In this document: piece after piece, positions 1 through 64,000 of the stretch
Position numbering within the stretch: position 1 is the stretch's first letter
Layout of the letters: each line of letters begins with the position of its first letter
NCBI GenBank assembly: GCA_043820815.1
Contig: JBDRDJ010000031.1
Coordinates: forward strand, 36,015-100,014
DNA from: Candidatus Omnitrophota bacterium
Lineage (GTDB): Bacteria; Omnitrophota; Gorgyraeia; Duberdicusellales; 4484-171
Direction of reading: 5' to 3'
Length of the DNA stretch: 64,000 bases
The notes under the pieces: generated by a model
Seen by the model: only the letters and a program-made list of their open reading frames with translations
What the model was told of the DNA's origin: nothing
Databases searched by the model: none
Program-made: the position numbers and the translations under genes

Positions 1-293
1 AGGGCTCCTCCTAAACAAAATACTCCAATTATAAAAAATAATACAAATCCTAAAGAAAAAGGTAAACCCAAAAAACTACTCACATTCTTTAGAAAGCCTA
101 TAGCCAGCCCTAAAAAACCTATGCTTGAATCAATCATTTGCATTTCTTGATTAAAGATATAGTTTAACAGCGGCACAATCAGCATTATCTTTACTGCTTC
201 AACAAAAGCAACAGCTGACATTACAAAAACAATTAAGGAAAAATCTTTTTTCCTTTCATTCCAAATTTCTCTTAAATACCTAAAAAATGTCAT
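1..293 (-). CDS. 5' portion (97 codons) of a membrane protein gene that runs off the window. The N-terminus resembles the start of the TMD of an MsbA/PglK-type ABC exporter.
   Basis: Own translation from ATG 293-291: MTFFRYLREIWNERKKDFSLIVFVMSAVAFVEAVKIMLIVPLLNYIFNQEM... There is an ATGA overlap with the stop of the upstream radical SAM gene, and the sequence forms hydrophobic helices. It is absent from the ORF track because it has no stop in the window. Confidence 0.55.
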   Translation of the reverse strand, partial: MTFFRYLREIWNERKKDFSLIVFVMSAVAFVEAVKIMLIVPLLNYIFNQEMQMIDSSIGFLGLAIGFLKNVSSFLGLPFSLGFVLFFIIGVFCLGGA

Positions 294-1129
294 GTTCTTT
301 GTTCTTCTTTTGCAGCGTAATGATACCCCGTCGGCACACCCCAGAATTCACACAAACTGCATAGGGGTATTTTGTCTCTTCTTCCTTCTATATGATAATT
401 TAACCACTCTTTTCTCTTTGCGCTCATCCAGATATCTATCAAAGGTGTATTTAAAGCATCGTCTATTATTCCGAGGCCCTTAGGGTCAAACCTTACGCAA
501 ATTGATACTTTTCCGTCGTACCTTATTGCCATATGGCTTAAAAAATCAAGGCAGATGCCTATCTCAGGAACCGTAGGGGTTTTTTTATATTTAAAGCTTC
601 CCATTGGGGAATGAAGAATACGTGCTGCTATTATGCAGTTAAGTTTCTTATACCTTTCTAACTTCACTTCTCCGAGGCACCTTATTATTACGTTTGGTTT
701 ACGGCTGCCTTTTATTTTAAGAAATTCCTGGATAAGCTTATACTGGCTGTCACCCTCCTGATCAGACTCAAATACCGATATTGTAATTGTTTCAAGATTG
801 CCGATAATTTCATCTGCTTTCTCAACAACTAATTTTCCGTTTGTGTCTAAACACCGTATCTGGCGGTTAAAAAAGCCAAGCGCGGCTTTTAGCCGGGGAT
901 AAAGAAGGGACTCTCCGTTATTGTGAAGTTGAACTACAATGCCAGAGGGAAGCTGCTTTGTTATTTTCTGAATAAGATTAAAATCCATATCTGTGTATTC
1001 ACCGTAAAGGCCGGGATGGTCTTTTTCAATCTTTCTTCTGCCGCACATCCAGCAGGATTTATTACAGCGGCTGGTTAATTCAACATTTACAGTGGTTAAT
1101 CCGTTAAAACATTTATCCATATTTTTCAC
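290..1129 (-). CDS. Radical SAM enzyme with C-terminal auxiliary-cluster (twitch/SPASM-like) cysteines
   Basis: 279 aa ORF with CxxxCxxC (SRCNKSCWMC) near the N-terminus and further Cys pairs near the C-terminus (ICVRF, CSLCEFWG). It overlaps the upstream gene by 17 nt. Confidence 0.8.
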   Translation of the reverse strand: MKNMDKCFNGLTTVNVELTSRCNKSCWMCGRRKIEKDHPGLYGEYTDMDFNLIQKITKQLPSGIVVQLHNNGESLLYPRLKAALGFFNRQIRCLDTNGKLVVEKADEIIGNLETITISVFESDQEGDSQYKLIQEFLKIKGSRKPNVIIRCLGEVKLERYKKLNCIIAARILHSPMGSFKYKKTPTVPEIGICLDFLSHMAIRYDGKVSICVRFDPKGLGIIDDALNTPLIDIWMSAKRKEWLNYHIEGRRDKIPLCSLCEFWGVPTGYHYAAKEEQRT

Positions 1130-2519
1130 TCTTTGCCCCGTAAACTAAATCATTGAAATTATAGTAAATCTCTTCGAATCTCTTCTTTGAGATGCCGGTC
1201 ATTTTCAGTATTGAGGTGTAGCTGAATGATATATCATCGTAATACCTATCTTCTATTAAGCCCTTTTCAATACATTCTTTCCTAAGTTTTGTCCCGTAAT
1301 AAGGGACAAATATGGCAATCCCGATACTGTCAGCTCTGCACTCTTTGCAAAAATCAATTGTTTTTAATATATCTTCTTCTTTTTCACCGGGCAAACCAAC
1401 CATAACATTTGCGGTAGTCCTAATTCCGTATTTCCTGCAATTATCAAACGCCCTTAAATAAACCGAATTCTTAACGTTTTTATTTAGCTTAGAGGCCCTT
1501 ATGTGCCCATCGCCGGTTTCAATGCCCATGGAAATAGTCGCACATCCGGCATCTTTTATTTTTCTAAGCCTGCTTTCGTCTAACAATGTGTCTGCCCTGG
1601 TCATGATAAAAAAAGGTAAACCCACCCTGTCTTTATATTTAGCGCAAAATTCATCAAACCTCTCATCGCTCATCATGCAGAAATTCTCATCATGAAACCA
1701 GGCCAACTCAAGAGAATATCTGTCTTTCTTATAAACCATTTCTTCAATTGCGCCCTCGATCGAACGCTCTCTACGATATGGGCCTAAATCTTTAAAAGCT
1801 TGCTGATACCAATAATTATTACAATAAGAACAATTATAAGGGCACCCTCTTGAAAGCTCAAAATATCCGGTTTTCCAGACCCGTCCCATAAAAGGCTTGT
1901 AGAAATGCCTCTGGTCAAAAATTGACCAGTCTTGAAAAACAGGCGGCTGCCAGTTGTAATACGGGGCAGGCTTATTCCTGATTACCCTTCCCTTCTGCTT
2001 AACGATTAAATTCGCCACATCTGAATAATCCCGGTTTCTATCCATTCGTCCGGCCAGTTCAACAATTGCGGCCTCGCCTTCACCGACACAAATCATATCT
2101 ACATTCTTATCATTAATAAAAAAATCTTCGGCTACCGTGGGAAACATTCCTCCTGCTATTATCGGGATATCAAACTTAGCCTTTATTGCCGCAAATAAAT
2201 CTCTTGCGCAGACATAATTGTTTTCAACTACGGTAAAAGCAATAAGATCGGGTTTAAATAAGGAAATCTTATCAAGGAGTTTCTCTTTTATATTAACCTT
2301 CTCGGGCTTTCCCCAATATTTATCAATATCGGTTTTCTCAACAATCCTTAATTTCTCCCTTGCCTTATGGTCGGTGAATCTATCCTCTACCATAAAAGTT
2401 ATGTCGAATAAATCTACCGTGTGCCCTTGGTATTTTAGCACTCCCGATAACATGCCTATCGCGGCGGGAATAATGGGGTAAGATTCTTTGTTAGGGTATA
2501 TAAATAAAACTTTGCTCAT
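1113..2519 (-). CDS. Cobalamin-binding-domain (class B) radical SAM enzyme
   Basis: 468 aa. The N-terminal B12-binding-like Rossmann segment (MSKVLFIYPN..., ICVGEGEAA) is followed by SRGCPYNCSYC. Confidence 0.85.
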   Translation of the reverse strand: MSKVLFIYPNKESYPIIPAAIGMLSGVLKYQGHTVDLFDITFMVEDRFTDHKAREKLRIVEKTDIDKYWGKPEKVNIKEKLLDKISLFKPDLIAFTVVENNYVCARDLFAAIKAKFDIPIIAGGMFPTVAEDFFINDKNVDMICVGEGEAAIVELAGRMDRNRDYSDVANLIVKQKGRVIRNKPAPYYNWQPPVFQDWSIFDQRHFYKPFMGRVWKTGYFELSRGCPYNCSYCNNYWYQQAFKDLGPYRRERSIEGAIEEMVYKKDRYSLELAWFHDENFCMMSDERFDEFCAKYKDRVGLPFFIMTRADTLLDESRLRKIKDAGCATISMGIETGDGHIRASKLNKNVKNSVYLRAFDNCRKYGIRTTANVMVGLPGEKEEDILKTIDFCKECRADSIGIAIFVPYYGTKLRKECIEKGLIEDRYYDDISFSYTSILKMTGISKKRFEEIYYNFNDLVYGAKSEKYG

Positions 2520-3716
2520 TTATCCTCTCAGCTCAACTAACGCCTTTTTGGTTGAATCAATCATATAATCAAAATCACGTTCGCCCATCCACACATGAAA
2601 AGGAAAAGACACCATATTATCGAAGAAATCATCGGTGTTGGGACAATTGGCAACTCCCAAGCCCATTTTTTTAAATAAAGGGTAACGGTAGAGAGGGTAA
2701 TACTGAACAATTGCTTTTATCTTATATTTATATGCCAATAACTCAATAAAATCGTGATTTGTTTTCTTAAATTCTTTGCCGCAATACTTTGCTGATAAAA
2801 GATGATATACATGTTTATAGCCTAAAGGCACTCTCTGAAATGACAATTCATTAAATTCCCCAAGTTCTTTTTTAAACTTCTCAGCCCTTTTTATTCTTAT
2901 TTTGTTAGACTTATCAAGGTTTTTAAGAAGTTTAATGCCCATCGCGCACTGGGGTTCACTTAAACAGAAATTATAAGGCCAGACACTTTCTATATCACAA
3001 TCAACATCAACCATTGCCGGCTGCCAGTAGTTATCCCGTTTATGCGAATATTCCCTTACTCCGTTATGCCTTAAACCGGGAACTTTTTTCGCTAAATCAG
3101 GGGCTTTTACAACTAACATGCCTCCTTCGCCTAAAGTAGTTATGTTTTTCTGGCAATGGAAACTGAAAGCTCCAAAGTCTGCGAAACTTCCTGATTTCTC
3201 ACCTTTCAACTCTGCTCCAATTGCCTGAGCACAATCTTCAACCACCATGCAATTATTTCTTTTAGCAAGGCTCATTATAGATTCCATATCAGCCATTAAA
3301 CCGTAAAGATGAACCGCGACTATCAGCCTGGTTTCTGGGGTAATTAACTTCTCGATTGATTGGCAAGAAACAACGCGGGTATCTCTATCAATATCTGCCC
3401 AAACAATTTTCGCGCCTGTTCTTGCAAAAGGAATGGCTGCGGCGCAAAAAGTATGCGCCGGTATTATTACCTCATCGCCTTTTTTAACCCCTGAAAGTAT
3501 TGCCGCAAGGTCAAGCGCGTTTGTGCAGTTAGAAACAGCAAAACTGTTAGGCGTTGAATTATATTTGGCAAATTCAGCCTCAAACTGTTTTAGATATTTT
3601 CCCTGAGTAAGAGGGTCGGCATTTTTTATTACATCTAAAATAAAATCCAATTCCTCATCCGTGCAGGCAAGTGACCTGCCGCTCCAAGGAATCCTAAAAT
3701 TGTTTCTCTTATTCAC
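2520..3716 (-). CDS. DegT/DnrJ/EryC1-type PLP sugar aminotransferase
   Basis: Family motif FSFHCQKNITTLGEGG with the PLP lysine. I moved the start to GTG 3716, which is preceded by GGGAGGA 8 nt upstream and overlaps the stop of the upstream gene. The track's longer N-terminus overlaps the NeuB-like gene. Confidence 0.85.
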   Translation of the reverse strand: MNKRNNFRIPWSGRSLACTDEELDFILDVIKNADPLTQGKYLKQFEAEFAKYNSTPNSFAVSNCTNALDLAAILSGVKKGDEVIIPAHTFCAAAIPFARTGAKIVWADIDRDTRVVSCQSIEKLITPETRLIVAVHLYGLMADMESIMSLAKRNNCMVVEDCAQAIGAELKGEKSGSFADFGAFSFHCQKNITTLGEGGMLVVKAPDLAKKVPGLRHNGVREYSHKRDNYWQPAMVDVDCDIESVWPYNFCLSEPQCAMGIKLLKNLDKSNKIRIKRAEKFKKELGEFNELSFQRVPLGYKHVYHLLSAKYCGKEFKKTNHDFIELLAYKYKIKAIVQYYPLYRYPLFKKMGLGVANCPNTDDFFDNMVSFPFHVWMGERDFDYMIDSTKKALVELRG

Positions 3717-4587
3717 CTTCAAAATCCTCCCGGAAATAACGCAGCTTGTACATTGCTTCTTCTTCCATTTCGTGAATGGATTTCTCGCCTGTTCCAAGCA
3801 TCTTCTTAACCAGCCGGCAGTCTCTAACCACAAGTTCTAAACCTTTTCTCTCAAGCGAAGAAGACTGGTCAGAGCCGTACATGCTCCTGCTTAAAGTTAT
3901 ATGCCTTTCAATAGCAACCACTCCCTGCACAACAGCAACAGTAGAAGGCAGAATTCCTACTTCGTGGCCGCTGTAGCCGCAGGGGCAACCGTAGCGTTTC
4001 CTTAAAGACTGGGTCATGTTTATATTGCACCATTCATCAGGACAGGGGTAAATCGATATACAGTGCATAAGCGTAAAAGGACAATCTTCTTTCTTAAAAA
4101 CATCAACTACTCTGTCTATCTGCTCAAAACTGCTCATTCCCGTTGATATAAAGGTGTGTTTTTTCTCGCTGGCAACCATCTTTATTAAATTTATGTGAGT
4201 AAGCATGGGAGATGCTATTTTATTAAATGGTAAATTGAACTGGCGCAAGAAAATTTGGCTGTCCTCATCCCAGGCAGAGGCAAACCAGTAGATCTCTTTT
4301 TCTTTACAGTACTTATCGACCTCTGAATATTCGTCTTTGCCGAATTCCAGCCCTTCTTTCTGATCCCGCTGAGTATTACCCCAGGGGCTTTGCCTGGGGG
4401 ATGCGAGAAATTCTTTGCTGTAAACCTTATCCACTGTGCGCTTTTGAAACTTAACCGCGTCACAGCCGCAGTCCTTAGCCATATCAATCAGCTCTTTTGC
4501 TACCTGTAAATCTCCGTTATGGTTAATGCCGAGCTCGGCGATTATAAAGGGAAGCCTGCTTTCATCCTGATATGGGTTAATTGCCAT
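3709..4587 (-). CDS. NeuB-family ulosonic acid synthase, short form without a C-terminal SAF domain
   Basis: 292 aa. IIAELGINHNGDLQVAKELIDMAKDCGCDAVKFQKR is the NeuB TIM-barrel signature. The protein ends without the SAF/antifreeze-like segment that is present in the paralog at 47545-48684. Confidence 0.8.
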   Translation of the reverse strand: MAINPYQDESRLPFIIAELGINHNGDLQVAKELIDMAKDCGCDAVKFQKRTVDKVYSKEFLASPRQSPWGNTQRDQKEGLEFGKDEYSEVDKYCKEKEIYWFASAWDEDSQIFLRQFNLPFNKIASPMLTHINLIKMVASEKKHTFISTGMSSFEQIDRVVDVFKKEDCPFTLMHCISIYPCPDEWCNINMTQSLRKRYGCPCGYSGHEVGILPSTVAVVQGVVAIERHITLSRSMYGSDQSSSLERKGLELVVRDCRLVKKMLGTGEKSIHEMEEEAMYKLRYFREDFEGE

Positions 4588-4597
4588 TGTAAACCTC

Positions 4598-5305
4598 CTA
4601 ATATTTGTTTAATATTCTTCGTTTCATAAAGAATTCGCAGATTTCTACATCTTCTGCCTTATCAATTTCAAATGATTTCCACAAAGGCATAAGATACATC
4701 TCAATTTTTCCCCCAAAACGGTTGTTGTTTTTCCTTAAAATACCGGGTTTAAATATGTAAATTGAGCCGTTTTCCAGATAATAAGGTTTCCTCTCCTGAC
4801 GCCTGCCCCTGTTTTTATAATCGAAAGTTGCGCCTTTAAGCTTCTTGTTTTTAATTTCCCAGGCGCAGAAATCATCTAAAAGGCTTGACGAAAAGAGAGA
4901 GTCGGCTTTTTTGTTTATAAAATAATTAACAGCCTTACCTATATCGCACTCTTCTCTAAGCGGCGACGTAGCCTGGAGAAAAACACATATATCTATTTTC
5001 TTTCTCTTTTGCTTTTCTATGTTTTCTATAGCATGCAAAAGAGCCTGCTCTGAAGATGATTTACCGCCTGACAAAGATTTTGGCCGTTTTATCGATTTTG
5101 CTCCAAATACTTCTGATATATTTATAATTTCTTTGCTGTCTGAGGAAACATAAACATCTTTTATGTATTTGCTGTTTTTAGCCTGCAAAATTGACCATGC
5201 AATGAGAGGCTTACCGCAGAAATCCATTATATTTTTTCCTCGTATTCCTTTAGAGCCGCCTCTTGCCGGTATTACTGCAATTATTTCTTGGCTTTTCTTA
5301 TTCAT
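4598..5305 (-). CDS. neuA: CMP-nonulosonic acid synthetase (acylneuraminate cytidylyltransferase family)
   Basis: 235 aa. IAVIPARGGSKGIRGKNI P-loop-like motif, then LQATSPLR. Confidence 0.85.
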   Translation of the reverse strand: MNKKSQEIIAVIPARGGSKGIRGKNIMDFCGKPLIAWSILQAKNSKYIKDVYVSSDSKEIINISEVFGAKSIKRPKSLSGGKSSSEQALLHAIENIEKQKRKKIDICVFLQATSPLREECDIGKAVNYFINKKADSLFSSSLLDDFCAWEIKNKKLKGATFDYKNRGRRQERKPYYLENGSIYIFKPGILRKNNNRFGGKIEMYLMPLWKSFEIDKAEDVEICEFFMKRRILNKY

Positions 5306-5934
5306 TGCTTCTTAAAACCTTTGGGAAAAACTTTCTCTTTTTTAATCAAAAATACTATGTAATTCCCCAAAGCCGGGCCGAATAAATTAGCAAAACCGTT
5401 TAATGCCTTAAGGAGGCAAAACTCAAGTTTTGTTTTTGCCACCTTATGAATGGCAAAAAAACGCCTTAAGTCATACTTTAAAAATAGAGCTTTGCTCAAT
5501 TTCACAACATCGCGCTTATTAAAACGGTAAACATAGTTTCCGTGCTCGATTTCGTATTCACTTGCCCAGCCTAATTTCTCAAACAATCTCGTAAGCCAAG
5601 TATCATTTGGCTCAATTACTATAAGCCCTTCTTTCGCAACACGCAAAAGCTCATAAACTCCTCTTGCGGGCTCTTTTAAATGGTGAAGGCTGGCGGCAAT
5701 GACCACATAATCAAAAGAATTGTCTTTAAAGGCTAAATGTTGATTGTCAGTTAAAATAAACAATTCATCGGAGAAATTTGATTGGGATTTCTCCATAGCC
5801 TTCGTATTGATGTCGCTAAAACACACCTTCTTAGGATTATAAAACTTCTTTATGTAATGGGCATCGATGCCGCAGCCGCTGCTTGCAACTAGAAGCGTCT
5901 TGTTGCTTAAGCTAAGATTGTTGTCATCTAACAT
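5302..5934 (-). CDS. Class I SAM-dependent methyltransferase; the N-terminus is possibly truncated or frameshifted (see finding)
   Basis: 210 aa with LLVASSGCG (motif I) and DYVVIAASLHHL. The same reading frame stays open for 41 codons upstream, back to the GT4 stop codon. Confidence 0.75.
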   Translation of the reverse strand: MLDDNNLSLSNKTLLVASSGCGIDAHYIKKFYNPKKVCFSDINTKAMEKSQSNFSDELFILTDNQHLAFKDNSFDYVVIAASLHHLKEPARGVYELLRVAKEGLIVIEPNDTWLTRLFEKLGWASEYEIEHGNYVYRFNKRDVVKLSKALFLKYDLRRFFAIHKVAKTKLEFCLLKALNGFANLFGPALGNYIVFLIKKEKVFPKGFKKQ

Positions 5935-6020
5935 TTTTTTAAGCCTTATAAAAGGAACCGCCCGGAAATAATCATGAAAGTAATTATTTTCGTAAATAAA
6001 AGGACTGTCCCAAGAATAGG

Positions 6021-6030
6021 TTTTTTTTTT
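6021..6030 (-). repeat. A10 (T10 on plus) homopolymer tract between the GT4 stop and the methyltransferase ATG
   Basis: Direct reading: 6021-6030 tttttttttt. It is one of only two homopolymer runs of 10 nt or more that I saw in the window; the other is the T11 tract at 59817-59827. Confidence 0.95.
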
Positions 6031-6057
6031 CTTTAGGCTCAGCGATACTTTCTTTAT

Positions 6058-7287
6058 TTATACACATAATTTCTCCTCTCTGGGGACTTGGGTTTTATCT
6101 TTCATTTGCAAAGTGTATTTATTTAAAGTATCCTTATATATCCCTATTAATATTTCATAGTTTTTCTCTTCAGAATACTTTCTTCCATATTCTTTCCTGG
6201 CTTCTTCTCCCATCTGGCGCATTTTATCGGGATTTTTCCATGCCCATTCAATTTTAGAGGCAAGATCTTTTGGATCTTTAACATTAAAAAGCAGGCCCGT
6301 TTTTCCATCTTCAACAAGCTCGCTCATACCGCCGACCCTTGCGGCTATAACGGGAACCGAGCAGGCAAAAGACTCAACCACTGTACGAGGAACTTGCTCA
6401 TAAACCTCGGAGGGAAAAATAAGAAAAAGGGCACTACGTAAACATTCAAACTTTTTCTGATCGGACAATCTTCCTAATACTTCAATATTACCTCTTCCTT
6501 TTGCCCTTTCTTTTAACTTGCTATACATATATCCGTCGCCGATTATTTTAACCTTTGATTCTGAAAAATTTTCATAAGAAGAAAATAAAGTTTCAATACC
6601 TTTATAACCGAACAACCTTCCTATATATAAACCATAGCTTTTATCATTAGCATTGTCTTTTCTCTCTAAACTAACAAAATTTGGGCAAACCGCTATTTTA
6701 TTTTTGGATAAACCAAGATTTATGAATTTATTTCTACTGTAATTGCTTGCAGCAATATATGTCTGAATCTTTTCTTTAAATGTTTTCTTTTTGTGATGAT
6801 ATCTTAACAAACAAACCATGCATAAGGTTTGAAAAAAAGAACCCTTGCCGCAAAAATTAAACACAGCTGGTAAGAAATTACCCCCAAAGCATTCTTCACA
6901 TATTTTATCGTCTCTAAAGAATTTGCCTTTGTTTGGACAAAACATCCTGTGGTTATGCAACGACTGAACAACCGGAATATTGCAATCAGCCAGCGCACTA
7001 TAAACCGAAGGGCTAACCATAAAAAAAATATTATGAATATGGGCAATGTCAGGCTTTTCTTTCTTAACGATATCTTTTATTTCTGAATAGGTCTTTTTAG
7101 ACCAAATCATTTCATTTTTTAGGAGATTAATTCTTTTAAACAATGGAAATTTATCGATCTCTCTGTTTGATCGTTGATATAATATTACCTCGTGTCCGTA
7201 CTTTCTAAGCATTTGAACCTCTGAAGCAACAACAGACTCTTCTCCTCCTTCATATACGTAACAACAATGAATATTTAATATCTTCAT
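6058..7287 (-). CDS. GT4-family (GT-B, retaining) glycosyltransferase
   Basis: 409 aa. C-terminal EVYEQVPRTVVESFACSVPVIAARVGGMSELVEDGKTGLLF matches the GT4 EX7E-region pattern. Confidence 0.85.
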   Translation of the reverse strand: MKILNIHCCYVYEGGEESVVASEVQMLRKYGHEVILYQRSNREIDKFPLFKRINLLKNEMIWSKKTYSEIKDIVKKEKPDIAHIHNIFFMVSPSVYSALADCNIPVVQSLHNHRMFCPNKGKFFRDDKICEECFGGNFLPAVFNFCGKGSFFQTLCMVCLLRYHHKKKTFKEKIQTYIAASNYSRNKFINLGLSKNKIAVCPNFVSLERKDNANDKSYGLYIGRLFGYKGIETLFSSYENFSESKVKIIGDGYMYSKLKERAKGRGNIEVLGRLSDQKKFECLRSALFLIFPSEVYEQVPRTVVESFACSVPVIAARVGGMSELVEDGKTGLLFNVKDPKDLASKIEWAWKNPDKMRQMGEEARKEYGRKYSEEKNYEILIGIYKDTLNKYTLQMKDKTQVPREEKLCV

Positions 7288-7289
7288 GA

Positions 7290-8219
7290 CTAAATCCTTG
7301 ATAAATAATACCGGTAAGATTCTCTAAGACTCTGTTCAATAGAAATTAATCCGTTTGATTTTATAATCTTATTAATTTTACAACTCGAGCCCACAAAATC
7401 ATCTAAAGCGTTTTCTTTGCAATCTTTTTTATCCTCAATAACCTTAATATTTCTTATACCCGATAAATTTATAAGCTTTCTTAGCAGATATCTCATTTTG
7501 TAGGATTTACCTCTACAGATGTTATACACCTGTCCTTTTTCCCCAAATATTGCAACCGCCAATAAATAACGGCAAACATCATAAATGTCCAGAAAATCCC
7601 TCTTAGAATCAAGGCTTTTAGTGTTAATCACAGCTGGGACCTTACCTTTTTTTATCAACGCTAACACACGGGAGAATCTTCCTATTGATAAGCTCACCGG
7701 GGTTCCTTTTCCGAATATATTAAAAATTCTCGCAACCACAACATTAAGCCCTCCGGATGCGTAGAGTAAAGACAATCTTGATTGCATTGCTTTTGATAAA
7801 CCGTACAATGTTACCGGTTTTTCAGGGTAGCTTTCTTTAAATTTATTATTATTCAATTGTCTCTCGCCGTATTCGGCAGCAGAAGAAGGTATAACTATAC
7901 GGGGGTTATAATTATCCATGCTTTTTACCGCTTCTAAAATAGTAAACGTAGATACAACATTCTCCCTTAACAATTCTTTCAAATTATCTCGACAAGTACT
8001 GCCGGCTAGGTGGAAAATATAATCCGGTTTTTCCTTACTAATTATGCCCGCAAGCTTACTTTTATTAGTTACATTTATCTTAAATATTGTATTGGATTTA
8101 TTGCCCAAACGGTCTATCCCGTAAATATTCCAGCTAGGATATTTTTTATTGATTACCTCCTTAAGGCTGCTGCCAATAAAACCATTTATTCCGGTTATTA
8201 AAACAGTTTTTTTCTTCAT
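7290..8219 (-). CDS. Extended SDR, NDP-sugar epimerase/reductase
   Basis: I chose the start at ATG 8219 (MKKKTVLITGINGFIGSSL, Rossmann GxxGxxG). YGLSKAMQ is the catalytic YxxxK. The longer track ORF overlaps the upstream gene. Confidence 0.75.
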   Translation of the reverse strand: MKKKTVLITGINGFIGSSLKEVINKKYPSWNIYGIDRLGNKSNTIFKINVTNKSKLAGIISKEKPDYIFHLAGSTCRDNLKELLRENVVSTFTILEAVKSMDNYNPRIVIPSSAAEYGERQLNNNKFKESYPEKPVTLYGLSKAMQSRLSLLYASGGLNVVVARIFNIFGKGTPVSLSIGRFSRVLALIKKGKVPAVINTKSLDSKRDFLDIYDVCRYLLAVAIFGEKGQVYNICRGKSYKMRYLLRKLINLSGIRNIKVIEDKKDCKENALDDFVGSSCKINKIIKSNGLISIEQSLRESYRYYLSRI

Positions 8220-8238
8220 ATATTGAGTATATTCTCTT

Positions 8239-8940
8239 TTATAAGAATCTTTCCCTGTTTTTCTCAAATTCTTCCTGCGCTGTCTGAAAATCTTCGATTC
8301 TTCCAATATCAAGCCAGTAAGAGTCTGACTTGAAACAGGAAATATTCTCATTTGCCGCCTGCATTTTCCATATAAGTTCGGGAATTCCAATTGTTTCGCC
8401 TTTTAAAATATATTTTTTGCACTTTTTACTTAGAACATTAACCCCCATACTTACATAATCGTACCTTTTGGGCTTCTCAGTATATTTGATAAGCTTAGAA
8501 TCGGAGCTTATTTGCAAAACCCCAAAATCTATAGCAACTTCTCTTTTTACCGCAGAAATTGTAACTGCCGCATTACTCTTTAAGTGAAAATTATACAGCT
8601 CATTATAATCTAAATCTGTAAGAGTATCCCCGTTCATTAATATAAAATTATTAGCCAGGCCTTTTATATTTTTTATTGCCCCTGCAGTTCCCAGGGCTTT
8701 ATCTTCTCTGACATATCTTATTTTTACACCCCATTTATTTCCTTTTCTAAAATAAGCCTCGATGAGTTCGGCCAAATGGCCTGTTGAAATTATAATATCT
8801 TCGATTTTGTGGCGCTTCAGCTGCATGATAATTATCTCCAAAACAGGTAAATCGCCTATTGGGACCAAAGGCTTAGGTATTGCAACGGTATAAGGCTTAA
8901 GCCTAGTGCCTTTTCCGCCTGCTAAAATAACTGCTTGCAT
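8239..8940 (-). CDS. Sugar-1-phosphate nucleotidyltransferase
   Basis: 233 aa. MQAVILAGGKGTRLKPYT (GxGTRL motif), as in the RmlA/ManC/GlmU N-domain fold. Confidence 0.85.
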   Translation of the reverse strand: MQAVILAGGKGTRLKPYTVAIPKPLVPIGDLPVLEIIIMQLKRHKIEDIIISTGHLAELIEAYFRKGNKWGVKIRYVREDKALGTAGAIKNIKGLANNFILMNGDTLTDLDYNELYNFHLKSNAAVTISAVKREVAIDFGVLQISSDSKLIKYTEKPKRYDYVSMGVNVLSKKCKKYILKGETIGIPELIWKMQAANENISCFKSDSYWLDIGRIEDFQTAQEEFEKNRERFL

Positions 8941-8964
8941 ACTAAATTCCTTTCAAAGAATAAG

Positions 8965-9957
8965 TTATATATTATAAATATGTGGCTTGTACTTATTTAA
9001 ATTTTTCTTAAACCATTTACAGGTTAATTCAATACCTTTTTCAAGTGTTACTTTGGGCTGCCAGCCGCAAACATTCTTAAGTGCCCCGGAATCACAAACC
9101 AAGCGCTTGACCTCACTTTTTTCCGGCCGGATACGCTTTTTATCCTTAGCTATCCTCACTTTTTTACCAAGAACATTCCCAATAATACTTACTATTTCTT
9201 TAATAGATGCTTCCCGGCCGCTTCCGACATTATAGATATTACCGTGTGTATTTTTGGCCTCAGAAAGCAAGATAAAAGCATCAACCAGATTAGCTACATA
9301 ATTAAAATCCCTTGTTGTTTCTAAATTACCTAATTTTATAATTGATTTTCCTGATAATACCTGAGAAATAATTGTAGGTATTACTGCTCTGGCTGACTGC
9401 CTCGGGCCAAACGTATTAAATGGCCGCATTATTGTTAAAGGCAGGTTAAAAGACTTATTAAAAGAAAGCGCAAGATAATCCGCAGATGCTTTAGTCGCTG
9501 CGTAAGGCGACTGGGGATTTACAGGATGTTTTTCATCAATAGGAACGTATTGGGCTGTCCCAAATACCTCACTCGTTGAGGTATGAATTATCATATTTGT
9601 TTTAAATCTTCTTGCCGCTTGCAGTATGTTCAAAGCCCCTCTTATGTTGGTATCTATATAGGCGTCCTGGGATACGTAACTATACGGTATGCCTATTAGG
9701 GCAGCCAGATGAAAAACAGTATCTATTTGTTTCATAGCGTTATTTACGCTGTTAGGATCTCTTACATCTCCTAAAAATATTTCTATTCTTTTTAAATTAT
9801 CTCTGGATAACTCCTCAAGCCAGCCCCATGAATTAAAAGAATTATATAATACAAAAGCTTTTACTTTTGCACCTTTTCTTAACAGCCCTTCTACGAGATG
9901 ACTGCCTATAAACCCTTCTGAACCGGTAACTAATACTCTTTTATTTCTAAAATTCAT
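8965..9957 (-). CDS. Extended SDR, NDP-hexose 4,6-dehydratase/epimerase-like
   Basis: 330 aa with VLVTGSEGFIGSHL, STSEVFG and YAATKASADY (catalytic S/T-Y-K). Confidence 0.8.
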   Translation of the reverse strand: MNFRNKRVLVTGSEGFIGSHLVEGLLRKGAKVKAFVLYNSFNSWGWLEELSRDNLKRIEIFLGDVRDPNSVNNAMKQIDTVFHLAALIGIPYSYVSQDAYIDTNIRGALNILQAARRFKTNMIIHTSTSEVFGTAQYVPIDEKHPVNPQSPYAATKASADYLALSFNKSFNLPLTIMRPFNTFGPRQSARAVIPTIISQVLSGKSIIKLGNLETTRDFNYVANLVDAFILLSEAKNTHGNIYNVGSGREASIKEIVSIIGNVLGKKVRIAKDKKRIRPEKSEVKRLVCDSGALKNVCGWQPKVTLEKGIELTCKWFKKNLNKYKPHIYNI

Positions 9958-11783
9958 CCCGTCACCTTCCTATTTCTCTCTCTTAATTGGCGAGAGTAAG
10001 CCATTGTTGCTCCAAATAAACTCCAGAAGAAAACAGCCGAATAAGGCATCCCAAAAGTCACATAAAATAACGCAACTGTAAGCCAGTAAACAATAATGCT
10101 GACCAAAGATATTCCTGTAAATGATTTCTCCTTTATGAAAACCTTTACCATTCTAAATAAAACTGCAAACAGATTTATAATCAAAATTATCCCGATAATT
10201 CCTGTCCTGTAAATTACCTCAAGATATGAATTGTGAGCGGCAATCCATCCATCCCTGGTCCATTCACCGTAAGCCATTCTCATAATTTCAACACTTTCCG
10301 AACGAAGAGGCTTTCCAAAACTAAAACCAAATACCGCTTTCTCCTTTATCAGCTCCCTTATCATATCTCTCCAGGTAAATAACCGAAAAACTGTTGTGTT
10401 ATGCCGTTGGCCTAAACCTAAATCTATTCTAACTTCTTCGGCTTCGGCCGAAAGTTCCGGTTCTACTACAGGAGGAATAACAACTTGAGCAGTTTGAAAC
10501 TCTTTCTTAATCTCTTGCTTCTGAATAAAATTAACTATCTGCTCTCTTAATACCTTATCTTCGGGCAGAGCAACAATAAAATTACTTTCCTTATCCGGAA
10601 TCTTATAATCAATAGCCATTTCTTCCGGGGTTAAAAGAACCTCTTTATTAAAAGAGCTTTTATGCTGATTTAATATGACAGGTTCTACCTCTTTGGGTTC
10701 TACCTCTTTGGGTTCTACCTTATCGATAATACCTTTTTTAGCTATGATATACTCTATTATTTTTTCTCTTCGACTTAAATCGCTGGGTAATTTTATTAAT
10801 ATCTCTGAGGTTTCAATGTTTCTCAGAGCCCTTGCGGCTTCTTTTTCTCTGTTCTCATTCCATTCTTGCATTGTTTCTTTAGCAAACCGCATAACGCGGG
10901 GTAGTTCGGGTAAGTTTTCTTTACTTTCAGGGTTATAAAGCCTGACAGGAATGTCCATTTTCTTGTAATCTGCTCTCCTTTGCTCTATTAGCTTATCCCA
11001 ATCCTTTATAGATGACATCAATGTCTTGGGGGTCGTTAGAGATTGAATACTACTGTTATCTTTAAATCTAATCAGAACCGTAACAGAAATTAGTAAGCAT
11101 ATGCCAATTATAGCCGCCTTGTATCTATTTTTTAACTTTAAAATCAGAAGTGCAAGAAAAAGCAAAGACCCAAAACCAGCTACATGGCCGATTATCTGAG
11201 TCCGAGGACAATCTACAAGCAAAAATGGTTTAAAAAATATACACAAAATTATAAACCCTGAAATCTTAATAATCTTGCTTCTGCCGATAACTAAAAATAA
11301 AACCATTAGTATCAGATAGGTAAAATTATAATACGTGCCTATACCAAATAAAGCCAAAGCAAAGAATAGAAATAGTAGCATATTTACATTTACAAATTTA
11401 CTTTTATATACATCGTATGCAATTAAAGCAAATAAAGGATAATAAAACATTGCCGAATGCCTTAAGGCAAACGGCCCAAATTGGCTATACCCCCATAAAG
11501 CTTTTATCAAAATAAACAACAAATACGGAATCAGCAGCGCATACGCTTTGGTAAACTTTTTATTAATCAACCGCCATTTAAAAATAGTTAAAACAACGCA
11601 AATAAATAAAGAAATCTCACCGATAAAAACGGGAAAATTTAAGAATCCCGGCTCAATACGTATCTCGGAAAAGCTTTTATAATATGTCGAGTACCCTAAA
11701 AAAAGAAACCCTAAGATAGAAAGAATAAAAAAATCTATTTTATCTGCCTGGGATTCAATACCGAATTTCTTAAATAAATTCAT
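9954..11783 (-). CDS. Wzy_C-family membrane protein (O-antigen ligase / polymerase / O-oligosaccharyltransferase type) with a long charged insert
   Basis: 609 aa. It has multiple N-terminal TM helices, a KE-rich hydrophilic region of ~260 aa, then AHNSYLEVIYRTGIIGIILI (Wzy_C-like HN..L....G motif) and terminal TM helices. Confidence 0.65.
   Translation of the reverse strand: MNLFKKFGIESQADKIDFFILSILGFLFLGYSTYYKSFSEIRIEPGFLNFPVFIGEISLFICVVLTIFKWRLINKKFTKAYALLIPYLLFILIKALWGYSQFGPFALRHSAMFYYPLFALIAYDVYKSKFVNVNMLLFLFFALALFGIGTYYNFTYLILMVLFLVIGRSKIIKISGFIILCIFFKPFLLVDCPRTQIIGHVAGFGSLLFLALLILKLKNRYKAAIIGICLLISVTVLIRFKDNSSIQSLTTPKTLMSSIKDWDKLIEQRRADYKKMDIPVRLYNPESKENLPELPRVMRFAKETMQEWNENREKEAARALRNIETSEILIKLPSDLSRREKIIEYIIAKKGIIDKVEPKEVEPKEVEPVILNQHKSSFNKEVLLTPEEMAIDYKIPDKESNFIVALPEDKVLREQIVNFIQKQEIKKEFQTAQVVIPPVVEPELSAEAEEVRIDLGLGQRHNTTVFRLFTWRDMIRELIKEKAVFGFSFGKPLRSESVEIMRMAYGEWTRDGWIAAHNSYLEVIYRTGIIGIILIINLFAVLFRMVKVFIKEKSFTGISLVSIIVYWLTVALFYVTFGMPYSAVFFWSLFGATMAYSRQLRERNRKVTG
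10681..10721 (-). repeat. 15-bp in-frame tandem repeat, 2.7 copies, encoding EPKEV units
   Basis: Plus strand reads ggttctacctctttg ggttctacctctttg ggttctacctt. The protein reads KVEPKEVEPKEVEP. Confidence 0.95.
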
Positions 11784-11831
11784 AAAAACTCTTAGTTTTC
11801 TTCATGCTATTCCTTGTGTTACTGTTAATGA

Positions 11832-12857
11832 TTATGAAAACATTGCTTTTACGGCTTTTCTGTAAAACTTAGCCTCAAATATTGACAACGGGTAATTGCA
11901 AAAATTCTTTGTCAGCTGCTTCAATGAATAGCTTAAATTTGTTTTTGTAAGCTGTGGTATATAAAAAAGCACCATTTTAGATTGCAGTTTCCTGGTGATT
12001 ATAGCCTTCTCATTACTTTGTGAATACTTTTCAAAAAAGCAACCGAAAGCATCGATTACCCTTAGGCCATCCTCTTTTGAGCCCTGAGGCTTATACTGAA
12101 ACATACGAATCAAAACTCTAAGTTCGCTATCGCAAACTTCGGGAAAATAATACTTTATATTGGAAGAGATTATTTTTTCGGATTCTGAATCAATTACGCC
12201 TCTAAATTCTTTTGTCTGCTGATTAAGATACATGCGGCGCTTAAGCAAAAACTTGCCCATGTTAGCTATTTTATATTTTCTTACAATTCGCACCCATAGT
12301 TCATAATCCTGAAGGCGGTAATTTTCATCATAAAGCCCCACGTCATATAAAACATCTTTTCTCATAAGAACTGTCGGGTGCGAAACACAATAATAACTTA
12401 ACTCTCCGGGGCTTACCATATAACATTTAATTTCTATTGGGTCCGTGGGCATTCTAAAATATTTAAGGTGCCTTCCGCGGGCATCAATTTCTTTATGCCA
12501 TGAACCAACCACAGCTACAGAAGGATTACTGTTTAAATATTCATATTGCAGTGCTAAACGCTGTAGCAATGATATATCATCGGCATCCATCCTGGCAATA
12601 AGCTCAGCCCGGGAATTTCTTATTCCTATATTTAGCGCTTTGGTCTGGCCGAGATTCTCTTTGTTTTCAATTAGACTTATCCTATCATCTTTATAAGAGC
12701 GGATAATATCTTTTGTCTTATCGGTGCTATTATTATCAACAATAATAAATTCAAAATCAGAGAATGTCTGGTTTAATATGCTCTCAATTGCCTCGGCAAG
12801 AAACCTCTCGCCGTTGTAAACCGTCATAACCACGCTGATTTTGGGATTTGTATTCAT
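11832..12857 (-). CDS. GT2-family glycosyltransferase
   Basis: 341 aa. ISVVMTVYNGERFLAEAIESILNQTFSDFEFIIVDNNSTD plus RMDADD (DxD). Confidence 0.85.
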   Translation of the reverse strand: MNTNPKISVVMTVYNGERFLAEAIESILNQTFSDFEFIIVDNNSTDKTKDIIRSYKDDRISLIENKENLGQTKALNIGIRNSRAELIARMDADDISLLQRLALQYEYLNSNPSVAVVGSWHKEIDARGRHLKYFRMPTDPIEIKCYMVSPGELSYYCVSHPTVLMRKDVLYDVGLYDENYRLQDYELWVRIVRKYKIANMGKFLLKRRMYLNQQTKEFRGVIDSESEKIISSNIKYYFPEVCDSELRVLIRMFQYKPQGSKEDGLRVIDAFGCFFEKYSQSNEKAIITRKLQSKMVLFYIPQLTKTNLSYSLKQLTKNFCNYPLSIFEAKFYRKAVKAMFS

Positions 12858-12870
12858 TGGATTTAGTATC

Positions 12871-12902
12871 GGGTCGACACATCGGTCGACCCCTACAATA
12901 TT
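12871..12902 (-). repeat. REP-like element copy 1 (GTAG head plus perfect 8-bp stem hairpin)
   Basis: Minus strand reads AATATTGTAGGGGTCGACCGATGTGTCGACCC, starting 2 nt after the stop of 12903-13814. It is GC-rich in an AT-rich context. Confidence 0.8.
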
Positions 12903-13814
12903 TTAAACGTTGATGTATTCGGTCTTTTCCTTTATGTCATATTTGATAGAATTTAGAGCCTCGGTTAAATTGCTTAGTCTTGTTGTAAATATTCTTTTAA
13001 ATTTATCGGTGTTTAAATTTACACGCATCGGCCTTATCATATCAGCCTCCTCAGGCTCTATCTTAGGCTTGATAGAAGACGAATCCCAGCCTAAAACATG
13101 GCAAGCTTTAAGCATCCACTCATAGCGGTTTAGAAAACTTTCTCCGGTAATATGAAATATTCCCGATGATTCAAACTCAGCCAGCTCAACCAATGCCGAA
13201 GCTAAGTCCTTTACGTAAGTTGGATTTCCCCATCTAAACACCGGGGCTTCAATTTGTTTCTTTTTGATAATTGAGAAAAATAAATTCATAAGGGCATTTG
13301 GCGTTTTTGTATCCGGATCCCAGCCAAAAACAGACATTGTCCTTGCTATTGCATAATTTTTCATATTGTTAATAACCCATTTTTCGCTCATTGCCTTGTG
13401 TTTGCCGTAAATATTTAAGGGGCTGTGCAGGTCATCTTCAGAGTATTCTACCTTTTTGCCGTCAAACACACACTCACTCGATATAAAAATAAACCTCGAT
13501 TTATGGCGCAGGCACTCAGCTCCTAAATTGATTGTGCCGTTAAAATGAAATTTCTTTGCCATTTCGGGATTCTTCTGGCAGAAATCAACTCCTCCCGCTA
13601 AATTCGCACAGTGAATTACATGGGTGGGATGTGTTTTAAGAAAAACCTTTCTAACTTCTCGCTGGTTAGTAATATCTAATTTAAGCAATCCGTTTGAAGG
13701 CTTTGGATAAGTTGTCCCCTGCCAGACAGAATCACCACCAAGAGCATCAGAAACTGCTCTTCCGATTAATCCAGTTGCCCCTATTATTAAATATTTTTTT
13801 AATTTTTTATCCAT
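12903..13814 (-). CDS. RmlD-like NDP-4-keto-6-deoxyhexose reductase (SDR)
   Basis: 303 aa with YLIIGATGLIGRAV, SSECVFDG and YGKHKAMSE, as in the dTDP-4-dehydrorhamnose reductase family. Confidence 0.75.
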   Translation of the reverse strand: MDKKLKKYLIIGATGLIGRAVSDALGGDSVWQGTTYPKPSNGLLKLDITNQREVRKVFLKTHPTHVIHCANLAGGVDFCQKNPEMAKKFHFNGTINLGAECLRHKSRFIFISSECVFDGKKVEYSEDDLHSPLNIYGKHKAMSEKWVINNMKNYAIARTMSVFGWDPDTKTPNALMNLFFSIIKKKQIEAPVFRWGNPTYVKDLASALVELAEFESSGIFHITGESFLNRYEWMLKACHVLGWDSSSIKPKIEPEEADMIRPMRVNLNTDKFKRIFTTRLSNLTEALNSIKYDIKEKTEYINV

Positions 13815-13842
13815 GTTAAATATAAACCAATATCTGCATTCT

Positions 13843-13890
13843 CATTGCAAATATTAGATAATATATGCGTTGGCAATGCAAATATTATAT
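13843..13890 (-). promoter_or_regulatory. Two 17-bp direct repeats (15/17 identical) with 31-bp periodicity in an 80-bp intergenic gap
   Basis: Minus strand reads ATATAATATTTGCATTG (13890-13874) and ATCTAATATTTGCAATG (13859-13843). They lie between the rfbG stop and the next start. Only weak sigma70-like hexamers are present. Confidence 0.4.
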
Positions 13891-13894
13891 ATGG

Positions 13895-14896
13895 TTATAT
13901 TTTTACCGTCTGTATGCTGGATTTTGCATACCATTGAAACGTTTTCCTAACCCCTTCTTCCAGCGAATGTTGTGGCTTCCATCCCAACACAGACCTTGCT
14001 TTCTTAGAGCAAAGGTATTGTTTTTTTATCTCATGGTTCGCTTTATTTAATATTAAGGGTTTGGGAACCTTATTTCCGCTCACTCTTACAATCTTGTTAA
14101 AAAACCCTAAAACAGTATAGGGTTTTTCGTCGCTTAGGTTAAATGCCTCGCCAAAAAGATTCAGCTTCTTTGCTTTCTCGGCTATAAGCAGATAGCCATT
14201 TACAATATCTTCAACGTAAACATAATCCCTTATAAACTTTCCGTCACTTCTTATGGTAAAGCGCTTTTTCTTCAGGATGCTCACCACGGCATCAGGGATT
14301 AACCTTGAGAAATTTAAATCGCCGCCTCCGTAAATATTTCCGCATCTGGTCACGCACACAGGAAGCTGATACGTATTATAATAGGTAAAAGCTAAGAGGT
14401 CTGTGCAGCTTTTCGAAACATCATATGGATGATTTCCTTTTAAGGGTGCCTCTTCAGTATAAGGGAGCTTTTTATGCGGCCCGTATGCCTTATCGCTCGA
14501 TGCAATAATCACAGATTCGATAAACTTACTCTTCCTTGCCGCCTCAAGAACATTCCATGTGCCTTTGATATTAGATTCAAAAGCTAAAAGGGGACTTCGA
14601 TTGGCATTTCCAACAATTGCCTCAGCCGCTAAGTGAAACACAACTTGAGGCTTATATTTAGCAAATACCCGTTTGATTAAAGATAAATCACAAATATCGC
14701 CTTTTATACCGGTTATTGAACTGCGTACGCCTCCTAAAATCGAATCCTTACGCCCTTTAACCTTATCAACACCTACAACCTTGGCACCCTTCTCAACGAG
14801 CGCCTTTGCCAGCCATGAGCCGAGGAATCCTTCGTGGCCGGTGATTAGGATACGCTTGTGATTCCAGAACCTGCTTTTTCGGTGTTCGGGTTTCAT
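13895..14896 (-). CDS. rfbG: CDP-glucose 4,6-dehydratase
   Basis: 333 aa. FWNHKRILITGHEGFLGSWLAKAL is the typical RfbG N-terminus, and the gene lies directly downstream of rfbF. Confidence 0.8.
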   Translation of the reverse strand: MKPEHRKSRFWNHKRILITGHEGFLGSWLAKALVEKGAKVVGVDKVKGRKDSILGGVRSSITGIKGDICDLSLIKRVFAKYKPQVVFHLAAEAIVGNANRSPLLAFESNIKGTWNVLEAARKSKFIESVIIASSDKAYGPHKKLPYTEEAPLKGNHPYDVSKSCTDLLAFTYYNTYQLPVCVTRCGNIYGGGDLNFSRLIPDAVVSILKKKRFTIRSDGKFIRDYVYVEDIVNGYLLIAEKAKKLNLFGEAFNLSDEKPYTVLGFFNKIVRVSGNKVPKPLILNKANHEIKKQYLCSKKARSVLGWKPQHSLEEGVRKTFQWYAKSSIQTVKI

Positions 14897-14908
14897 TTTC
14901 TTGTTGTT

Positions 14909-14928
14909 GGTCGCGACCGACCCCTACA
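14909..14928 (-). repeat. REP-like element copy 2 (short variant)
   Basis: Minus strand reads TGTAGGGGTCGGTCGCGACC, immediately after the rfbF stop codon. It contains the 10-bp palindrome GGTCGCGACC. Confidence 0.65.
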
Positions 14929-15723
14929 TTACCATATTTTCCAAGGGGCGTTGCCTTTTGCCCAGAGGTCATTCAACAAATCCAGTTCGCGCTGGGTGTC
15001 CATGCATTGCCAGAAACCTTCGTGTTTGAAAACCGAAAGTTCGCCGTCTGACGCAAGCTTCTCAAGAGGCTCTGATTCTAAAGAGCAATCTTTGAAATCT
15101 GTAAGGTAGTTAAAGATGCCCTTGCTAAAAACGAAAAACCCTCCGTTTATTGAGCCTTTGGTTGTGCGGGATTTCTCATTAAACGAGATTACCTTATCAC
15201 CTTTGGCAATAAGCTCGCCAAACCGAGACGAAGGATGAACTCCCGTTACGCTTCCTATTCTTTTTTGCAGTTTATGAAACTCGAGCAGATTATTTATATT
15301 AATATCGGAGGCGCCGTCGCCGTAGGTAACCATGAAATTGTCTTCCTTAATATAGCGTTCTATTTTCTTAATCCTGGCTCCAGTTTGGGTATTTTCGCCT
15401 GTATCAACGAGCGTAACTTTCCAGCCATCCTCGGAATGGTTGGAATGATATTCTATTTTATTCTTTTTACCCAAATGAAGGGTAAAATCATTGTTCATTG
15501 CCTCATAATTTAGGAAATATTCTTTGATTCTTTCGCCTTTGTAACCCAAACAAAGAATAAAATCCTTAAATCCGTAATGAGCATAAATTTTCATTATATG
15601 CCAGAGCACCGGCCTGCCGCCAATTTCAACCATTGGTTTTGGTTTAAATTCTGTTTCTCCCCTTAAACGCGTGCCTCTACCGCCGCATAGAATTACAACC
15701 TTAAAATTGTTTGTTTTCATCAT
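14929..15723 (-). CDS. rfbF: Glucose-1-phosphate cytidylyltransferase
   Basis: 264 aa. VVILCGGRGTRLRGETEFKPKPMVEIGGRPVLWHIMKIYAHYGFKDFILCLGYKGE is a near-textbook RfbF sequence. Confidence 0.9.
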   Translation of the reverse strand: MMKTNNFKVVILCGGRGTRLRGETEFKPKPMVEIGGRPVLWHIMKIYAHYGFKDFILCLGYKGERIKEYFLNYEAMNNDFTLHLGKKNKIEYHSNHSEDGWKVTLVDTGENTQTGARIKKIERYIKEDNFMVTYGDGASDININNLLEFHKLQKRIGSVTGVHPSSRFGELIAKGDKVISFNEKSRTTKGSINGGFFVFSKGIFNYLTDFKDCSLESEPLEKLASDGELSVFKHEGFWQCMDTQRELDLLNDLWAKGNAPWKIW

Positions 15724-17717
15724 TACATTGCCCTCGCTAAGTTTTCGTAGTACCTATCACTTTTTTCATACAAAGATAAATACCGGCTTAACAATTCAAA
15801 ATCTGGTTTTGTATTGCAGCCGCCGTTTAAAACAATCTGCGACAATACATCATAAAGTTGTTTATGGCCATTGACATATGTAACCTGACTATCACCTACA
15901 CCTGAAAGAGGACACATATCAACTGTGCTATAAAGATATGGCACAATTACCGGAACCTCATTGTAAAGAGCATCAAAAACACACGATGACTCCTTAACTA
16001 CTATTGCCATTGAGCTATCTATAAACTCTGATAAAGGCACATCGCTAATTTCAAATACATCTTTATTTAAATACAACCCTATTGCTTCAACATCGCTTTT
16101 AACTGGGCAACAAGGATGACCCTTTAAAATGACTTTTAAGCCTAAATTATTATCATTTAAAGCATCATGGAGCATGCTTATTATTTCGCGGTTTTCTGAA
16201 GGTATGATGGATAGGGTTACAAGAATTTGCTTTCTTTTCGCTTTATCCCTTAATGCGCTTCGATAATTTAGAAGGCGCTGCATGCGAAAACCGCCTAAGA
16301 CAAACAATTCGTCATTTCTCCATCCACTCTTTAAAAACATGTTTCTTGTAATATCTCCAACGCACCCTAAGGAACTTGGCTTAGGCATGCTATTTATAAA
16401 ATCGTAATTATTCATATCTTGAGGATGATTAAAGTAATTAAGCAAAAGAAGGGGAACAATCGTATGTTGGATGCCGATTGATTTTATATCTTTTCTTCTT
16501 CTTGCGGCAATATTTAAGGCTTTTTCCCAAACATGCATCTCAGAGAAATAAATAATGCTTGAGCCTTCGGGCATTTGCGATATAAGATTTGTAAATGTGC
16601 GGTAGAATAACAGGCCTTGCATAAGAACTTTGCCTGAGAACGAAGAGATAAAATCTCTTTTAAAAAGAGGCCATAAATTTAAATAGTCACCATCTCCTTG
16701 CGAAAAACTAAAAAGGCTTTTGTATTTAAAATAATTCATCAAACACTTAAAAGAAATAATAAAATATGTAAACGCCGCTTTAACAAAATCCTTAGAGTTT
16801 AAAAAAGATTCAAGAGTAAAGAAACGCTCTCCTATATCTTTAATTCTTTGGGCAGTTTTTAAAGCATTACGCCAAGAAGAAGAATATATCGCTGTATACA
16901 TGGCGACCCAGGCATGAGGAAGCTTATGTGAATTATTAATTGCCTCCTGCAGAACGCCATAAGCTTTATTTACGAATTTACCGCGCCTTAGGGATTCGCG
17001 GTCAATAAAAGGAAACATTGTTATTAAAATCATATTGGTATCGCTTAAACTTTTTAAATCCCTCTTTTTAAAATAAAAAGACGCCTGTAAAACATGGCTC
17101 ATTTTCTTAATAAAAAAATTAAAAGCCCTTAAATGTTCCTTTAAAAAAATACATGATACAGAAATAAAACTTACAAAATATCTCATTATGCTTCGTAAAG
17201 ATACTCCTTGGGAGCTTTTGTTTTCCATCAAAGATTCTTTTAATATGCCAGGAGAAGAAAACCATACATTGTCACATTTAAGGTCTTTTTTTAGCCTCGC
17301 AATTGTAAGGGCTCTGCAAAAATCACCGAATGTATCGGTTTTTCCGGGGCTCTTCTCGGAAATTAAAGAGAACCACCATAAAGAAAAATCGGAAAATGGG
17401 TGTTTAAAATAATTTTTAAGGTTTTTCTTGCCTACCACCTCGTCATTGCCTGCTTTGTGAATGAATTCGATAAACACATCCTTAGAATCAAAAGCGCACT
17501 CATTAAATAAAGTGAGAAAGTCTACAGTTTCACAACTTACCTTCAAGCTTTCAAGCCTCTCTTTTACCTCTTTACTCACCTTAGCCGCCATATAACTAAT
17601 CGGGCAGATATAAACAAAAGAAGGCTCAGCCTTGGCTATATTTTTTAAAATTTCGCTTGCCTCATCGCGGTTGGTTAAAATTAATAAAATCCTCATACTA
17701 TTCCTATACACGTTCAA
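15723..17717 (-). CDS. Orphan 664-aa protein. The C-terminal part is GT-B-like, with an HP...SS motif pattern suggestive of a CMP-sugar transferase.
   Basis: I recognise no family by eye in the N-terminal ~400 aa. The C-terminal part reads KVILKGHPCCP...(about 40 aa)...VVKESSCVFDALYNEVPVIVPY. The CDS itself is solid; the function call is weak. Confidence 0.4.
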   Translation of the reverse strand: MNVYRNSMRILLILTNRDEASEILKNIAKAEPSFVYICPISYMAAKVSKEVKERLESLKVSCETVDFLTLFNECAFDSKDVFIEFIHKAGNDEVVGKKNLKNYFKHPFSDFSLWWFSLISEKSPGKTDTFGDFCRALTIARLKKDLKCDNVWFSSPGILKESLMENKSSQGVSLRSIMRYFVSFISVSCIFLKEHLRAFNFFIKKMSHVLQASFYFKKRDLKSLSDTNMILITMFPFIDRESLRRGKFVNKAYGVLQEAINNSHKLPHAWVAMYTAIYSSSWRNALKTAQRIKDIGERFFTLESFLNSKDFVKAAFTYFIISFKCLMNYFKYKSLFSFSQGDGDYLNLWPLFKRDFISSFSGKVLMQGLLFYRTFTNLISQMPEGSSIIYFSEMHVWEKALNIAARRRKDIKSIGIQHTIVPLLLLNYFNHPQDMNNYDFINSMPKPSSLGCVGDITRNMFLKSGWRNDELFVLGGFRMQRLLNYRSALRDKAKRKQILVTLSIIPSENREIISMLHDALNDNNLGLKVILKGHPCCPVKSDVEAIGLYLNKDVFEISDVPLSEFIDSSMAIVVKESSCVFDALYNEVPVIVPYLYSTVDMCPLSGVGDSQVTYVNGHKQLYDVLSQIVLNGGCNTKPDFELLSRYLSLYEKSDRYYENLARAM

Positions 17718-18606
17718 ATTCTTCCTTGCTAATATTTCTTGCCCTTTCCTGATATAGAATATTTAGCATATCGAGTATGCCTTGGCCCAAATCAACATAA
17801 CTGGAATCAATAACCCTTTTAGCTAATTTGGGGCGGAAATTATACGGTGTTATCTCATAATGGCCATCGTATGGCTCATCGATAAACTCTAAATCAATTT
17901 TATTATTGAGCATCTCTTTTATCATAATAAGCAAATCTTTAATACGCATTGGCTGCTGCCCGGTTATCATAACATACTGATTTTTAAATTTATCATCGAG
18001 AATCTTAACGCTAAGACGCGCTGCGTCATAAACATGGATATACTCTCTTATTTCATTTCCATCGCCCCGCCGGGTTATTTTATTATTGTTAAGCGCTTCT
18101 TCTAAAATACGGGCGATCCAGTTAGATTTATCAGCCCTTACACCATAGAGAGATCCATAACGTAAAATTGAAAAGTCTAAACCGTATTGTTTGTGAAAAC
18201 ACTCAATTATGAGCTCACATGCCTGCTTGCTTACGCGGTAAAAAGAACCGGCATCGCTATAAACATACACGGTGCTTGCGAAAATATAGCGTTTCACTTT
18301 ATTTAATCTGCAAGCTTCAAGAATATTTGTGTTTCCAACAATATTGGTTGATATTGTTTCTTTTGGTTTATGATAAGCGACATCGATATCTGTTATACCT
18401 GCGAAGTTGTATGCCGCATCCGCCCCTTTTAAAGCAAAAGAGACGGCATCTTGATCTAATATATCCCCTATTATCATTTCCTGGTCCTTTCTCAAATAAC
18501 GAGATTTATTTATGTCAAAAATCGAGACTTCGTATTTTTCTTCAGATAGATAATCAGCCACATGGCTTCCTAAGAAACCACTTCCTCCAAAAACTACTAC
18601 CTTCAT
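17704..18606 (-). CDS. Extended SDR, NDP-sugar epimerase/dehydratase family
   Basis: 300 aa with MKVVVFGGSGFLGSHV and YRVSKQACE (YxxxK). Confidence 0.8.
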   Translation of the reverse strand: MKVVVFGGSGFLGSHVADYLSEEKYEVSIFDINKSRYLRKDQEMIIGDILDQDAVSFALKGADAAYNFAGITDIDVAYHKPKETISTNIVGNTNILEACRLNKVKRYIFASTVYVYSDAGSFYRVSKQACELIIECFHKQYGLDFSILRYGSLYGVRADKSNWIARILEEALNNNKITRRGDGNEIREYIHVYDAARLSVKILDDKFKNQYVMITGQQPMRIKDLLIMIKEMLNNKIDLEFIDEPYDGHYEITPYNFRPKLAKRVIDSSYVDLGQGILDMLNILYQERARNISKEEFERV

Positions 18607-18622
18607 AAAACTCTCCTTTATT

Positions 18623-18636
18623 AATAACCGGTTATT
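18623..18636. promoter_or_regulatory. Perfect 14-bp palindrome AATAACCGGTTATT in the intergenic leader
   Basis: Direct reading. It lies 17-30 nt upstream of the SDR start codon (18606), just upstream of its AAGGAG RBS. Confidence 0.35.
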
Positions 18637-18673
18637 TTATTTATAAACTTCACATAATATTTGAAAACAAAAA

Positions 18674-19510
18674 TTAGCTACTTTTTTTTGGTTCTAATTC
18701 AAAAAAGTTAAAATATGATCCATGATTATTTTTATACTTACCCAAAGAGCTAAGATAATTTATTGGAAAATTCTTTGTGCATTTAAAAGAGGTGTAACTT
18801 ACCATATTTATAAAATCACTTGTTGATAATTCAAATATGTGGTAATCACAATCACGGTCAACTTCGCCTACGCCCCATCCGCCTTCATGTTCAGGAAGAC
18901 ATATAAGGCTATCCCAATACCTTTTATTGTATACTTTGGTTGCTCTTTGATAAGGCACAGAAATAAATATCTTTTTCTTTGCTACCCTGATAAGCTCTTT
19001 CAACCCCGCAAGAGGTGACTCAAGATGTTCCAGACATTGGAAAGCTAAAACATAATCGTAGGAGTTATCATCAAAGGGTAAATTATAAATGTTTGCGCGA
19101 TAAACATTAATACCTTTATCTTTAATACGGGCAACCGAATGAGGATTTATATTTACAGAATCCCCTCTTCTTTCCATGGCTTTTAGAAGCAGGCCGGATG
19201 AGTCCCCGGCATTCAGAACACGTATTGAATTATCAAACATCTCAGGGTAATTATGTTTAAAGTACTCATATATCCTGAAATAGCGTATTTGGTTGATAAA
19301 AAGATCGGGATGAAATATATTATTGCGCATGCCTTTATCGCCATAATGCTCACTAACTTCACTTTCAGGAAAAAGCTTGCCTATCTGAGATTCATCGGCA
19401 ATCAACCGCTTTAACTTTTCATAGTATTTTGTTTTTGGATACGTTTGAAGTTTCCGCTTAAAACCTTTTAAAAAGTTTTTCGCGCTGAATATTTTATCTT
19501 TCTTATCCAT
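18674..19510 (-). CDS. Class I SAM-dependent methyltransferase
   Basis: 278 aa with VLNAGDSSGLL (motif I-like) and YDYVLAFQCLEHLESP (Methyltransf_11-like). Confidence 0.7.
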   Translation of the reverse strand: MDKKDKIFSAKNFLKGFKRKLQTYPKTKYYEKLKRLIADESQIGKLFPESEVSEHYGDKGMRNNIFHPDLFINQIRYFRIYEYFKHNYPEMFDNSIRVLNAGDSSGLLLKAMERRGDSVNINPHSVARIKDKGINVYRANIYNLPFDDNSYDYVLAFQCLEHLESPLAGLKELIRVAKKKIFISVPYQRATKVYNKRYWDSLICLPEHEGGWGVGEVDRDCDYHIFELSTSDFINMVSYTSFKCTKNFPINYLSSLGKYKNNHGSYFNFFELEPKKSS

Positions 19511-19540
19511 AATTTAACTCCCCGTATTACAAAAGAAGTT

Positions 19541-21034
19541 TTAATTGAAATATTTATCCTGATATTCCCGGCTTAATGATTTAAAAATATCGTTGCCTTC
19601 TTTACTAAACTTCTCAGCCGCCCGTATCTCATCGAATCTACTCTCAGGAAATCTGCAGTAAAGAGGAAATACTCTTTGTAAACCCTTTAGCTCCTCTTTT
19701 GAAAGTACTGTATTTTTCATTAGACACCCATCAAGCGACTGCTTTGTTTTTGCCGATTTATCTAAATGGCCCTCTTGGATACAGTAATCATATAACTCTG
19801 TTCCTTTGTATGGAGTAAACATAAAACAATTAATTGTGCGGGGATTAATTTTTCGGTTAATGAAAATTGTATCAAAGATGTCCTTCCGGGTTTCCTTAGG
19901 AAATCCAATAATATTATTTACCGTATAGGCAATTCCGTGGCGTTCAACGGCGCACAAGGCATTGACTATCCTCTCATTACTATGGTTTCTTAAGAGAACC
20001 TTTCTTCTTAAATCCTCATTTCCTGACTCGATACCAAACTGCATACTGGCACACCCCATGGCTTTAAGAAGGGAGAGTTTACCGCCTGTAACATTTTCTA
20101 CCCTGCTTTGGCACCAGAATGGCAGCCCGATGCGGCTGCGGTAGGTATCTGCGAACTTTACAAATTCTTTTTCAGGAAAAGAAAGAAAGCTTTCCGCGTT
20201 AAAATAAATATAATCGACCTTAAACTGGCTTGTATAACATTCTATTTCTTCAATAACTCTCTGGTAGTCTTTTCTCCTGTAATAATTGCTGTAACCCTCT
20301 TTTTGGTATAATTTGCGCAACGCCGGCGCCCCGCAATAGGTACATTGAAAAGGACAGCCCCTTTCAACTTCTACATGAAGCATAGTATAATTCTTTCCGT
20401 ACATAGGCCTTAAAAGGCGTTTCTTCTCCCAAATTGAGAAATCCAAGATTGGATTTTTGTTAATATCAACAAGAGGCCTCATTGAATTTTTATAAACTTG
20501 GACGTTATCTTTAACCCATATATTTTTTATGTTTTTTATATCGTCGTTGGATTTAAGCTTTGAACATAATTGGGCCATGGCACCCTCGCCCTCGCCAACG
20601 CAAATAATATCGATATCTTCATGCTTTAACATCTCATCCGGGTATAGTGTTACATGGACCCCTCCGGCTACAACGGGTATATTAAAATCTGAAATTCCTT
20701 TAAGAAGTTTTAGGCCCAAATCAACGGTATCTTCCACAAATGTTACCCCTATTAAATCAGGCTTATAAACATTTACAACTTGCCTTAAATCGTCCACAAT
20801 ATCATTCTCTTTGTAATGAATTCCTGCTTCGGATAAGTCAAAAGGTTTAATTTGAAGCAGTTCAACTCTTCGCTCTTCAAAACTTTTATCTTCTGTTTTG
20901 TAAAATGTGGTGTCGAACAAACGCGTATCGATACCTTTCTCCTTTAAAACTCCCGCCAGCTGAGTGAGGCCCAAAGGAATAAGGGTTGCCATCATTGTGT
21001 TAGGATAGATAAAGAGAACTTTAAATTTACTCAC
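19541..21034 (-). CDS. Cobalamin-binding-domain (class B) radical SAM enzyme
   Basis: 497 aa with MSKFKVLFIYPN..., ICVGEGEGA and ERGCPFQCTYC. It is a paralog of 1113-2519. Confidence 0.85.
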   Translation of the reverse strand: MSKFKVLFIYPNTMMATLIPLGLTQLAGVLKEKGIDTRLFDTTFYKTEDKSFEERRVELLQIKPFDLSEAGIHYKENDIVDDLRQVVNVYKPDLIGVTFVEDTVDLGLKLLKGISDFNIPVVAGGVHVTLYPDEMLKHEDIDIICVGEGEGAMAQLCSKLKSNDDIKNIKNIWVKDNVQVYKNSMRPLVDINKNPILDFSIWEKKRLLRPMYGKNYTMLHVEVERGCPFQCTYCGAPALRKLYQKEGYSNYYRRKDYQRVIEEIECYTSQFKVDYIYFNAESFLSFPEKEFVKFADTYRSRIGLPFWCQSRVENVTGGKLSLLKAMGCASMQFGIESGNEDLRRKVLLRNHSNERIVNALCAVERHGIAYTVNNIIGFPKETRKDIFDTIFINRKINPRTINCFMFTPYKGTELYDYCIQEGHLDKSAKTKQSLDGCLMKNTVLSKEELKGLQRVFPLYCRFPESRFDEIRAAEKFSKEGNDIFKSLSREYQDKYFN

Positions 21035-21736
21035 TTATACTTTCTTTGTAATTAAGTTTTCCCTGTAATAATCTTTAAATTTTTCAATTTTATCCCAAAC
21101 CTTTTTATCAACCATATCTTTTATAACTTCTCGCGGAAAATCCCACCATTTTACTTTTAGCAAGAAATCAATATCATCTTTCTCAAAGCGATAACGCACA
21201 AGGCGCTGTTTATTTCCAACAACAATTGAATAAGGCTCAACATCTTTAGTTATAACTGACCCTGCCCCGACAATCGCCCCATCGCCTATTGTTACACCCT
21301 TTAGAATAACCGCATTTGCCCCAATCCAAACATCATTGCCGATTGAAACGCGCAGTTCGTCTTTTTCATAACTGCCGAATCCTTTAACAAATTCCCCGCA
21401 GGCCTCTGATAAATAGAACGAATGGGTAGATACCCATCTGTTATGCTCCCAAAGACCAATAAATACACCCGGCCCTATGGAATTAAACTTTCCTATATCA
21501 GATGCATTGATAATCGAAAAACTGCTGACAATACTATAATCTCCTAAAGTGCTCGATTTAAACTCAGTATTTGGTTTCAACCTGCTGTAATTCCCAAGGG
21601 TGCTGTTTTTAACCTCGCAGTCACAACAAACTACAGCTGTACTTTCAAAAATATTATTGTATTTTTTATCTTTGAATTTATCTTTAAAATCTTCGAACTT
21701 CATTATGCCCTCGCTTTTTTTAACCGCCGACTGCAC
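21035..21736 (-). CDS. Hexapeptide-repeat acetyltransferase (XAT/CatB-like)
   Basis: 233 aa with VWIGANAVILKGVTIGDGAIVGAGSVITKDVEPYSIVVGN and a C-terminal WWDF segment typical of the XAT class. The start could instead be the internal Met at 21703. Confidence 0.8.
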   Translation of the reverse strand: MQSAVKKSEGIMKFEDFKDKFKDKKYNNIFESTAVVCCDCEVKNSTLGNYSRLKPNTEFKSSTLGDYSIVSSFSIINASDIGKFNSIGPGVFIGLWEHNRWVSTHSFYLSEACGEFVKGFGSYEKDELRVSIGNDVWIGANAVILKGVTIGDGAIVGAGSVITKDVEPYSIVVGNKQRLVRYRFEKDDIDFLLKVKWWDFPREVIKDMVDKKVWDKIEKFKDYYRENLITKKV

Positions 21737-22808
21737 ACACTTTCTTCCGCTCTTTTAAACAAGTAGCAAACTCTTCCATTGCTTGGGTCGGTCCAAGTGT
21801 TAAACGAACACAGTTTTTAATGGGCTCACCAAAAGAGCCTCTTACATATATATTTCTCTTCTTTAAATACTCGATTAATTCGCTTGTTTCTTGTTCGCTA
21901 TTAAGAAAAATGAGCATCCCGTTAGTAAAACTCCCGCCCGAATATTTAAACCCCATCTTTGAAAGCTCTTCTTTTATATATTTTCTGCCTTGATTTAAGC
22001 TGTCTACATAATCATTGGTTATTTCAGGGTGCTTTAATATATACTCACCAATAGCCATAGAAACAGCGTTTGACTCAACCAAAGAACGGGTTTTAGATAA
22101 ATATTCTATGTTTTCTTCATTGCTTACCATATACCCAAGCCTGATTCCGGCAAGGCCCAAAGCTTTTGAGAAAGTCTGGAAAACAACTAAATTATCGAAC
22201 TCTTCAATAAGAGGAACTGCGCTTCTTGCTCCAAAAAAAGCATACGCTTCATCAACAACAAATACGGCTCCGGATTCCAAACACTTTTTTGCCAAACGTT
22301 TTAATTCTTCAATATTAAATACACTCTCAATTGGCAAATTGGGGTTTGGTAAGAATACGACTTTCGTATTGCCATCGATTGAACTATAAAGCTCATTAAA
22401 ACTTAATGTTAAATCATCCCTAAATTTTACCTCGCATAAATTTGCCTGATAAATATCGCTGTAAACTTTATACATTGGGTATGTCGGAGAAATAGTAACA
22501 ACTTTATCGCCGGGTGAAACCAGAGTTTCAAATACAACCCTTATCCCCTCGGTTATGCCGTTGGTTACATAGAACTTATCCTTGGTAATATTAAAGCTTT
22601 CACTCAATGCAGAATAGAAACTTTCCGGGTCAGGATAGGCATTGAATGCGTGTTTTGGTATAGAATTTAAGATATCATCGATAATATCTTTAGAAAACGG
22701 GATTACCCTCTCATTTCTATCGAGGCAAATGCCATTATCAAAATCTCTTCCCATAGATGTTCTAAGGCGCATCAATTTAACCAAATGAGGCTTATAATTA
22801 TTTTTCAT
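21720..22808 (-). CDS. Class I/II PLP aminotransferase of the histidinol-phosphate aminotransferase (HisC) type
   Basis: 362 aa. The motif FSKALGLAGIRLGY contains the PLP lysine, and an NPNLP-type segment is present. Confidence 0.8.
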   Translation of the reverse strand: MKNNYKPHLVKLMRLRTSMGRDFDNGICLDRNERVIPFSKDIIDDILNSIPKHAFNAYPDPESFYSALSESFNITKDKFYVTNGITEGIRVVFETLVSPGDKVVTISPTYPMYKVYSDIYQANLCEVKFRDDLTLSFNELYSSIDGNTKVVFLPNPNLPIESVFNIEELKRLAKKCLESGAVFVVDEAYAFFGARSAVPLIEEFDNLVVFQTFSKALGLAGIRLGYMVSNEENIEYLSKTRSLVESNAVSMAIGEYILKHPEITNDYVDSLNQGRKYIKEELSKMGFKYSGGSFTNGMLIFLNSEQETSELIEYLKKRNIYVRGSFGEPIKNCVRLTLGPTQAMEEFATCLKERKKVCAVGG

Positions 22809-22834
22809 TTATCTACCATCTCCTTTTTATCCAT

Positions 22835-23836
22835 TTACTTATCAAACGGCCTTGCGAATTCTTCACTTAAAGGCTCAGCGCAGCATTCTTTATTGTTTAA
22901 GCAATTAAAACATGTGAGCCCATCTAAATCAGCGTTTATATGACGGTTTCTAAGCTCAAGATACTTAGCATTATGCCAGGCTTCTTTAACCGAAACTTTA
23001 TTTAAATCGGCAACTACTAAAAAATTTTGATAATCAACAACGCATGCGGAAAGATACCCTTGAGGAGTTACTGTGCACCTAAAAAAGATATCCGGACACC
23101 TGCCGGTATACTGATTATTTTTTAAACTGCCCAATAAATTACGGCTATCGATATGTTCGGTCATGTTGTTTTCCAATATATTTCCACCCTGATTGCTGCA
23201 GCCTCGATAATCCATTTCGTCTACATAGGGCTTAAGTATCTCGTAAAGAGTTGGCCACTGCCCCTGAGTGAGACTGGAAGGAACCATACTTACATAAATA
23301 CCGTAATCTAAGGCGCTTTCTTCTCTATAATTGTAAAACCATTTTACGTTTTCAATTACCTTATCAAAAGCATCAACGCCATGGACTTTTTTATAAGTTT
23401 CTCTGTTCCCGGCATTTATTGAAAACTTAATACTGTTTAGGCCGGCGTCTAAGACCGGCTTTGCGCGATTGCGATTGGCAATAATGCCATTGGAAGATAT
23501 AAATATATACTCATAACCTATTAAACGCGCCTTTTCAACAAAATCTGCGAGATCATCACGCAGGAAAGGCTCTCCCGTTGCATAAAATGCGACTTCTCTG
23601 GTTCCGTTATCATAGAAATCTTTAAGAAGTTTAAAGCCTAATTCCTTATCAAGATAATCTCTTTGTGTAACCTTATGGTTACTGCAAAAAAAACATTTGC
23701 TGTTACAGGCATTATTTAAGTCAAAAAATACTTCTCTGGGAAACGGCGGATAAGGATTATTTAAATCGACAGCCATTCTTCTCGATTTCTTAACCGCTAA
23801 GCTTTCTTTCTTTGAAGTATGTGCTTTATTTACCAA
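22835..23836 (-). CDS. Radical SAM enzyme with a SPASM/twitch-like C-terminal Cys-rich domain
   Basis: 333 aa with NNACNSKCFFC (CxxxCxxC). C-terminal cysteines: CPDIFFRC, ACVVD and CFNCLNNKECC. Confidence 0.8.
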   Translation of the reverse strand: MVNKAHTSKKESLAVKKSRRMAVDLNNPYPPFPREVFFDLNNACNSKCFFCSNHKVTQRDYLDKELGFKLLKDFYDNGTREVAFYATGEPFLRDDLADFVEKARLIGYEYIFISSNGIIANRNRAKPVLDAGLNSIKFSINAGNRETYKKVHGVDAFDKVIENVKWFYNYREESALDYGIYVSMVPSSLTQGQWPTLYEILKPYVDEMDYRGCSNQGGNILENNMTEHIDSRNLLGSLKNNQYTGRCPDIFFRCTVTPQGYLSACVVDYQNFLVVADLNKVSVKEAWHNAKYLELRNRHINADLDGLTCFNCLNNKECCAEPLSEEFARPFDK

Positions 23837-24755
23837 AATTAAATCCTTTCAGCAGATTATCAACCGCCATAAACTCCATCGCAACCCTTGCTTCTTTTGC
23901 ATATGAACCAATGTGGCTTGATAAAATAACGTTATCAAGATCCTTTAAATGGCCCTTATATGGCTCATTTTCGAATACATCTAAAGCGGCACCCCCGATT
24001 TTGTTTTCGGATAGATAATCATAAAGAGCTTTCTCATCCACAATGCCGCCGCGTGAAGTATTGATCAAAAGCGCGCAAGGCTTAATTAACTCTAAATTGT
24101 CCCTGTTTATTAAATTTTTGGTATTTTCATTTATTGGCAAATGGATTGATATAATATCGCTATTCTTTAACAAACTGTTTAAATCAACATACTGTATTGA
24201 AAACTTATCGGCAAAATTATTATCATGGTTTATGTCGTATGCTAGATACTTCAAATAAAAACTGCCGGTTAGCTCAACTACTTTTTTTGCAATATTTCCC
24301 AAACCAACAAATCCGATAGTTTTGCCTTTAAGAAGATTGCCCATCGGCTTATTCCAGATGCCGCATCTTATATTGCGGTCAACCAAGGGTATCTTTCTAA
24401 GAAGTGAAAAAATATGGGCTAAAGTCAGTTCGGCAACCGCATCAACAACAGGATCAAGAGTTTTATAAACCTGTATCCCTTTTGCTTTTACCGCAACCAT
24501 GTCTATGTTGTCAACACCAATACCGCAACGGGATATAACTTTTAGCGACTTTGCCCTATTAATAACATCTTTTGTAATGGGTTCTGTGCCGGCAATAACG
24601 CCGGCAATATCAGGGCCATAATAATCAATGGTCTCTTTAGCTGTCATTTTTCTGCCAAATGGATTCTGAACAATTTCAAGCCCTTTTTCTTTTAAAGGGT
24701 CCAAAACTGAACTTTCAAATTTTCCAAACGTGCTTGTTGTAATTAAAACTTTCAT
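23826..24755 (-). CDS. D-isomer-specific 2-hydroxyacid dehydrogenase (PGDH/GyaR-like)
   Basis: 309 aa with GKTIGFVGLGNIAKKV (NAD site), SRGGIVDE and SSHIGS (catalytic His region). Confidence 0.85.
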   Translation of the reverse strand: MKVLITTSTFGKFESSVLDPLKEKGLEIVQNPFGRKMTAKETIDYYGPDIAGVIAGTEPITKDVINRAKSLKVISRCGIGVDNIDMVAVKAKGIQVYKTLDPVVDAVAELTLAHIFSLLRKIPLVDRNIRCGIWNKPMGNLLKGKTIGFVGLGNIAKKVVELTGSFYLKYLAYDINHDNNFADKFSIQYVDLNSLLKNSDIISIHLPINENTKNLINRDNLELIKPCALLINTSRGGIVDEKALYDYLSENKIGGAALDVFENEPYKGHLKDLDNVILSSHIGSYAKEARVAMEFMAVDNLLKGFNFGK

Positions 24756-24756
24756 A

Positions 24757-25524
24757 TCATTTAACTCCCGGTTTATACTTTTTAAATAATCCGTCGTTTA
24801 AAAGAGCTTTTTCTACTCTTTTTCTATCATCTTCATTATCTACCGCCATGGTTTTTATTTCTGTTTCAACGAGCTTAATTTTATAGCCGTACTCTAACAC
24901 TCTTACCATATCAACACTCTCAACACATTCAGTAGGGCTTGGTTTCAACTCAACGAATTTAAGCAGGAAATCTCTTCTAAAAGGGAGTATACAAACCTGT
25001 CTATATCTGTCAAAGCTTCCGGGATGCTTTTTAGCTGAAGGTATAGGCTCCCGGGAAAAATAAAGAGCATAATTTGATAAGTCTTTTACTACTTTTATAA
25101 AATTAGGGCTGTTAAAATCTCTATCATTATCTATCTTAGAAATAACATTGGTACAAACAAGGCTCTTGTCTTTAAAAAAGGGCTTAACGCCATCTTCAAT
25201 CATCTGAGGATAAATTAACGGCTCATCGCCCTGTATATTTACAACTACATCTGCATCGCTTTTAATATTTATACACGCCTCAGCAACTCTGTCTGAACAA
25301 GTCTTATGGGTATCCTTTGTCATGACGGCTAAACCGCCAAAACGCTCAACTTCATCTTTTATTTCGCGATCACATGTTGCAACATACAATTCATCCAAGA
25401 TCTTGCACATAGCCGAACGCCTGTAAACATGCTCAACCATCGTCATACCGCACATTTTACATAGCGGTTTACCGGGAAATCTTGTTGATGCCATGCGTGC
25501 CGGTATTATCCCAATAACTTTCAT
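24757..25524 (-). CDS. kdsB: KdsB-family 3-deoxy-2-ulosonic acid cytidylyltransferase
   Basis: 255 aa with IIPARMASTRFPGKPL and NIQGDEPL, the KdsB signatures. No kdsA is present in the window. Confidence 0.75.
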   Translation of the reverse strand: MKVIGIIPARMASTRFPGKPLCKMCGMTMVEHVYRRSAMCKILDELYVATCDREIKDEVERFGGLAVMTKDTHKTCSDRVAEACINIKSDADVVVNIQGDEPLIYPQMIEDGVKPFFKDKSLVCTNVISKIDNDRDFNSPNFIKVVKDLSNYALYFSREPIPSAKKHPGSFDRYRQVCILPFRRDFLLKFVELKPSPTECVESVDMVRVLEYGYKIKLVETEIKTMAVDNEDDRKRVEKALLNDGLFKKYKPGVK

Positions 25525-25529
25525 ATTTT

Positions 25530-26324
25530 CTACACCTTAACCTTAACTTTGCCCTTTACCATGTTATTAATTCTTTCGACTGAAGAAGAAGTATAATCCT
25601 GTAAAATTATCGCATCCGTACTGTAAGCAATAAAGTTGAATCCTTGATTAATTTTCTCCTCAACTTCTTGATAGCGGGGATAGACAATGTGCACACCCAA
25701 TGATTTGTTGTGTTTCTTTGCTGCAGCTTTTATTTTTGAAACAGCTTCAACAACCAAAGGATTATCAAAACCACCTGCCACCCCTAAAGATGCTGATATA
25801 TCATAAGGGCCAATTAAAATTCCATCTATATCTGTTTCTAATATACTGTCAATGTTTGAAAGTGCATCTTTATGTTCAATTTGCGCTATAACAATCATCT
25901 CTTTATTAGCCCTATCAAAATATTCTTTAAAATTAGAACCGTACCCCTGAGAACGGGCAATACCGGTTCCTCTTTTGCCTATAGGCGGATACATAGAAGA
26001 ACAAAGAGCTTCTTTTGCTTGATCTGCAGTGTTAACATTGGGAACAATTATACCGGCTGCTCCGGCATCTAAAACTCTCTTTATTTCTACATTATCATTG
26101 GATGAGAGCCTAACTAAAGGAATAATCCCTTTTGACTCTATTATCTGAAATAATACCTGTGTGGTTGATATATCAATTGCACTGTGCTCTAAATCAACTA
26201 CCAGCCAATCAAAACCTGCCTGAGCCATGATTTCAGCTGTAACAGGATGGCCAATTTGAAGCCAGCTTCCTATTGTAGTTTTACAATTTATTAACTTTTT
26301 CTTAAAAACTTCTCTTGCATTCAT
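25530..26324 (-). CDS. HpcH/HpaI-family class II (pyruvate-specific) aldolase
   Basis: 264 aa with GSWLQIGHPVTAEIMAQAGFDWLVVDLEHS and PPIGKRG, typical of HpcH/GarL/YfaU. Confidence 0.85.
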   Translation of the reverse strand: MNAREVFKKKLINCKTTIGSWLQIGHPVTAEIMAQAGFDWLVVDLEHSAIDISTTQVLFQIIESKGIIPLVRLSSNDNVEIKRVLDAGAAGIIVPNVNTADQAKEALCSSMYPPIGKRGTGIARSQGYGSNFKEYFDRANKEMIVIAQIEHKDALSNIDSILETDIDGILIGPYDISASLGVAGGFDNPLVVEAVSKIKAAAKKHNKSLGVHIVYPRYQEVEEKINQGFNFIAYSTDAIILQDYTSSSVERINNMVKGKVKVKV

Positions 26325-26371
26325 ATAAACCCCCTTAAGGTTTCGATTGCGCCTAATTAAATTTAGTATAT

Positions 26372-27043
26372 TTATTTCTTATTAACAATCCTATCGGCAT
26401 TTATCTCATCGATAAATTCTAAAACGCCTTCCATGCTTTTAAATTTTCCTTGAGTAATTTCATCTTGCGCCCATAACGCATTATCTTCTATAATACGGGC
26501 AATGAACTTAACGCCTGTATTTTTAGCTGCTTTAAGATCGTTTACCGCATCTCCGATAAAAACCGCCTCGCAAGGATTAAGTTTTAGGTCTTCTAAAATA
26601 TCTCCGATCAACTTAGCCTTTGTCGAAGGCGAACCAAAAACACCTTTAAAATACCCCCCTAAACCACGCCCTTTAACTATTTTTTTAATTTCTTTATCCG
26701 GCGTACCAGAAACAATAAATAAATCAAACTTTAAGCTGCATTTATCTATAAGCTCTTTGGCTCCCTTTACAAAAGGAGCGCTAATTACTTTCTCAACAAC
26801 TAAATTACTGAATTGGTCGCACAAGCTTAAAAATCGCTCTTTGGTCAAATCTTCCTTGATAATTGTTGAATAATAATATTTAAACTTATCATATCTTGAC
26901 ATTCCGCCGTTTTTAACGTGAAAATCGACAATCTCATCAACATACTCAGGATAACACTCAAACAAAGCCCTAAAAGCTTCTGTCTTAACATCAACCGATT
27001 CTGCAATAACACCGTCAAAATCAAATAGTATGCACTTTATCAT
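26372..27043 (-). CDS. HAD-IA phosphatase (PGP/beta-PGM-like)
   Basis: 223 aa with ILFDFDGVIAES (DxD nucleophile motif) and GDAVNDLKAA (motif IV). Confidence 0.85.
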   Translation of the reverse strand: MIKCILFDFDGVIAESVDVKTEAFRALFECYPEYVDEIVDFHVKNGGMSRYDKFKYYYSTIIKEDLTKERFLSLCDQFSNLVVEKVISAPFVKGAKELIDKCSLKFDLFIVSGTPDKEIKKIVKGRGLGGYFKGVFGSPSTKAKLIGDILEDLKLNPCEAVFIGDAVNDLKAAKNTGVKFIARIIEDNALWAQDEITQGKFKSMEGVLEFIDEINADRIVNKK

Positions 27044-27770
27044 CTTCTCTCATTCCTTGAAACCCTAAATTATCAACTATAAATTCAAACCATCTTATGT
27101 CATCTATAGTGTGGACGTCTACAAAACAATTATGGTTATGGTAGGATTGTTTTATACCTTTTATTTTCCTGCCCAAATAACTCCACGGCTTAATGCCATT
27201 GCTTTTATTGAGCCAAGAACTGTATCTAAAACACTCAACCGTATGATCTATCTCATAAGCCTCGCTGTCTTGACGTGAACCTGAAACTTTATCTTGAGTA
27301 TCAGGAAAATATGGGTTTAGAAAGCCCCCGCTCTCCTTCATTAAAGCCTCGGGGATATAGCCTGTTCTTCTTATGGTAACCGCAGAATCATAATCCTTAT
27401 TCTTTATAAGAAAACCTATGCATTTATCGAATATATCGGGATCGCGAAACGGCACAACGCACTGGGGCATCGCTATTATTTCTAAATCAGCGTGTTTTTC
27501 TTTAATAAAATTTATCGCGTGGTCAACTGACTCCATAAACTTTTCATTTTTGGCCAGCTCATCATCTCGCATTATTATTTGAGCGCCGGATTCTCTGGCA
27601 ATTTGGGCTGTTTTTTTACCGTTTGTGCTGACAAAAACACAATCCGCTTCTTTTGAATTCTTTGCATCATCAATCGCCCAGCTCAAAAGAGTTTTATCTT
27701 TTACTTTCCAGATATTTTTGCCGGGAAGCCCGATGCTTCCTTCTTTTGCCATAATCAAAACTATATTCAT
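27021..27770 (-). CDS. Divergent cytidylyltransferase of the acylneuraminate (CTP_transf_3) type
   Basis: 249 aa. IVLIMAKEGSIGLPGKNI stands in place of the canonical ARGGSKG..KN, and the overall layout is NeuA-like (VFVSTNG..., MPQCVVPFR). Confidence 0.55.
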   Translation of the reverse strand: MNIVLIMAKEGSIGLPGKNIWKVKDKTLLSWAIDDAKNSKEADCVFVSTNGKKTAQIARESGAQIIMRDDELAKNEKFMESVDHAINFIKEKHADLEIIAMPQCVVPFRDPDIFDKCIGFLIKNKDYDSAVTIRRTGYIPEALMKESGGFLNPYFPDTQDKVSGSRQDSEAYEIDHTVECFRYSSWLNKSNGIKPWSYLGRKIKGIKQSYHNHNCFVDVHTIDDIRWFEFIVDNLGFQGMREDDKVHTI

Positions 27771-27837
27771 TTCTCTCTTTTCCTTTTTTTATACGCAGAT
27801 TAACGCTAATCAACCGCATATGGTCGCAGATAAAGAT

Positions 27838-29898
27838 TCATCTAAGTCTATCTGCGTTAGATTTGCGTGCATCCGGGTTATACAAAGCAAAGAGATCTTC
27901 TTTAATATTTTTAGAAGACACATCACAGCCATATTCCTTACCCTCTAAAGAGGAATTAACAAAATTAAAGAAATTTTTCCTGTACTCCTTTGGATATTTA
28001 AAATCTATTAACTCAGAATCGGTTAATGGGTTATTTTTAAAAATATTTATCACTTTCTGGAGCTTTACATTTAGAGTAATATTATCAGTAAAATAATATA
28101 CTGGGCTTCTTTTAACTTCATTAACTTCTTTGGTTTCGTCAACATTAAAATGATTATACCTTTGCCATTTATCATATAAAATGACAGGGATATTACTTTG
28201 AAGAGCTTCCTCTATGCAGGTAGATGAATAACTTACAAGCAAATCCGCAATTGAAAGAAGATTTACAAACGGGCCGTTTTTTACTACTGATAATCTGTTA
28301 CGGACAGGAAGAAGTTTATGAAATTCTCTCTCAGACATATCACAAACCGGATGCGGCCTGATAATCAAATATGTATCATCCAATGAATTAACTGCATGGG
28401 TTAAATCTATTAAGCTCGATATATATTCGTCAAGGGTTTCTTCCATATGAAATCGAAGAGCGTTTCTTGCCTTCTGAGTTGTTGCGTGCAAAATAATCTT
28501 TTTATTTGATGCTTTTTTAGGCAATTGCTTAATTACCTTAAGGCGCAAATCATCCCTTTTTATAGAGTAAAGCAGCGGCCCGCTCATTACCCGTGGACGA
28601 TCATCTTCATAAAAATTAAGAAATTTATCTGTCCAGGGAGTCTGAACAGCAACGTGCTTATATGTGTTAATTATTACACTGGTGGCCAACCGGTAATTCT
28701 CAATTCTTTCGGCCTGGTTGTTGGGAGGAACATGTGTGCCATGACTTATATTAAGAGACGGAAACCCTAAAATGTGGCTTAATTCTCCCATCATATAATA
28801 TGGGCCCACACTATACATTGCCATAAGCAGTTTTGGACGCAAACGCTTAAAAATGTGATACAGCACAAGCGTTGAATGCTGCAATGAAATGATTTCATGC
28901 CTCAAGCCGATATCTATTTTATCTAAAAGGTATCTATTGAAAGCAATCCCTTTATATGTTAAGAGCCCGGCAATATTTAAATTAACTTCTTTTATAAAAT
29001 TATTAAAAACTTTATTAAAAATATAAATTTGGCGGTGATTCTTCTTAAACTTCTTTCGCAGTAAATCTAAAGGAAGTGCTGCATGGAGTAGTTTTTCCTT
29101 TTTACCTATTTTTAAAATACTTTTGGCAAGCAAAATGACTTTAAAAACCTCTCTCTTAAATGTAAACTTATCTTCCCACAACATTATACTTTTAACTTGA
29201 GGGCTTTTCTCTTCGATTGCTCTTAGCAGATTTCCCATGTTATACGAAAGGCTAGGGATAACGATATATTTATCCTTATCTAATTTTTCTTTGTTAAGTT
29301 TGCTATATTCAATCGAAGCAAGGATTTGGCCAGCTATCCGAATTGCTCTTGCCATAAATACTGATAAATATTTGCTTCTTTTTCCTTTTATTTCATAACC
29401 AAAGAACTCAATGTTGTTAATCTTACAAAAATCTTCAACCAAAAACCCTAAAAACCTCTCACTATCCTGTATATAGCCCTTCTTTTTATACATAGACACA
29501 TAATTTCTAATTATCGGACAATGTATTTGGGTGATTTTGTGTTTTTTATTTATGGATCCAAGAACCTCAATAATCCAAAGGAAATGATTAATGTATAAAC
29601 GCAAATGGTGAATAAATGTTTCTTGATAGCCGTTTTTTATGCCAAATACATCAGTTAGGTTAATTTCTTCAACTAGCCTTAAGGTGATCTCTTCGGTTTT
29701 CTTGATTATTCTGCTTTGGGCCTCATTATCTAAGTATTTTATAGTATCGCCTGAGGAAATACCTTTTTTATTAAGAAAAATACGCACTTTAGGATGAAAA
29801 CATATTACAGAAACATCCTTATCGAGAAAAAAATCTTTCCTAGTTTTCTTTAATAATACTTTCACCTCGTCAATGAATTCAAATATTACTATTTTCAT
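27838..29898 (-). CDS. Orphan 686-aa protein. The C-terminal part is GT-B-like, with an HP...SST motif pattern suggestive of a CMP-sugar (sialyl/Kdo-type) transferase.
   Basis: LIIRPHPVCD...(about 40 aa)...LLVSYSSTCIEEALQSNIPVILYD. I cannot place the N-terminal ~420 aa by eye. The CDS itself is solid; the function call is weak. Confidence 0.4.
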   Translation of the reverse strand: MKIVIFEFIDEVKVLLKKTRKDFFLDKDVSVICFHPKVRIFLNKKGISSGDTIKYLDNEAQSRIIKKTEEITLRLVEEINLTDVFGIKNGYQETFIHHLRLYINHFLWIIEVLGSINKKHKITQIHCPIIRNYVSMYKKKGYIQDSERFLGFLVEDFCKINNIEFFGYEIKGKRSKYLSVFMARAIRIAGQILASIEYSKLNKEKLDKDKYIVIPSLSYNMGNLLRAIEEKSPQVKSIMLWEDKFTFKREVFKVILLAKSILKIGKKEKLLHAALPLDLLRKKFKKNHRQIYIFNKVFNNFIKEVNLNIAGLLTYKGIAFNRYLLDKIDIGLRHEIISLQHSTLVLYHIFKRLRPKLLMAMYSVGPYYMMGELSHILGFPSLNISHGTHVPPNNQAERIENYRLATSVIINTYKHVAVQTPWTDKFLNFYEDDRPRVMSGPLLYSIKRDDLRLKVIKQLPKKASNKKIILHATTQKARNALRFHMEETLDEYISSLIDLTHAVNSLDDTYLIIRPHPVCDMSEREFHKLLPVRNRLSVVKNGPFVNLLSIADLLVSYSSTCIEEALQSNIPVILYDKWQRYNHFNVDETKEVNEVKRSPVYYFTDNITLNVKLQKVINIFKNNPLTDSELIDFKYPKEYRKNFFNFVNSSLEGKEYGCDVSSKNIKEDLFALYNPDARKSNADRLR

Positions 29899-29901
29899 AT
29901 G

Positions 29902-31701
29902 CTAAACCGGCTCTGCCTGCGCCTCCCTGTTATACAGGCTGAAATAAAGACCGCCTTTATTTAAAAGCGCTTGATGCACCCCCTGCTCAACTACACTGCC
30001 TGAATCTAAAACAATAATTTTATCGGCTCCCATTACCGTTGAAAGCCTGTGGGCTATTAAAATAACCGTATGATTTGAAGATATTTTATTCAACGCATTC
30101 TGAATCATTGTTTCAGAATGGTTATCTAAAGAGCTAGTTGCCTCATCAAAAAGAAGAATTTCAGGATCATTATACATTGCCCGGGCAATTGCTATTCTCT
30201 GGCGCTGTCCGCCGGAAAGCTTCATACCCCTGTCTCCAACTAAAGTATCGTAACCGTTTTCAAGATTTTGTATAAACTCATCAACATTAGCCAGCTCTAT
30301 TGCCTTTAACAGCTTGCTACTGTCAAATGGCCTGCCAAAAACAATGTTATCTGCAACCGTAGCATTGAATATAAAAGTATCTTGGGCAACATACCCAATC
30401 TTGGATAACCAGGTATCAATCTTTAAATCATTCATATTTATGTTATCGATTAATATTCTCCCGTTCTTAACCGTAAACAGCCTTAAGATTAAATTCGCGA
30501 TTGTGGTTTTTCCCGAACCTGATTTACCTACAATGGCAATGGTTTCGCCTTTTTTAATTTCAAAACTGATATGCTTAAGCACATCTTTGCCCTGCGGATA
30601 GCTAAAATCAACATTTTCCAGATTTATTGAATTATCAAATCTTTTTAAACTCACTTTTCCGTCATTTATTTCCTTTATATCCTGCTTTAAAAATTCATAG
30701 AGATTTTCAACTATGGCGAGGTTCCCTACATAGCTTAGGCGTTTTGCGCTAATGTTCTTAAATGAAGGCATAAAGCGATAGAAAGAATAAACATAAACCC
30801 CGAGCATTGATAACTGGCTTGCTGAAATGCCTGCGTTTGTTATTTTAAATGAAACCAAAAGCATCCCGAGCAGCCCCACAGCCAGCAATTCAAGGACATT
30901 AGGCGGCAGAGCCCGCCAGCTTTCATCTTTAACATAGAGGTTAAAATAACGGCACATGGCCTGGTCATACTCTTTTATCCATCTATTTTGAGATAGAAAA
31001 ATCTTAATAGGCTTTATGCCGTTTATAAGTTCGGCCAAGATAACTGTCTGGCTTACAGAAGACTCCTGCCTTCCTTTACCTATATAATACGTTACTTTTT
31101 TGGCTATAATGTTTGTAAGCATATAAAAAAGAGCTGAAAACACAACAATAACAAAAGAAAATTTAAGTGAGATTGCAAAAAGAACTCCCATTATTATAAT
31201 AAGTTTGACTATTTCAGCTAAAAACTCACAGCTGTATTGAAGCGTTACCCCCATTACCGAAGGGGCGGTAAAGCCACGGTATATAATTTCCCCTTCTTTG
31301 GTATCGAGAAAAAACTGATAATCAGCGTAAACACATTTGTTAAACACTTTATACTGGACATCGTGCCAGATCTTACAGCTTGCAAAAGCCGTAAAATAGC
31401 GCCTGAAGAAATCAAGAATACATTTCAATAAAATTATTAAAAATATTACCGTTACCGCCGAAAGAAGCTTATTGTCAAAGCCTATTACTTTAACTATCTT
31501 CATTGTAAAAAGGGCAAATCTGCCTTGGGGCACCTCCGAAGAAAGGACAGTCTTAAGAAGCCCGAAAATAACAAGAATGTTAAACCCTTCCAGTATGGAT
31601 ACTGTTAAAATAAGCAGAACAACTCCTAAAATAAGGCGTGGATACGGCTTTATAAAATACAACAAAGGCGCTAGGAATTTTCTCCTTTTTAAGCTACTCA
31701 T
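29902..31701 (-). CDS. ABC exporter, fused TMD-NBD half transporter (MsbA/PglK-like)
   Basis: 599 aa with six predicted TM helices, Walker A GKSGSGKTT, the signature LSGGQRQR and Walker B LLFDEATS. Confidence 0.9.
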   Translation of the reverse strand: MSSLKRRKFLAPLLYFIKPYPRLILGVVLLILTVSILEGFNILVIFGLLKTVLSSEVPQGRFALFTMKIVKVIGFDNKLLSAVTVIFLIILLKCILDFFRRYFTAFASCKIWHDVQYKVFNKCVYADYQFFLDTKEGEIIYRGFTAPSVMGVTLQYSCEFLAEIVKLIIIMGVLFAISLKFSFVIVVFSALFYMLTNIIAKKVTYYIGKGRQESSVSQTVILAELINGIKPIKIFLSQNRWIKEYDQAMCRYFNLYVKDESWRALPPNVLELLAVGLLGMLLVSFKITNAGISASQLSMLGVYVYSFYRFMPSFKNISAKRLSYVGNLAIVENLYEFLKQDIKEINDGKVSLKRFDNSINLENVDFSYPQGKDVLKHISFEIKKGETIAIVGKSGSGKTTIANLILRLFTVKNGRILIDNINMNDLKIDTWLSKIGYVAQDTFIFNATVADNIVFGRPFDSSKLLKAIELANVDEFIQNLENGYDTLVGDRGMKLSGGQRQRIAIARAMYNDPEILLFDEATSSLDNHSETMIQNALNKISSNHTVILIAHRLSTVMGADKIIVLDSGSVVEQGVHQALLNKGGLYFSLYNREAQAEPV

Positions 31702-31713
31702 CGCTACTTACCT

Positions 31714-33435
31714 CTATATATCTAATTTATCAATATAATAATCCTTTGACATATATATAGCCGCTATCTCTCCAGTATCAACATTGTTTTCTTTTAAATA
31801 TTCTAGTGCATCCTCTTTTGAGAGAACAATAACTTTCCTATATTTCTCATTTATCAAGAATTCCTGACAGAATTCCTCTAAGGGCCTTTTTTTATATTGC
31901 CTGGGTATATCTGTCCTTAACAGATCTTTGTAATAGACAGCTGCATTAAAACAGGCTAAGTCACCCGCCCCGATAACATCTCCAACCCTTTCAAAGCCTC
32001 CCGTGGAATGATATGAGCTGTAGTCATGAGTAAATATGATGATACCTCCCTCGGCAAAATGACCAATTTTATTATTAATCTTGCTATATATCTTACCGGG
32101 TCCTTTTATCGCTGCCTTGGAAAGGCCAAAGAAAGACTTGCGGTAACAATCGTCAAATTTATCAAAAACAGTCCATACGCTTGTAATGAAATAAAAACCT
32201 AATGCTGCTAATCCAATTCTATAGTAAACCTTTTTACCGCTGCGCAAAAAACAGATAATTAAATCTGCGGCAATAACACTGCTAAATAATGCTATGGCAT
32301 TAGCAATATCTGTTCGATAAAAAACAAGTATGTATACCGCGAATAAACATCCGTATATTGCTAAGAACAAGATGCTTTTGGTTCGGACACGGGTTAATAT
32401 TCTAACTATTACAAAAATAAGCACTGTAACGGCAAGAAAAATAAATATTGATAATATGGCTAGTATTTTTACAGATGTACTTAAAGATGTAAGGCTCCCA
32501 CCTTCTCTTATCAGCCGCCTAACATCTTCTTTAAGCTTTACATTATGCTTTAGCCGATTAAAAATTATATTGTTATACATTATGGAGAAACCCGTTGATT
32601 TTATAAATAAATCGTTAGCATTAAAGGCGTACCCCTGGATGTTCCTGTTCCACCTTTGGGATGCAGTTTTAAATCTATAGCTTAAAGGAATGGGTTTGCC
32701 GGTTTTCATATATGCTCCCAGAGGGAAAAGGGCGGCGACCATTAATAAAACTATTAAAATCAATAGTAATTTCCTAAAACATATTTCCTTTCTCAATAAT
32801 GAAAGAAAACCAGTTATTGCAAGAACTGGCAAGAAAACAAAGCCGCTTTCGTAGTTGAATATAGTTAACAGGAGAAAAACCGCACAAGCCATCAGAGAAA
32901 AATTCTTCTTTTCCTGAATATATCTAATAAGGAAATAAAGGCTTGCAGCTCCCGTCAAGGTGTTAGTGGCATGAGAATGAAAAGCATTCCAATTAAGCGC
33001 CTTAAAACCGATATAATAGTTAAGCGCAAACAGTGTTGCCGCTAGAATGGCCAAGGCTTTATCTTGATAGTATCTATCAACAATGAGAAAAACAAAGAAT
33101 GCTGTTAAAATGTAGAAGGCCATGATAATAAAGTGGAAAAATACAGGGCTTAAGGATATCGATGTAATTAGAAGATTTATCAAATTATAAAAAGGTGCAA
33201 AATGCCCACCCTGGACGTGCCCGCCGGTAGTATCAAAAATCAAAGGAAGAATTGGAGAGAATTTCGCTTTCACCATGATTAAATTTGTATATTGATAATC
33301 ATCGCTCCAATTTCCCGTATCAAAAGTAAGAATTAATAAAGGGAGATTAACGATAATTAGATAAGCCAAAACTGATTTTCTGTCTTTAGATATAACCGAA
33401 TATATTTTTCTTAAAATATTCATGGAACAAAACAA
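31714..33435 (-). CDS. Polytopic membrane protein, GT-C-like (ArnT/PMT_2-type) glycosyltransferase candidate
   Basis: 573 aa with about 11-13 hydrophobic helices. An Asp-rich motif (NWSDDYQY) follows directly after TM1, as in GT-C first-loop motifs. The C-terminal ~130 aa domain is soluble. Confidence 0.5.
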   Translation of the reverse strand: MFCSMNILRKIYSVISKDRKSVLAYLIIVNLPLLILTFDTGNWSDDYQYTNLIMVKAKFSPILPLIFDTTGGHVQGGHFAPFYNLINLLITSISLSPVFFHFIIMAFYILTAFFVFLIVDRYYQDKALAILAATLFALNYYIGFKALNWNAFHSHATNTLTGAASLYFLIRYIQEKKNFSLMACAVFLLLTIFNYESGFVFLPVLAITGFLSLLRKEICFRKLLLILIVLLMVAALFPLGAYMKTGKPIPLSYRFKTASQRWNRNIQGYAFNANDLFIKSTGFSIMYNNIIFNRLKHNVKLKEDVRRLIREGGSLTSLSTSVKILAILSIFIFLAVTVLIFVIVRILTRVRTKSILFLAIYGCLFAVYILVFYRTDIANAIALFSSVIAADLIICFLRSGKKVYYRIGLAALGFYFITSVWTVFDKFDDCYRKSFFGLSKAAIKGPGKIYSKINNKIGHFAEGGIIIFTHDYSSYHSTGGFERVGDVIGAGDLACFNAAVYYKDLLRTDIPRQYKKRPLEEFCQEFLINEKYRKVIVLSKEDALEYLKENNVDTGEIAAIYMSKDYYIDKLDI

Positions 33436-33455
33436 TAATTAACCCACCCGAAAAA

Positions 33456-34910
33456 CTACCGGGAAAAAAGGTAATCAACGGCTCTTTTCAAAATTATCTT
33501 TAAATGATTAAAGCTTTTTATCTCTGTCAGCATTTTAAACAAAATAAGCGGCCTTAAGTGGAATTCAAGAAATGCCCTGCGCTGTAACTGCTTTAATTTA
33601 TTTTTTGATATCCCTTTCGGGGAATACGCCACCTTCGAATAAAAAAGTTTACTCCAATCCGTATGAGATATCTCTCCGCTTTCGATAAGTTTTTCTGTTA
33701 TAGTTGTCCCGGGAAGGGGAAGAAAATTGCTAAAATGGGCCCTTTTGATTTTCAAGCGTTTAGCAAACTTTATGGTAAGCTTTATATCTTCAATTGTTTC
33801 GCCGGGATAGCCTATCAAAAAAAACCCGCTAGGCTCCAAACCTGATTTTCTTATCAGATTGACTTTTTCTTCAATCAACTCTATGGTTAAATCTTTTTTC
33901 ATGGCATTTAGAATATTTTGAGAACCCGACTCGATTCCAACCGTAAACGCATAAGCCCCCGTATCCTTCATATTCTTAAGAATGTTTGAATCAAGGTTAT
34001 TCAGGCGCAGCCCGTTTGGAAAGGTGTAGCTTATTTTAAGGTTCCTCCTTTTTATGCCCTGGCAAAAATCAATAACCCTTTGCTTGTTAAAATTAAACAT
34101 ATCATCTATTATATGAAACTCCCTTACCTTAAAGTCACCGTAAAGCATTTCCATTTCATCTAAAACACGCTCAATATTCCTAAAACGCAGCTTATGGCCC
34201 ATATTCACTCCGCTTCCGCAGAAAGTACACTGATAGGGGCATCCGCGTGTGGTTGAAATCGGGGCTATGGGAAAATTCTTATAAAATCCTCCTTGAGGGC
34301 TGTCAGGATACAATAAGGGGTTAATTAAATCCCATGCCGGATAGCCTAAGCTATCGAGGTCATCTATGTATGTGCGGGGATTCTTCAAAACCCTTTTGTT
34401 TTCGCGCCAAACTAAGCCTGGGATATCTTCATAACTAATCGAATCTTTTCTTAATAAGCGTTTAAGAAGCATGGGAAACCCAATTTCTGCCTCCCCCACA
34501 AACCCAAAATCGGCCCCTTCTAAATCATAAAGAGAATCGCCTTTAGTTGCAGAAACATGCGGACCCCCGATAACAATTTTTGTTTTGGGGCTGATTTTCT
34601 TTATCAGGCCGATACTCCTTTTAACGGAATTGAAATCGTAAGAGAAAACCTGAAAGCCTGCTATTTCAGGTTTATTCTCGCTGAAATAACTAAAGAAATT
34701 ATCAAATGACATCTTTTCTTTTACGCAATCCAATATTCTTATATTATTAAAGCCTTCCCTTCTTAAAGATGATGCTATATAACCTAAGCCAATGGGAGGA
34801 ACGACATAATGAGTATGGCTTACCGGCAAAACCAACAACACGCCATTTGCTGTTTTTTTCCTGCCTGATAAATGCATATCTTTTAGAACTATTCTTCCTG
34901 TTTCAGCCAT
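33456..34910 (-). CDS. Cobalamin-binding-domain (class B) radical SAM enzyme
   Basis: 484 aa with an N-terminal B12-binding-like domain (GVLLVLPVSH..., FVGEAE) and TRGCPYQCTFC. Confidence 0.85.
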   Translation of the reverse strand: MAETGRIVLKDMHLSGRKKTANGVLLVLPVSHTHYVVPPIGLGYIASSLRREGFNNIRILDCVKEKMSFDNFFSYFSENKPEIAGFQVFSYDFNSVKRSIGLIKKISPKTKIVIGGPHVSATKGDSLYDLEGADFGFVGEAEIGFPMLLKRLLRKDSISYEDIPGLVWRENKRVLKNPRTYIDDLDSLGYPAWDLINPLLYPDSPQGGFYKNFPIAPISTTRGCPYQCTFCGSGVNMGHKLRFRNIERVLDEMEMLYGDFKVREFHIIDDMFNFNKQRVIDFCQGIKRRNLKISYTFPNGLRLNNLDSNILKNMKDTGAYAFTVGIESGSQNILNAMKKDLTIELIEEKVNLIRKSGLEPSGFFLIGYPGETIEDIKLTIKFAKRLKIKRAHFSNFLPLPGTTITEKLIESGEISHTDWSKLFYSKVAYSPKGISKNKLKQLQRRAFLEFHLRPLILFKMLTEIKSFNHLKIILKRAVDYLFSR

Positions 34911-34911
34911 C

Positions 34912-36477
34912 TTAGTTCTTTATTTGAACGGGTCTTCCTTGATAGTTTTTTCGTATTATCCTGCGCCATATTAATTTTAATAATAGCTTAAAATAATTAG
35001 GGCCGGTTTTGCATATTTTAAAAGTTGAGAGGCCCATTATCGAAGAGCGATCCACCCAGGAAATGGGAACCTCATCCACACGATAACCAAGCAGCAAGGG
35101 CTTTAATCCTGTTTCAACATTTGCGGCAAAATCGTTTGACTCTATAATAATGCTTTTGGCAACGTGCCGGCGGAAAATTTTTAAGTTGTTAGACAAATCA
35201 CGAAACCGTTTCCCCAGAAAAATATTCGCTAGCATATGGAATGCCCGGTTAGCTATAATTTTTGTAAAGGCATAATTTACCAGCACGGAATTGCGGGAAA
35301 AACGCGACCCCACCGCCACATCGGCGCCGTTTTTAATTGCGTTGAACAAATCCCGCATTTCAGGGATTATATGCTGAAAATCACTGTCCATAATTACAAT
35401 GTATTCGCCTTTTGCCGCTTTTAAGCCATCTCTCAAGGCACGCCCCACGCCGTTAGGAGGCGCTCTTTTTATTACTTTTACCCTGTGGTCTTTTTGAGAT
35501 ATATCACTGGCAACAGAATAAGTCTTATCTGTTGAATTGTCATCAATTATTAATATTTCATAAACATACTTTCCGTAAAAGTTATTTATGTTTTCGATGA
35601 GCGGCCCGACATTCATCTCTTCGTTATGGCAAGGTATAACAAAGGAAACTCTGTCAAAAAATTCCTCATGTTCGCATAAATCGACAAAATTTGCTTTAAA
35701 GTCATCGGGCGCCGGGTTACGGGCCCAGATATAAAGAGATCCGGCAAAATTTCGCAAATAGGGCGTGTTTTCCATAATAATGCTCATATGCTGAGCCGGC
35801 CAAAGTAAAAATTTTGGCACCGGCGAATAAAGAAAATCATAAGGCAGGGTATTAATCTGGGTAAAGCCTATATCGGACAAAACAGAAAACATTTGCAAAC
35901 GGTTTAATGTAATCTGCTCAACGGGCCTCCTCCATTTAAGAGGGATTATAGTTTTTATAATTCTTCTAAGCCGGTAGTAAGGATTCCAAGGGTTAGGCTC
36001 AAATAAAAGTATGCCTCCTTTGGGCTTTAAAAGTTTTTTAACCATAATAAGGAATTCGCTGGTAAATTCGTTGTTTAGCATATGGTGAGAAATTATAAAA
36101 TCAAATTTGCCCCTTTTGGCTATGTCAAACAATTCATCCACATAATCAACATTTACATTAGCGTTTTGTAATAATGCGTCAATCTGTTTCTTGAACTTTA
36201 AAGAAAAAACACAGGCTGTTATATCACATTCTCCTCTGGTTACCCTCATAAGAGAAGCGGTAAATTTTCCGTTACCCGCCCCGATTTCAAGGATTTTTTG
36301 CCCGGGAAGAATATGAAAAAGATGGCGCATCATAGAAGAACGCCAATGCATTCTGTAATTTACAAAAGGATCAAAATTATTCCAGTATTCCACCCTGCGC
36401 CTTTCCTGTTCAGAAAGACAACTTATAAGAGCACAATCACGCGTTTCACTGAGAATTGCCGGCTTTAAAATACTCAT
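34912..36477 (-). CDS. Fusion protein: N-terminal class I SAM methyltransferase plus C-terminal Dpm1/ArnC-like GT2 (polyprenyl-phosphate glycosyltransferase type)
   Basis: 521 aa. The N-terminal part has ILEIGAGNGKFT. From ~aa 275 it reads VSFVIPCHNEEMNVGPLI...IIDDNSTDKT...IMDSDFQH. Confidence 0.8.
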   Translation of the reverse strand: MSILKPAILSETRDCALISCLSEQERRRVEYWNNFDPFVNYRMHWRSSMMRHLFHILPGQKILEIGAGNGKFTASLMRVTRGECDITACVFSLKFKKQIDALLQNANVNVDYVDELFDIAKRGKFDFIISHHMLNNEFTSEFLIMVKKLLKPKGGILLFEPNPWNPYYRLRRIIKTIIPLKWRRPVEQITLNRLQMFSVLSDIGFTQINTLPYDFLYSPVPKFLLWPAQHMSIIMENTPYLRNFAGSLYIWARNPAPDDFKANFVDLCEHEEFFDRVSFVIPCHNEEMNVGPLIENINNFYGKYVYEILIIDDNSTDKTYSVASDISQKDHRVKVIKRAPPNGVGRALRDGLKAAKGEYIVIMDSDFQHIIPEMRDLFNAIKNGADVAVGSRFSRNSVLVNYAFTKIIANRAFHMLANIFLGKRFRDLSNNLKIFRRHVAKSIIIESNDFAANVETGLKPLLLGYRVDEVPISWVDRSSIMGLSTFKICKTGPNYFKLLLKLIWRRIIRKNYQGRPVQIKN

Positions 36478-36491
36478 ACTAATCCTTTATA

Positions 36492-37283
36492 CTATTTATC
36501 GTTATTAATAGATTTGGCATATTTATTACCAAGATTTTTTGGCACGGCAATTCTTTTCTTAAGATAGTCCCCTCTTGAAAGCCACTTCTCAAGAAGGACA
36601 TAAAAAATAATAAACATATAGCGGCTTCCCATTTCTTTGATTTTGAATTTAGCGACGCCTTCGACTCTGCCATACCAATTTATAGGGACGGTTGCATACG
36701 TATAACCTCTTACGATTGCTTTTAAGGGCATCTCGACAGTTAAATTAAAATGGTGCGACAACAAAGGCTTAACTCCTTCTATAACTTCCCGCCGGTAACA
36801 TTTAAAGGCGTTTGTTATATCGTTGTTTCTAAGTCCTAATAAAAGCTTTATAAAAATATTTCCGGCCCGGTTAAAAATATACTTAATATACGGGTAGTTT
36901 ACGACTTTGGCTGATTTAACAAATCTTGAACCAAATACGCAATCATAGCCTTCTTCTAATTTCTTGTAATATTTAACAATATCTTTGGGTTCGTCAGAGC
37001 CGTCTGCCATAACAATAACAACGGCATCGCCCATATAAACCTCGAGGCCTCGCCTGACAGCTAACCCAAATCCGTGAGGCGGATGATTCCGAACATAGTT
37101 AATTCTCTTATCGTACTTTGCTATGTCCTGCATTGCTTCATAAGTCGAATCAGTTGAACCGTCATCAACCATAACTATCTCAAAATCAATATTCTCTGCG
37201 TGCAGCTCTTTAACAATGGCTAAAACTGTTTTTGTCAAAGAAGCCTCTTCATTGCGCGCTGGTATAACTACCGACAAAAGCAT
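36492..37283 (-). CDS. Dpm1/ArnC-like GT2 (polyprenyl-phosphate glycosyltransferase type)
   Basis: I chose the start at ATG 37283 (AAGGAG lies 6 nt upstream): MLLSVVIPARNEEASL...MVDDGSTDST...VMADGSD. The longer track ORF overlaps the upstream gene by 176 nt. Confidence 0.8.
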   Translation of the reverse strand: MLLSVVIPARNEEASLTKTVLAIVKELHAENIDFEIVMVDDGSTDSTYEAMQDIAKYDKRINYVRNHPPHGFGLAVRRGLEVYMGDAVVIVMADGSDEPKDIVKYYKKLEEGYDCVFGSRFVKSAKVVNYPYIKYIFNRAGNIFIKLLLGLRNNDITNAFKCYRREVIEGVKPLLSHHFNLTVEMPLKAIVRGYTYATVPINWYGRVEGVAKFKIKEMGSRYMFIIFYVLLEKWLSRGDYLKKRIAVPKNLGNKYAKSINNDK

Positions 37284-39351
37284 CCCCATCTCCTTTACAT
37301 TCCTTGAAAGCGGCTGGTTCACCGTCAAGGCCTGCCACCTTATCCTTTCCCCATTTTTCCCGGTAAGAATTAACAGCATGATTAACTGCTTCATTTCTAT
37401 TGAGTTTTTTATCAAATCCATCAATTAAGTTTTTAATAAAAAAACCGATTCTTTCGGAAGATCTTCCGTCTCTGAAAGGATCGACATCTTCAGGTATAAT
37501 CAATGGGGCTTTTCCCGCATTTAAATATTCCTTTATTTTACCCATGGCTTTCTCCAAATCATTAAAGACATAAGAATTTAAATTTCTTTTATAAAACGGG
37601 TGGCTTGAGAGATTTTGTAAATCGATAGTTATTGCAGGGACCCCTGAAAGAGCTGCCTCAATTGCCGGTGTTGAATAAACCCCAAAACCAACAACCAGAT
37701 CCGCGGCCTGGGCGGCTTCATTGGGAAAGGTATCTTTGTTTAAAAGAATGCAGCGGCCGGTTTTAAGAGCTTTCTTTGCTAAAAGCTCAAATTCTTTCAA
37801 TGCCGGCTGGCTCCAGAATTCTCCATTTTTCTTAGGCTTTGTGATAAGCCCGAATCTCGAGTCGTTTATGGCCTTATTTAAAAGAGCTTTATACACATCA
37901 GCGATTGCCTTATTGGCCTTTGGCCAATCATCAGAATAAGATTGATCAAAAAACGTAACGATGAACTGTGCTCCATTTTCTATTAATTGCCTGCGGTAGG
38001 GATGGGAACTATCTTTACAATTAGAAAAGAAGTTATCATAGGGGTATCCTGTGTAAACAAAATAATTTACATTGTAGAAATCTTTATTGAAGAAATTATT
38101 CTTATAATAAGACCCCCAGACAAAATATATGTCGTAAGGCTTTCCGATAGAAATCTCGGTATGGTCATAATTTGACCAGTGATGGCAGGCATCAATGCCT
38201 CCTGAACGTTCAATTGCGATATTCGAAGCCGTCATATCTATTCCTGTTTCATAAAGTCCGTAATGAACTTTAATGCCGTATATCTTAAAAAAAGACTCAT
38301 AAACGGCCGTTCTATTCGCTAAATCCGACAGGATATGCCACTGCCAGAATGAAATACGGCTTACTTTAAATAAACAATAAAAAAACGATTTTGTCATTCT
38401 ATATAAACAGAGAATCTGGTTCTTAACGAATAGGATGTGCGGCAGTTTGTAGAATTCAGGCGAGGTGCTCGTTGAACCTACCCGCGGCATCTTCCAGGGA
38501 AGCAAATTTACCCATTTCATGCCGTAGGATTCTATAAAATTTATGGTTTCTTTGGCCGGCGGCCAGCAGTCATACCTGAAATAAACTAAAATTTTAGAAG
38601 GGTCAATGCCTGAAGCAGGAAACCAGAAATAATCCGACCTTTTGCTTAAATCCGCGCCTTGAGCATGAAGAACAGCTATTTTAGGCTTGTTACCCTTGGC
38701 AGCCGGGATATTTTTCCCGGGTAAAAACATAAAAATCAGGTTTGCCGTAATTTCAATTGCTACCTTAAAAGGGATGAATAACCCTGAGGCTGTCCTTTTT
38801 ATGTCGGGATAACCCAAAACAAGATAAAACAGCCTGTGCCCGTAACCGGATAAATGTTTTTTCCATGGACTGCTTTTTATTATCAAAACATCCCGTAAAT
38901 CTTTCTGGTTATTTAAGTTTTCTTTTTCCCAGCGCATAAAATTACTCAAAATAAAAAAATCCTCAATATCCTTAGCGATTTCCTGTTTTAAGAATAAATC
39001 TATTTTTGATTTATTAAAAATGCCTGATATAATTCTGGCAAGCCAATCATTTTTTAAATACTGATTGCCAAAATCTATCGCGGCTTTTGATTTCTCGCGG
39101 TATGCTCTATGGTAAAGCTCTCTTTCATCGCAGGCAGACATTTCAGGTTCAATCCGGGATACATGTCTAAAATCAAACATTCTGTTAATCCCGCATATAC
39201 GGATTACAATCTCTGCACCTTTTGTTATTCGAATATATATTATTCTTTTATAACCGCGGCTAAAATGCAGCAAAATTATACACGCAAGCGAAATAACGCC
39301 AACGGTGTCTGCCCAGCATTGAAAAATACTTTCTTTTTCTCTCTCCATCAT
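37249..39351 (-). CDS. Orphan 700-aa protein with an N-terminal hydrophobic segment and a GT-B-like C-terminal part (KP in place of the HP motif)
   Basis: GLITKPKKNG...(about 45 aa)...LVVGFGVYSTPAIEAALSGVPAITID. I recognise no other family by eye. Confidence 0.35.
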   Translation of the reverse strand: MMEREKESIFQCWADTVGVISLACIILLHFSRGYKRIIYIRITKGAEIVIRICGINRMFDFRHVSRIEPEMSACDERELYHRAYREKSKAAIDFGNQYLKNDWLARIISGIFNKSKIDLFLKQEIAKDIEDFFILSNFMRWEKENLNNQKDLRDVLIIKSSPWKKHLSGYGHRLFYLVLGYPDIKRTASGLFIPFKVAIEITANLIFMFLPGKNIPAAKGNKPKIAVLHAQGADLSKRSDYFWFPASGIDPSKILVYFRYDCWPPAKETINFIESYGMKWVNLLPWKMPRVGSTSTSPEFYKLPHILFVKNQILCLYRMTKSFFYCLFKVSRISFWQWHILSDLANRTAVYESFFKIYGIKVHYGLYETGIDMTASNIAIERSGGIDACHHWSNYDHTEISIGKPYDIYFVWGSYYKNNFFNKDFYNVNYFVYTGYPYDNFFSNCKDSSHPYRRQLIENGAQFIVTFFDQSYSDDWPKANKAIADVYKALLNKAINDSRFGLITKPKKNGEFWSQPALKEFELLAKKALKTGRCILLNKDTFPNEAAQAADLVVGFGVYSTPAIEAALSGVPAITIDLQNLSSHPFYKRNLNSYVFNDLEKAMGKIKEYLNAGKAPLIIPEDVDPFRDGRSSERIGFFIKNLIDGFDKKLNRNEAVNHAVNSYREKWGKDKVAGLDGEPAAFKECKGDGDAFVGSYTSAQ

Positions 39352-40487
39352 ACCTTTATTAAATCCGGTTGCTTCAGCTTAAATTCCTTCTTTAATTCCC
39401 AGTAGCCTCTGACTTTCTCAAACAGATCCCTGTTGTAAAATTTATCAACGATATTGAAGAATTCCTCATGGCTGTAGCCGGCAAACTGCAAAAAGTCATC
39501 CAGAATTTTGTCGTCGAGCTTATGGTCATGCTCATTAATCAATTCCATCGCCTCTTTCTTTGTAACCCTACCGCTTCTTATCCAGTAACCAACAACATCC
39601 GTTGCGCGGGCAAATCCGAATTTTGGATACTTCATCCACGCATTAATAAGGTAGGCTATGGAATCAATTTGGTCATAATCTTCGATATAGCCTTCTCTCT
39701 TCCACTCATGTACTAAATCCTTAAAACCGTACATCTTTGCGATTTTATAATTCCGGTAACCGTCCCATGGAATAAAATAACTTAAGTATATGGGGTCTAA
39801 GTTTGACTCGTCAATTTCATGTTTAGTCGGGTACTTAAGCATATTTATTTCATTGTCGGCGATTCCATTCTTATACCAGAGGCCAAAATCAACTTTTTTT
39901 GCAACATCATTATTTATTTGATTGATAGCGCTATATGTTTCTTCTTGAAGCACTCCGCCATACTCCCATGATACATTTTCTCCGTAAACAACAAGAGGTA
40001 TTCTCATATTTATAGCCATACGTATTGGAAAACAGTAAATCGCCCTATCAACCGGCCAAGTCGGGCTGCCAAATTCTTCAAAAGCTATCTTTACCATTCT
40101 TTTAACCAAATCAGGGCTTAAATTAAAAGATATAAAATCGCAGTTAAAAGCTTGTGCAATATTCTTTGCATTGTGCATACCTGCTTTTGTTTTAGAAAAT
40201 GGGTCTCCTACTCCAATAAGTAAAGGGTTCATACCAAGAAGCTTTTTAAACACATACGCCTGAAAGTGGCTGTCTTTACCTCCGCTTACGGCAATAATGC
40301 TGTCATAGTATCCGTCTTTTCTCTTATATTTATTGCATAAATCTTTAAGCTCTTCGAATCTTTTATTATAATCTATAGTCTTTTTTTGCTCAGCACGCTG
40401 GCATGCCTGGCAGATACCTTGTTCATTTAATACCAGCCCGGGTTTTGTATCAGCCATCAAACAATTATTACATCGTTTCATTCTCAC
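39348..40487 (-). CDS. N-acetyl sugar amidotransferase (WbpG/PseA/LfnA type, PP-loop ATPase); forms acetamidino groups
   Basis: 379 aa with an N-terminal Cys4 ribbon (CNNC...CQAC) followed by the PP-loop IIAVSGGKDS. Confidence 0.8.
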   Translation of the reverse strand: MRMKRCNNCLMADTKPGLVLNEQGICQACQRAEQKKTIDYNKRFEELKDLCNKYKRKDGYYDSIIAVSGGKDSHFQAYVFKKLLGMNPLLIGVGDPFSKTKAGMHNAKNIAQAFNCDFISFNLSPDLVKRMVKIAFEEFGSPTWPVDRAIYCFPIRMAINMRIPLVVYGENVSWEYGGVLQEETYSAINQINNDVAKKVDFGLWYKNGIADNEINMLKYPTKHEIDESNLDPIYLSYFIPWDGYRNYKIAKMYGFKDLVHEWKREGYIEDYDQIDSIAYLINAWMKYPKFGFARATDVVGYWIRSGRVTKKEAMELINEHDHKLDDKILDDFLQFAGYSHEEFFNIVDKFYNRDLFEKVRGYWELKKEFKLKQPDLIKV

Positions 40488-40499
40488 CTCCTCTTTAAC

Positions 40500-41210
40500 T
40501 TATATTCTGACAATTTCTTCTCTTACTAATAACTCAATTAGTTTAAAATCAACTTCTCTGTCAATATCTGTTGCAGACTCATCTTTCATCTTGTAAACAT
40601 AGCATTTTCCCGAATAGGGTGTTTTGTTGTCAGGGTTTAATAAAAATTCTCTGCTGTAAACATAAAGCGATGCGTTCATATCATAAACTAAAGGGACATC
40701 CTGCCTTCTTGTAATATCCCGAACAAGACTTTTGCAAACTTTAACGCTTCCGTCTTTTTGCTCCTCAACCATGTTAAAATAAGGGTTTCTATGGGCTTTA
40801 ACTACGGAAAAAACACAATCGGCCTTTTTCTCTTTAAATAAGTTTACAATATTCTCTATATCCTCAACTGTCCTTATCGGGGCAGTTACATCTAAATCAA
40901 GAAGCGCGTCAAATTTCACACCGTAATATTTCTCTGCCTCTACATATGCATGCCTTAAGGCATCCATTTTATTTGATTTATCAGTTGCCAATTCCTGCGG
41001 CCTCATAAAGGGGACTTCTGCGCCATATTCTTTAGCAACAGAAGCAATCTCTTGAGAATCAGTTGATACAATAAATTTTTCGAATTTACCCCATCTTTTT
41101 AATTGCTCAATTGAACAAGCAATTAAAGGCTTTCCCAAAAGAGGCCTTATGTTTTTGTTTTTTACTCCTTTTGACCCGCCTCTTGCGGCAATTACAGCTA
41201 ATATCTTCAT
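40500..41210 (-). CDS. neuA: CMP-nonulosonic acid synthetase (acylneuraminate cytidylyltransferase family)
   Basis: 236 aa with ILAVIAARGGSKGVKNKNIRPLLGKPLI. Confidence 0.85.
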   Translation of the reverse strand: MKILAVIAARGGSKGVKNKNIRPLLGKPLIACSIEQLKRWGKFEKFIVSTDSQEIASVAKEYGAEVPFMRPQELATDKSNKMDALRHAYVEAEKYYGVKFDALLDLDVTAPIRTVEDIENIVNLFKEKKADCVFSVVKAHRNPYFNMVEEQKDGSVKVCKSLVRDITRRQDVPLVYDMNASLYVYSREFLLNPDNKTPYSGKCYVYKMKDESATDIDREVDFKLIELLVREEIVRI

Positions 41211-42166
41211 ATTCTTTGCTTAAGCCACTGGGTAGTTTTTTCTATTCCCTCTTTTAAACCTACTTTTGCCTGCCATCCTAATACTTTTTTCGCCTTATCC
41301 GATGATGCACGCATATGCATTATTTCCGCATGAAGATGATGGTGCTCAACAAACTTTACCGAAACTGCGTCTTCAGATATACTATCTGCTAAATCCTTAA
41401 TTCTTACCTCATTCCCTGATCCGGCATTGAAAATTTCACCGACCGCAGAATCAGACAAAGAAGCCTTTACAATAAAATCAGCGCAGTCTTCCACATAAAA
41501 AAAATCACGGCTCTGATTGCCGCTGCCGAATACTTCAAGCGGTTTTTCTTTTAATTTCCGGTCAATAAATATACTCATTACTCCGCCTTCTGAGTCATTT
41601 CTCTGCCAAGGTCCATATATGCTAAAAGGCCTTAAGATTACACAAGGAAGATCATAAGTTTTATGGTATGCAATTGTCATTTCTTCGCCAAAAATTTTAC
41701 TCGCCGTATAAGGGCAACTCGGATTTAATGGGTGAGTTTCAGCGATTTCTTCTTTATTCTTGGGTGTCTGGTAAATAAGCGCTGAACTTATAAAAACCAT
41801 CTTTGTTTTAGCTTTTCTACACTCTTCAAGCAGTAAAAAAGTACCGAGCACATTATCGTCGAAACACTTTCTAGGATTATCGATACTTTCCTGAACGTTT
41901 ATCGCTGCAGCCATATGTATGCAAATATCAAAATTGTTTTTAAAGGCTTGGGAGAGCGTATTCTTATCTTTAATGTCGTCTTTTATAAAACCCGATAATT
42001 TATTACTGAATTCTTTGATATTTTCCTCGGCACAATTAGAAAGATTATCCAAAATCCATACCTCATGCCCCTTTTCAAGGAGATTCTTACAAACCCACCT
42101 TCCCATGAAACCGCATCCGCCGGTAACTAAAATGTTTAGAGATAATTTTGAATTTTGATTTGTCAT
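41207..42166 (-). CDS. Extended SDR, NDP-sugar epimerase/dehydratase family
   Basis: 319 aa with ILVTGGCGFMGRWV and YTASKIFGE (YxxxK). Confidence 0.8.
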   Translation of the reverse strand: MTNQNSKLSLNILVTGGCGFMGRWVCKNLLEKGHEVWILDNLSNCAEENIKEFSNKLSGFIKDDIKDKNTLSQAFKNNFDICIHMAAAINVQESIDNPRKCFDDNVLGTFLLLEECRKAKTKMVFISSALIYQTPKNKEEIAETHPLNPSCPYTASKIFGEEMTIAYHKTYDLPCVILRPFSIYGPWQRNDSEGGVMSIFIDRKLKEKPLEVFGSGNQSRDFFYVEDCADFIVKASLSDSAVGEIFNAGSGNEVRIKDLADSISEDAVSVKFVEHHHLHAEIMHMRASSDKAKKVLGWQAKVGLKEGIEKTTQWLKQRI

Positions 42167-42197
42167 TTTAATTTTTGATATTTGATTTTTGATTTAT
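42128..42197 (-). repeat. Copy A of a ~70-nt duplicated segment (31-nt A-rich leader plus the first 13 codons of the SDR gene)
   Basis: Minus strand reads ATAAATCAAAAATCAAATATCAAAAATTAAA ATG ACA AAT CAA AAT TCA AAA TTA TCT CTA AAC ATT TTA. It is ~90 percent identical to 53978-54048. Confidence 0.85.
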
Positions 42198-42208
42198 TTA
42201 CGTTACCG

Positions 42209-43630
42209 TTACCCCTTGTATCCATAGTCCCACCAATTTACCGGCAGCCCGTACTTTTTCATTTTATCCTGAACCGCCTTAAAGGCTTTGGCTTTAAAAG
42301 CCTCTATTTCTTTAGTGCTTATATCATAAGGCTCACCGACACTGGTATTACAATCGTAAAGCTCCCAATTCTTATGAAAAATCTTATACCTGAATTTTTC
42401 TTGATTCTGAAATATAGCCGTTCCCGGATTGGGGGCTAAAAGATTAAATTCCGCCCGGGAGTTCTCGACAATAAGCTTAAAAGGCATAATATCTAGGAGG
42501 GCAGAGAAATTTCTTTTAACCACATCAAAGGTTGAATCACAGCACTTCAATGCAACATCTAATGTTTCTTTTAAGGTATCTTTGGTTTCACCGGGTAAGC
42601 CCAAAATAAAACCTCCGTGAAAAAGCATATCGTTCTTATTGAACATATCTGCGATTTCCAAAATCTTCCCGACTCTAAAACCGCGTTTATTAAGCCTAAG
42701 TACTTCGTCGGAACCTGATTCCATTCCTATATACAAATTGGTACAGCCTGAATCTTTTAATAATCTTAATATTTCCGGATTCAGGCTGTCGGGCCGGGTT
42801 GCGGCGCGAAACTGGCCTACTTTCTTATTTTTTACGGCTTTTAAAATCTTCTTGGTCCTTTCGGTATCCTTGCCCATAAACTCATCTTCATAGCGGATTT
42901 CAAGTTTAGGGTTTAACGATAAGGCGAGCTCTAATTCTTTTAATACATCTTCCACCCTGCGGTATCTTATGCCTTGGCCATGAAGCTGCGGCAATTCGCA
43001 AAAACTGCACTGATACGGGCACCCTCTGGTGCACGTTAAAACTACATATGCATAATTTCTCATATCTAGCATATCATAAGCGGGAACGGGTATTTCTTCT
43101 GGTTCAAGGCAAGCAGCAAAAGGGGTATCAACAATCTCATTCTCATCACGATAAGTTATCCCTTTTATATCGCTTAGCTTTTTACCTTCTGCTAAATCAA
43201 GCATAGGTTTCTCGCCTTCACCGCGCACAACAATATCTATCCAGGGACATTCATTTAAAGTCTCGTGTGCAGTAAACGTAACATGTATTCCGCCAATAAC
43301 AACCCTGATCTTCGGCAAAGCTTGTTTTACCGCTTTGGCTATTCTTGTAGCCGGAATATAGGATATAGTTGTAGATGTAATACCAACCACATCGGGATTT
43401 ATTTGTTTTACCCTGTTTTTGACAAATTCTTCTATCTCATTTAATGATCTTCGCAATAATGATGGTTTTTCATACTGAAGCTGTTTGGTATCTAAAACAC
43501 TGGCTTCAACGCCGGCATGACGTAAATAGGCAGCAATATACATAAGTCCTTTGGGAGGAAACTGTGTCAGCCAGTTTATATCCCAGGGCCTCTCAGGAAA
43601 CGGCGGGTCTATGAGTAATACTCTTTTCAC
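42209..43630 (-). CDS. Cobalamin-binding-domain (class B) radical SAM enzyme
   Basis: 473 aa with MKRVLLIDPP..., VVRGEGE and TRGCPYQCSFC. Confidence 0.85.
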   Translation of the reverse strand: MKRVLLIDPPFPERPWDINWLTQFPPKGLMYIAAYLRHAGVEASVLDTKQLQYEKPSLLRRSLNEIEEFVKNRVKQINPDVVGITSTTISYIPATRIAKAVKQALPKIRVVIGGIHVTFTAHETLNECPWIDIVVRGEGEKPMLDLAEGKKLSDIKGITYRDENEIVDTPFAACLEPEEIPVPAYDMLDMRNYAYVVLTCTRGCPYQCSFCELPQLHGQGIRYRRVEDVLKELELALSLNPKLEIRYEDEFMGKDTERTKKILKAVKNKKVGQFRAATRPDSLNPEILRLLKDSGCTNLYIGMESGSDEVLRLNKRGFRVGKILEIADMFNKNDMLFHGGFILGLPGETKDTLKETLDVALKCCDSTFDVVKRNFSALLDIMPFKLIVENSRAEFNLLAPNPGTAIFQNQEKFRYKIFHKNWELYDCNTSVGEPYDISTKEIEAFKAKAFKAVQDKMKKYGLPVNWWDYGYKG

Positions 43631-43640
43631 ATTAATCCTC

Positions 43641-44642
43641 TTAAGTTCTTTCGAGAAACTCTTTTATTTGTTTATCATTCATATGTTTACCCTGGCTTGA
43701 ATCTATAATAGGGCTCTTTATCCTGCTGATATTTTTATATTTGCGCCTTGCGTTTACATGGTCGATTAGAGGAAAAACCACATAAAGGTCATCCATCTCG
43801 GCTGCGCGATAAACTTCTTCTTCATCCATTATGTCTTCGTGTAATTTTTCGCCTTTTTCCCTGCCTATGGTAACCATATTAACCTTCCTGCCCTTGCCGT
43901 ACTTAGAACCCATACAACGGGCAAGGTCAATAACTTTTAAAGACCTCATTTTCCAAACAAAGGTTTCTCCCCCCCTTGCAAGCTCAACTGCCCGGCAAAT
44001 CAATTCAGTAGCCTCATCCATGGTAATAACAAAACGGGTCATCTTCTCGTCTGTAATCGTTAAAGGCTTACCGTTTTGGATTTGCCTTTTAAAAATGGGT
44101 ACCGCTGAACCGTTTGAACCGACAACATTGCCAAAACGCACTGATGCAAATATTGTCCTTTTATTTCCCTTGTAGAAGTTTGCCAAAGATATAAGCTTTT
44201 CTCCCAAAAGCTTAGTCATACCCATAACATTAGAAGGCCGTGCGGCTTTATCTGTGCTTGAGAAAATAACTTTTTTAACGTTTCCGTGCCTTGCAACATC
44301 AATAATGTTCTGAAGGCCGTCTATGTTTGTTTTTATTGCTTCGAAAGGGTTATATTCACAGGCATAAACATGCTTCATTGCCGCAAGATGAATTACTATA
44401 TCTACATTTTCCATGGCCAGCTTAAGCCTGTTTGAATCGCGGATATCGCCGATTAGATACCTTACTTTTTTTGCTTTTATTTTTCCTAAGTCGCTGCGCA
44501 TCTGAGCAACTTCATTTTCTGAAATATCCAATATGCGTATGGCCCGGGGGTTATAATCTAAAATCCTGTCTGTAAGCGCCCTGCCTACCGAACCTGCTCC
44601 TCCTGTTATCAATATCCTCTTTCCTTTAAATACATCTCTCAT
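43641..44642 (-). CDS. UDP-GlcNAc 4,6-dehydratase of the PseB/PglF/CapD type (first step of 2,4-diacetamido-sugar / legionaminic acid synthesis)
   Basis: I chose the start at ATG 44642, which has an ATGA overlap with the upstream stop and AAGGAG 9 nt upstream. The protein reads MRDVFKGKRILITGGAGSVGRAL, with the catalytic region MGMTKLLGE. Confidence 0.8.
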   Translation of the reverse strand: MRDVFKGKRILITGGAGSVGRALTDRILDYNPRAIRILDISENEVAQMRSDLGKIKAKKVRYLIGDIRDSNRLKLAMENVDIVIHLAAMKHVYACEYNPFEAIKTNIDGLQNIIDVARHGNVKKVIFSSTDKAARPSNVMGMTKLLGEKLISLANFYKGNKRTIFASVRFGNVVGSNGSAVPIFKRQIQNGKPLTITDEKMTRFVITMDEATELICRAVELARGGETFVWKMRSLKVIDLARCMGSKYGKGRKVNMVTIGREKGEKLHEDIMDEEEVYRAAEMDDLYVVFPLIDHVNARRKYKNISRIKSPIIDSSQGKHMNDKQIKEFLERT

Positions 44643-45754
44643 ATCTTCGCTCTCCTTACTGCTTCGCATACCGTTATGCATACTCTCTCAATCTGTTCCT
44701 CAGTCATCCCGATAAAAAAAGGAATGATAAAACCGCTCTTTGATACTTTCTCGGTTACAGGAAGCTCGCCGCCGCGGTAGCCGAACAAATTTCTGTAAAT
44801 TGGCTGAAGATGAATAGGGGGGTCAAAATACCCTCTTGAACTTATTCCCTGTTCATTTAAATATCCGATTATCTTATTTCTGTTGTAGCCTTCTTCTGCC
44901 CTCAGGTAATACACCCACCATGACCTTTTTACACGGGGGTCTGTGTATGGGACAACCAACCCTTTAACATCTTTGAATCTGTTTGTATATTTATCGGCTA
45001 GCTCTTTGCGCAGCTTAAGGATGGTATTTATTTTCTTTAGCTGTTCTATTCCTACGGCGCAGCTCATCTCATCGAGACGGTAATTATGGCCTAAGCGCAC
45101 ATGATTTAGCCACTCGCCGCAGTCGTCTCTGCCCTGGTTGCGCAGGCTTCTTAAAACTTTGGCCATCTCATCACAATCGGTAACAATCATTCCCCCTTCT
45201 CCGGTAGTAATTTGCTTATTGGGGTAAAAACCAAATACTGCTGCCTTGCCAAACTTACCGGCCATCCTGCCGTTAAATTGGGCGCCGGGAGCCTCGCAGG
45301 CATCTTCTATAATTGCCGCCTCTGGTGCGGCTTCAATTAAAGCTTCTACATCAAGAGGCTGGCCGAAAATATGAACCGCCATTATAGCTTTTGTCTTTTT
45401 GTTCACAGCCTGCTTAACTTTTGAAATATCCATATTGTAAGTTTTCTCATCTATGTCAATAAAAACCGGCTTTGCATTCTCAAGAACAACAGGGTTTGAA
45501 GACGCTACAAAAGAAAAAGAAGTTGTTATAACCTCATCGCCCTTCTTTAAATTCAAAGCCTTTATACAAATCTCTAACCCGCTTGTTCCTGAATTTACAG
45601 CAACAGCATGTTTTGTGCCGATAAACTCCCGGAAATTTTTCTCAAACTCATCAAGTTTAGGCCCTAAACTTAAGAACCCTGAGCGGACAACGCCGGCAGC
45701 TGCCATTGCTTCTTCTTCTCCGACAAACGGTTTTGCAAGGGGCACTTTATCCAT
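44639..45754 (-). CDS. DegT/PglE/LegC-type PLP sugar aminotransferase
   Basis: 371 aa with LAKPFVGEEE..., FYPNKQITTGEGG (PLP Lys). Confidence 0.85.
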   Translation of the reverse strand: MDKVPLAKPFVGEEEAMAAAGVVRSGFLSLGPKLDEFEKNFREFIGTKHAVAVNSGTSGLEICIKALNLKKGDEVITTSFSFVASSNPVVLENAKPVFIDIDEKTYNMDISKVKQAVNKKTKAIMAVHIFGQPLDVEALIEAAPEAAIIEDACEAPGAQFNGRMAGKFGKAAVFGFYPNKQITTGEGGMIVTDCDEMAKVLRSLRNQGRDDCGEWLNHVRLGHNYRLDEMSCAVGIEQLKKINTILKLRKELADKYTNRFKDVKGLVVPYTDPRVKRSWWVYYLRAEEGYNRNKIIGYLNEQGISSRGYFDPPIHLQPIYRNLFGYRGGELPVTEKVSKSGFIIPFFIGMTEEQIERVCITVCEAVRRAKI

Positions 45755-46385
45755 TGTTTTTCCTTATAATTCTCGCCGGGACTCCGGCAACTACCATTTT
45801 ATCAGGCACATCTTTCAAAATTACCGCACCCGCGCCCACGATAACATCACTGCCCACAGATATATTTTCCACTGTGCATGAATTTATGCCGAAAAAAGTG
45901 TTATTACCGGCTTTTGTATGGCCCGCCAGAGAAACACCCGGGGAGAGATATACGTTGTTGCCGATTTTCGCGTCGTGTTCTATTATAACGCCGGAAAAGA
46001 GGAAAACATTATCACTTAGCCGGGCAAAGGCACCAACAACACAATTAGGTAATATAATTGCACCTTTTGAAATTTCTGCCGTTTTATCAATTACAGCGCT
46101 CTTATGAATAATATTTACCGGTTTAAGGCCGGCTTTTTTTGCTTTCTCAAAAAGACTCCTTCGCGCTTTGATGTTTAAACCTATAGCAACAACAAAACCA
46201 TAGCCAGAGAACTTATTCAGGTCAGATGTGCGGCCGAGAACCCTGTATCCGTTGATTTTCTTCCCCTGCAGGGATTTATTGTCATCGATAAACCCTTCGA
46301 GTTTTAAACCCTTCTGGCCTTTAACCAGCTGGGATACGACTCTTGCCCCGTCTCCTGCGCCTATTATCACTAATTTCTTCATCAA
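45747..46385 (-). CDS. NeuD/PglD/LegH-family hexapeptide N-acetyltransferase
   Basis: 212 aa. An N-terminal Rossmann-like segment KKLVIIGAGDGARVV is followed by a left-handed beta-helix repeat region. Confidence 0.8.
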   Translation of the reverse strand: MMKKLVIIGAGDGARVVSQLVKGQKGLKLEGFIDDNKSLQGKKINGYRVLGRTSDLNKFSGYGFVVAIGLNIKARRSLFEKAKKAGLKPVNIIHKSAVIDKTAEISKGAIILPNCVVGAFARLSDNVFLFSGVIIEHDAKIGNNVYLSPGVSLAGHTKAGNNTFFGINSCTVENISVGSDVIVGAGAVILKDVPDKMVVAGVPARIIRKNNG

Positions 46386-47548
46386 TAAGCTATCCTCTTT
46401 TGCAAAAGGTTAAAAGTTATTTCGAGGGTTGAAAGAATTTCCGCAACCCTTACGCCGGCATTTGCGTCATTAAAAGGGTCATATGGTTTTTCACATGTAT
46501 TTACTACATTTCTGAACTCTTTATCGTTTAGAGCCTTATCAAGGGCTTTTAGAATTTCATCTTTATTATAATCTGCCTCCAAAATACTCTCTGCTTTCTC
46601 CCTGCCCGACTGCCTGGTTCCCACAAGCACATAGGGAGTTCGACAGCTAGGCGCCTCTATCACGCCGCTGCTTGAGTTTCCCGCCATAACTGCGGTCTGT
46701 TTCATTGTGCTTAGATAAACCTCGTGGGGTAAAGATTTAAACAGCTTTATAGTGTTTTTCATTCCGGACTCAATGATTCTTGATTCAATGACACCCATCA
46801 TTTTCGAAAACCCCGCGTCTGAATTTGCATAAATACAGGCTGTTTGCTGTTTGAATTCTATAAGAGACTCTATAAAATGCCTTGTATTATTTTGTGCCTG
46901 ATCAAATTCAGTTGTTACAGGGTGCAGCACAGCAAGGATAATTGGTTTATCTTCATCGAAACCAAAGTAAGATGCAACTTCCTCTCTGGACATTGTGCCC
47001 TTTTTCTTAACTGAGTCCACCCCGGGAGCACCGACAAGGTATACATCTTTTTCTTTTTCACCGAGCTTAATCAGCCTTTGCCTGCTCTTTTTTGTGGCAG
47101 CAAAGTGTATGTGAGAGAATTTGCTTATAGCATGCCTTATGCTTTCATCGATTGTGCCGGAAACCTCGCCTCCGTGAAGGTGGGCTACCGCGATATTCAT
47201 ATGCGCCGCTGCAAGTGCCGCGGCTAACTGCTCGCCCCTGTCTCCTAAGACAAGGACAACCTCGGGCCTAAGATCAGCAAGAACATCGGCTATGCCGATT
47301 ACGGCAACGCCGGTATTTTTTGTCATACCTAGAAGCGAATCGCCGTTGACGAGCATGGGAACTTTAGCAAATATTTTCCTTTTATCTTTCTCTATCTCAG
47401 AAACCGTATAGCCGAACTTTTCCGATAGATGCATACCAGTAACTATCAATTCATATTCGATACCGCTTAGTGAATCAATTGCGTCTAAAACTGATGAATA
47501 AACGCTGTAATCGCCTCTTGAACCGGTAATAACCGCTATTTTTCTCAT
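46382..47548 (-). CDS. neuC: Hydrolysing UDP-sugar 2-epimerase (NeuC/LegG type)
   Basis: 388 aa with MRKIAVITGSRGDY...LGDRGEQLAAALAAAHMNIAVAHLHGGE. Confidence 0.85.
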   Translation of the reverse strand: MRKIAVITGSRGDYSVYSSVLDAIDSLSGIEYELIVTGMHLSEKFGYTVSEIEKDKRKIFAKVPMLVNGDSLLGMTKNTGVAVIGIADVLADLRPEVVLVLGDRGEQLAAALAAAHMNIAVAHLHGGEVSGTIDESIRHAISKFSHIHFAATKKSRQRLIKLGEKEKDVYLVGAPGVDSVKKKGTMSREEVASYFGFDEDKPIILAVLHPVTTEFDQAQNNTRHFIESLIEFKQQTACIYANSDAGFSKMMGVIESRIIESGMKNTIKLFKSLPHEVYLSTMKQTAVMAGNSSSGVIEAPSCRTPYVLVGTRQSGREKAESILEADYNKDEILKALDKALNDKEFRNVVNTCEKPYDPFNDANAGVRVAEILSTLEITFNLLQKRIAY

Positions 47549-48684
47549 TCAATCACATCCCACGTAAGATGGTTTCCCTCTTTTATTAAACATTTTGCTT
47601 TCTTCCCGATAACTTTCTCATAATCATAAGGAGAAATCCCTGCCTCGGGCCTTTTAACCCCTGTATTATTACTGTTAAAAACCTCTCCTTTTTTTATGTC
47701 GCGGCTGGCAACAACACTTTTCCTTGCCCACAGGCGCTGGCTGGCCTCCTCTTCAGATATTGTGCGCCGGGGATTACCTAAAATAACCTTAATTTCTTGA
47801 CTGGCAACAGGAACTCCTGCCCGGTTAAGAGCGTTTAATAAATCATGCTCCCCTACAGGCTTCTTTTCTACAATGCGGACCAGCCGGATGAGCTCTTTCA
47901 TTTGAGCCTTATCCATAGACATGCTGTGGTCAGAGCCAGGGAGATTTTTATCGATTGTAAAATGCTTCTCTATCATTGGCGCTCCCAGCGCAGCAGCAGC
48001 GGCACTGACTGTTATTCCTTCTGTGTGGTCGGAATTTCCGCAAAAAATATTGAATTTGCCCTCAAGATACTTCATGCGCCGCAAATGAGAATTTTCTAAT
48101 TTTGAAGGGTATCCTGTTGAGCAATTCATTAAAACTATCTGGCAATTGCCTTCTTTTCTGAAAGAATTAACGCAAGCACTTATTTCCTCTTCATCAGCCA
48201 TTCCAGTTGAAAAAATGCAGGGTTTATTCTTTAAGGCAATATGCCTTATGAAAGGTATATTTGTTATTTCGCCTGAACCAAGCTTAAAAATATTTACCCC
48301 CATGCTCTCAATTAAATCCGCGCTCTCTTGGTCGAAAACAGAGTAAAAAATCGCGATTTTTACTCTGTTTGCGTGTTCGATAAGCGCCCTGTGATCTTTT
48401 TCTGTAAGTTCCAGGCTTTTAAGCATTTCCAGCTGGCTGGCACCTTTGCTTTTATTCCTTTGGTACTCGGCTTTAACGGCTTTTTTTGTAACAAGTTTAT
48501 CCGCTTTAAAGGCCTGAAATTTTACTGCGTCACATCCGCATTCTTTTGCTGCCTCAATCAACTTCTTTCCAAGCTGTAAATCTCCGTTATGGTTGCTTCC
48601 CGCTTCAGCTACAACCAGGCATTTACCGGCAGTGCCTATGGAAAAACCCAATTTGCCAGGGATTGTGATAATTTTATTGTTCAT
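47545..48684 (-). CDS. neuB: Nonulosonic acid synthase (NeuB/LegI type) with a C-terminal SAF domain
   Basis: 379 aa with VVAEAGSNHNGDLQLGKKLIEAAKECGCDAVKFQAF and a C-terminal SAF-like segment RDIKKGEVFNSNNTGVKRP. Confidence 0.85.
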   Translation of the reverse strand: MNNKIITIPGKLGFSIGTAGKCLVVAEAGSNHNGDLQLGKKLIEAAKECGCDAVKFQAFKADKLVTKKAVKAEYQRNKSKGASQLEMLKSLELTEKDHRALIEHANRVKIAIFYSVFDQESADLIESMGVNIFKLGSGEITNIPFIRHIALKNKPCIFSTGMADEEEISACVNSFRKEGNCQIVLMNCSTGYPSKLENSHLRRMKYLEGKFNIFCGNSDHTEGITVSAAAAALGAPMIEKHFTIDKNLPGSDHSMSMDKAQMKELIRLVRIVEKKPVGEHDLLNALNRAGVPVASQEIKVILGNPRRTISEEEASQRLWARKSVVASRDIKKGEVFNSNNTGVKRPEAGISPYDYEKVIGKKAKCLIKEGNHLTWDVIE

Positions 48685-49747
48685 TAGAAATTGATTTGCA
48701 GTAAGCCTCTATAACTCTTATTAGGCCGTCTTTTAAATCTGTCTTGTGGTGCCAGCCGAGGCTTTGAATTTTCGAAACATCGAGAAGCTTCCGGGGGGTG
48801 CCGTCAGGTTTTGATTTGTCAAAAACTATACTTCCCTTAAACCCTATAATATCTTTTACAATTACCGCTATGTCTTTGATTTTTGTATCTATACCCTGTC
48901 CAATGTTTACGAGCTCTCCGGTATCAGAATAATTGTATTTTCCCATTAGAAAAAAACAGGCATCGGCAAGGTCGTCAGAGTAGAGAAATTCCCTGTAGGG
49001 CTCACCTGTCCCCCAGAGCTCAACTGATTCTCCGGTTATTCCGATATTTTTAAGGGCATGCCTTATTTCTTGCTCATCTTCGATGTCCAGCTTCTTCTCC
49101 AGCCCAAAGCCCAAAGGCCTCTTATGTAAATCTTCTCTGATTAAATCTTCCCTTTTATCGCTTAGAAGTTTAGCAAGGTAAAATTTCCGGATAAGTGAAG
49201 GCAGGACATGGGCGGTTTCTAAGTTAAAATTATCGTTTATTCCGAATAAATTTGTCGGCATAACCGATATAAAATTAGTTCCATACTGCTCATTATAATA
49301 CCGGCACAGTTTTATCGCAGAAATCTTGGCAACCGCATAAGGCTCATTGGTCGGTTCAAGGCTGCCGGTTAAAAGATGCTCTTCTTTTATGGGCTGAGGG
49401 GCTTCTCTTGGATAAATACAGGAAGAACCGAGGTTAAGAAGCTTTTTTACGCCGTATTTGTATGATGCGTTTATCACATTTGCCGCAATCATAATATTGT
49501 CATATATAAACTCCCCTTTGTAAGTGCTGTTTGCAAGGATACCGCCTACTTTAGCCGCGGCGAGAAATACGTATTCGGGCCTTTCGTTCTTAAAAAAACT
49601 TTCGGCCTCAACCTGGCGCCTTAAGTCCAGTTGGGATATTTCTTTCGTTACAATGCTCGAATAACCCCTGGAATGAAGGCTTCTTAAGAAAGAAGAACCG
49701 ACTAACCCCGTATGCCCTGCAATGTAAATCTTTGAGTTTTTTTCCAT
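48674..49747 (-). CDS. fcl: GDP-L-fucose synthase (GDP-4-keto-6-deoxymannose 3,5-epimerase/4-reductase)
   Basis: 357 aa with KIYIAGHTGLVGSSFLRSL, SSCIYP and YAVAKIS. It carries an insertion of ~40 aa relative to typical Fcl proteins. Confidence 0.8.
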   Translation of the reverse strand: MEKNSKIYIAGHTGLVGSSFLRSLHSRGYSSIVTKEISQLDLRRQVEAESFFKNERPEYVFLAAAKVGGILANSTYKGEFIYDNIMIAANVINASYKYGVKKLLNLGSSCIYPREAPQPIKEEHLLTGSLEPTNEPYAVAKISAIKLCRYYNEQYGTNFISVMPTNLFGINDNFNLETAHVLPSLIRKFYLAKLLSDKREDLIREDLHKRPLGFGLEKKLDIEDEQEIRHALKNIGITGESVELWGTGEPYREFLYSDDLADACFFLMGKYNYSDTGELVNIGQGIDTKIKDIAVIVKDIIGFKGSIVFDKSKPDGTPRKLLDVSKIQSLGWHHKTDLKDGLIRVIEAYCKSISNEQ

Positions 49748-49764
49748 AAATAATTATTAATGGC

Positions 49765-50175
49765 TTATTTATTCAGGCTAAAACTTTCCTCATCCACCAG
49801 GCTTTTTTGCGCCCCTTCTTCATCAATGAACAACTCGTTCTTTAACTTTTCCCATTCCTGCTTTAAGTTATTGTATTCGTTTTCTTTTCTTTTTAAAAAA
49901 TGATAAGTCAGGCGTATTTTTTCTTGTGCCCCTTTGGGAGTTAGAATATAACTTATCTTGTGCAGTTTGCCCGGATTAAAAGAGAAATTTTTTACCTTAA
50001 CCATACCCTTTCTGCTCAATTGTTTGATAAGGTAATTGGTTTTGCCAAGGGAAACATTGAGCCTGAGGGATAACTCTCTTTGTGTTAGATGTGGGTATTT
50101 GTGGATTTCGGAAAGCAAAAAGAAAGCGTCTTCTTTTTCGCGGGGGTCTCTTTGGTTATTTTCATGTTCATTCAT
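49765..50175 (-). CDS. Winged-helix MarR-family regulator of the EPS-associated subtype
   Basis: 136 aa with HLTQRELSLRLNVSLGKTNYLIKQLSRKGMVKVKNF (HTH plus wing) and a C-terminal coiled-coil-like tail. Confidence 0.65.
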   Translation of the reverse strand: MNEHENNQRDPREKEDAFFLLSEIHKYPHLTQRELSLRLNVSLGKTNYLIKQLSRKGMVKVKNFSFNPGKLHKISYILTPKGAQEKIRLTYHFLKRKENEYNNLKQEWEKLKNELFIDEEGAQKSLVDEESFSLNK

Positions 50176-50184
50176 TGAACAACT

Positions 50185-50212
50185 ATTATATTCCTGTATC
50201 TTCCTATGTCAA
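50185..50212 (-). promoter_or_regulatory. Consensus sigma70-type promoter (TTGACA-N16-TATAAT) ending 9 nt upstream of the regulator ATG, which implies a leaderless or near-leaderless mRNA
   Basis: Minus strand reads cTATTGACAtaggaagatacaggaaTATAATagttgttcaATG. No SD is present. Confidence 0.6.
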
Positions 50213-50229
50213 TAGATTAATTGGTACAT

Positions 50230-50260
50230 TTAATATTATATAACTACCTGTTGTCAATAG
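50230..50260 (-). promoter_or_regulatory. Second CTATTGACA box, with a TATAAT at a non-optimal 11-nt spacing and a TATTAA at 16-nt spacing
   Basis: Minus strand reads tcCTATTGACAacaggtagttaTATAATATTAAatg. The same 9-mer is found at 50207-50215. Confidence 0.35.
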
Positions 50261-50306
50261 GAATATGCATAGGGTATAAATTAAGAAGGTAAAGATCGGG
50301 GCAAGC

Positions 50307-51254
50307 TTAGATTAACTGATGCGGGTTTATTTTTCCCCTAAAATAGTCAATGGTCTTTTTAAGTCCGTCTTCTAACTTAAATTTTGGCTGCCAGCTAAGC
50401 TGCTTAATTGCCTTTGTAATATCAGGGCATCTCATTTTCGGGTCATCCTGGGGTAAAGGAGAAAATTGTATTTTTGAGCTTGATTTTGCCATCTCAATAA
50501 CTAACTCTGCGAGGTTTATCATTGTAAATTCTGAAGGATTGCCTAAATTTAAAGGTTTAGAATAATCTATCTTCATCATCGTCATAATACCCTGGACTAA
50601 ATCATCTATATAACAGAAAGAACGTGTTTGGCTGCCGTCTCCGTAAACTGTCAGGGCTTGCGAGCGTAAAGCCTGAATTATAAAATTCGAAACGACTCTG
50701 CCGTCATCAATCTGCATATTAGGCCCGTATGTATTAAAAATTCTCACAACTCTTATATCTAAGTTATGCTTTCGCATATATGCATAGGTTAAAGCCTCAG
50801 CCCCTCTTTTTGACTCATCGTAACAACTACGCACTCCCGTTGAACTTACATTACCCCAGTACTCTTCTATTTGAGGATGAACATGAGGGTCTCCGTAAAC
50901 TTCGGAAGTTGAGGCAAGAAGAAATTTTGCCCCTTTTGCCATTGCAATGCCGAGACAATTATGAGTGCCTAAAAGGCCTGATTTAAGAGTTTTGATAGGG
51001 TAAGTTAGGTAGTATTTGGGTGAAGCTAAAGAGGCAAAATGCAAAACCCAGTCAATATCTTCGGTTACATAAAGGGGCTGGGATATATCATGCTCAACTA
51101 ATTTAAATTTCGGGCTGCCGATAAGTTCTGAAATATTGTCACGGGATCCGGTAATAAAATTATCAACACATGTAACTGTTGCCCCTGTCTTTATGAATTT
51201 TTTACAAAGATGCGAACCTATAAATCCGGCTCCTCCTGTTAATAATATCCTCAT
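50307..51254 (-). CDS. uxs: UDP-glucuronate decarboxylase (UDP-xylose synthase)
   Basis: 315 aa with MRILLTGGAGFIGSHLC, STSEVYGDP, CYDESKRGAE, RIFNTYGP and DGSQTRSFCY. Confidence 0.9.
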   Translation of the reverse strand: MRILLTGGAGFIGSHLCKKFIKTGATVTCVDNFITGSRDNISELIGSPKFKLVEHDISQPLYVTEDIDWVLHFASLASPKYYLTYPIKTLKSGLLGTHNCLGIAMAKGAKFLLASTSEVYGDPHVHPQIEEYWGNVSSTGVRSCYDESKRGAEALTYAYMRKHNLDIRVVRIFNTYGPNMQIDDGRVVSNFIIQALRSQALTVYGDGSQTRSFCYIDDLVQGIMTMMKIDYSKPLNLGNPSEFTMINLAELVIEMAKSSSKIQFSPLPQDDPKMRCPDITKAIKQLSWQPKFKLEDGLKKTIDYFRGKINPHQLI

Positions 51255-51270
51255 TTCTTTCCTTTTTTAA

Positions 51271-51609
51271 TTAAGAGCGGCCGAAATCATCATCGATCCT
51301 TTCTATATCGTCTTCCTCAAGATAGCTGCCGCATTGAACTTCAACTATCTTTAAAATAATATCATCGAGATTTTCAAGCCTATGGATGCCCTCAATCGGG
51401 ATATAAATACTCTCGTTCTCGCCGAGGTAATGTTCATTTTTTTCATGGGTAACTTTAGCTCTGCCTTCTACAACAACCCAATGTTCGCTTCTTTTATTGT
51501 GCTTTTGCAGACTAAGTTTTTTATGGGGCATAACCTCAACTAACTTAACTTTAAAGCCTGCCCCCTCACTTAAAACAGTATAACTTCCCCATGGCCTATT
51601 TATTTTCAT
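51271..51609 (-). CDS. Stand-alone cupin homologous to the type II phosphomannose isomerase C-terminal domain of ManC
   Basis: 112 aa with RPWGSYTVL...KLSLQKHNKRSEHWVVVEG...IHRLEN...VEVQCGSYLEEDDIERIDDDFGR. Confidence 0.75.
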   Translation of the reverse strand: MKINRPWGSYTVLSEGAGFKVKLVEVMPHKKLSLQKHNKRSEHWVVVEGRAKVTHEKNEHYLGENESIYIPIEGIHRLENLDDIILKIVEVQCGSYLEEDDIERIDDDFGRS

Positions 51610-51627
51610 AACTTAATATTATAAATG

Positions 51628-52605
51628 TTACGGGCTGACACAGGGGCCGGCCCCTACATATTTAGCAGTGAACCACTCTACGGTTTTTCTTAAGCCTTCT
51701 TTAAAATCAATTTCTGGCTTCCAATCTAATTTTTCCTGTATCTTGTTTATGTCTGCATGGGTTTTTTTAACATCGCCCTGCCGGGGAGGTAAATATTCGG
51801 CTTTGATTTCTTTTTTAAAAATGATGTTTAACTCATCTAAAAGGCCATTCACAGACTGAGGAAAACCGTTTGCAACATTATAAACACCCGGCTCAATAAC
51901 GTCTCTTGATAACGCTGCGATATTTGCATTAACAACATTCTCAACATATGTAAAATCCCGCTCCTGGAGGCCGTCGCCGTATATCGGGGGCTGCTGGCCT
52001 TTAATGAGGCAAACGATAAATTTAGGGACAACCACGGCATATTCATCTTCCAGAGACTGCCGCGGCCCGAATACATTAAAATATCTTAGAGAAATAACAT
52101 TAACTTTATATTGCTCGGAGAAAATATAGCCGTAATGCTCCCCGAACAGCTTAGTAGCCGCGTAAGGAGAAATAGGGCAAGGCAAATCACCTTCTTTCTC
52201 GGGAAAATCAGTTCTATCTCCATACACCGAACTGCTCGACGCGAAAACAATGCGCTTTATTCCTTTTTCTTTTGCTTTTAGATATAAGTTTAATGTACCT
52301 GTTACATTTACATCGTGATAATCTAAGGGCCTGTTTATTGATTTTGGCACGCTTCGAAGTGCTGCCTGATGGCATATTAAATTTACGCCTTTAAGAATAT
52401 TATCAAGCAATCCAACATTTTTTATATCGCCTTCGATAAACTCTAAACTATCGCGGCAATGAGCGATATTGTCAAGGGTTCCGCTTGATAAATCATCAAG
52501 AATGCTGACTTTAGCTTTTAGCTTAATCAATTCATCAACAATATGCGAACCAATAAAACCGCAGCCGCCTGTTACTAAAACTCTTTTTCCTTCTAAACTA
52601 CCCAT
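51628..52605 (-). CDS. UDP-HexNAc(A) 4-epimerase (WbpP/TviC/CapD-like extended SDR)
   Basis: 325 aa with VLVTGGCGFIGSHI, SSSSVYG and YAATKLFGE. The last 9 codons (VGAGPCVSP) are encoded by a REP-like element. Confidence 0.8.
   Translation of the reverse strand: MGSLEGKRVLVTGGCGFIGSHIVDELIKLKAKVSILDDLSSGTLDNIAHCRDSLEFIEGDIKNVGLLDNILKGVNLICHQAALRSVPKSINRPLDYHDVNVTGTLNLYLKAKEKGIKRIVFASSSSVYGDRTDFPEKEGDLPCPISPYAATKLFGEHYGYIFSEQYKVNVISLRYFNVFGPRQSLEDEYAVVVPKFIVCLIKGQQPPIYGDGLQERDFTYVENVVNANIAALSRDVIEPGVYNVANGFPQSVNGLLDELNIIFKKEIKAEYLPPRQGDVKKTHADINKIQEKLDWKPEIDFKEGLRKTVEWFTAKYVGAGPCVSP
51632..51663 (-). repeat. REP-like element copy 3 (degenerate stem), lying inside the 3' end of the epimerase ORF
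   Basis: Minus strand reads AAATATGTAGGGGCCGGCCCCTGTGTCAGCCC followed by gTAA. Confidence 0.7.
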
Positions 52606-52615
52606 GTTCTACTCC

Positions 52616-53920
52616 TTACAGTCTTATGACGTTTGAGAAATCCTTTTTATATACGTTTCGGGTGTCGAAAATAAGCCTTGCGTGTTTGCGTAAAAAAGAA
52701 TAATTTATATCGGTATGATCCGTAATTAGAATAATGCAATCGGATTTCTCTATGTTCGATTGACTTAAATCGCTGCGTTTTAAGTCAATATTATGCATTT
52801 TTAAGAAAGGTATCATGGGGTCGTAATAAGAGACTCTTGAGCCTTTCTTTTTCAGCTCATCTATAACCGCAAGGGAAGGCGATTCTCTTAAATCTTTAAC
52901 GTCTTTTTTATAGGTTACCCCTAAAATCATAACTTTCGCCTTTGAAATTGATATTCCTTTTTTTCGTAGGATCTCGCCGACTCTTTTTACAATATAGCGC
53001 GGCATAAAATGATTTATATATGACGCTAAATCAATCATTTTTGTTTTAAACCCGAGCTTTTTTGCCTTCCAGGATAAATATAACGGGTCGCAAGGCAAAC
53101 AATGGCCTCCGCATCCGGGCCCGGGATAAAAAGGCATAAAACCGAATGGTTTTGTCTTTGCAGCTTCGATTACTTCCCATATGCTGATTCCTAATTTATT
53201 ACAAACAATTGTAAACTCCTGCGCCAAAGCAATATTTACTAAACGAAATGTATTTTCAAGAAGCTTAGAAGTTTCCGCAACTTCGGGAGATGATACGGCA
53301 TAAACTTCTTTAATAATATTCTTATAAAGGTTTCTTGCCAATAGTGTCGATTTCTTTGATAATCCGCCTACAATTTTTGGAATTTTTGTTAAAGGGTACT
53401 TTTTATCTCCCGGGTTAACCCTTTCAGGAGAAAAACAGAGAAAAAAGCCTTCCTCTTCTTTAAGGCCGGTCTTTTTAAGCTCAGGAAGTATTACTTCACG
53501 GGTAGTTGTAGGATACGAAGTGCTCTCTAAAATAATAAGCTGGCCGGCTTTAAGATGTTTCTTAATTGTTTTGGATGCTTTGACAACATAAGAAATATCA
53601 GGTATTTTTACCCTGCGTATGGGAGTAGGAACACAAATAATAACAACATCGCTTTTGCCTAATGCATTTTCATCGTCAGTAGGTATGAATTTACCTCTAT
53701 CGATTAGTTTAGTAGTATCTTTAGGGTCTACATCTATAATATACTGTTTTCCTTTTTTCAGTTCATCAATTCTCTTTAAGCTTGTATCAAAACCAAACAC
53801 TTTATAGCCTTTTTTTCCGAAAGCAACCGCAAGAGGCAGGCCTACATAGCCTAAACCTACTATGCATATTACCGCACTCTTCTTCTCAATCTTTTCTTTC
53901 AATATCTCGTAACTATCCAT
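52616..53920 (-). CDS. UDP-N-acetyl-hexosamine 6-dehydrogenase (WecC/WbpO/TviB/Cap5O family)
   Basis: I chose the start at ATG 53920 (MDSYEILKEK...); the track start at 53947 is a TTG. Motifs: ICIVGLGYVGLPLAVAF and the catalytic-Cys region GPGCGGHCLP. Confidence 0.85.
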   Translation of the reverse strand: MDSYEILKEKIEKKSAVICIVGLGYVGLPLAVAFGKKGYKVFGFDTSLKRIDELKKGKQYIIDVDPKDTTKLIDRGKFIPTDDENALGKSDVVIICVPTPIRRVKIPDISYVVKASKTIKKHLKAGQLIILESTSYPTTTREVILPELKKTGLKEEEGFFLCFSPERVNPGDKKYPLTKIPKIVGGLSKKSTLLARNLYKNIIKEVYAVSSPEVAETSKLLENTFRLVNIALAQEFTIVCNKLGISIWEVIEAAKTKPFGFMPFYPGPGCGGHCLPCDPLYLSWKAKKLGFKTKMIDLASYINHFMPRYIVKRVGEILRKKGISISKAKVMILGVTYKKDVKDLRESPSLAVIDELKKKGSRVSYYDPMIPFLKMHNIDLKRSDLSQSNIEKSDCIILITDHTDINYSFLRKHARLIFDTRNVYKKDFSNVIRL

Positions 53921-53977
53921 AATATTCCGTTTAATATTAAATATCAAAATGTAAAAATCAAAATTACATATTAAAAT

Positions 53978-54048
53978 GTAAAATGTTTAGAAATAATCTT
54001 TAATTTTGGTTTGTCATTTTTATTTTTGATATTTAATTTTTGATTTAT
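53978..54048 (-). repeat. Copy B of the ~70-nt duplicated leader segment; here the reading frame closes after 5 codons (MTNQN*)
   Basis: Minus strand reads ATAAATCAAAAATTAAATATCAAAAATAAAAA ATG ACA AAC CAA AAT TAA AGA TTA TTT CTA AAC ATT TTA. Confidence 0.85.
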
Positions 54049-54051
54049 CAA

Positions 54052-55413
54052 TTATCTTCCCATACCTATATATTCAAATCCTAAAGAAGTTAAAAACTTA
54101 CGGTCAAACATATTCCTGCCATCAGCTATTAAAGGATAGTTCATCATTTTCTTAATTCTTTTAAAATCAAGTTTTAAGAATTCATCCCACTCGGTAAGAA
54201 AACACAGACAATCGCTCTTTTTTGCGGCTTCGTAAGGATTATTAAAAAAACTATATGGCCTCTTAGATTTCTTAGAAGACGGCTTTGTTTTTACTGAAAG
54301 GAGCCCTTTAATCTCACTGCCGATTTTAGGGTCATAAAGAGACGCCTTGGCTCCCTGTTCAAGCAAATAATTAACAATATCAACCGAGGGAGCTTCGCGA
54401 ATATCATCTGTATCCGGTTTAAATGAAAGGCCGCAAACACAAATTGTTTTATCTTTAAGCATCCATAAGTGTTCTTTTATCTTATCAACGAAATAACGGC
54501 GCTGGTCATCATTAATAGATTTTACCGATTTGAGCAGGCTAAAATCGTAGCCTAATTTCTTTGAAATGTATATAAAAGCCTCGACATCTTTGGGAAAACA
54601 GCTTCCTCCATAACCGACACCGGCCTGCAAGAATTCTTTACCTATACGGCTGTCTAAGCCCATTGCCAAAGCGACTTTTTTAATATCGGCACCGGCTACA
54701 TCACAAATTCTAGCCACGGCATTAATAAAAGAAATCTTTGTGGCCAGGAATGAATTCGATGCGTGTTTAATAAGCTCGGCGGTGTTAATATCAGTGACAA
54801 TGACCGGTGATTTAATGGAAGAATAAATGCATCTAAATAATTTTTCAGCCCGCTCAGACTCAACTCCTATCACAATTCTGTCGGGATAAAAGAAATCATA
54901 TACGGCACGCCCCTCGCGTAAAAATTCAGGGTTAGATGCAACATCAAAATCCACCGACGTTTTTCTGTAGCGGTATATTGTCTCTTTAACTTTTTGCCCT
55001 GTTTGGACAGGGACAGTTGACTTTTCAACGATAAGCTTATAGGAATTTAAATTCTTTGCGATTGTTCTTGCAACATTTTCAATTGAAGTTAAATCGGCTG
55101 AACCGTCTGCCTGCGGAGGAGTCCCCACTGCGAGAAAAATTATCTTAGATTTACTAAAAGCATCATCAAGAGATGCAACAAAGTGCAAATTTCCCCTTTT
55201 AATATTTTTCTTAACCAGCGCCTCAAGATCAGGCTCATAAAACGGGAGCTTCATTTTGTTTAAAGAATTTATTCTTTTTGCGTCGCTATCGGCACATATT
55301 ACGCTGTGGCCCAGCTCAGCAAAGCAAGCAGCAGCGACAAGGCCTACATGGCCTGCGCCTACTACACATATATTCTGAAGCTTGCTTTGTTTAACACAAG
55401 TTGATTTTGCCAT
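54052..55413 (-). CDS. ugd: UDP-glucose 6-dehydrogenase
   Basis: I chose the start at ATG 55413 (GGGAGG lies 9 nt upstream): MAKSTCVKQSKLQNICVVGAGHVGLV... The catalytic region reads GGSCFPKD. Confidence 0.9.
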   Translation of the reverse strand: MAKSTCVKQSKLQNICVVGAGHVGLVAAACFAELGHSVICADSDAKRINSLNKMKLPFYEPDLEALVKKNIKRGNLHFVASLDDAFSKSKIIFLAVGTPPQADGSADLTSIENVARTIAKNLNSYKLIVEKSTVPVQTGQKVKETIYRYRKTSVDFDVASNPEFLREGRAVYDFFYPDRIVIGVESERAEKLFRCIYSSIKSPVIVTDINTAELIKHASNSFLATKISFINAVARICDVAGADIKKVALAMGLDSRIGKEFLQAGVGYGGSCFPKDVEAFIYISKKLGYDFSLLKSVKSINDDQRRYFVDKIKEHLWMLKDKTICVCGLSFKPDTDDIREAPSVDIVNYLLEQGAKASLYDPKIGSEIKGLLSVKTKPSSKKSKRPYSFFNNPYEAAKKSDCLCFLTEWDEFLKLDFKRIKKMMNYPLIADGRNMFDRKFLTSLGFEYIGMGR

Positions 55414-55485
55414 ATAAAATTTCCTCCCATTATAAAAAAATCCCGTTAGAAATTTAGCCGGCTCCTGCCGGCTTAGCTTCACTTT

Positions 55486-57648
55486 TTAATACACGTGCTT
55501 TGCATCATTGTAGTTGTGGTCAATTTCAATACGGTTGCCAGGAAATGCCTTGGGCGTAAAAGTGACTAAAAAAGCGTGTTCTTTAATGCCTTCTCGCTGT
55601 TTTTTAATATTTACTCCAAAATCAAGCCACCAGCAATGCAAATCAATACGCATGTTATGATACCGTTCTTTGAAATCTCCGGTATTATACTCGTAACGCA
55701 AGTAATGTTCAAAAGATATTTTTGGCGTCAGGCGGTGCTCGAAACCAATAACAGCCTGCGATGAACTCTGTCTCAGATAACGATGCCCAAGGGTAAGTTT
55801 AAAAAGATCCTTCGGCCCGGGATCGCGTAAAGTCATATCAATGTTAAAAAAAGATATTCTTCGGGTGGGAATACTATACTCAATATCTGAATTAAGCGAT
55901 AACCAATCTGTCGGGTATATTTCTAAATCTGAATATATTCTTGTAAAATAACTTCCCTTTGCTTCTTCATGAATCATATATTCTACAGACGGGCTGAAAT
56001 ATAGAAAATCCCATTTACGTTTATCATTTTTGGCCTGTAATTTATTGTATAGGGTAAAAACTGCCGACTCTTGCCTTTCTAAGCTGTCAATATCATCAAA
56101 TTGAAAAAGGTTTTCTGATGCGACTGTCGGGTCATGCCGGTATGTATATTGAAGGGTCGGAGTGACAACATGGCGCATTTGCCTGACATTGATACCTAAT
56201 AAATTAATATTGGCATTAAACATCTTATATAATTTTGTGCTAAGAGATGTCCCTGTTTCAAGGGCGTTTCTTAAAATATGCTCCCGGCCGAAAGCATTAT
56301 TGGTGTAGAATGTTGTATAAGAACCTGCGTAAGGATTAACATAAAGCCACTTTATATTCTTTACATAGCTTAAGGTATTGTGGGAATGAACCCTGACCGA
56401 ATCATCGTCAGTGCCGGAATATTCCCGTTTATAAGTTAAATTACCGGCACTCGACTCTGACCCAAAATACAAAGAACTATTTCCCAAACGCTGCTGGAAA
56501 AAGTTGTATTCGAGCTGGGGAAGGTATTCGGTTTCGGTGAAAAAACGGTTTGCTCTTTTACGTGTAAGAAAAGACATTGAGGAATAGTCTGAATTATAAT
56601 CCACAAGCAGGTAGCTCATCGGGTGAGGCTCGACTTCGTATTCTCTATAGAAAAAATCCCGCATAAAATATTTATCGGAGAATTTATGAAATTCACCTTT
56701 TACAGAAAGGCGCTCGTTTGGATCCCATACATATGATAGCTGGCTCTTGTAGCGGTTGTTTTCCAAATACTTAGACGGCTCACCCGCTCTTTCGGGATAA
56801 TAATTTTCAAACATCGAATTTCTTTTTTCACTTTTATATAAATTGTCGTTTAATGAATACAAATTAATCAGCGCTTCTCCGAACTTAGGGCTCTCCCATT
56901 TATGAGTTATACCTGTTGCGAAACCTCTCCTTTCATACCAGTCAAAGTGGACCTTTCCCCTGTTTGTATAATCCTTGGTATTATAACGCCAGCTTGTAAA
57001 CAGGTATTTACCCCAGTATTTGTACTGTCCGGGAAAAATCTGAACGGGAAAGTGTTCATCGGCAAGTGAATGCGAATAATACGGAATATAGAATACGGGA
57101 ATTTTCCCAATCCTGAAAGTCACACCTCTGGCGATTGTTTTCACCTTTGGATAAACTGTTATTTTCTTCGCGGTTAAACGATAATGGGGATTCTCAAGGT
57201 CGCATGTAGTTAAATAACCATTTTCAAAATTATAAGAATTATCTTCGGCCTTATGCGCAAAAGGAGCGGCTCCGTAAAAAGGCGTTGATTTCATAGTCAT
57301 AGATTCTAATTTCGCCGTTTGCGTATTAAAATCATATACAACATCAGTGCCTTTGATAACTCCATCTAAACGTTTTAAGGTAACATCTCCTTTTATATTT
57401 GCAATATGGCTTCTTGTGCTATACTCGGCTTCGTTACAGAATAATTCTGTATCTTCATATTTCATATGCACATTACCCTTGGCAATCACGGAACCCTTAT
57501 TATTATCATAACTTACTTCATCGCCGTCAATTGTAACGGGAATTATGTCCTCGGCGCAAAAAGCAAAAACAGGCCACAGACAACAGGCCACAGACAACAG
57601 ACAAAGTATTCTAACGGTGTTCGGGGTTGGGTGTCCGGTGTTCGTCAT
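55486..57648 (-). CDS. lptD: LPS-assembly outer membrane protein LptD (OstA N-domain plus beta-barrel)
   Basis: 720 aa with a signal peptide (ILCLLSVACCLWPVFAFCA/ED) and an OstA-like N-domain (ITIDGDEVSYDNNKGSVIAKGNVHM...). The C-terminal region is long, rich in Y/F/N, and ends with an aromatic residue (HVY). Confidence 0.85.
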   Translation of the reverse strand: MTNTGHPTPNTVRILCLLSVACCLWPVFAFCAEDIIPVTIDGDEVSYDNNKGSVIAKGNVHMKYEDTELFCNEAEYSTRSHIANIKGDVTLKRLDGVIKGTDVVYDFNTQTAKLESMTMKSTPFYGAAPFAHKAEDNSYNFENGYLTTCDLENPHYRLTAKKITVYPKVKTIARGVTFRIGKIPVFYIPYYSHSLADEHFPVQIFPGQYKYWGKYLFTSWRYNTKDYTNRGKVHFDWYERRGFATGITHKWESPKFGEALINLYSLNDNLYKSEKRNSMFENYYPERAGEPSKYLENNRYKSQLSYVWDPNERLSVKGEFHKFSDKYFMRDFFYREYEVEPHPMSYLLVDYNSDYSSMSFLTRKRANRFFTETEYLPQLEYNFFQQRLGNSSLYFGSESSAGNLTYKREYSGTDDDSVRVHSHNTLSYVKNIKWLYVNPYAGSYTTFYTNNAFGREHILRNALETGTSLSTKLYKMFNANINLLGINVRQMRHVVTPTLQYTYRHDPTVASENLFQFDDIDSLERQESAVFTLYNKLQAKNDKRKWDFLYFSPSVEYMIHEEAKGSYFTRIYSDLEIYPTDWLSLNSDIEYSIPTRRISFFNIDMTLRDPGPKDLFKLTLGHRYLRQSSSQAVIGFEHRLTPKISFEHYLRYEYNTGDFKERYHNMRIDLHCWWLDFGVNIKKQREGIKEHAFLVTFTPKAFPGNRIEIDHNYNDAKHVY
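57570..57604 (-). repeat. 14-bp tandem repeat (2 full copies plus a partial one) inside the lptD signal-peptide coding region
   Basis: Plus strand reads caggccacagacaa caggccacagacaa cagacaa. Confidence 0.9.
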
Positions 57649-58550
57649 TTTTCTGATATTTGGCGTGCCAGAAGCGCGGCTCCGATTACGCCGGCGTCTT
57701 TAAGTTTCGCTTTTACGACCTTCAAGTTTTTAAGCTGAGGCCACATCGCCTGATTATGTATTTCACTGATAAGAAAAGGCTTAAATAAATTGAAAGCCTC
57801 TGAAATTCCCCCGCCGATAACTATTATTTCCGGATTAAAAACATTTATCATTCCGGCGAGAAATTTTCCTAAACTATGCGAAAATTCCTTCCACACTCTC
57901 AAGGCTTCCTGTTCGCCTAACAAAGCTTTTTCAAATATTCCTTTTACATCTTTTACTCCGCTTTTTCTTTCTTTTAAATCATAATACCTCTTAAGCAGGT
58001 ATCTGTTGCCGGCATATGTTTCAATGCATCCCCGCCCGCCGCACCCGCACAATTTACCCTCAAGAGAAATAGGAACATGCCCTAACTCTGAAGCGCTGAC
58101 TTCTCCTTCTACTATTTTCCCGTTATAAACGATTGCCCCTCCAAGCCCTGTGCCAAGAGTTATAAATATAACCCGTTCTTTTTCTTTTGCCGCTCCAAGA
58201 AGTGCTTCTGCTAAAGCAAATACATTAGCGTCATTATCTATGAAAACCGGAACCTTTATCTTCTTTTCAATAACTTTCTTAAGCTCAAAATTCTCCCATC
58301 CGGGAATATTCGGCAGATAATAAATAAAACCTTTGGGTATGTTTATAATACCTGGTGCGCCTATGCCTACCGCTTTAATTTTATAATTTTTTAGCTCCTG
58401 AAATAAGTTTTCAATTTGGGCAAGGAAAGGTTCTTTCTTCCTTAACTCCGGGCATGAGTAAACTTTGCGCTTAATAAGCTTGCCAGCTGAATCAACAACA
58501 CCTGCCTTAATAAAAGTTCCTCCCCAGTCTATGCCAAGATAATTACTCAT
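57645..58550 (-). CDS. ROK-family glucokinase
   Basis: I chose the start at ATG 58550 (MSNYLGIDWGGTFIKAG); the track start at 58580 is a GTG. The Zn motif is GHVPISLEGKLCGCGGRGCIE. There is an ATGA overlap with the lptD start. Confidence 0.8.
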   Translation of the reverse strand: MSNYLGIDWGGTFIKAGVVDSAGKLIKRKVYSCPELRKKEPFLAQIENLFQELKNYKIKAVGIGAPGIINIPKGFIYYLPNIPGWENFELKKVIEKKIKVPVFIDNDANVFALAEALLGAAKEKERVIFITLGTGLGGAIVYNGKIVEGEVSASELGHVPISLEGKLCGCGGRGCIETYAGNRYLLKRYYDLKERKSGVKDVKGIFEKALLGEQEALRVWKEFSHSLGKFLAGMINVFNPEIIVIGGGISEAFNLFKPFLISEIHNQAMWPQLKNLKVVKAKLKDAGVIGAALLARQISEK

Positions 58551-58570
58551 ATTTGGTTTGCTCCATTCCT

Positions 58571-58600
58571 GCGAAGCCACGAGCGAAGCGAAGGCGAAGC
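58571..58600. repeat. Three direct GCGAAGC heptamers at 11-12 bp spacing between tRNA-Pro and the glucokinase start
   Basis: Plus strand has gcgaagc at 58571-58577, 58583-58589 and 58594-58600. Confidence 0.8.
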
Positions 58601-58604
58601 AGAA

Positions 58605-58679
58605 TCGGGGCGAGCAGATTTGAACTGCTGACTTCTTGGTCCCGAACCAAGCGCTCTAGCCAAGCTGAGCCACGCCCCG
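58605..58679 (-). tRNA. tRNA-Pro(CGG): tRNA-Pro, anticodon CGG, 75 nt, with no encoded CCA
   Basis: Manual fold of the minus strand: acceptor CGGGGCG/CGCCCCG (C1:G72, typical for Pro), D stem GCTC/GAGC, anticodon stem CTTGG/CCAAG with loop TTCGGGA, T stem AGCAG/CTGCT with loop TTCAAAT, and discriminator A. Confidence 0.9.
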
Positions 58680-58701
58680 TTATTGATAAATGGCAAAATA
58701 T

Positions 58702-59292
58702 TTATTTAAATAGGCTGCCTTGAGCCTGCGCTTTAAGGAGATAGTCGAATTCGGCATTAAGATAATCTCCTGTCCTTTTATATTTAAGATTTGTATGGCC
58801 GTATGTATAAGGGGTAACATCAAGGGAAAAACTTTTTGGATATATTTTCTTTACGGTTAATGATATTCCATCAATGGCCACAGAGCCTTTTTCAATAATA
58901 TATTTCCTGTATGGTGCCGGTAAGTCTATTTCCAAACTGAAATAATTATTTTGTTTATTTTTCCGCTTAAGCCGTAACTCACAATCAACATGGCCAAGAA
59001 CAAAATGCCCGCCTAACTTATCGCCAACTTTTAAAGAAACTTCCAGGTTAACGAAGCAGCCTATTGTTAACCGCTTCAGGTTTGTTGTGTCAAGCGTCGG
59101 CTTAACAGCATCGAAGAAAACTACTTTTGATTTATTCTCAACAATTGTTAAACAAACTCCGTTTACAGAAACACTGTCTGAAACAGAACAGTCTTTGCTG
59201 AAAATCCCGCTTTCAATGTCAAATCTAGTTAAGCTTCCCTTGCGGCTGATATATTTTACACAGCCGATTTCCTGAATGATTCCCGTAAACAT
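58702..59292 (-). CDS. ribE: Riboflavin synthase (alpha chain)
   Basis: 196 aa with MFTGIIQEIG... and the internal duplication (GDSVSVNGVCLT / GSVAIDGISLT) typical of RibE. Confidence 0.9.
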   Translation of the reverse strand: MFTGIIQEIGCVKYISRKGSLTRFDIESGIFSKDCSVSDSVSVNGVCLTIVENKSKVVFFDAVKPTLDTTNLKRLTIGCFVNLEVSLKVGDKLGGHFVLGHVDCELRLKRKNKQNNYFSLEIDLPAPYRKYIIEKGSVAIDGISLTVKKIYPKSFSLDVTPYTYGHTNLKYKRTGDYLNAEFDYLLKAQAQGSLFK

Positions 59293-59375
59293 AGTGATAT
59301 TTTGCTTTTTACCGCAAGAACCGTTTTAGCTGTCAATTTTTTAATTACAGGGGAAAATTGTGGCATATTGTTAAG

Positions 59376-59384
59376 ATTATACCA
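59376..59384 (-). promoter_or_regulatory. Extended -10 promoter candidate (TGGTATAAT) ~85 nt upstream of ribE
   Basis: Minus strand reads aatgTGGTATAATcttaac. The -35 region is poor. Confidence 0.35.
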
Positions 59385-59483
59385 CATTGCCGTTATAAAT
59401 CTATATGATTTATAATCAGCAAAAGCGATTGATTTTAAAGGATAATCGATAGCTGATCTAAAGATATAGCTCCAAAAACCCCG

Positions 59484-59519
59484 AAAAAAATAAACCGCAG
59501 ACTCGACAGATTTCCGCGG
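59484..59519 (-). terminator. Terminator-like hairpin plus T-run in the long region upstream of ribE
   Basis: Minus strand reads CCGCGGA-aatctgtcgag-TCTGCGG followed by TTTATTTTTTT. The stem is 7 bp with one G-U pair. Confidence 0.4.
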
Positions 59520-59614
59520 GATTTTATGAATTATAAAATTTTCTAATGATAATTTAAAAATTAGAAAACCCGCCGCCAAAATTTATACTGGCACAGCCGC
59601 GATGTTTAATGACT

Positions 59615-59648
59615 AAAAAACCCCGCACTGAAAACAGTGCGGGGTTTT
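59615..59648 (-). terminator. Rho-independent terminator, bidirectional in form
   Basis: Plus strand reads aaaaaa CCCCGCACTG aaaa CAGTGCGGGG tttt: a perfect 10-bp GC-rich stem with a 4-nt loop, with a T-run on the minus strand after the small ORF. Confidence 0.9.
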
Positions 59649-59670
59649 AAAATAAAAATCTTATGATGCC

Positions 59671-59727
59671 TTACTTTTTCTTTTTCTTAGCTACTTTTTT
59701 CTTAGCGGCTTTTTTCTTTACTGCCAT
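59671..59727 (-). CDS. 18-codon poly-lysine small ORF (MAVKKKAAKKKVAKKKKK)
   Basis: Own translation. AAGGAGGTGA lies 3 nt upstream of the ATG (GGAGG core spacing 6). A near-consensus promoter lies upstream and a strong terminator ~23 nt downstream. The ORF is too short for the ORF track. Confidence 0.55.
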   Translation of the reverse strand: MAVKKKAAKKKVAKKKKK

Positions 59728-59777
59728 TTGTCACCTCCTTTTAAACTGTAACAACAATAAATATCACCTTATATTTT

Positions 59778-59806
59778 AATTTAACAAATTAAACAAGGTA
59801 TGTCAA
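59778..59806 (-). promoter_or_regulatory. Sigma70-type promoter: TTGACA-N17-TAAATT with a TGT extended -10 and an upstream A-tract (UP-like)
   Basis: Minus strand reads ttgAAAAAAAAAAAcgaaaaagtaTTGACAtaccttgtttaattTGTTAAATTaaaat, ~50 nt upstream of the small ORF. Confidence 0.6.
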
Positions 59807-59904
59807 TACTTTTTCGTTTTTTTTTTTCAAAATTTTTTAGAAACAGCTGAAGGAAAAATCTGGAGAGAAGACTGGCGGTTAGAGAAAAAATAAAAAGTGA
59901 TTGC

Positions 59905-60291
59905 TCAACGGAGGCGCTTTGCGGTTTTCCATAGCTCCTCGAGCCTGTAATAATTTCTTTTTTCTTCTGTAAAGATATGCACGATTACATCGAAGCAATC
60001 AATTAGTAACCATTGCCGCGAATCATCTTTTTCCCAATGGTGTACAGCAATATTGTTTTCTTTACAGTTTCTAACTATTTCTTTGCATATTGCGTCTATT
60101 TGCGGCGGTGTGTCACCTGAGCAAATTATAAAATAATTTCCCAAGATAGGAAAATCTCTGACATCAAGAATTACCGGCCTCTGCGCCTGCTTGTTCTTGG
60201 CGAATTCAACTATCTTTCGGGCTTTAAGCCTGCTTTCTGAAGCTTTTCGTGGAATAGTTTCTCCTCCTAGACAAATGTTTTTAGAAATCAA
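59905..60291 (-). CDS. rsfS: Ribosome silencing factor RsfS (iojap family)
   Basis: 128 aa with ILDVRDFPILGNYFIICSGDTPPQIDAI...WLLIDCFDVIVHIFTEEKRNYYRLEELW. Confidence 0.85.
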   Translation of the reverse strand: MISKNICLGGETIPRKASESRLKARKIVEFAKNKQAQRPVILDVRDFPILGNYFIICSGDTPPQIDAICKEIVRNCKENNIAVHHWEKDDSRQWLLIDCFDVIVHIFTEEKRNYYRLEELWKTAKRLR

Positions 60292-60294
60292 ATC

Positions 60295-61080
60295 CTAAGG
60301 GGAAATAAACCCTCTAATATATTTTGTTAATAGCTTTGAAAAAGACTTTTTTCTGAAATTGCTTTCTATGAATTTAACCAGAGCGCTTCCCACAATGGCC
60401 CCGTCACAGAATGAATTTATATGTTTTAGCTGAGCTGGTTTATGAATTCCAAATCCTATGCAAACAGGGAGGTGCGTTATCGATTTAAGCTTGACGATAT
60501 TGGACTTGATTCTTTTATAATTGAGAAATTTCGGACCGGTTATTCCTGTAACCGATATATAATAAATAAACCCCCGGGATACTTTTGCGATTTTTACGGC
60601 ATTGCTGCGTTTTGTTGTAGGTGTAATAAAAAATACTGTCTCTAAATCATATTGCCTCGATTTCTTTATATAATCTCTGGCCTCATAAACCGGTAAATCT
60701 ACTACCATAATTCCCGAAGCCCCTACCTCTTTCATTTTCTTAAAGAACTTATCTTGATTATACCTATATAAAGGATTGTAGTAAGTCATTATAACTATCG
60801 GTATGTTTAGGCTGTTTTTAATGTTTTTTAAAACTTTAAAAGCCTTATCAACAGTTGCACCGTTTGCGAGCGCGATAGCACTTGCTTTCTGAATAATAGG
60901 CCCATCGGCGAGGGGATCAGAAAAAGGTATGCCTAATTCAATTATATCAACTCCCGAATCTTGCAGGGTTAAAATAATATCTCCGGTGCAGGCAGGTTTA
61001 GGAAAACCAAAAGGAACATACGCGATGAATGCTTTTCTTCCTTCTTTTTTTAATTGTTTGAATTTATCTTCTATTCGCAT
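60295..61080 (-). CDS. trpA: Tryptophan synthase alpha chain
   Basis: 261 aa with IELGIPFSDPLADGPIIQ and YISVTGITG. Confidence 0.9.
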   Translation of the reverse strand: MRIEDKFKQLKKEGRKAFIAYVPFGFPKPACTGDIILTLQDSGVDIIELGIPFSDPLADGPIIQKASAIALANGATVDKAFKVLKNIKNSLNIPIVIMTYYNPLYRYNQDKFFKKMKEVGASGIMVVDLPVYEARDYIKKSRQYDLETVFFITPTTKRSNAVKIAKVSRGFIYYISVTGITGPKFLNYKRIKSNIVKLKSITHLPVCIGFGIHKPAQLKHINSFCDGAIVGSALVKFIESNFRKKSFSKLLTKYIRGFISP

Positions 61081-61096
61081 TAGGAATTAGGGTAAC

Positions 61097-61128
61097 GGGC
61101 CGACACATCGGTCGGCCCCTACAATATT
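61097..61128 (-). repeat. REP-like element copy 4 (GTAG head plus perfect 8-bp stem)
   Basis: Minus strand reads AATATTGTAGGGGCCGACCGATGTGTCGGCCC and overlaps the trpB stop codon. Relative to copy 1 the stem carries a compensatory T:A to C:G change. Confidence 0.8.
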
Positions 61129-62308
61129 ATTTGGTATTTTTCTTGTATTCGGAGACTATGTCGAGGTCTTTATCTCCTCTTCCCGAGAGACAAAGAATAA
61201 CTAAAGCATTCTTTTTCTTAATTGCCAGTTTCTTTAGATAATAAATAGCATGGGAAGATTCTAGCGCGGGAATTATTCCCTCGGTTTCGCTCAACATATT
61301 AAAACCTAAGATAGCTTCTTTATCTTTAACCGCCGCATACTCCGCTCTGCCGATTGATTTATAAAACGCGTGCTGGGGCCCGACTCCGGGATAATCAAGG
61401 CCTGCGGCTATAGAGTGCGCATTTTTTATCTGGCCAAATTTATCCTGCAAAACAAATGATTTAGCACCATGAAGTATACCGGGCTTACCCTTAACGAGTG
61501 AAGCTGCATGAGCGCTATTTAGCCCAAATCCTCCTGCCTCAACCCCGATGAACTTAACATTTTTGTCTTTGGCAAACGGGTGGAATAGGCCCAGCGAATT
61601 ACTGCCGCCGCCGACACAGGCAACTAAATAATCGGGCAAGCGCCCCTCTTTGGAAATTATTTGCCTGCGGGATTCAATACCTATTACAGATTGAAAATCA
61701 CGCACAATTAAAGGGTAGGGATGGGGCCCTACGGTTGAGCCGATTAAATAATATGTGTCTCTTACATTAGTAACCCAATCTCTTATCGCTTCATTGCAGG
61801 CATCCTTTAATGTTTTAGAGCCGCTCTTAACAGGAATTACCCTTGCTCCGAGAATGCGCATGCGGAAAACATTCATCTTCTGCCGGGCGATATCTTCTTC
61901 ACCCATATATACATCGCAATTAAACCCGAACAAGCTTGATACCGTTGCGGTAGCGACACCGTGCTGGCCGGCTCCTGTCTCGGCAATAATACGGCGCTTA
62001 TTCATATACTTGGCTAATAATATCTGGCCTAAGGCATTATTAATTTTATGCGCACCTGTGTGCAATAAATCTTCGCGCTTAAGATATACCTTAATGCCTA
62101 GGGCATGGCTGAGCTTACGGGCATGATATAACGGTGTGGGCCGGCCTGCGTATTCGGCAAGATAATATTTAAGCTCTTTTATGAATTTCTTATCTCTCGA
62201 AGCATTGCCATATGCTTTTGTCAGCTCATCAAGACATAATGATAGCGTTTCGGGAACAAACTTTCCTCCAAAATCTCCATAATAACCTTTTTTATTAGGT
62301 ACTTTCAT
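61127..62308 (-). CDS. trpB: Tryptophan synthase beta chain
   Basis: 393 aa with [16 protein letters not shown] (PLP Lys) and GGGSN. Confidence 0.95.
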
Positions 62309-62357
62309 AATTTCTTATCTGTAATACTAATCCTATCTGGCATGTATTTATTGATGA

Positions 62358-62996
62358 TTATCCTTTGGCTCTTTTGATAAATAGCTTCACAAGGCCGTGG
62401 TCTTTTTTGCCTACAAGATTCTCAACGCCGCTTGCAACATCCACAGCATAGGGGTTTAGATTTTTTACCGTCGAAATATTATCCGGGTTTAACCCTCCTG
62501 ATAAAATAACGCGTTTACCTTTTCCAATAATTCCTCCTATCTCTTTTAAGGCATCCATGGGAAGAATTTTTTTGCCTTTAAGTTTATCTTGAAGTTTTAC
62601 ATCAAATAAAAAACCGTCAATTCTATACGGAGATATTTTAACGGAAAACGGCATATCTTGCGGAAAAAAAGTTTTAATAACCTTATACTTTTTTGTGAAC
62701 GAATTGCAGTAAGAAGCTGTTTCTTTACCGTGGAATTGCAAAACGGACAAACCGAGACAATCTGCTGTTTCTAAAACCTTTTCTTTATCTTCATCGGCAA
62801 AAACGCCGGTTTTTGTTACAAAAGGGTCAAGGCAAGATATTATTTTCTTTGCTTCCTTAACGGTTATAAATCTGGGGCTTTTCTTAGAGAATATAAACCC
62901 TATTGCATCTGCGCCTTCTTGAGACGCAAATTGCGCATCTTCTAAATTAGTTATGCCGCATATTTTTACCTTCATCTTGATTCGTGCATCAGGCAT
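62358..62996 (-). CDS. trpF: Phosphoribosylanthranilate isomerase
   Basis: 212 aa with KVKICGITNLEDA. The start may be the internal Met at 62975. Confidence 0.85.
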   Translation of the reverse strand: MPDARIKMKVKICGITNLEDAQFASQEGADAIGFIFSKKSPRFITVKEAKKIISCLDPFVTKTGVFADEDKEKVLETADCLGLSVLQFHGKETASYCNSFTKKYKVIKTFFPQDMPFSVKISPYRIDGFLFDVKLQDKLKGKKILPMDALKEIGGIIGKGKRVILSGGLNPDNISTVKNLNPYAVDVASGVENLVGKKDHGLVKLFIKRAKG

Positions 62997-63768
62997 CGAT
63001 ATTAAGTTCTTTTATTTTCTCTTCAATATCCGGTGCCTCCATAATGGCTTTTCCTACCAATATGGCATCAACCCCCATGCCCTTAAGCAACAGTACGTCT
63101 TTGCGAGAAGAGATTCCGCTCTCGCTTACCTTAACCACATCAGAAGGAACAAAAGGTATAAGTTTCTCGGTTTTATTCAGGTCTACCTTGAGCGTGTGTA
63201 AATTACGGTTGTTTATACCTACTATGTCAACCCCTGCTTTGAGCACTTTACGAAGTTCTTTTTCGGTATGTACCTCAATCAATGCATCCATGCCCATCTC
63301 TTTAGTAAAATAATACAATCGCTGGAATTGCTCTTCTGACAAAATGCCCATTATTAGAAGCACCGCATCAGAACCTACGGCGCGTGCTTCTAAAATCTGA
63401 ACTTCATCAAGTATAAAATCCTTGCACAAAACAGGCATGGTTACAATTTTCTTTACCTCTTCTATGAAATTAAGTTTGCCCAGGAAAAACTGCTCTTCCG
63501 TGACAATCGACAATGCGTCTATTTTTAATTTATCGTATGTCTTAGCGATATCCATGTAGGAAAATTCTTTACGTAAAATACCCGTTGAAGGAGAAGCTTG
63601 CTTAATTTCCCCTATAATTGAAATTTTACCTTCTTTGCGTATCGCGTCTTTAAAAGACAAGGGGCCGGGGGCATTCTTGGCTAATGAAGCTATAGCCTCG
63701 CGGTTTTTTTTCAAAACCTCAATCTTTTTCTTTTTTGAGTCGATGATAATTGAAAGAATGTTATGCAT
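62989..63768 (-). CDS. trpC: Indole-3-glycerol phosphate synthase
   Basis: 259 aa with IIGEIKQASPS, KDFILDEVQILEARAVGSDAVLLI and GINNRNL. Confidence 0.9.
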   Translation of the reverse strand: MHNILSIIIDSKKKKIEVLKKNREAIASLAKNAPGPLSFKDAIRKEGKISIIGEIKQASPSTGILRKEFSYMDIAKTYDKLKIDALSIVTEEQFFLGKLNFIEEVKKIVTMPVLCKDFILDEVQILEARAVGSDAVLLIMGILSEEQFQRLYYFTKEMGMDALIEVHTEKELRKVLKAGVDIVGINNRNLHTLKVDLNKTEKLIPFVPSDVVKVSESGISSRKDVLLLKGMGVDAILVGKAIMEAPDIEEKIKELNIDA

Positions 63769-63786
63769 ATTATTTCGAGTTAAGAT

Positions 63787-64000
63787 TTAGATTTTACTAT
63801 CGAGAGTGTTCTTAAAATATTCGTATTTTTTATAAGCAGCCTTGCTGTCGATAAGGCTGGCTCCCATGCTTACGCCTTCTCTAAAATTCTTTACTTTCCC
63901 CAAAATGTAAAAACAACTGCTTGCGTTGGCCAGAACTATATCTCTGGCAGGGCCCTTTTGGCCTTTTAGAATATTTTTTATAATAACTGTGCTCTCTTTA
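63787..64000 (-). CDS. trpD: 3' end (70 codons) of anthranilate phosphoribosyltransferase
   Basis: Own translation: ...KESTVIIKNILKGQKGPARDIVLANASSCFYILGKVKNFREGVSMGASLIDSKAAYKKYEYFKNTLDSKI*. This is the TrpD C-terminal pattern (G..GP.RD.V.LNA...EG...A...IDSG.A). There is no start in the window. Confidence 0.75.
   Translation of the reverse strand, partial: KESTVIIKNILKGQKGPARDIVLANASSCFYILGKVKNFREGVSMGASLIDSKAAYKKYEYFKNTLDSKI

Follow-up and report, generated by a model that had tools for sequence, protein, structure and literature searches.

An 18-codon oligolysine micro-gene of Candidatus Omnitrophota as a candidate stand-alone version of H1/Hc2-type tails

A compact expression unit lies between rsfS and ribE

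The window, that is, the whole 64,000-nucleotide stretch of DNA analysed here, comes from a metagenome-assembled genome (MAG) of an uncultured Candidatus Omnitrophota bacterium. Its minus strand carries a small expression unit between rsfS (59905..60291, minus strand, PF02410), the upstream neighbour, and ribE (58702..59292, minus strand), the downstream neighbour, which codes for a riboflavin synthase with two PF00677 (Lum_binding) domains. Both genes lie outside the unit, and their domain matches bear out the flanks named in an earlier note on this DNA. The RsfS protein encoded in the window is 100% identical to an RsfS of NCBI's 'Candidatus Omnitrophota bacterium'. The A11 tract, the promoter with its TGT, the leader, the Shine-Dalgarno (SD) sequence, the ORF and the terminator that the earlier note had described were all confirmed base for base at their minus-strand positions.

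Upstream of the promoter, an A/T-rich region (59809..59840, minus strand; AAAAAATTTTG-A11-CGAAAAAG, with A11 at 59827-59817) could possibly act as an UP element. The sigma-70-type promoter itself (59778..59806, minus strand), for which a promoter scanner counted 10/12 matches plus the TG, consists of a -35 TTGACA (59806-59801), a 17-nt spacer ending in an extended -10 TGn (TGT at 59786-59784) and a -10 TAAATT (59783-59778); promoter-like hexamer pairs are commonplace in this AT-rich window (11 seen vs 9.0 expected). Transcription would start near 59771, giving a predicted 5' UTR of ~44 nt (59728..59771, minus strand) that includes an extended SD, AAGGAGGTGA (59740-59731), located 3 nt before the ATG. 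The duplex of this SD with the 3' tail of the 16S rRNA reaches -17.3 kcal/mol, whereas 55 long ORFs average -5.0, which places it top or joint top among all starts tested in the window.

An intrinsic terminator (59615..59648, minus strand) begins 22 nt past the stop codon and reads AAAA-CCCCGCACTG-TTTT-CAGTGCGGGG-TTTTTT. Its A4 lies 5' of a 10-bp G+C stem (59644-59635 with 59630-59621) closed by a TTTT loop and followed by a T6 tail (59620-59615), and it folds with -24.7 kcal/mol and a stem pair probability of ~1. The hairpin was not called by the terminator scanner, probably because the flanking A4 and T-run extend the stem, thereby consuming the T tail.

The ORF codes for a short oligolysine peptide

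The ORF (59671..59727, minus strand) runs over 18 codons from the ATG at 59727 to a TAA at 59673-59671 and codes for MAVKKKAAKKKVAKKKKK, a peptide of 2.04 kDa with 11 Lys among its 18 residues, no acidic residue, a pI of ~11 and a net charge of ~+10.5. Because residue 2 is Ala, removal of Met1 is predicted, leaving a mature product of 17 aa, AVKKKAAKKKVAKKKKK, with a net charge of ~+11. The peptide reads M-AV-KKK-AA-KKK-VA-KKK-KK, or three and a half pentamers of 'KKK plus two small residues', and is thus made of consecutive pentapeptides of basic and Ala/Val/Thr/Pro residues devoid of acidic ones, the criterion for H1-like/Hc2 sequences (PMC2848022). Membrane activity, a possibility raised in the earlier note, finds no support, as the peptide has no hydrophobic face.

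Three comparisons set the ORF apart within the window. The arrangement ATG-N6-(AAR)3-N6-(AAR)3-N6-(AAR)2 has a single occurrence in the window and appears in none of 100 dinucleotide shuffles; the ORF has the top K/R content among the 2369 small ORFs of the six frames; and just three small ORFs of the window, this one included, combine a K+R of at least 0.4 with an SD. Searches of Pfam and NCBIfam with the peptide padded to 20 aa gave no match. The unit is very probably a genuine 18-codon gene, which would be strongly expressed.

Related cassettes recur without the window's neighbours

The synteny of rsfS and ribE around the unit is common to no relative or locus examined. A search anchored on RsfS found a nearest homologue 47% identical, at a locus (L001) without any K-rich small ORF, and the conserved Lys-rich micro-ORF beside rsfS envisaged by the earlier note did not materialise, since the adjacency recurs in no relative. 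The rsfS neighbourhood, being unconserved, offers no clue to function. None of the collections searched contained an orthologue flanked by the same genes, so that any estimate of conservation at this exact locus is subject to ascertainment. No HU gene lies within the 64-kb window.

The cassette itself recurs elsewhere. In the three closest relatives, the ORF has its own promoter, each time in a different neighbourhood, and two of them have a terminator as well. Locus L015 carries an identical TTGACA-17-TAAATT 5' of its homologous ORF. The Omnitrophota MAGs L089 and L108 contain cassettes of the same order (promoter, SD, ORF and terminator) with comparable promoters in neighbourhoods unlike that of the window; L108 has a similar AAAAAATTTTTGAAAAAAA upstream of its promoter, while L089 has the hairpin without the T-run.

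An SD followed by a very short ORF rich in one codon, a stop and a terminator is also the layout of thrL, hisL and pheL, and the unit could on this ground be a lysine-sensing leader peptide in which the speed of the ribosome over the 11 Lys codons gates the terminator and thereby controls ribE or other downstream genes. The Rfam models for Thr and Leu leaders do match the hairpin at 21-23 bits, but these scores concern the hairpin only and fall far below gathering (Thr_leader, 21-23 vs 55; Leu_leader, 22 vs 50). No antiterminator competes with the hairpin: among upstream segments, the strongest pairing with the terminator's 5' arm reaches -7.3 kcal/mol compared to -24.7 for the hairpin. Moreover, ~320 nt containing a separate promoter-like site intervene between the terminator and ribE, and the same-strand downstream genes, where identified, are unrelated to lysine and differ at each locus (ribE in the window; elsewhere rpiA, secA, a TetR-family gene after nrdJ, a CT398-like gene and an NTase/HEPN gene). 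We thus regard attenuation as extremely unlikely. In Rfam 15, only a tRNA-Pro (58605-58679) passes the gathering score in the whole window; the unit has no such match, and its 17 weak matches all fall at or around the terminator hairpin. Rfam revealed no FMN riboswitch 5' of ribE.

Free-standing oligolysine ORFs form a broad class

We scanned species-representative genomes with a degenerate pattern for the form M-A-x-KKK-xx-KKK-xx-KKK, in which Met, nine Lys codons and their spacing are forced. The scan yielded at least ~48 free-standing ORFs of 15-38 aa in genomes with a GC content of 0.30-0.75. Among the matches listed, the bacterial carriers belong to Omnitrophota (L089 and L108), Planctomycetota, Verrucomicrobiota, Acidobacteriota, Alpha- and Gammaproteobacteria, Bdellovibrionota, Eisenbacteria, Leptospira, CPR and a MAG labelled Nitrospiraceae, and the archaeal carriers include DPANN and Methanomassiliicoccales. 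The random AT-rich coincidence that the earlier note had allowed for is contradicted by this number of like ORFs over 30-75% GC and many phyla; on the sequence data, the ORF is not such a coincidence.

Among the matches listed, lengths step by pentamer units, with 16 and 21 aa found within Steroidobacteraceae, and the overall composition is 59% K, 26% A and the rest T/V/P/G/S, with no D/E. As low-complexity sequences can converge, membership in the class does not imply common descent, and any transfer of function within it is by analogy. None of ten relatives of 21-38 aa was present in an exact look-up against a collection of 15 billion proteins, and a homology search with a 47-aa relative gave no scoring match. 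Our literature searches, which covered the peptide itself, small ORFs rich in lysine, polycationic microproteins and PAK tails, found no description of the free-standing forms. The earlier note's statement that no described family has this sequence thus holds for the free-standing micro-ORF, for which we found neither model nor paper, but not for its composition and pentamer period, which are those of H1-like, Hc2 and 'PAKKA' tails (PMC2848022, PMC3643593, PMC10739243).

Selection acts at the coding level

Several positions left free by the search pattern are nevertheless constrained. Among the matches listed, 40/48 have Ala and 6/48 have Pro as residue 2, the spacers between the Lys blocks are drawn solely from A/T/V/G/S/P with no D/E, and the stop is TAA in 37/48. 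The codons follow the genome while the amino acid stays: among the matches listed, the share of AAA among Lys codons correlates with genome GC at a Spearman coefficient of -0.87, and genomes above 67% GC retain Lys as all-AAG. Because CGN patterns have a ~100 times higher chance expectation, the preference for Lys over Arg was judged by the K:R count at unforced positions, which comes to 57:2 where genome GC is 60% or higher (among the matches listed).

The earlier note had pointed out that ribosomes can slide on consecutive AAA/AAG codons; this hazard is actively evaded, as the longest A-run is at most 6, compared to 9-10 expected in AT-rich genomes on shuffling the same codons (Wilcoxon p 1e-6; among the matches listed). 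In a control on viral contigs using the same pattern and one automatic filter, 1/116 ORFs was comparable, against 35/113 in genomes, and the SD rate was 0.21 as opposed to 0.64 in genomes. In Eisenbacteria, the ORF is 96-100% identical, whereas identity drops to 45-55% in the upstream flanks and to 66-75% in the 90 nt downstream. The comparison of synonymous with non-synonymous sites that the earlier note had proposed came out in favour of coding, with 30 synonymous to 14 non-synonymous pairwise differences at unforced codons. L089 and L133 are two synonymous changes apart, and when their terminator stems are aligned, two complementary positions distinguish them. A multiple alignment of the whole cassette across relatives was uninformative outside of the ORF because of shifts in repeat register.

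These coding signatures bear on whether the RNA could be the functional product, as an (AAR)n small RNA or protein sponge, for example by offering ARN repeats to the distal face of Hfq, with an incidental or secondary ORF. ARN motifs and a terminal hairpin with a U-run are hallmarks of Hfq binding. The AAG and AAA codons fit the ARN motif, and a hairpin with a U-run closes the transcript; its fold is far more stable than those of shuffled sequences (z -5.7), largely because of the terminator. On the other side, the ATG, a well-spaced extended SD, Ala or Pro at codon 2 and the TAA are all conserved, the frame is kept past the forced codons, K is favoured over R, the GCN/ACN/GTN spacers are conserved, and the codons track genome GC around a fixed amino acid. 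Rfam gave no above-threshold match, and the class extends to CPR and to archaea including DPANN. The idea of a small RNA with an incidental ORF, which the earlier note had left open, is accordingly disfavoured and seems very unlikely.

The opposite strand fares no better as the site of the gene. It holds a 38-aa ATG ORF (plus strand, 59663-59779, MMPYFFFFLATFFLAAFFFTAICH...) for a Phe/Leu-rich hydrophobic peptide that might be, for instance, a type I toxin-like membrane peptide, but this ORF lacks an SD, and both the promoter and the terminator are oriented oppositely. Among the matches listed, a covering ORF exists at 36/48 loci, in inconsistent frames, mostly with GTG/TTG starts and with an SD-like sequence at 9; an antisense peptide gene is hardly credible.

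Could the unit instead be a non-functional by-product, such as the result of repeat slippage or the remnant of a decayed lysine-rich tail with leftover signals? Pentamer repeats of this kind do readily expand and contract, as documented for Hc2 (PMC2848022), and no orthologue of the exact 18-aa unit was found. However, promoter, SD and terminator are all intact, the SD being maximal and the terminator perfect, and the compact cassette recurs in two other Omnitrophota and in many phyla with signatures of purifying selection (among the matches listed). We consider such an origin very improbable.

The same module heads larger proteins

The lysine-rich N-terminal module is also found at the head of HU (PF00216) at L010, L050 and L093 and in 31/48 metagenome matches, and it likewise heads SWIB, CarD, DksA, sigma-70 region 1.1 and Rho. 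On 31 metagenome contigs, a 122-aa HU has an N-terminal tail that repeats residues 1-16 of the peptide unchanged, an identity entirely forced by the second search pattern. None of the fusions found involved a ribosomal protein.

Longer free-standing repeats matched HC2 alone in Pfam, with E values down to 1.8e-7 that remained under the cutoff. Relatives of 63-253 aa scored 12-32 bits against PF07382, whose gathering score is 40 bits, and neither the padded 18-mer nor relatives of 23-33 aa gave a match. Hc2 is built of Lys-rich pentamers with A/V/T/P whose repeats expand and contract easily, and it has a high affinity for RNA (PMC2848022). In DdbA, the H1-like pentapeptide domain binds DNA and condenses it (PMC3643593), and the synthetic peptides Ku-A4 and Ku-P4, made of AAKKA or PAKKA repeats and taken here to comprise four repeats or ~20 aa, condense plasmid DNA at ~3 uM (PMC10739243).

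Discussion

The reading that we favour, at a probability of roughly 0.55, is that the unit is a self-contained micro-gene, highly expressed to judge from its signals, whose product would be a minimal stand-alone polycationic nucleic-acid-binding peptide of the H1/Hc2 type. By analogy, it may represent the smallest free-standing version of the lysine-rich tails that bacteria fuse to DNA-binding proteins. A near-consensus sigma-70 promoter aided by its A/T-rich upstream region would produce a monocistronic transcript of ~155 nt, the strongest SD of the window would drive translation of the 18 codons, and an efficient intrinsic terminator would end the transcript. Once Met1 had been removed before Ala2, the 17-mer would make non-specific electrostatic contacts with polyanionic nucleic acid, for which nucleoid DNA is the most probable candidate, and would thereby serve as a counter-ion or condensing agent that is abundant and genetically encoded. 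The free 17-mer may be short-lived in vivo. The earlier note's proposal of an independent, strongly expressed micro-gene for a polycationic nucleic-acid-binding peptide thus gains support from the comparative evidence, which is drawn from sequences.

Two other readings accept a functional peptide and differ in its partner. One, which we find unlikely, is that the peptide is a ribosome-associated micro-protein filling a pocket of the rRNA, as bS22, bL37, Thx and eL41 do. Its size, extreme basicity, very strong translation signals and missing annotation parallel bS22 of Borrelia, and the unit lies directly 3' of rsfS. The 93-nt gene of Borrelia bS22, whose product is 61% K/R, had gone unannotated and was discovered only through cryo-EM density combined with a translated-nucleotide search; its authors predicted further cases (PMC10618245). 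Against a ribosomal role, the peptide is a pure repeat and the class varies from 15 to 38 aa in whole-pentamer steps even within a family (among the matches listed), adjacency to rsfS is found in no relative, and the module sits on HU, SWIB, CarD, DksA, sigma and Rho and on no ribosomal protein. Known ribosomal micro-proteins keep to one length, and their specific sequences are free of repeats and rich in Arg and in hydrophobic anchors. NCBIfam, Pfam and PDB chains were unmatched as well, in searches that have low power for low-complexity queries of 18-33 aa; with a 33-aa relative, the sole PDB match was the K/A-rich linker of a SigA chain (E 1.6).

The other is that the peptide is a ligand of polyanions whose main partner is not DNA, and would act on RNA as a chaperone or translation modulator, or on polyphosphate granules. 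Two reports on H1-like proteins point this way, one describing AlgP as spacing polyphosphate granules (PMC9239181) and one describing PhaF as a translation activator that binds RNA and whose RNA-binding region is intrinsically disordered (PMC12818456), as do the RNA affinity of Hc2 (PMC2848022) and the presence of the RNA-binding Rho among the fusion partners. Yet these partners are mostly associated with DNA or RNA polymerase (HU, SWIB, CarD, DksA and sigma), and the window shows no pointer to polyphosphate or RNA metabolism. We judge a main partner other than DNA to be rather improbable, and prefer nucleoid DNA as the target of the peptide.

A bolder generalisation, which we put forward as speculative and doubtful, is that (KKKxx)n micro-genes provide prokaryotic cells with a near-ubiquitous, unannotated, ribosomally made oligolysine at very high copy, either a protamine- or polyamine-like counter-ion of the nucleoid or a new rRNA-bound ribosomal micro-protein. 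If true, an overlooked layer of charge homeostasis and chromatin biology would exist in bacteria and archaea, including CPR, DPANN and Omnitrophota, that gene callers and tryptic proteomics have missed. ORFs below 30 aa are dropped by gene callers and masked by low-complexity filters, and the peptide is destroyed by trypsin; if expressed as its signals suggest, such an abundant encoded oligocation would be invisible to standard pipelines. The lysine-rich H1-like tails known previously are parts of larger proteins or proteins of at least 100 aa. In the window, such a tail makes up an entire gene of 18 codons, whose translation signals are the strongest of the 64 kb. This bears on nucleoid compaction and the neutralisation of nucleic-acid charge in small-genome lineages, on the annotation of micro-proteins, and on how H1-like tails arise and move between proteins, possibly as a free-standing module that was later fused.

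Comparison with known systems

With the amino-acid leader peptides encoded by thrL, hisL, pheL and leuL, the window unit shares the SD, the very short ORF in which one codon family predominates and the intrinsic terminator, but it has neither an antiterminator nor a cognate biosynthetic operon downstream, and the context of the class is variable. Like the peptide of the window, bS22, bL37, Thx and eL41 are tiny and basic (24-33 aa, over 50% basic residues) and often unannotated; in contrast to these ribosomal proteins, the oligolysine class is a repeat of variable length with almost no Arg.

The peptide also resembles Hc2 of Chlamydia (PF07382), BpH1 of Bordetella, AlgP and PhaF of Pseudomonas and the N-terminal domain of Streptomyces DdbA, with which it shares Lys combined with Ala/Val/Thr/Pro, the lack of acidic and aromatic residues, the pentapeptide period of charge, an evolvable number of repeats, and the use of Lys, not Arg, even at high GC. 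Known H1-like proteins are 100-350 aa long, have two basic residues per pentamer and usually carry a non-repeat domain in addition, whereas the peptide of the window has 18 aa, three Lys per pentamer and nothing else, and homology is not establishable for a sequence of such low complexity. Lysine-rich tails also occur in the N-terminal extension of Deinococcus HU and as the 'PAKKA' tails of mycobacterial HupB and Ku. Compared to these, the gene of the window encodes the tail alone, with its own promoter, SD and terminator. H1-like proteins bind or condense DNA or RNA electrostatically (PMC2848022, PMC3643593), and by analogy the 17-residue product of this micro-gene may do the same.

Anatomy of the lysine-rich micro-ORF

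Reading the minus strand of the window from 59400 to 60100 found every element listed in an earlier note in place, between the genes for RsfS (59905-60291, minus strand) and riboflavin synthase (ribE, 58702-59292, minus strand). By sequence, an 11-nt A tract (59827-59817) within a longer A/T-rich stretch precedes a -35 hexamer TTGACA (59806-59801), a 17-nt spacer ending in TGT and a -10 hexamer TAAATT (59783-59778), which a promoter scanner scored 10/12 with an extended -10 TG. The SD sequence AAGGAGGTGA (59740-59731) and an 18-codon ORF, MAVKKKAAKKKVAKKKKK (ATG at 59727, stop at 59673-59671), follow on the same strand. The peptide has a computed mass of 2.04 kDa, a pI of about 11 and a charge of about +10.5. 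The terminator AAAA-CCCCGCACTG-TTTT-CAGTGCGGGG-TTTTTT (59648-59615, minus strand) starts 22 nt 3′ of the stop codon and forms a hairpin of -24.7 kcal/mol, whose stem pairs with a probability of about 1 in the whole-transcript ensemble. A consensus terminator scanner did not list this textbook hairpin; the probable reason is pairing of the upstream A4 with the T-run, which would lengthen the stem until too few T residues stay unpaired. Judging from its A-tract/T-tract symmetry, the terminator would be bidirectional.

Promoter-like hexamers alone are not rare in the window (11 found by the scanner, 9.0 expected), so what carries the promoter call is its score, its position and its recurrence in relatives. 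The window has a single copy of the codon pattern M-x-x-KKK-x-x-KKK-x-x-KK, and 100 shuffles yielded no instance of it. The six frames contain 2369 ORFs of 10-60 codons, of which this one is the most basic; only three, this one included, combine a K+R fraction of at least 0.4 with an SD. The duplex of its SD with the 16S 3′ tail reaches -17.3 kcal/mol (mean of -5.0 for 55 long ORFs), a value equalled by only one alternative start. We assign a probability of roughly 0.55 to the reading that the unit is a strongly expressed micro-gene, transcribed on its own, and that its peptide is a free polycationic tail of the H1/Hc2 type that binds nucleic acid.

About 320 nt (59293-59614, minus strand) separate the terminator from ribE. 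The folded stretch 59285-59530, which covers most of the interval, is more stable than its shuffled versions (z -3.8), and the interval holds a promoter-like TTTAAA-17-TATAAT at 59558-59530; a 107-aa TTG ORF (59256-59579) has no Pfam match and looks spurious. As neither an FMN riboswitch nor any other Rfam family was matched there, the interval may be an undescribed ribE leader. A tRNA-Pro (CGG) gene (58605-58679, minus strand) lies between ribE and a ROK-family gene.

Free-standing relatives across phyla

A scan of one genome per species with the pattern ATG-N6-(AAR)3-N6-(AAR)3-N6-(AAR)2 matched at least 120 loci. With long proteins, internal matches and homopolymer runs set aside, at least 48 ORFs, the window's included, are free-standing, 15-38 aa long and of the form M-[A/P]-x-KKK-xx-KKK-xx-KKK..., a prevalence that is a lower bound only. 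Chance expectation for this codon pattern at 70% GC is essentially zero. The relatives were picked by pattern, so that Met, nine Lys codons and their spacing are forced, and the class would be one of low-complexity similarity, which is not proof of common descent.

Among the matches listed, carriers span genomes of 30% to 75% GC in many groups. Besides two Omnitrophota MAG loci (L089, MAVKKKAAKKKVAKKKPAKKKAAKKKTAKKKKK; L108, MVVKKKAAKKKVAKKKVAKKKKK), they include Planctomycetota, Verrucomicrobiota, Acidobacteriota, Eisenbacteria, Bdellovibrionota, Leptospira, a MAG labelled Nitrospiraceae, Gammaproteobacteria, Alphaproteobacteria (six MAGs, three labelled Reyranella), CPR lineages and archaea (DPANN, Methanomassiliicoccales and two unclassified archaeal MAGs). 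Five of the six alphaproteobacterial MAGs encode MAAKKKAAKKKAAKKKKQ, and the sixth ORF ends in I. The gene can be multi-copy, as one Bdellovibrionota FG-2 genome (22 and 21 aa) and one Pacearchaeota MAG (22 and 53 aa) each carry two copies on separate contigs.

The cassette is self-contained and its architecture recurs in the closest relatives. Of these, L015 has a terminator and a promoter with hexamers identical to the window's (TTGACA-17-TAAATT); L089 has TTTACA-17-TAAAAT and a hairpin without T-run; L108 has TTGCAA-16-TATATT, a 16-pair terminator and an upstream tract, AAAAAATTTTTGAAAAAAA, similar to the window's. Such recurrence, like the intact maximal signals, fits ill with a non-functional remnant, which we regard as very improbable.

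Selection acts on the encoded peptide

Coding tests were confined to features that the pattern leaves free. Among the matches listed, residue 2 of the 48 ORFs is Ala in 40 and Pro in 6, both of which permit Met removal; spacer residues are A, T, V, G, S and P only, with D or E nowhere, and the stop is TAA in 37. Proteomes of GC-rich (≥60%) genomes normally favour Arg, yet K:R at unforced positions in such genomes is 57:2 among these matches. An SD-like site, often extended (GGAGGTGA), lies upstream of 64% of all genome matches listed. The higher the genome GC, the smaller the fraction of Lys codons that are AAA (Spearman -0.87), down to zero above about 67% GC among matches listed, while the residue stays Lys; it is the amino acid that is conserved, not an A-rich RNA.

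The earlier note had raised ribosome sliding on AAA/AAG runs. The Lys runs are there, but long A-runs are not: through AAG placement none exceeds 6 among the matches listed, whereas shuffling the same codons gives 9-10 in AT-rich genomes (Wilcoxon p 1e-6), a ceiling that would be expected if slippery A-runs were selected against in an accurately made product.

As a control, the same scan was run on viral contigs. Among the matches listed, one automatic filter passed 1 of 116 viral loci versus 35 of 113 genome loci, and residue 2 is Ala in 7 of 121 viral matches versus 67 of 113 genome matches. Five viral contigs (L187, L195, L227, L230 and L274) carry one and the same C-terminal ...MKAKKKAVKKKAKKK, which continues the frame of 51 upstream codons and lacks an SD; it looks like the Lys-rich C-terminal tail of a small phage protein and not the free-standing class.

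Within clades, conservation is concentrated in the micro-ORF: Eisenbacteria copies are 96-100% identical, against 45-55% for upstream flanks and 66-75% for the downstream 90 nt. The comparison of synonymous with non-synonymous sites proposed earlier gave 30 synonymous and 14 non-synonymous pairwise differences at unforced codons (the pairs being non-independent); a single C-terminal Q/I difference and a single repeat-rich pair account for most of the 14. The Omnitrophota pair L089/L133 shows two differences, both synonymous, and aligning their terminator stems shows two further differences, at complementary positions. These coding signatures contradict a functional sRNA with an incidental ORF, a decidedly improbable reading, and an antisense Phe/Leu-rich peptide as the real product is barely credible, its frame, start and SD not being conserved.

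Genomic neighbours are not conserved

The window RsfS is identical to that of an NCBI 'Candidatus Omnitrophota bacterium' MAG, the next best homologue being 47% identical. Looking beside rsfS in relatives, as proposed earlier, revealed no Lys-rich micro-ORF at L001, the closest RsfS locus, and neither rsfS nor ribE adjoins the micro-ORF at any fetched locus besides the window. Neither the RsfS homologue search nor a metagenome pattern scan found an orthologue of the exact unit. Downstream of rsfS in L001 (about 5650-6150), a tRNA-like sequence (by eye) is followed by 2-3 tandem copies of a roughly 130-150-nt element (…GGTGTTAGGCCATCGAGGCCGTCACACCAAGCTTTCTATTAATAACGCAAGG…CACTGAAAACAGTTATTTAAAACAGAATGAAGTTTTCAGTA…).

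Neighbours differ at every locus, and none is tied to lysine or the ribosome: PFK and a CT398-like gene (L108), VIT1 and NTase-HEPN (L089), nrdJ (the Reyranella-type alphaproteobacterial group), 5-formyl-THF cyclo-ligase and rpiA (Steroidobacteraceae) and secA (CPR). A lysine attenuator fails on its downstream genes, on the antiterminator and on Rfam scores, and is highly improbable.

In the six alphaproteobacterial MAGs (L016, L023, L052, L081, L097, L119), a gap of 77-78 nt separates the micro-ORF from the class II ribonucleotide reductase gene upstream of it, and its 20-nt 5′ flank, GCTAACCATAGGAGACAGTT, is nearly invariant. A crude hairpin+T-run search found no T-run terminator there, so the micro-ORF and nrdJ may share a transcript. 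The contig L079 (GC 0.64), which bears the label Candidatus Planktophila lacus, has the order 5-FTHF cyclo-ligase, micro-ORF, rpiA; gene order and GC match the Steroidobacteraceae loci. It is probably mis-binned.

The module heads DNA- and transcription-related proteins

The metagenome scan, with M-[A/V]-V-KKK-AA-KKK-VA-KKK, returned 48 loci. Thirty-one (L122, L124, L127, L129 and 27 more; e.g. L122:2162-2530) encode a 122-123-aa HU protein (PF00216) with a 16-residue N-terminal tail, MAVKKKAAKKKVAKKK, identical to residues 1-16 of the window peptide, an identity selected by the pattern. The tailed protein is abundant in one JGI metagenome group (Ga03162xx). The remaining 17 loci encode repeat ORFs no longer than 63 aa, of which 16 are free-standing (26-63 aa) and one runs off a contig end. 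Among the matches listed in the genome scan, the N-terminal module heads HU (L010, L050, L093), SWIB (L002, L014, L044), CarD (L024, L062), DksA (L074, L088), sigma-70 region 1.1 (L094) and Rho (L099), and no ribosomal protein. Fusion of M-x-x-KKK-xx-KKK to domains of the DNA and transcription machinery in unrelated phyla suggests a mobile 'tail' module.

These partners speak against a ribosomal micro-protein, as do the variable repeat number, the near absence of Arg and the unconserved rsfS adjacency; even with a close precedent in Borrelia bS22, which is tiny, basic and unannotated (PMC10618245), this reading is unlikely. Under the favoured reading of a free H1/Hc2-type tail, the unit would be transcribed alone and probably at a high level, yielding a 17-18-aa polycationic peptide whose non-specific, electrostatic binding to nucleoid DNA (most probably) or to nucleic acids at large would make it an encoded counter-ion or a condensing agent. 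RNA or polyphosphate as its main partner would also fit the data, a reading that seems rather unlikely.

Comparison with known lysine-rich proteins

The only Pfam match of longer pure-repeat relatives is HC2 'histone H1-like nucleoprotein', at 12-32 bits, below the 40-bit cutoff. The earlier statement that no family is described holds for the free-standing ORF and not for the module. No description of the free-standing gene form (15-40 aa) seems to exist: the literature searched describes neither these sequences nor such ORFs, a 15-billion-protein collection contains none of the exact sequences tested (21-38 aa), and a homology search with a 47-aa relative gave no match. The Lys-rich H1-like module is already known. 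Hc2 consists of Lys-rich pentamers with A/V/T/P (PMC2848022), and DdbA has an H1-like domain of pentapeptides, joined to DksA, that both binds DNA and condenses it (PMC3643593). With the synthetic peptides Ku-A4 and Ku-P4, which repeat AAKKA and PAKKA, condensation of plasmid DNA occurs at about 3 µM (PMC10739243); the window peptide lies within their size range and is more densely charged.
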